Assembly: GCA_018400815.1 (NCBI GenBank) | Contig: JAGYLS010000057.1 | Span: 1-10,945 of the forward strand | Length of the DNA stretch: 10,945 nt | Direction: 5' to 3' | Origin: Candidatus Oleincola secundus | GTDB taxonomy: Bacteria; Atribacterota; Phoenicimicrobiia; Phoenicimicrobiales; Stramentimicrobiaceae | Shown here: piece after piece, positions 1 to 10,945 of the stretch | Position numbering within the stretch: position 1 is the stretch's first letter | Layout: each line of letters begins with the position of its first letter | Translations under genes and position numbers: made by a program | The notes under the pieces: model-generated | Databases searched by the model: none | What the model was told of the DNA's origin: nothing | What the model saw: only the letters and a program-made list of their open reading frames with translations

Positions 1-593
1 ACAAACTTTAAGGTTTTCGGTTCCAATAAATATTTTTTAAGTATCATAATTACAGGGATCAGGCTGTCAGCCCGATGAACAAGATATAGTCGTCCTCTCT
101 TTTTTAATAAATAACTACATATTGACACCATGGTTTCTAGAGTCATATTGATTTCGTGTCTTGCCAATAGCTGTTCATCTGTTGCACTAAGTTTCCCTTT
201 GCCCGCTGGTATATAAGGAGGATTAGTAGTAATCACATCAAAAGATTCATTGCGAAATTGATTCTTTAAATTTCTCATATCATCATGAATAACATATATT
301 TGATTTTCCAGATGGTTTAAAACTATATTTCTTTGCGCTATATCGGCCAAATTTTGTTGAATTTCCACTGCATAGATTTTATTATTTTTATTTGAGTTAT
401 AAATCATCAGTGGTATGATTCCAGATCCTGTCCCAAGATCTATTATTTTTTCTCTATTCTTAGTATTCACAAATTGTGCTAAAAGAATTGAATCCAACGA
501 AAAACGATAACTCTTCTTATCCTGAATTATTTTTAATTGATTTTCCCCCAGTGATTCGATTGTTTCCCCTGGCCGAAGATTTATTTTCTGCAT
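1..593 (-). CDS. tRNA1(Val) (adenine(37)-N6)-methyltransferase-like SAM-dependent methyltransferase (YabB/TrmN6/YfiC family), truncated by the left window edge
   Basis: Hand-translated from ATG at 593: MQKINLRPGETIESLGENQLKIIQDKKSYRFSLDSILLAQF...IIDLGTGSGIIPL...AVEIQ...FDVITTNPPY...LLARHE...RLYLVHR, open to the window edge. It has SAM motif I (DLGTGSG), the N6-adenine NPPY motif and the ARHE motif, and lies after holB-yaaT as yabB does in Bacillus. Not in the supplied ORF track. Confidence 0.9.
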   Translation of the reverse strand, partial: MQKINLRPGETIESLGENQLKIIQDKKSYRFSLDSILLAQFVNTKNREKIIDLGTGSGIIPLMIYNSNKNNKIYAVEIQQNLADIAQRNIVLNHLENQIYVIHDDMRNLKNQFRNESFDVITTNPPYIPAGKGKLSATDEQLLARHEINMTLETMVSICSYLLKKRGRLYLVHRADSLIPVIMILKKYLLEPKTLKF

Positions 594-1440
594 GGTTATT
601 ATTCCTATTTACCTCCCTGTTGTTATCCAGCCAATCTTCAATGGATACTTTGACTCTATTTCTGACATGTTCATTATCCTCTTTTTCTACAGTCTCTATC
701 ACAATATAACGACTTAGTATATTAACTTCAATAACCTTACCCTCTTTCCCATCCTTTGTTCTAATATACTTACCTAATTTAGGATATTTCTTTAACTCCT
801 CTTTATAAAACTGGGCTTCAAAATTTAGACAACATTTCAATCTACCACAAGCACCGGAAACTTTGGAAAGATTCAGGGCAACACTCTGCATTTTTGCAAC
901 ATTTATAGGAACTGGTTTAAACTCTGACATAAAAGTAGAACAACACAGTGGCCTACCACAAATTCCAAGCCCCCCTACCATTTTGGCTTTATCCCTGACA
1001 CCTACCTGCTTTAACTCAATTTTTGTTTTAAAATCATGAGCCAACTCTTTAACTAATTCACGAAAATCAACACGATTATCAGCACAAAAATAAAAAACTA
1101 ATCTACTTTTATCAAATAGGTATTTGCATCTGATTAAATGCATATCTAATTGATATTTTTTAATTTTTTCATGGCAAATATTAAATGCTTCGCGTTCATC
1201 TAACTGTATACTCTTCCACTTCTCAAAATCGTTCTGTGTTGCTTTTCGAATAATTTTCTTGAGAGGGGTCTCCAGTTCTTCGGATTTAATGTATTGTACA
1301 GGTATAACTACTTTTCCAATGTCTAATCCAAGTGAAGTTTTTACAACACACAAATCTCCTATTTCCAAAATATATTTTGAGTTTTTAAAATAATATACAA
1401 GGTCGGAACTACGAAACTGAATACCGACAATTTTTGGCAT
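517..1440 (-). CDS. yaaT: PSP1 domain protein / YaaT (RicT) family, Fe-S-binding
   Basis: Motifs FYFCADNRVDFRELVKELA, IELKQVGVRD, GGLGICGRPLCCSTF and SGACGRLKCCLNFE; starts 2 bp after the holB stop. Confidence 0.92.
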   Translation of the reverse strand: MPKIVGIQFRSSDLVYYFKNSKYILEIGDLCVVKTSLGLDIGKVVIPVQYIKSEELETPLKKIIRKATQNDFEKWKSIQLDEREAFNICHEKIKKYQLDMHLIRCKYLFDKSRLVFYFCADNRVDFRELVKELAHDFKTKIELKQVGVRDKAKMVGGLGICGRPLCCSTFMSEFKPVPINVAKMQSVALNLSKVSGACGRLKCCLNFEAQFYKEELKKYPKLGKYIRTKDGKEGKVIEVNILSRYIVIETVEKEDNEHVRNRVKVSIEDWLDNNREVNRNNNHAENKSSARGNNRITGGKSIKNNSG

Positions 1441-1442
1441 AA

Positions 1443-2432
1443 TTAATCACCTAACCGGATAAAAAGATTTTCCAAAAGAGTGTTCTGGTTAATATGTCTT
1501 TCCAGTTCTTCAGGAATGTTTGCTAAATATTCTAAAATTGTTATTAGCTTATTTTCAGTATAATATTGTGCATATTTCTGAGCTGCACTAATTTGGTCCT
1601 GAAAAATTAATTGATTTTCATTCATGTTTATTTTTAGAAAAAGGATATCTCTAAACCACAATATCATCATTTCTACAAAGACCTGAAAATTATTAGCAAT
1701 ATCGGGAAACACCTTCTCAGGATTAAAGATACAATCAACCAATTCCTCAGGCTTTATTCTAGCCATTGCAGCAATATATTGGCTTTTTAAGGTCATCTTT
1801 TGTTGATTACCCGCCAAATCTAAAGCTTTCCCGGGACTCCCGTAGGATAATTTAAGGATATTTTCCAGCTGACTTTTCCCTAATGATATATTCCGTAGTA
1901 AAATTTCTCGTTGATGTTCAACTGATAATGGCTTAAATGACAACCTGCAGCAACGGGAAAGAATAGTGGGCAAAATGGCATCAGGAAAAGCAGTAATTAA
2001 TATCAATACAGCAAATTCAGGTGGTTCTTCCAGTATTTTTAACAATGAGTTTGAGGCCTGGGTAGTCATCCTGTCAACATCATTAATAATATATACTTTC
2101 TTTTTGTTTTCTAATGGTTGAAAGTAAATATCATTTTTTAATTTTCTGATTTTGTCTATCTTTATGACTGAATCAACAGGAGATATAATATCAAAATCAG
2201 CACTGGTACCCTTTTCAATTTTCAGACACGCTGAACATTGATTACAGGGATCTTGTTCTTTTGATAAATTAGTGCAATTAATTGCCTTGCTAAATGCAAT
2301 AGCAGCTAATTTTTTACCAATTCCTTCTTGGCCGGTAAAAAGATAGGAATGACCAATCTTCTCAAATTTTACTCTGCTTTTTAGTATTTTTATGGGTTTT
2401 TCATGCCCAATTATTTCTTTAAAATCAATCAT
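1443..2432 (-). CDS. holB: DNA polymerase III subunit delta'
   Basis: HSYLFTGQEGIGK (degenerate P-loop), Zn cluster C...PCNQCSAC, ASNSLLKILEEPP and the LPTILSRC motif; tmk-holB synteny. Confidence 0.95.
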   Translation of the reverse strand: MIDFKEIIGHEKPIKILKSRVKFEKIGHSYLFTGQEGIGKKLAAIAFSKAINCTNLSKEQDPCNQCSACLKIEKGTSADFDIISPVDSVIKIDKIRKLKNDIYFQPLENKKKVYIINDVDRMTTQASNSLLKILEEPPEFAVLILITAFPDAILPTILSRCCRLSFKPLSVEHQREILLRNISLGKSQLENILKLSYGSPGKALDLAGNQQKMTLKSQYIAAMARIKPEELVDCIFNPEKVFPDIANNFQVFVEMMILWFRDILFLKINMNENQLIFQDQISAAQKYAQYYTENKLITILEYLANIPEELERHINQNTLLENLFIRLGD

Positions 2433-2472
2433 ATTTAAAATAAATATCTCTTACTGCTTTCCGAAATGCAGT

Positions 2473-3180
2473 TTAACTCTCTAAAAATATCTCTTTACAA
2501 TATTTCCGGGATAGTCTCTGATTTAATATTTTGATAATATCATTCAACACCAAATCAATATCACGGTTGCTATCTATTACTTGAATTCTATCAGGATTTT
2601 GACTGGCAATCTGGTGATAAGCCTCTCTTACCCTGTCTAAAAATAATTTACCATTTATTTGTTTTTGTTGAATAAACTCATCCTCAAATCGCATTTCTTT
2701 TCCCTTACTATAGACAGTTGAGCGATATAAGCCAATTTCAGTATCTACATCTAAAAAAAAGGTAATATCAGGTATAATATTCCCCACGGCAAAATAATTC
2801 AGATATTCAATTATTTCCATATCAATTCCACGACCATAGCCCTGATAGGCAGTAGTTGAATCGAGATAACGGTCACTTATAACAATCGAGCCACACTCCA
2901 AAGCTGGTTGAATATTAACTCTTACATTCTCAGACCTGGAAGCAGCAAATAATAATAATTCAGCCTTATACCCTAATCCTTCACTTTCCCTTTCCAATAA
3001 TATTTCCCGTATCTTATCAGCAGCCAAGGTACCTCCCGGTTCCTTGGTAAGTACAGAATTAAAACCATTTCGCAGCATGATATGATATAGTTTTTTAGAA
3101 AGAGTGGTTTTCCCGGAACCTTCGAATCCTTCTAATGAAATAAAAAATCCTTGTTTATTGTGTCTCTTCTTGTTTATCAT
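2473..3180 (-). CDS. tmk: Thymidylate (dTMP) kinase
   Basis: FISLEGFEGSGKTT P-loop, TKEPGG, ELLLFAASR, ISDRYLDSTTAYQGYGRG and PDITFFLD. The ATG at 3180, preceded by purine-rich GAAGAAGAGA, is preferred over the track's TTG at 3195. Confidence 0.95.
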   Translation of the reverse strand: MINKKRHNKQGFFISLEGFEGSGKTTLSKKLYHIMLRNGFNSVLTKEPGGTLAADKIREILLERESEGLGYKAELLLFAASRSENVRVNIQPALECGSIVISDRYLDSTTAYQGYGRGIDMEIIEYLNYFAVGNIIPDITFFLDVDTEIGLYRSTVYSKGKEMRFEDEFIQQKQINGKLFLDRVREAYHQIASQNPDRIQVIDSNRDIDLVLNDIIKILNQRLSRKYCKEIFLES

Positions 3181-3622
3181 TCTCTTCTTCTTCAATCATC
3201 GCTTTTAATAAATCTCTCATGGTAACGATTCCCACCAGGTAACCGTTACGAACTACTGGCAAATGGTGTATTTTATTACGAATTAATAAATCTGCTGCCA
3301 TTACTTCATTATCATCTTCATTAATTGTAATAATATTTTTTTTCATAAATCCTTCTACTTTATAGTCAGCATATTCCTTCATTTTTTTAGAAAGTTGTAT
3401 AAACTCAGTTATAAATGAATTACTATTAATTATACCCAAATAATTTGGTAACAACTCTTTAATAATATCATGCTGTGAAATAAAACCAATTACTTTTTGT
3501 TCCTCATCTACTATAGGTATTCCGTTGATGCGTTGTATAGCCATAATATCTATTACTTCTCCTAAATGACAATCCGGTAATACACTTGTTGTATTCTTTA
3601 ACATAATATCCTTAATTTTCAC
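3155..3622 (-). CDS. Stand-alone CBS-pair (Bateman domain) protein
   Basis: KIKDIM, GIPIVDEEQKVIGFISQHDI, VEGFM and HHLPVVRNGYLVGIVTMRDLL give two CBS repeats. GTG start with GGTAGGT upstream; the 3' end overlaps the tmk start. Confidence 0.9.
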   Translation of the reverse strand: MKIKDIMLKNTTSVLPDCHLGEVIDIMAIQRINGIPIVDEEQKVIGFISQHDIIKELLPNYLGIINSNSFITEFIQLSKKMKEYADYKVEGFMKKNIITINEDDNEVMAADLLIRNKIHHLPVVRNGYLVGIVTMRDLLKAMIEEEENDKQEETQ

Positions 3623-3640
3623 TTAATTTACCTACCAATT

Positions 3641-4582
3641 TTAATTTAATTTAGTCACCTTAATATAGGGGAGACATCTAATAACATCATCTTTGGTATG
3701 AAATTCTTCCTCGTCAGTTGAAGCACTGGCTAATCCGCAAGCCATAGCAAATTTAATTATATCTGACATATCTTCCTTTTTCTCTTCCATAAGTTTAATG
3801 GCAAATCCGGCAATAATAGCCTCAGCTGTTCCGATAATATTGACTACCTGTTGATTAATAGTTTCTGCTAACCATATCTCATCTGAAGTAGCTATAATAT
3901 CCTTCGTATCCTGGTAAGATATTATGGCAATCTGGATTCCACGATTTACAATTTCATGGGCAATCTTTATTGCTGTTTCTTGACTATCTACCGGCTTGTT
4001 AAAAACGCGATTACCTGAAGCCCTTAAATCTGGTTTTGCCAACAATGGCTTTGCCTCTAAAGCTTTTTCAAAATGGATACCGGAGGCATCTAATATAGTT
4101 TGGACATTTTTTTGATGTGCTAATCCAATTAACTGATAGTAAATATCATCTGGAACATCTTTAGGAACACTACCTGATAATGCTACAATTCTACTTTGAG
4201 CCATAACCCGGGAAAATATTGACATAAACCTATCAAGATCCCGTTTAGATATCCTGGGACCGGGATCGCTTAATAGGGTATGTTTTTTTTTCTGCTGTTC
4301 AATAATTACCACATTTGTTCTAGTTTCTTCCTCTATATGCCAAAAATTAGTGGTAATTCCAACCTCTCTTAGTTGTTCAGCAATAAAATGACCGGCATGG
4401 CCACCTAAAAACCCCAACGACATGGTATCAAGACCAAAAGCAGTTATTGCTTTTGATATATTAATCCCCTTCCCCCCGGGAATTCGAGATACTTTTTTAA
4501 CTGAATTATATTGATTCGATATCAGTTGATTTAATTCCATTGTAATATCAAGTGCGGGATTAAGAGTTACTGTTGTTATCAT
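3641..4582 (-). CDS. 1-phosphofructokinase-family (PfkB/ribokinase fold) protein with non-canonical catalytic motifs
   Basis: N-terminal ITTVTLNPALD, PGGKGINIS, GFLGG, ETRTN and LSGSVP are typical of FruK/LacC/PfkB. GAGD is replaced by GTAE and KPNxxE by KPDLRA. SD-like AGAGGGA upstream. Confidence 0.88.
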   Translation of the reverse strand: MITTVTLNPALDITMELNQLISNQYNSVKKVSRIPGGKGINISKAITAFGLDTMSLGFLGGHAGHFIAEQLREVGITTNFWHIEEETRTNVVIIEQQKKKHTLLSDPGPRISKRDLDRFMSIFSRVMAQSRIVALSGSVPKDVPDDIYYQLIGLAHQKNVQTILDASGIHFEKALEAKPLLAKPDLRASGNRVFNKPVDSQETAIKIAHEIVNRGIQIAIISYQDTKDIIATSDEIWLAETINQQVVNIIGTAEAIIAGFAIKLMEEKKEDMSDIIKFAMACGLASASTDEEEFHTKDDVIRCLPYIKVTKLN

Positions 4583-4691
4583 TAATTTTATTCCCTCTTA
4601 AAATGATTTAATTTTCTACTAGCTAGATTCTTTCTATTAAAACATTATTTTAAAAAATCTTCCTAAATTATAGCTTAATTAGAAAAAATTA

Positions 4692-5375
4692 TCAAAAATG
4701 ATACTTTTTTATCGGTTTAAATAACCTAATTAAAATAATTCCCCCCACAAATCCGCCAATATGCGCAAACCAGGCAACTCCAGCATTAGCCCCTTGTAAA
4801 GATAAGTTTGATAATCCATAAAATAACTGAAAAATAATCCAGAGACCTAATACAAACAAAGCCGGCATTTTAATTAACCTGATAAAAAAACCAAAGAAAA
4901 TAAGAGTGGTAATCCTTGACTTCGGAAAAAGAATAAAATAAGCACCCAAAACTCCTGCTACTGCCCCGCTTGCTCCAATCATAGGTACTTTTGAGTAAGG
5001 GCTGATTAAGATTTGTGTTAAAGCAGCAAAAATACCTGAAAGTAAATAAAAGGCAATGAAACCGAAGTTTCCCAGATAATCTTCAATATTGTTGCCAAAG
5101 ATCCACAGGTATAGCATATTTCCAAAAAGATGGACAAAACTACCATGCATAAACATAGATGTTCCAACAGTCAAATGAATCGGAGAAGGACCATATGGAA
5201 CAACATCTATACTTTGACTTACTTCATAAGGAATAAGACCAAAGGAATAGATAAATTGCATACTATCTGCCACTAAAAATATCTGGTAATAATATACAAG
5301 ACAATTGATTATAATGAGGCTAATAGTAATAATCGGTATTTTTCTGGTTGGCATTTCATCCCAAAGTGGAAACAT
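4692..5375 (-). CDS. Rhomboid family intramembrane serine protease
   Basis: SMFMHGSFVHLFGNMLYLWIFGNNIED, the catalytic GASG, AWFAHIGGF (catalytic His) and multiple hydrophobic segments. Confidence 0.95.
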   Translation of the reverse strand: MFPLWDEMPTRKIPIITISLIIINCLVYYYQIFLVADSMQFIYSFGLIPYEVSQSIDVVPYGPSPIHLTVGTSMFMHGSFVHLFGNMLYLWIFGNNIEDYLGNFGFIAFYLLSGIFAALTQILISPYSKVPMIGASGAVAGVLGAYFILFPKSRITTLIFFGFFIRLIKMPALFVLGLWIIFQLFYGLSNLSLQGANAGVAWFAHIGGFVGGIILIRLFKPIKKYHF

Positions 5376-5479
5376 TTATTATCTGCAATCAGGAATTATT
5401 TCCCTGAAACTCCTCTTTTTTTTAAAATCACTTTTTTATAGACCTCTTTAAGAATACTAAAAAAAGTAATCAGCTTTTC

Positions 5480-5488
5480 ATTATATCA
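5480..5488 (-). promoter_or_regulatory. Candidate extended -10 promoter element for the rhomboid-to-methyltransferase gene run
   Basis: The minus strand reads TGATATAAT (TGn-TATAAT) about 105 bp upstream of the rhomboid ATG. No good -35 at 17-bp spacing, and the region is AT-rich, so a chance match is possible. Confidence 0.35.
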
Positions 5489-5597
5489 TAATCATAGACA
5501 ATGCCCATAGGTGTAAAGCAATTATATAAATATTTTATAATGAAAAAGTTATAGAAAAAATCGATAATCTATATTTTTGACTAAAATACTCCAAACA

Positions 5598-6776
5598 TCA
5601 GTCTGGATCAAATATATATTCAGAAGGAGGATGTTCCAGGTAATGATATTGAAAAAGGATATATTCTATTATTCTTTTTGCAGCCTGACCGTCACCATAA
5701 GGGGATTTATTTATCACCATCTTTTGGTATTCAGCGGGGTTAAATAGTAATTTCTCAACCTCATTGCTAATTTTTTTTGCTTCAGTTCCTACAAGTTTTG
5801 CTGCTCCTATTTTTACCACCTCCGGTCTTTCGGTTTCTGACCTTAATATCAACACTGGCTTACCTAATGCCGGTGCTTCTTCCTGAATTCCACCTGAATC
5901 AGATAAAATCAAGGTAGAGAGTGAAATCATATTGGCCATTTGCTGATAATCCAAAGGTTCTGATAGAATAATATTCTTTTTCTCTTGCAAATGATTAAAA
6001 ACCACCTTTCTTATTAATGGATTTTTATGTACCGGAAATACTATTACCAGGTTTTTTTGTTTCTGATTTAAATTTAATAATACCTTGCAAAGGTCTTCAA
6101 GCGGTTTTCCCCAATTTTCACGTCGGTGCATTGTCACCAGTAATACCTGTTTCCCCTTATCAAGGAGCTTGTTGATTCTCTCATCAGAAAATCTAAATTG
6201 ATTATTTTGCATCAACAACAATGAATCAATAACCGTATTGCCGGATGTGAAAATATTTTTTTTTGCAATTCCTTCTTTGTATAAGGCATGAGTAGCGGTT
6301 GTTGTGGGAGTAAAATGATAATCAGCTAACACTGTTGTTAATCTTCTGTTCATCTCCTCAGGATAAGGATAATATTTTTTTGATGTTCTCAATCCCGCTT
6401 CAATATGCCCGACCTTTATCTTTTGATAAAAAGCTGCCAGGGCACCTGAAAAAGTTGTAGTAGTATCACCCTGTACCAAAGCTAAATCGGGCTTAATTTT
6501 TTTGAGGACCTCTTCTAATTTTAGAAGTGATTGAGAATTGATTTGAGACAATGACTGTCCGTGTTTCATAAGATCCAAGTCAAAATCGGGATAAATTTTA
6601 AAAAGGTTAGTCATTTGATCCATCATCTCTCTATGCTGTGCAGTCAAAATGACTATTGGTTCAATCCATTGAGAATATTTTTTTGACTCTCTTATTACGG
6701 GATACATCTTGATGGTTTCCGGTCTTGTTCCAAAAATAAAGGCTATTTTTATTTTTTTATTGCTACTTATATTCAT
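5598..6776 (-). CDS. wecB: UDP-N-acetylglucosamine 2-epimerase (non-hydrolysing)
   Basis: [70 protein letters not shown] and SPYGDG. The ATG at 6776, preceded by GAAGAGA and overlapping the upstream gene end, is preferred to the track start at 6791. Confidence 0.96.
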
Positions 6777-7212
6777 AGTGAATCTCTTCAATTTTTGCTT
6801 CCTGCAATAGCTTCCTGGCTAATTCATCAGGGTAGCTTTTTTGATAATATATCTTTATAATTCCGGCATTAATTATCATTTTAACACAAGTTATACAAGG
6901 CTGGTCTGTGCAGTAAATGTTACTGTTTTGAATACTAATACCATACATTGCGGCTTGAATGATGGCATTTTGCTCAGCATGCAACCCTCTGCATAACTCT
7001 TGATGTGTCCCGGATGGAAGTTGCAATTTTTCACGCAAACAACCAACTGCCTCACAATGAACTAACCCTCGAGGTGCACCGTTGTATCCGGTAGTTAAAA
7101 TTCTTCTGTCTTTAACGATAACTGCTCCGACTTTTCTTCTTAAACAAGTTGACCTGCTTGCCACCAATTTGGCAATTTCCATAAAATATTTGTCCCAGGA
7201 AGGTCTGGACAT
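6763..7212 (-). CDS. Cytidine/deoxycytidylate (dCMP) deaminase family protein (ComEB-like)
   Basis: [31 protein letters not shown] and Zn-binding HAEQNA...PCITC. SD-like AGGGGG 6 nt upstream of the ATG. Confidence 0.94.
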
Positions 7213-7228
7213 TGTTAACCCCCTAATC

Positions 7229-7266
7229 AGTATTCAGTATCGAGTATGTAGTATCGAGTATCGAGT
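7229..7266 (+). repeat. Heptamer array, family A (AGTATCG/AGTATGT), 5 units, directly upstream of the deaminase SD
   Basis: AGTATTC AGTATCG AGTATGT AGTATCG AGTATCG AGT. Further family-A arrays or single units start at 7341, 7454, 7663, 7791, 7956, 10203, 10450 and 10536. Confidence 0.95.
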
Positions 7267-7322
7267 TTAAATAAATACAGTTTTTAATTCTTCGTTTTCA
7301 GTTTACAGTCAATAATTAAAAT

Positions 7323-7452
7323 CGTATTGCGTACAAAAACAGTATCGAGTATGTAGTATCGAGTATCGAGTTCAATACAAAACTACAATACAAAATATAA
7401 ATACAATAAATCAATATAGTATGAGAATAAAGTATATAATATAATGCCTAAA
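7323..7452 (+). repeat. Copy 1 of a ~130-bp imperfect direct repeat (copy 2 at 7645-7774)
   Basis: Both start CGTATTGCGTACAAAAACAGTATCGAGTATGTAGTATCG and share ACAATACAAAATATAAA and TCAATATAGTATGAGAATAAA; offset 322 bp. Confidence 0.92.
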
Positions 7453-7472
7453 CAGTATCGAGTTCTAAATAC

Positions 7473-7500
7473 AGTAATAAGTAACAAGTAATGAGTAATC
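7473..7500 (+). repeat. Heptamer array, family C (AGTAAYN), 4 units
   Basis: AGTAATA AGTAACA AGTAATG AGTAATC. An identical array is at 7820-7847, a 5-unit variant at 8037-8071 and a 2-unit version at 10483-10496; each is preceded by TAAATAC. Confidence 0.93.
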
Positions 7501-7630
7501 AGCAAGAAAATAATATCCAAGCTCCCAGTTAAAACAGCATAACACTAAAAACAAAGAATGTGAAATCTTATCTGGATATAAAACCTAAGAACCATAAATA
7601 AAAAATGGTTTTCCAATTGACTAAATAATT

Positions 7631-7654
7631 CGTATTGCGTCGTGCGTATTGCGT
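7631..7654 (+). repeat. Heptamer array, family D (CGTATTG)
   Basis: CGTATTG CGTCGTG CGTATTG CGT; a single unit is at 7323. Confidence 0.8.
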
Positions 7655-7774
7655 ACAAAAACAGTATCGAGTATGTAGTATCGGGTATCGAGTCAAATAC
7701 AAGAATGACAATACAAAATATAAACACAATAATTCAATATAGTATGAGAATAAAATATATCGTATAATCCTAAA
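7645..7774 (+). repeat. Copy 2 of the ~130-bp imperfect direct repeat
   Basis: Aligns with 7323-7452 with scattered substitutions and two 1-nt indels. Confidence 0.92.
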
Positions 7775-7858
7775 TTATTATCTAATATATAGTATCGGGT
7801 ATCGAGTTTAAATAAATACAGTAATAAGTAACAAGTAATGAGTAATCAATATAAAACC

Positions 7859-7889
7859 AGTTTTCAGTTCTTAGTTTTCAGTTTACAGT
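7859..7889 (+). repeat. Heptamer array, family B (AGTTTTC), 4 units
   Basis: AGTTTTC AGTTCTT AGTTTTC AGTTTAC AGT; related arrays at 7279-7309, 8111-8127 and 10622-10659. Confidence 0.9.
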
Positions 7890-8109
7890 TAATACAAAAT
7901 ATAATAAAAATCAATAGTAAATTAAAATGCAAGAATTCAGTCGGCCGGTCAAAGCAGTATCGAGAATAAAGACAAACCCCAATCACTAATCTTCAGTCAC
8001 CAATCAAAACAGGTGCAATTATCGAGCATTAAATACAGTAATGAGTAATTAGTGACAAGTAATAAGTAATCAGCAATATAAATCAATTTTCCAATTGACT
8101 CATTAAAAC

Positions 8110-8234
8110 CAGTTGTCAGTTTTTAGTCAAATGTAATCGAAAATCTTTAGGGAATTATCTTCTCCTCTTACTTCCCTCTGCCTCGGTGGATTTCTAATAT
8201 TTTCCCTCTCCCCTCGGAGGGAGAAATAAAAGAA
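8110..8234 (+). repeat. Direct-repeat module (second copy at 10642-10756) ending in a REP-like hairpin
   Basis: 8110-8178 matches 10642-10710 at 65/69. Both continue into a C-rich/G-rich hairpin (TCTCCC-CTCGGA-GGGAGA at 8207-8224) followed by AAATAAAAGAA. Confidence 0.92.
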
Positions 8235-8312
8235 GCTGGTATTTTTTGAATTATCCATTATTGCAATATTGCCTTATTCCATCCTTGCAAAAATATAAGC
8301 ATGGAATTACTT

Positions 8313-8345
8313 TTAACTGAAAACTGATAACAGAAATCTGAAAAC
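8313..8345 (-). repeat. Inverted copy of heptamer family B
   Basis: The reverse complement GTTTTCAGATTTCTGTTATCAGTTTTCAGTTAA matches 7860-7892 at 27/33. Confidence 0.8.
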
Positions 8346-8371
8346 CTTCTTTCACTTATTCCATGGTATTT

Positions 8372-8399
8372 TACTACATACTATATACTAATTTTAAGA
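8372..8399 (-). repeat. Left arm of the inverted repeat bracketing aspS (inverted family A; contains the aspS stop codon)
   Basis: TACTACATACTATATACTA-A-TTTTAAGA is the reverse complement of 10194-10220: 19 perfect pairs, a 1-nt bulge, then 8 perfect pairs. Confidence 0.9.
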
Positions 8400-10180
8400 T
8401 GCAATTCCTTCAATTGTTCAGGACTGACTCCTGATGGTGCACCTGTTAAAGGACAGGTAGCTTTTTGTGTTTTAGGAAATGCTATTACTTCCCGTATAGA
8501 ATTTGTGCCAGTCAATAACATAACCAACCTATCCATTCCAAAAGCAATTCCTCCATGAGGAGGTGCGCCATATTGCAAGGCTTCCAGCAAAAAGCCAAAT
8601 TTTTGTTCTGCTTCTTGTTGTTTAATACCCAAAAGATTAAATATTTTTTGCTGTAACTCTGTCCGGTGAATACGAATACTACCTCCCCCAATCTCATTAC
8701 CGTTTAATACCAAATCATAAGCTTTGGAACGAACTCGATAAGGATCTTTGTCCAATAAAGAAATATCTTTGTCCACCGGAGCAGTAAAGGGATGGTGCAT
8801 TGATGTATAACGTTTTTCGGCATTGGAATACTCAAATAACGGAAAATTAGTAACCCATAAAAATTCGTATCGATCGTCTTTAATTAAATTTAAATCTTTA
8901 GCTAATTTGATTCGAACCATACCCAGCGCTTGTAAGGTCTGTTCACTGGGTCCGGCAACAATAAAAATTAGGTCACCAGGTACTGCCTGCATTTCTTGCT
9001 TGATTTTTGCTATTTCATCGACAGAAAGATATTTCCCGATAGAAGATTGAATATTGCCATCTTCCTTAAAACGAATATAGGATAATCCCGCTAAACCAAG
9101 TGATTTTACATAGTAATGCAAATCGTCAATATTTTTTCGGGAAAAGGTCTCTGGTTTTTCAGTCTTTAGAGCACTGATTGTTCCATTCTCAGCAACTATG
9201 TTGGAAAACACCTTAAAATCTGCCTCTTTAAATATTTGATTTAAATTATGAATCTCCATCCCATATCTTAAATCAGGTTTATCAATTCCGTACTTAGAAA
9301 TTACTTCATCATAATCATATCTGAGAAAAGGTTTTTTTATTTTTTTGTTTAGTATCTTCTGAAATAAAAGAATCATCAAATCTTCAATAAGGTTAAATAA
9401 TTCATCTCTATCTATAAATGACATTTCAATATCCAATTGAGTAAATTCAGGTGCCCGGTCTGCCCGCAGGTCTTCATCCCTGAAACAACGTACAATCTGA
9501 TAATATTTATCAAATCCACTTATCATAAGTAATTGTTTGAATAGTTGTGGTGACTGAGGTAAAGCATAAAATTTACCAGGATTGACCCGGCTTGGTACAA
9601 TATAATCCCTCGCCCCTTCAGGCGTACTCTTAGTCAAGAAAGGTGTTTCAATATCGAGAAATCCCCTATCATTTAGAAAATTGCGAATGGTCTGACTTAC
9701 TTGATGGCGAATAATAATATTTTTTTTCATTTCCGGTTTTCTAAGATCCAGGTAGCGATATTTTAACCGGAGGTCATCCCCAATTTCGGAATATTCATGT
9801 ATACTAAAGGGGGGCGGTTCTGATTGGTTTAATATATTCATGTCACTCACCTTGACTTCGATTTCACCAGTTTTCAAGTTGGGATTTATAGCGTCTTCCC
9901 CTCTATGAATGACCTCTCCTTTTACTGAAATAACGAATTCATTCCTAATTTTATGAGCCGCAAGGTGCGCATCTTTTGATACTCTTGGATCAAATACAAC
10001 TTGGGTTTTACCCTCACGGTCCCTCAAATCAACGAAAATGAGCCCTCCGTGGTCTCTGCGTGTATTAACCCATCCCATTAATACTACTTTTTCTTTGATA
10101 TTCTTTTGATTCAGTTCTCCACAGTTATGGGTTCTTTTCCATGTGTCCAGGTTATTATTTACTTTTTCGGGTATGCTCAT
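8381..10180 (-). CDS. aspS: Aspartate--tRNA ligase (bacterial type, with GAD insert)
   Basis: [67 protein letters not shown] and [22 protein letters not shown] (10189-10194) is 8 nt from the ATG at 10180; the track's GTG at 10189 overlaps that SD. Confidence 0.98.
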
Positions 10181-10188
10181 TTTTTTCA

Positions 10189-10194
10189 CTCCTT
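10189..10194 (-). promoter_or_regulatory. Shine-Dalgarno sequence of aspS
   Basis: The minus strand reads AAGGAG-TGAAAAAA-ATG. Confidence 0.8.
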
Positions 10195-10233
10195 CTTAAA
10201 ATAGTATATAGTATGTAGTATCGGGTATCGGGT
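10194..10233 (+). repeat. Right arm of the aspS-bracketing inverted repeat (10194-10220), continuing as a family-A heptamer array
   Basis: TCTTAAAAT AGTATAT AGTATGT AGTATCG GGTATCG GGT; 10210-10244 also matches 7670-7704 at 34/35. Confidence 0.9.
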
Positions 10234-10261
10234 CAAATACAAGATAATACAGGAAATATCG

Positions 10262-10278
10262 CACCCGCATAGCGGGTG
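10262..10278. other. GC-rich perfect hairpin, possibly an IS200/IS605-type end remnant
   Basis: CACCCGC-ATA-GCGGGTG, a 7-bp stem in very AT-rich context. The minus strand reads AAAACCACCCGCTATGCGGGTG. Confidence 0.5.
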
Positions 10279-10449
10279 GTTTTAAGAATCTCTAAAAGAG
10301 GTTTGACTTTTTAGCTCTTTTTTTTCGATTTTTTATTTATACTTTAGCTATAATATTTCTAAGCAATATAACTTCCAACCTTGGACTTCAGGTGAAAAAT
10401 TGTTATCTAGCTTATCTTAATCTTTTTATGGTAAAACCATTTATTTAAA

Positions 10450-10552
10450 AGTATCGAGTATGTAGTATCGAGTCCTAAATACAGTAATGAGTAATCAGCA
10501 AGAAAAATCAATTGTTCAATTTGCTAATTAAAATCAGTATCGAGTCCTAAAT
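10450..10552 (+). repeat. Composite of family A and family C heptamer modules
   Basis: AGTATCG AGTATGT AGTATCG AGT CCTAAATAC AGTAATG AGTAATC AGCAAGAAAA..., resembling 7454-7510 and 8020-8113. Confidence 0.88.
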
Positions 10553-10576
10553 CTTATAGCGTATAACCTTTTTTTT

Positions 10577-10614
10577 AATTTACCAATTAACCAATTTACC
10601 GGTTTACCAATTAA
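10577..10614 (+). repeat. Octamer tandem array (AATTTACC), ~4.5 units
   Basis: AATTTACC AATTAACC AATTTACC GGTTTACC AATTAA. Confidence 0.85.
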
Positions 10615-10641
10615 TGAAAAAAGTTATCAGTTATTGATTTA

Positions 10642-10756
10642 CAGTTTTCAGTTTTTAGTCAAATGTAATCGAAAATCTTTAGGAAATTATCTTCTCCTCA
10701 TACTCCCCTCACCCCCACCTTCATCCTCCCCCCTCAAGGGGGAGGAAATAAAAGAA
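10642..10756 (+). repeat. Second copy of the 8110-8234 module, with a REP-like hairpin
   Basis: 65/69 identity to 8110-8178; hairpin TCCTCCCCC-CTCAA-GGGGGAGGA (10724-10746) preceded by CCCCTCACCCCCACCTT. Confidence 0.92.
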
Positions 10757-10945
10757 AAGAGTTAATCTCCCCTCAAGAAGAAGGGATTAAAAAAAGAGTT
10801 AGTCCTTCCCTCAAGGGGGAAATAAAAAAAGAGTTAATCCTTCCCTCAAGAAGAAAAAAAACAAAATAATAGTCAGTCCTTTCCCTTCAAGAGGAAGAAA
10901 TAATAGAAAAGTTATTCTTTCCCTCAAAGGCAGGACATTATCTTC
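10724..10945 (+). repeat. Degenerate ~38-bp tandem repeat, six units with a CCCTCAAG core and A-rich linkers; may continue beyond the window
   Basis: Cores at 10731, 10770, 10808, 10843, 10883 and 10921 (spacings 39, 38, 35, 40, 38). Linkers are AAAAAAAGAGTTA-like. Confidence 0.88.

What the first reader, a model, noticed from the sequence alone, without database searches (positions are those of the whole stretch)
8372..10220. aspS is bracketed exactly by a 27-bp inverted repeat joining its ribosome-binding site to its stop codon
Seen: 8372-8399 and 10194-10220 are reverse complements (19 bp perfect, 1-nt bulge, 8 bp perfect). On the mRNA strand the 5' arm UACUACAUACUAUAUACUAUUUUAAGA runs straight into the SD (AAGGAG). 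The 3' arm UCUUAAAAUUAGUAUAUAGUAUGUAGUA covers the last codons (L-K-I-S-I) and the UAG. The match includes the AGTATAT variant, which is not in any other family-A array here, and 8 non-repeat bases, so it looks partner-specific rather than generic repeat similarity. Inference: a long-range stem could place the whole 1.8-kb ORF in a loop with stop and start side by side. That could support ribosome recycling, gate initiation, or form an RNase III-type processing stem that releases a monocistronic aspS RNA. A DNA inversion or insertion scar is an alternative.
Basis: partly seen in the sequence, partly recalled or inferred. Interest (0 to 1): 0.78.

Follow-up and report, generated by a model that had tools for sequence, protein, structure and literature searches.

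The report
Neighbouring repeat arms flank aspS gene
The inverted repeat around this essential tRNA-synthetase gene is real, but its two halves are stock copies of a 7-base repeat family that sits before starts and after stops across this bacterial lineage, so the bracket is likely a by-product of repeat spread and a probable DNA crossover, not a switch built for this gene.

Summary
The 19 bp + bulge + 8 bp inverted repeat is real, and its 19-mer occurs only at these two places in this genome. It is not aspS-specific. The arms belong to polar 7-bp arrays: AC-phased before starts, GT-phased after stops. The 19-mer occurs 34 times in 16 of 39 genomes; 27 of 30 loci inspected are not aspS. Within this genome 63 of 406 same-family array pairs match as well. 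Relatives at 95-96% aspS identity carry another 5' repeat family. Complete elements bracket PF05635 four-helix-bundle genes in the opposite geometry (17 of 26), and three aspS loci have one adjacent. The 3' arm looks chimeric: from inside it, the DNA matches the post-upp spacer of relatives, implying a crossover between arms. The aspS stem is thermodynamically feasible, and a small excess of matched brackets remains unexplained but is matched by non-pairable neighbours. This scan found the same pattern before on other DNA (e1-5297820, e1-5287819).

The parts
10194..10220 (-). 5' arm: last units of an AC-phased heptamer array ('right arm') ending at the Shine-Dalgarno
   Evidence: 26 of these 27 nt recur at a non-aspS locus, L298
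10198..10244 (-). whole right-arm module that contains the 5' arm; direct copy of 7658-7704
   Evidence: 91.5% over 47 nt, bit score 68 against 43.7 for the inverted match
10189..10194 (-). Shine-Dalgarno AAGGAG; AGGAG lies just inside the putative loop
   Evidence: sequence
8381..10180 (-). aspS, aspartate-tRNA ligase, 599 aa from the ATG
8372..8399 (-). 3' arm: GT-phased array ('left arm') overlapping the last codons and TAG
8366..8379 (-). inferred crossover interval: 14 nt shared by this spacer and the post-upp spacers of G000 and G001
8251..8375 (-). spacer DNA whose best matches among all held sequences are the post-upp spacers of G013 (84% over 113 nt) and G001 (87% over 55 nt)
8305..8350 (-). 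second left arm (AACTG-type family, GT phase)
7858..7896 (-). right arm of the AACTG-type family; predicted partner of 8305-8350
   Evidence: I1, 77% over 39 nt; duplex -29.9 kcal/mol and paired in the fold
7658..7704 (-). right-arm copy of family A; predicted alternative partner of the aspS 3' arm
7230..7266 (-). right arm of family A directly before the Shine-Dalgarno of the next gene
6763..7212 (-). ComEB / dCMP-deaminase-like gene; follows upp in relatives, follows aspS here
   Evidence: TIGR02571, E 3e-40, below cut-off
8110..8178 (.). direct repeat of 10642-10710, downstream copy
   Evidence: 94% over 69 nt
10642..10710 (.). direct repeat of 8110-8178, upstream copy
10254..10450 (.). high-copy dispersed element 34 nt upstream of the 5' arm
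   Evidence: 44 copies of at least 60% length in G000; its end competes for the 5' arm in the fold

Best explanation
The two arms are ordinary members of a polar family of 7-base arrays that lies AC-phased before ribosome-binding sites and GT-phased after stop codons throughout this lineage, and they likely belong to two different intergenic elements, one on each side of aspS, so that the inverted repeat is likely a by-product. Shown: complete elements read left arm, four-helix-bundle (PF05635) gene, right arm, with both arms of one unit family, and such genes sit directly beside aspS in three relatives. Inferred: an element inserts at a stop/start junction, its arms pair across the spacer in the mRNA like the stem of a 23S rRNA intervening sequence (a possible RNase III substrate), the cargo is lost, and arms persist, slip and are exchanged. 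Any gene with a slot on each side ends up with inward-facing complementary ends whenever both slots hold the same family. Inferred for this locus: the perfect match arose from a small unit vocabulary, the S-I-stop codons already made of array units, and a crossover inside the 3' arm that joined aspS to the spacer that follows upp in relatives.
For: Polarity: with at least 4 units, 10 AC vs 1 GT arrays upstream and 29 GT vs 3 AC downstream among 1,819 crude ORFs; periods 5, 6, 8 and 9 show nothing comparable. Pooled over held DNA: 155 vs 40 in 3,233 start windows, 188 vs 41 in 3,272 stop windows; 46 of 188 stop arms reach the stop codon. Stock sequence: 19-mer 34 times in 16 of 39 genomes, reversed control 0; 27 of 30 loci inspected are not aspS. 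Family background: 38 of 406 array pairs share at least 19 nt, 63 of 406 score at least 49, the aspS score. Cassettes: 17 of 26 full-flank PF05635 loci have GT-up plus AC-down, 0 of 26 the reverse; own 45.2 vs 23.7, permutation p 5e-5; within-genome mean rank 0.17 for 10 of 19 selected cassettes that had enough controls. PF05635 genes adjoin aspS in L021, L029 and L006. No conservation: own-arm duplex -33.8 here, -11.5 (G001, 96%), -17.0 (L134, 95%), -13.3, -15.3, -20.9 in four more distant or equal relatives. Geometry test: top-decile matches in 7 of 34 inward pairs across one gene, 13 of 66 same-direction pairs that cannot base-pair, 8 of 23 outward pairs. Crossover.
Against: This pair is among the best in its genome (rank 0.04 of 28 comparisons). 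Five of 21 other two-armed genes fall in the top decile (binomial p 0.052), including aspS of G014 with a different family; same family at both ends in 10 of 17 vs 6.2 expected, this case included. Across 28 aspS orthologues own arms beat cross-genome shuffles (p 0.011), though kinship and genome-wide family preference confound that. Empty spacers show only weak arm matching (n=47, mean rank 0.42, p 0.029; outward pairs with no gene between, n=91, rank 0.49). The left arm that should partner the 5' arm is not on this contig, and no cargo ORF lies in either spacer here. No RNA-end data were obtained.
Confidence: 0.74

Rival explanations
1. One reading: the arms are selected to pair with each other, closing aspS into a loop that juxtaposes stop and start or makes an RNase III site releasing a monocistronic aspS RNA. 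Arrays supply the raw material and selection tunes the match gene by gene.
For: Perfect 19 bp unique in the genome; stem within 0.7 kcal/mol of the best fold or part of it; RNase III present; complementary aspS ends from another family in L010 and L011 (scores 45, 43) and partly in L004 (31); 5 of 21 other brackets in the top decile.
Against: Absent in the 95-96% relatives; the G007 5' arm pairs better with four of five foreign 3' ends than with its own; the excess is equalled by non-pairable neighbours; the 3' arm includes coding sequence that terminating ribosomes would open (inference); a nearer alternative partner exists downstream.
Confidence: 0.13
2. The identity reflects DNA-level events at this gene: recent gene conversion or template switching between the two facing arms, or occasional inversion of aspS between them. 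The ORF, its ribosome-binding site and stop would survive inversion but lose the upstream transcript.
For: Arms evidently recombine: gene order differs from relatives with a breakpoint inside the 3' arm; neighbouring arrays are more alike than distant ones (same-direction pairs in one spacer, mean rank 0.39, p 0.0003).
Against: No strand-switching joint among the 15 joints listed for four DNA runs (82 more not shown; contigs drop rare forms). Identity stops at 19 nt, and each arm is explained by its own stock module.
Confidence: 0.08
3. The variant unit in the 5' arm is kept because it forms the -10 box of an aspS promoter (TTGACC, 17 nt, TACTAT at 10236-10208); transcription would start near 10201 and leave most of the 5' arm out of the RNA, so the match with the 3' end is incidental.
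For: The site is listed by the consensus scan (9 of 12), and other copies of the module have a different hexamer at that position.
Against: Promoter-like sites in the region are not above shuffles (21 vs 16.9 +/- 3.9). Start arms carry such sites less often than starts without arms (22 of 155 vs 663 of 3,076).
Confidence: 0.05

Closest known systems
Polar intergenic GGGAATC / GGGGA(C/T)T heptamer repeats of Xanthomonas and Nostoc (Rehm et al. 2015 as named in a scan note; PMC4692102, passages read)
   Same: 7-nt units, about four per array; one strand within 0-50 bp before ORFs, the other within 0-50 bp after or overlapping stop codons; convergent inverted pairs (70 and 75 cases); turnover between close species.
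   Different: Units there are G-rich and studied as quadruplexes; here they are AT-rich, AC-phased and fall into several families. The passages read make no link to a cargo gene and do not discuss gene-bracketing pairs.
TAACTGA direct repeats of Beggiatoaceae, Cyanobacteria and Bacteroidetes (PMC4679880; abstract, introduction and passages read)
   Same: AC-phased heptamer arrays in forward orientation just before start codons; reverse orientation after or towards stops in a minority; one family here (AACTG type) is nearly the same unit.
   Different: There mostly one unit, often replacing the Shine-Dalgarno; here arrays precede a normal one, stop-side arrays are at least as common, and several families co-occur.
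ORF-bearing 23S rRNA intervening sequence (Coxiella burnetii IVS with S23p; PMC4990558, passages read)
   Same: A PF05635-type four-helix-bundle ORF inside a stem of about 28 bp with a bulge, heptamer repeats at its 5' end, cut by RNase III. PF05635 resembles Avd of diversity-generating retroelements (PMC10053308, passage read).
   Different: The IVS lies in rRNA and its arms face the cargo. At aspS the arms have the opposite polarity to those around PF05635 genes, the enclosed gene is an essential housekeeping gene, and cleavage is untested.
Composite transposons / invertible segments (recalled, not read)
   Same: A chromosomal gene between two related elements, with inverted ends; gene order here differs from relatives.
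   Different: No transposase or recombinase in the window, no target duplication seen, no inverted form seen, and the breakpoint lies inside an arm, as for homology-driven crossover.

Membership tests
Polar intergenic heptamer repeats (STRR / GGGAATC / TAACTGA type) | Tandem degenerate 7-nt units, intergenic, far above chance | tested here: met
   63 of 68 arrays intergenic; pattern 69 hits vs 3 for the reversed control in G000
Polar intergenic heptamer repeats (STRR / GGGAATC / TAACTGA type) | Fixed strand polarity before starts and after stops | tested here: met
Polar intergenic heptamer repeats (STRR / GGGAATC / TAACTGA type) | Rapid turnover between close relatives | tested here: met
   three different 5' families before aspS among six relatives at 82-100% identity
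IVS-type PF05635 cassette with heptamer arms | PF05635 ORF between the arms | tested here: not met
   the enclosed gene is aspS; the only PF05635 hit of G000 is on C101; met at aspS-adjacent slots of L021, L029, L006
IVS-type PF05635 cassette with heptamer arms | GT arm upstream and AC arm downstream of the enclosed gene | tested here: not met
   aspS has the reverse; the spacers on either side of genes have this order
IVS-type PF05635 cassette with heptamer arms | Stem cut by RNase III | not testable with these tools
   gene present; only assembled RNA contigs were available, which show no ends
Conserved long-range RNA structure | Pairing kept with compensatory change in orthologues | tested here: not met
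   lost in G001 and L134 (95-96%), L136 and L137 (85%); arms are not alignable, so no covariation count was run
Conserved long-range RNA structure | Match to an Rfam family | tested here: not met
   0 hits at gathering score in the window
Invertible segment / composite transposon | Both orientations or mobility seen; recombinase nearby | tested here: inconclusive
   no strand-switch joint among listed rows, table truncated, contigs only; no recombinase among window ORFs

The most novel reading that the evidence does not exclude
Heptamer arms are a lineage-wide RNA pairing code: each arm can pair across a spacer or across a gene, and some genes (aspS here and in G014/G010, glmM, uvrA, pilB-like genes elsewhere) have been tuned into closed loops or RNase III-released single-gene RNAs, while the same arms act as crossover points that reshuffle operons gene by gene, as the aspS-deaminase junction suggests.
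Probability: 0.12. Interest if true: 0.78.

Novelty: new member of a known kind. Interest (0 to 1): 0.3.

Why it matters
As a single locus it is ordinary: one more gene caught between two polar repeat arms. Two points carry value. It gives a worked null model for 'gene exactly bracketed by an inverted repeat' in heptamer-rich genomes. It also shows a probable crossover inside an arm that changed the neighbour of an essential gene, a concrete sign that these unexplained repeats act as operon-shuffling points. The link between the arms and PF05635 genes was not found in my paper searches, but this scan has noted it many times (122 findings hold the search words).

Tried and rejected
Rfam: nothing in the window. 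Promoter role of arms in general: not supported. Assembly artefact at the arms or at the aspS/spacer junction: unlikely, unbranched contigs of two studies span 8228-8511 unchanged; the rest of the 1.17-kb spacer is covered only in pieces, so the full aspS-deaminase adjacency is not confirmed by reads. RNA runs: four metatranscriptomes held small shares and mostly diverged relatives; none of the 15 joints listed (20 more not shown) links the arms; uninformative. Cross-genome shuffles were set aside as confounded by kinship and genome-level family preference. Links between the upp contig (C40), hisS contig (C34) and this contig could not be closed; asnS, ygfA and rpsA are not in the assembly, so relocation of aspS and a single reciprocal crossover cannot be told apart. 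glmM and ssb orthologues were located but their flanks could not be obtained, so the within-genome test rests on 22 genes (genes from genomes with fewer than four control arms were dropped). My ORF and start calls are crude; two arrays (C79, C204) may be mislabelled, and without them 2 of 39 other start-by-stop pairs reach the aspS score, against 6 of 55 with them. A paper search for native bacterial start-stop looping (listing only) showed none. No supplements were consulted.

Full report
Observation. The repeat is as described: 8372-8399 against 10194-10220, 19 bp, one bulged base, 8 bp. The enclosed ORF is aspS, most likely starting at the ATG at 10180. On the mRNA the 5' arm ends on the first A of AAGGAG and the 3' arm covers L-K-I-S-I, the stop and 9 nt more. 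The 19-mer occurs twice in the 2.02-Mb assembly. Read contigs of two studies carry the arms unchanged. The two nearest named aspS relatives in the genome collection (96% and 85%) are titled uncultured Atribacterota, so the host very likely is one.

The arms are members of a polar family. Both are 7-periodic arrays with AC at every seventh position. In this genome such arrays of at least four units lie AC-phased before starts (10 vs 1) and GT-phased after stops (29 vs 3) among 1,819 crude ORFs; other periods do not behave so. Pooled over all held DNA the counts are 155 vs 40 and 188 vs 41, and 46 of 188 stop arms reach the stop codon. The arrays occur in all 39 genomes searched, at 1 to 497 hits per genome. 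The next gene in the window has the same family before its own Shine-Dalgarno (7230-7266). This polarity, including overlap with stop codons and convergent pairs, is in print for Xanthomonas and Nostoc (PMC4692102, passages) and partly for Beggiatoaceae (PMC4679880, passages).

The match is not partner-specific. The 19-mer occurs 34 times in 16 of 39 genomes; of 30 loci inspected, 27 are not aspS, and one (L298) carries 26 of the 27 nt of the 5' arm, so the 'non-repeat' tail is stock too. Among the 29 family-A arrays of this genome, 38 of 406 pairs share 19 nt or more and 63 score at least as high as the aspS pair; among start-by-stop pairs 6 of 55 others do, or 2 of 39 without two doubtfully labelled arrays. 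The 5' arm is part of a 47-nt module with a 91.5% direct copy at 7658-7704, and a 69-nt direct repeat (94%) flanks aspS as well; both outscore the inverted match.

Relatives do not keep it. The S-I-stop ending, itself made of array units, is shared by six close aspS copies, whereas the 5' array belongs to three different families among them. Own-arm duplex energies are -33.8 kcal/mol here, -11.5 (G001, 96%), -17.0 (L134, 95%), -13.3 and -15.3 (85%) and -20.9 (G007, 82%); the G007 5' arm pairs better with four of five foreign ends than with its own.

Where the arms really pair. Of 26 PF05635 loci with full flanks, 17 have a GT arm upstream and an AC arm downstream, none the reverse, and by inspection each of the 17 uses one family on both sides (own 45.2 vs 23.7; p 5e-5). 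Against arms of the same genome the mean rank was 0.17 for the 10 of 19 selected cassettes with enough controls. PF05635 genes lie between asnS and aspS in L021 and L029 and right after aspS in L006, and a DUF559 gene occupies the upstream slot in L136. So the slots on both sides of aspS take cassettes, and aspS sees their outer faces. This is the layout of the Coxiella 23S intervening sequence, a four-helix-bundle ORF in a 28-bp stem with heptamer repeats, cut by RNase III (PMC4990558, passages). RNase III is encoded here. That mRNA spacers are cut the same way is inference.

Folding. The aspS duplex is -31.2 kcal/mol. In the 3.1-kb fold from 10300 to 7200 the 3' arm instead closes a nested stem across the downstream spacer (8396-8372 with 7656-7680; 8346-8319 with 7859-7892) and the 5' arm folds locally. 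The margin is only 0.7 kcal/mol, and the aspS stem wins if the RNA starts at 10236 or ends at 8340. Folding therefore does not decide; it shows competition.

Enrichment tests, for and against. Across 28 other aspS orthologues own arms beat cross-genome shuffles (p 0.011), as do arms across the asnS-aspS spacer (n=20, p 0.0003); both are confounded. Within genomes, 21 other two-armed genes have mean rank 0.46 (Wilcoxon p 0.29) with 5 in the top decile (p 0.052); 47 spacers have 0.42 (p 0.029). Same family at both ends: 10 of 17 vs 6.2 expected. By geometry, top-decile matches make up 7 of 34 inward pairs across one gene, 13 of 66 same-direction pairs and 8 of 23 outward pairs (only the last p 0.014). 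Local likeness of neighbouring arrays thus explains the small excess, but the samples are small and a weak selected effect is not excluded.

A crossover in the 3' arm. In relatives upp is followed by the deaminase and aspS by a ygfA-like gene (name recalled from the sequence, not scanned); here aspS is followed by the deaminase. The DNA after the aspS stop matches best, among all held sequence, the post-upp spacers of G013 (84% over 113 nt) and G001 (87% over 55 nt). This genome's own upp keeps 46 of the first 47 nt of the G001 spacer and then diverges, just after a 14-nt stretch shared with the aspS spacer (8379-8366). The simplest reading is recombination between two stop-side arms. The outer unit of the 3' arm, which completes the 19-bp match, then came from another gene's arm. 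The left-arm module is partly generic (L136 matches at 75%), so the assignment is likely, not certain; asnS, ygfA and rpsA are missing from this 86%-complete assembly.

Verdict. A real feature and a likely by-product of a known class of polar heptamer repeats. The tie to PF05635 cassettes was not found in five paper searches but has been noted repeatedly in this scan, and two earlier findings reached the same by-product reading for other genes; I had seen the PF05635 neighbours before reading those notes. The locus adds a probable arm-mediated rearrangement next to an essential gene.

Noticed in passing
window 10254-10450: High-copy dispersed element (44 copies of at least 60% length, 68 for its first 67 nt) inserted 34 nt upstream of the 5' arm; read depth there is tens of times that of aspS.
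   Followed up: partly
window 8110-8178 and 10642-10710: 69-nt direct repeat at 94% flanks aspS 2,532 nt apart, each beside a CCCCTC...GAGGG-type palindrome; it could serve as a deletion substrate and is a stronger match than the inverted repeat.
   Followed up: partly
window 10731-10927: About five tandem 35-39-nt units built on a short palindrome, running to the contig end; a DUF559 gene sits in the same slot in L136.
   Followed up: partly
window 7213-8370: 1.17-kb ORF-free spacer made of duplicated modules of at least four heptamer families, nearly all in right-arm orientation; read contigs show length variants in it.
   Followed up: partly
window 10577-10612: An 8-periodic array in the upstream spacer; 8-periodic arrays also flank the only PF05635 gene of G000 (L043), whose heptamer arms are of another type.
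   Followed up: no
G000:C52:85-1536: A second, shorter aspartyl-tRNA-synthetase-like ORF (484 aa, about 47% to aspS over two stretches, lacking the middle part), while asnS is not in the assembly; may be a non-discriminating enzyme or a stray contig.
   Followed up: no
G000 C62, C120, C124 (L039, L040, L032): Small two-gene pairs that look like bacterial toxin-antitoxin modules (labels recalled from sequence, not scanned) lie between same-direction family-A arrays; the C62 block recurs in C124.
   Followed up: no
L010 and L011 (G014, G010): aspS there is bracketed by about 90-100 nt of loose inverted similarity from the AACTAAA family, an independent bracket at the same gene.
   Followed up: partly
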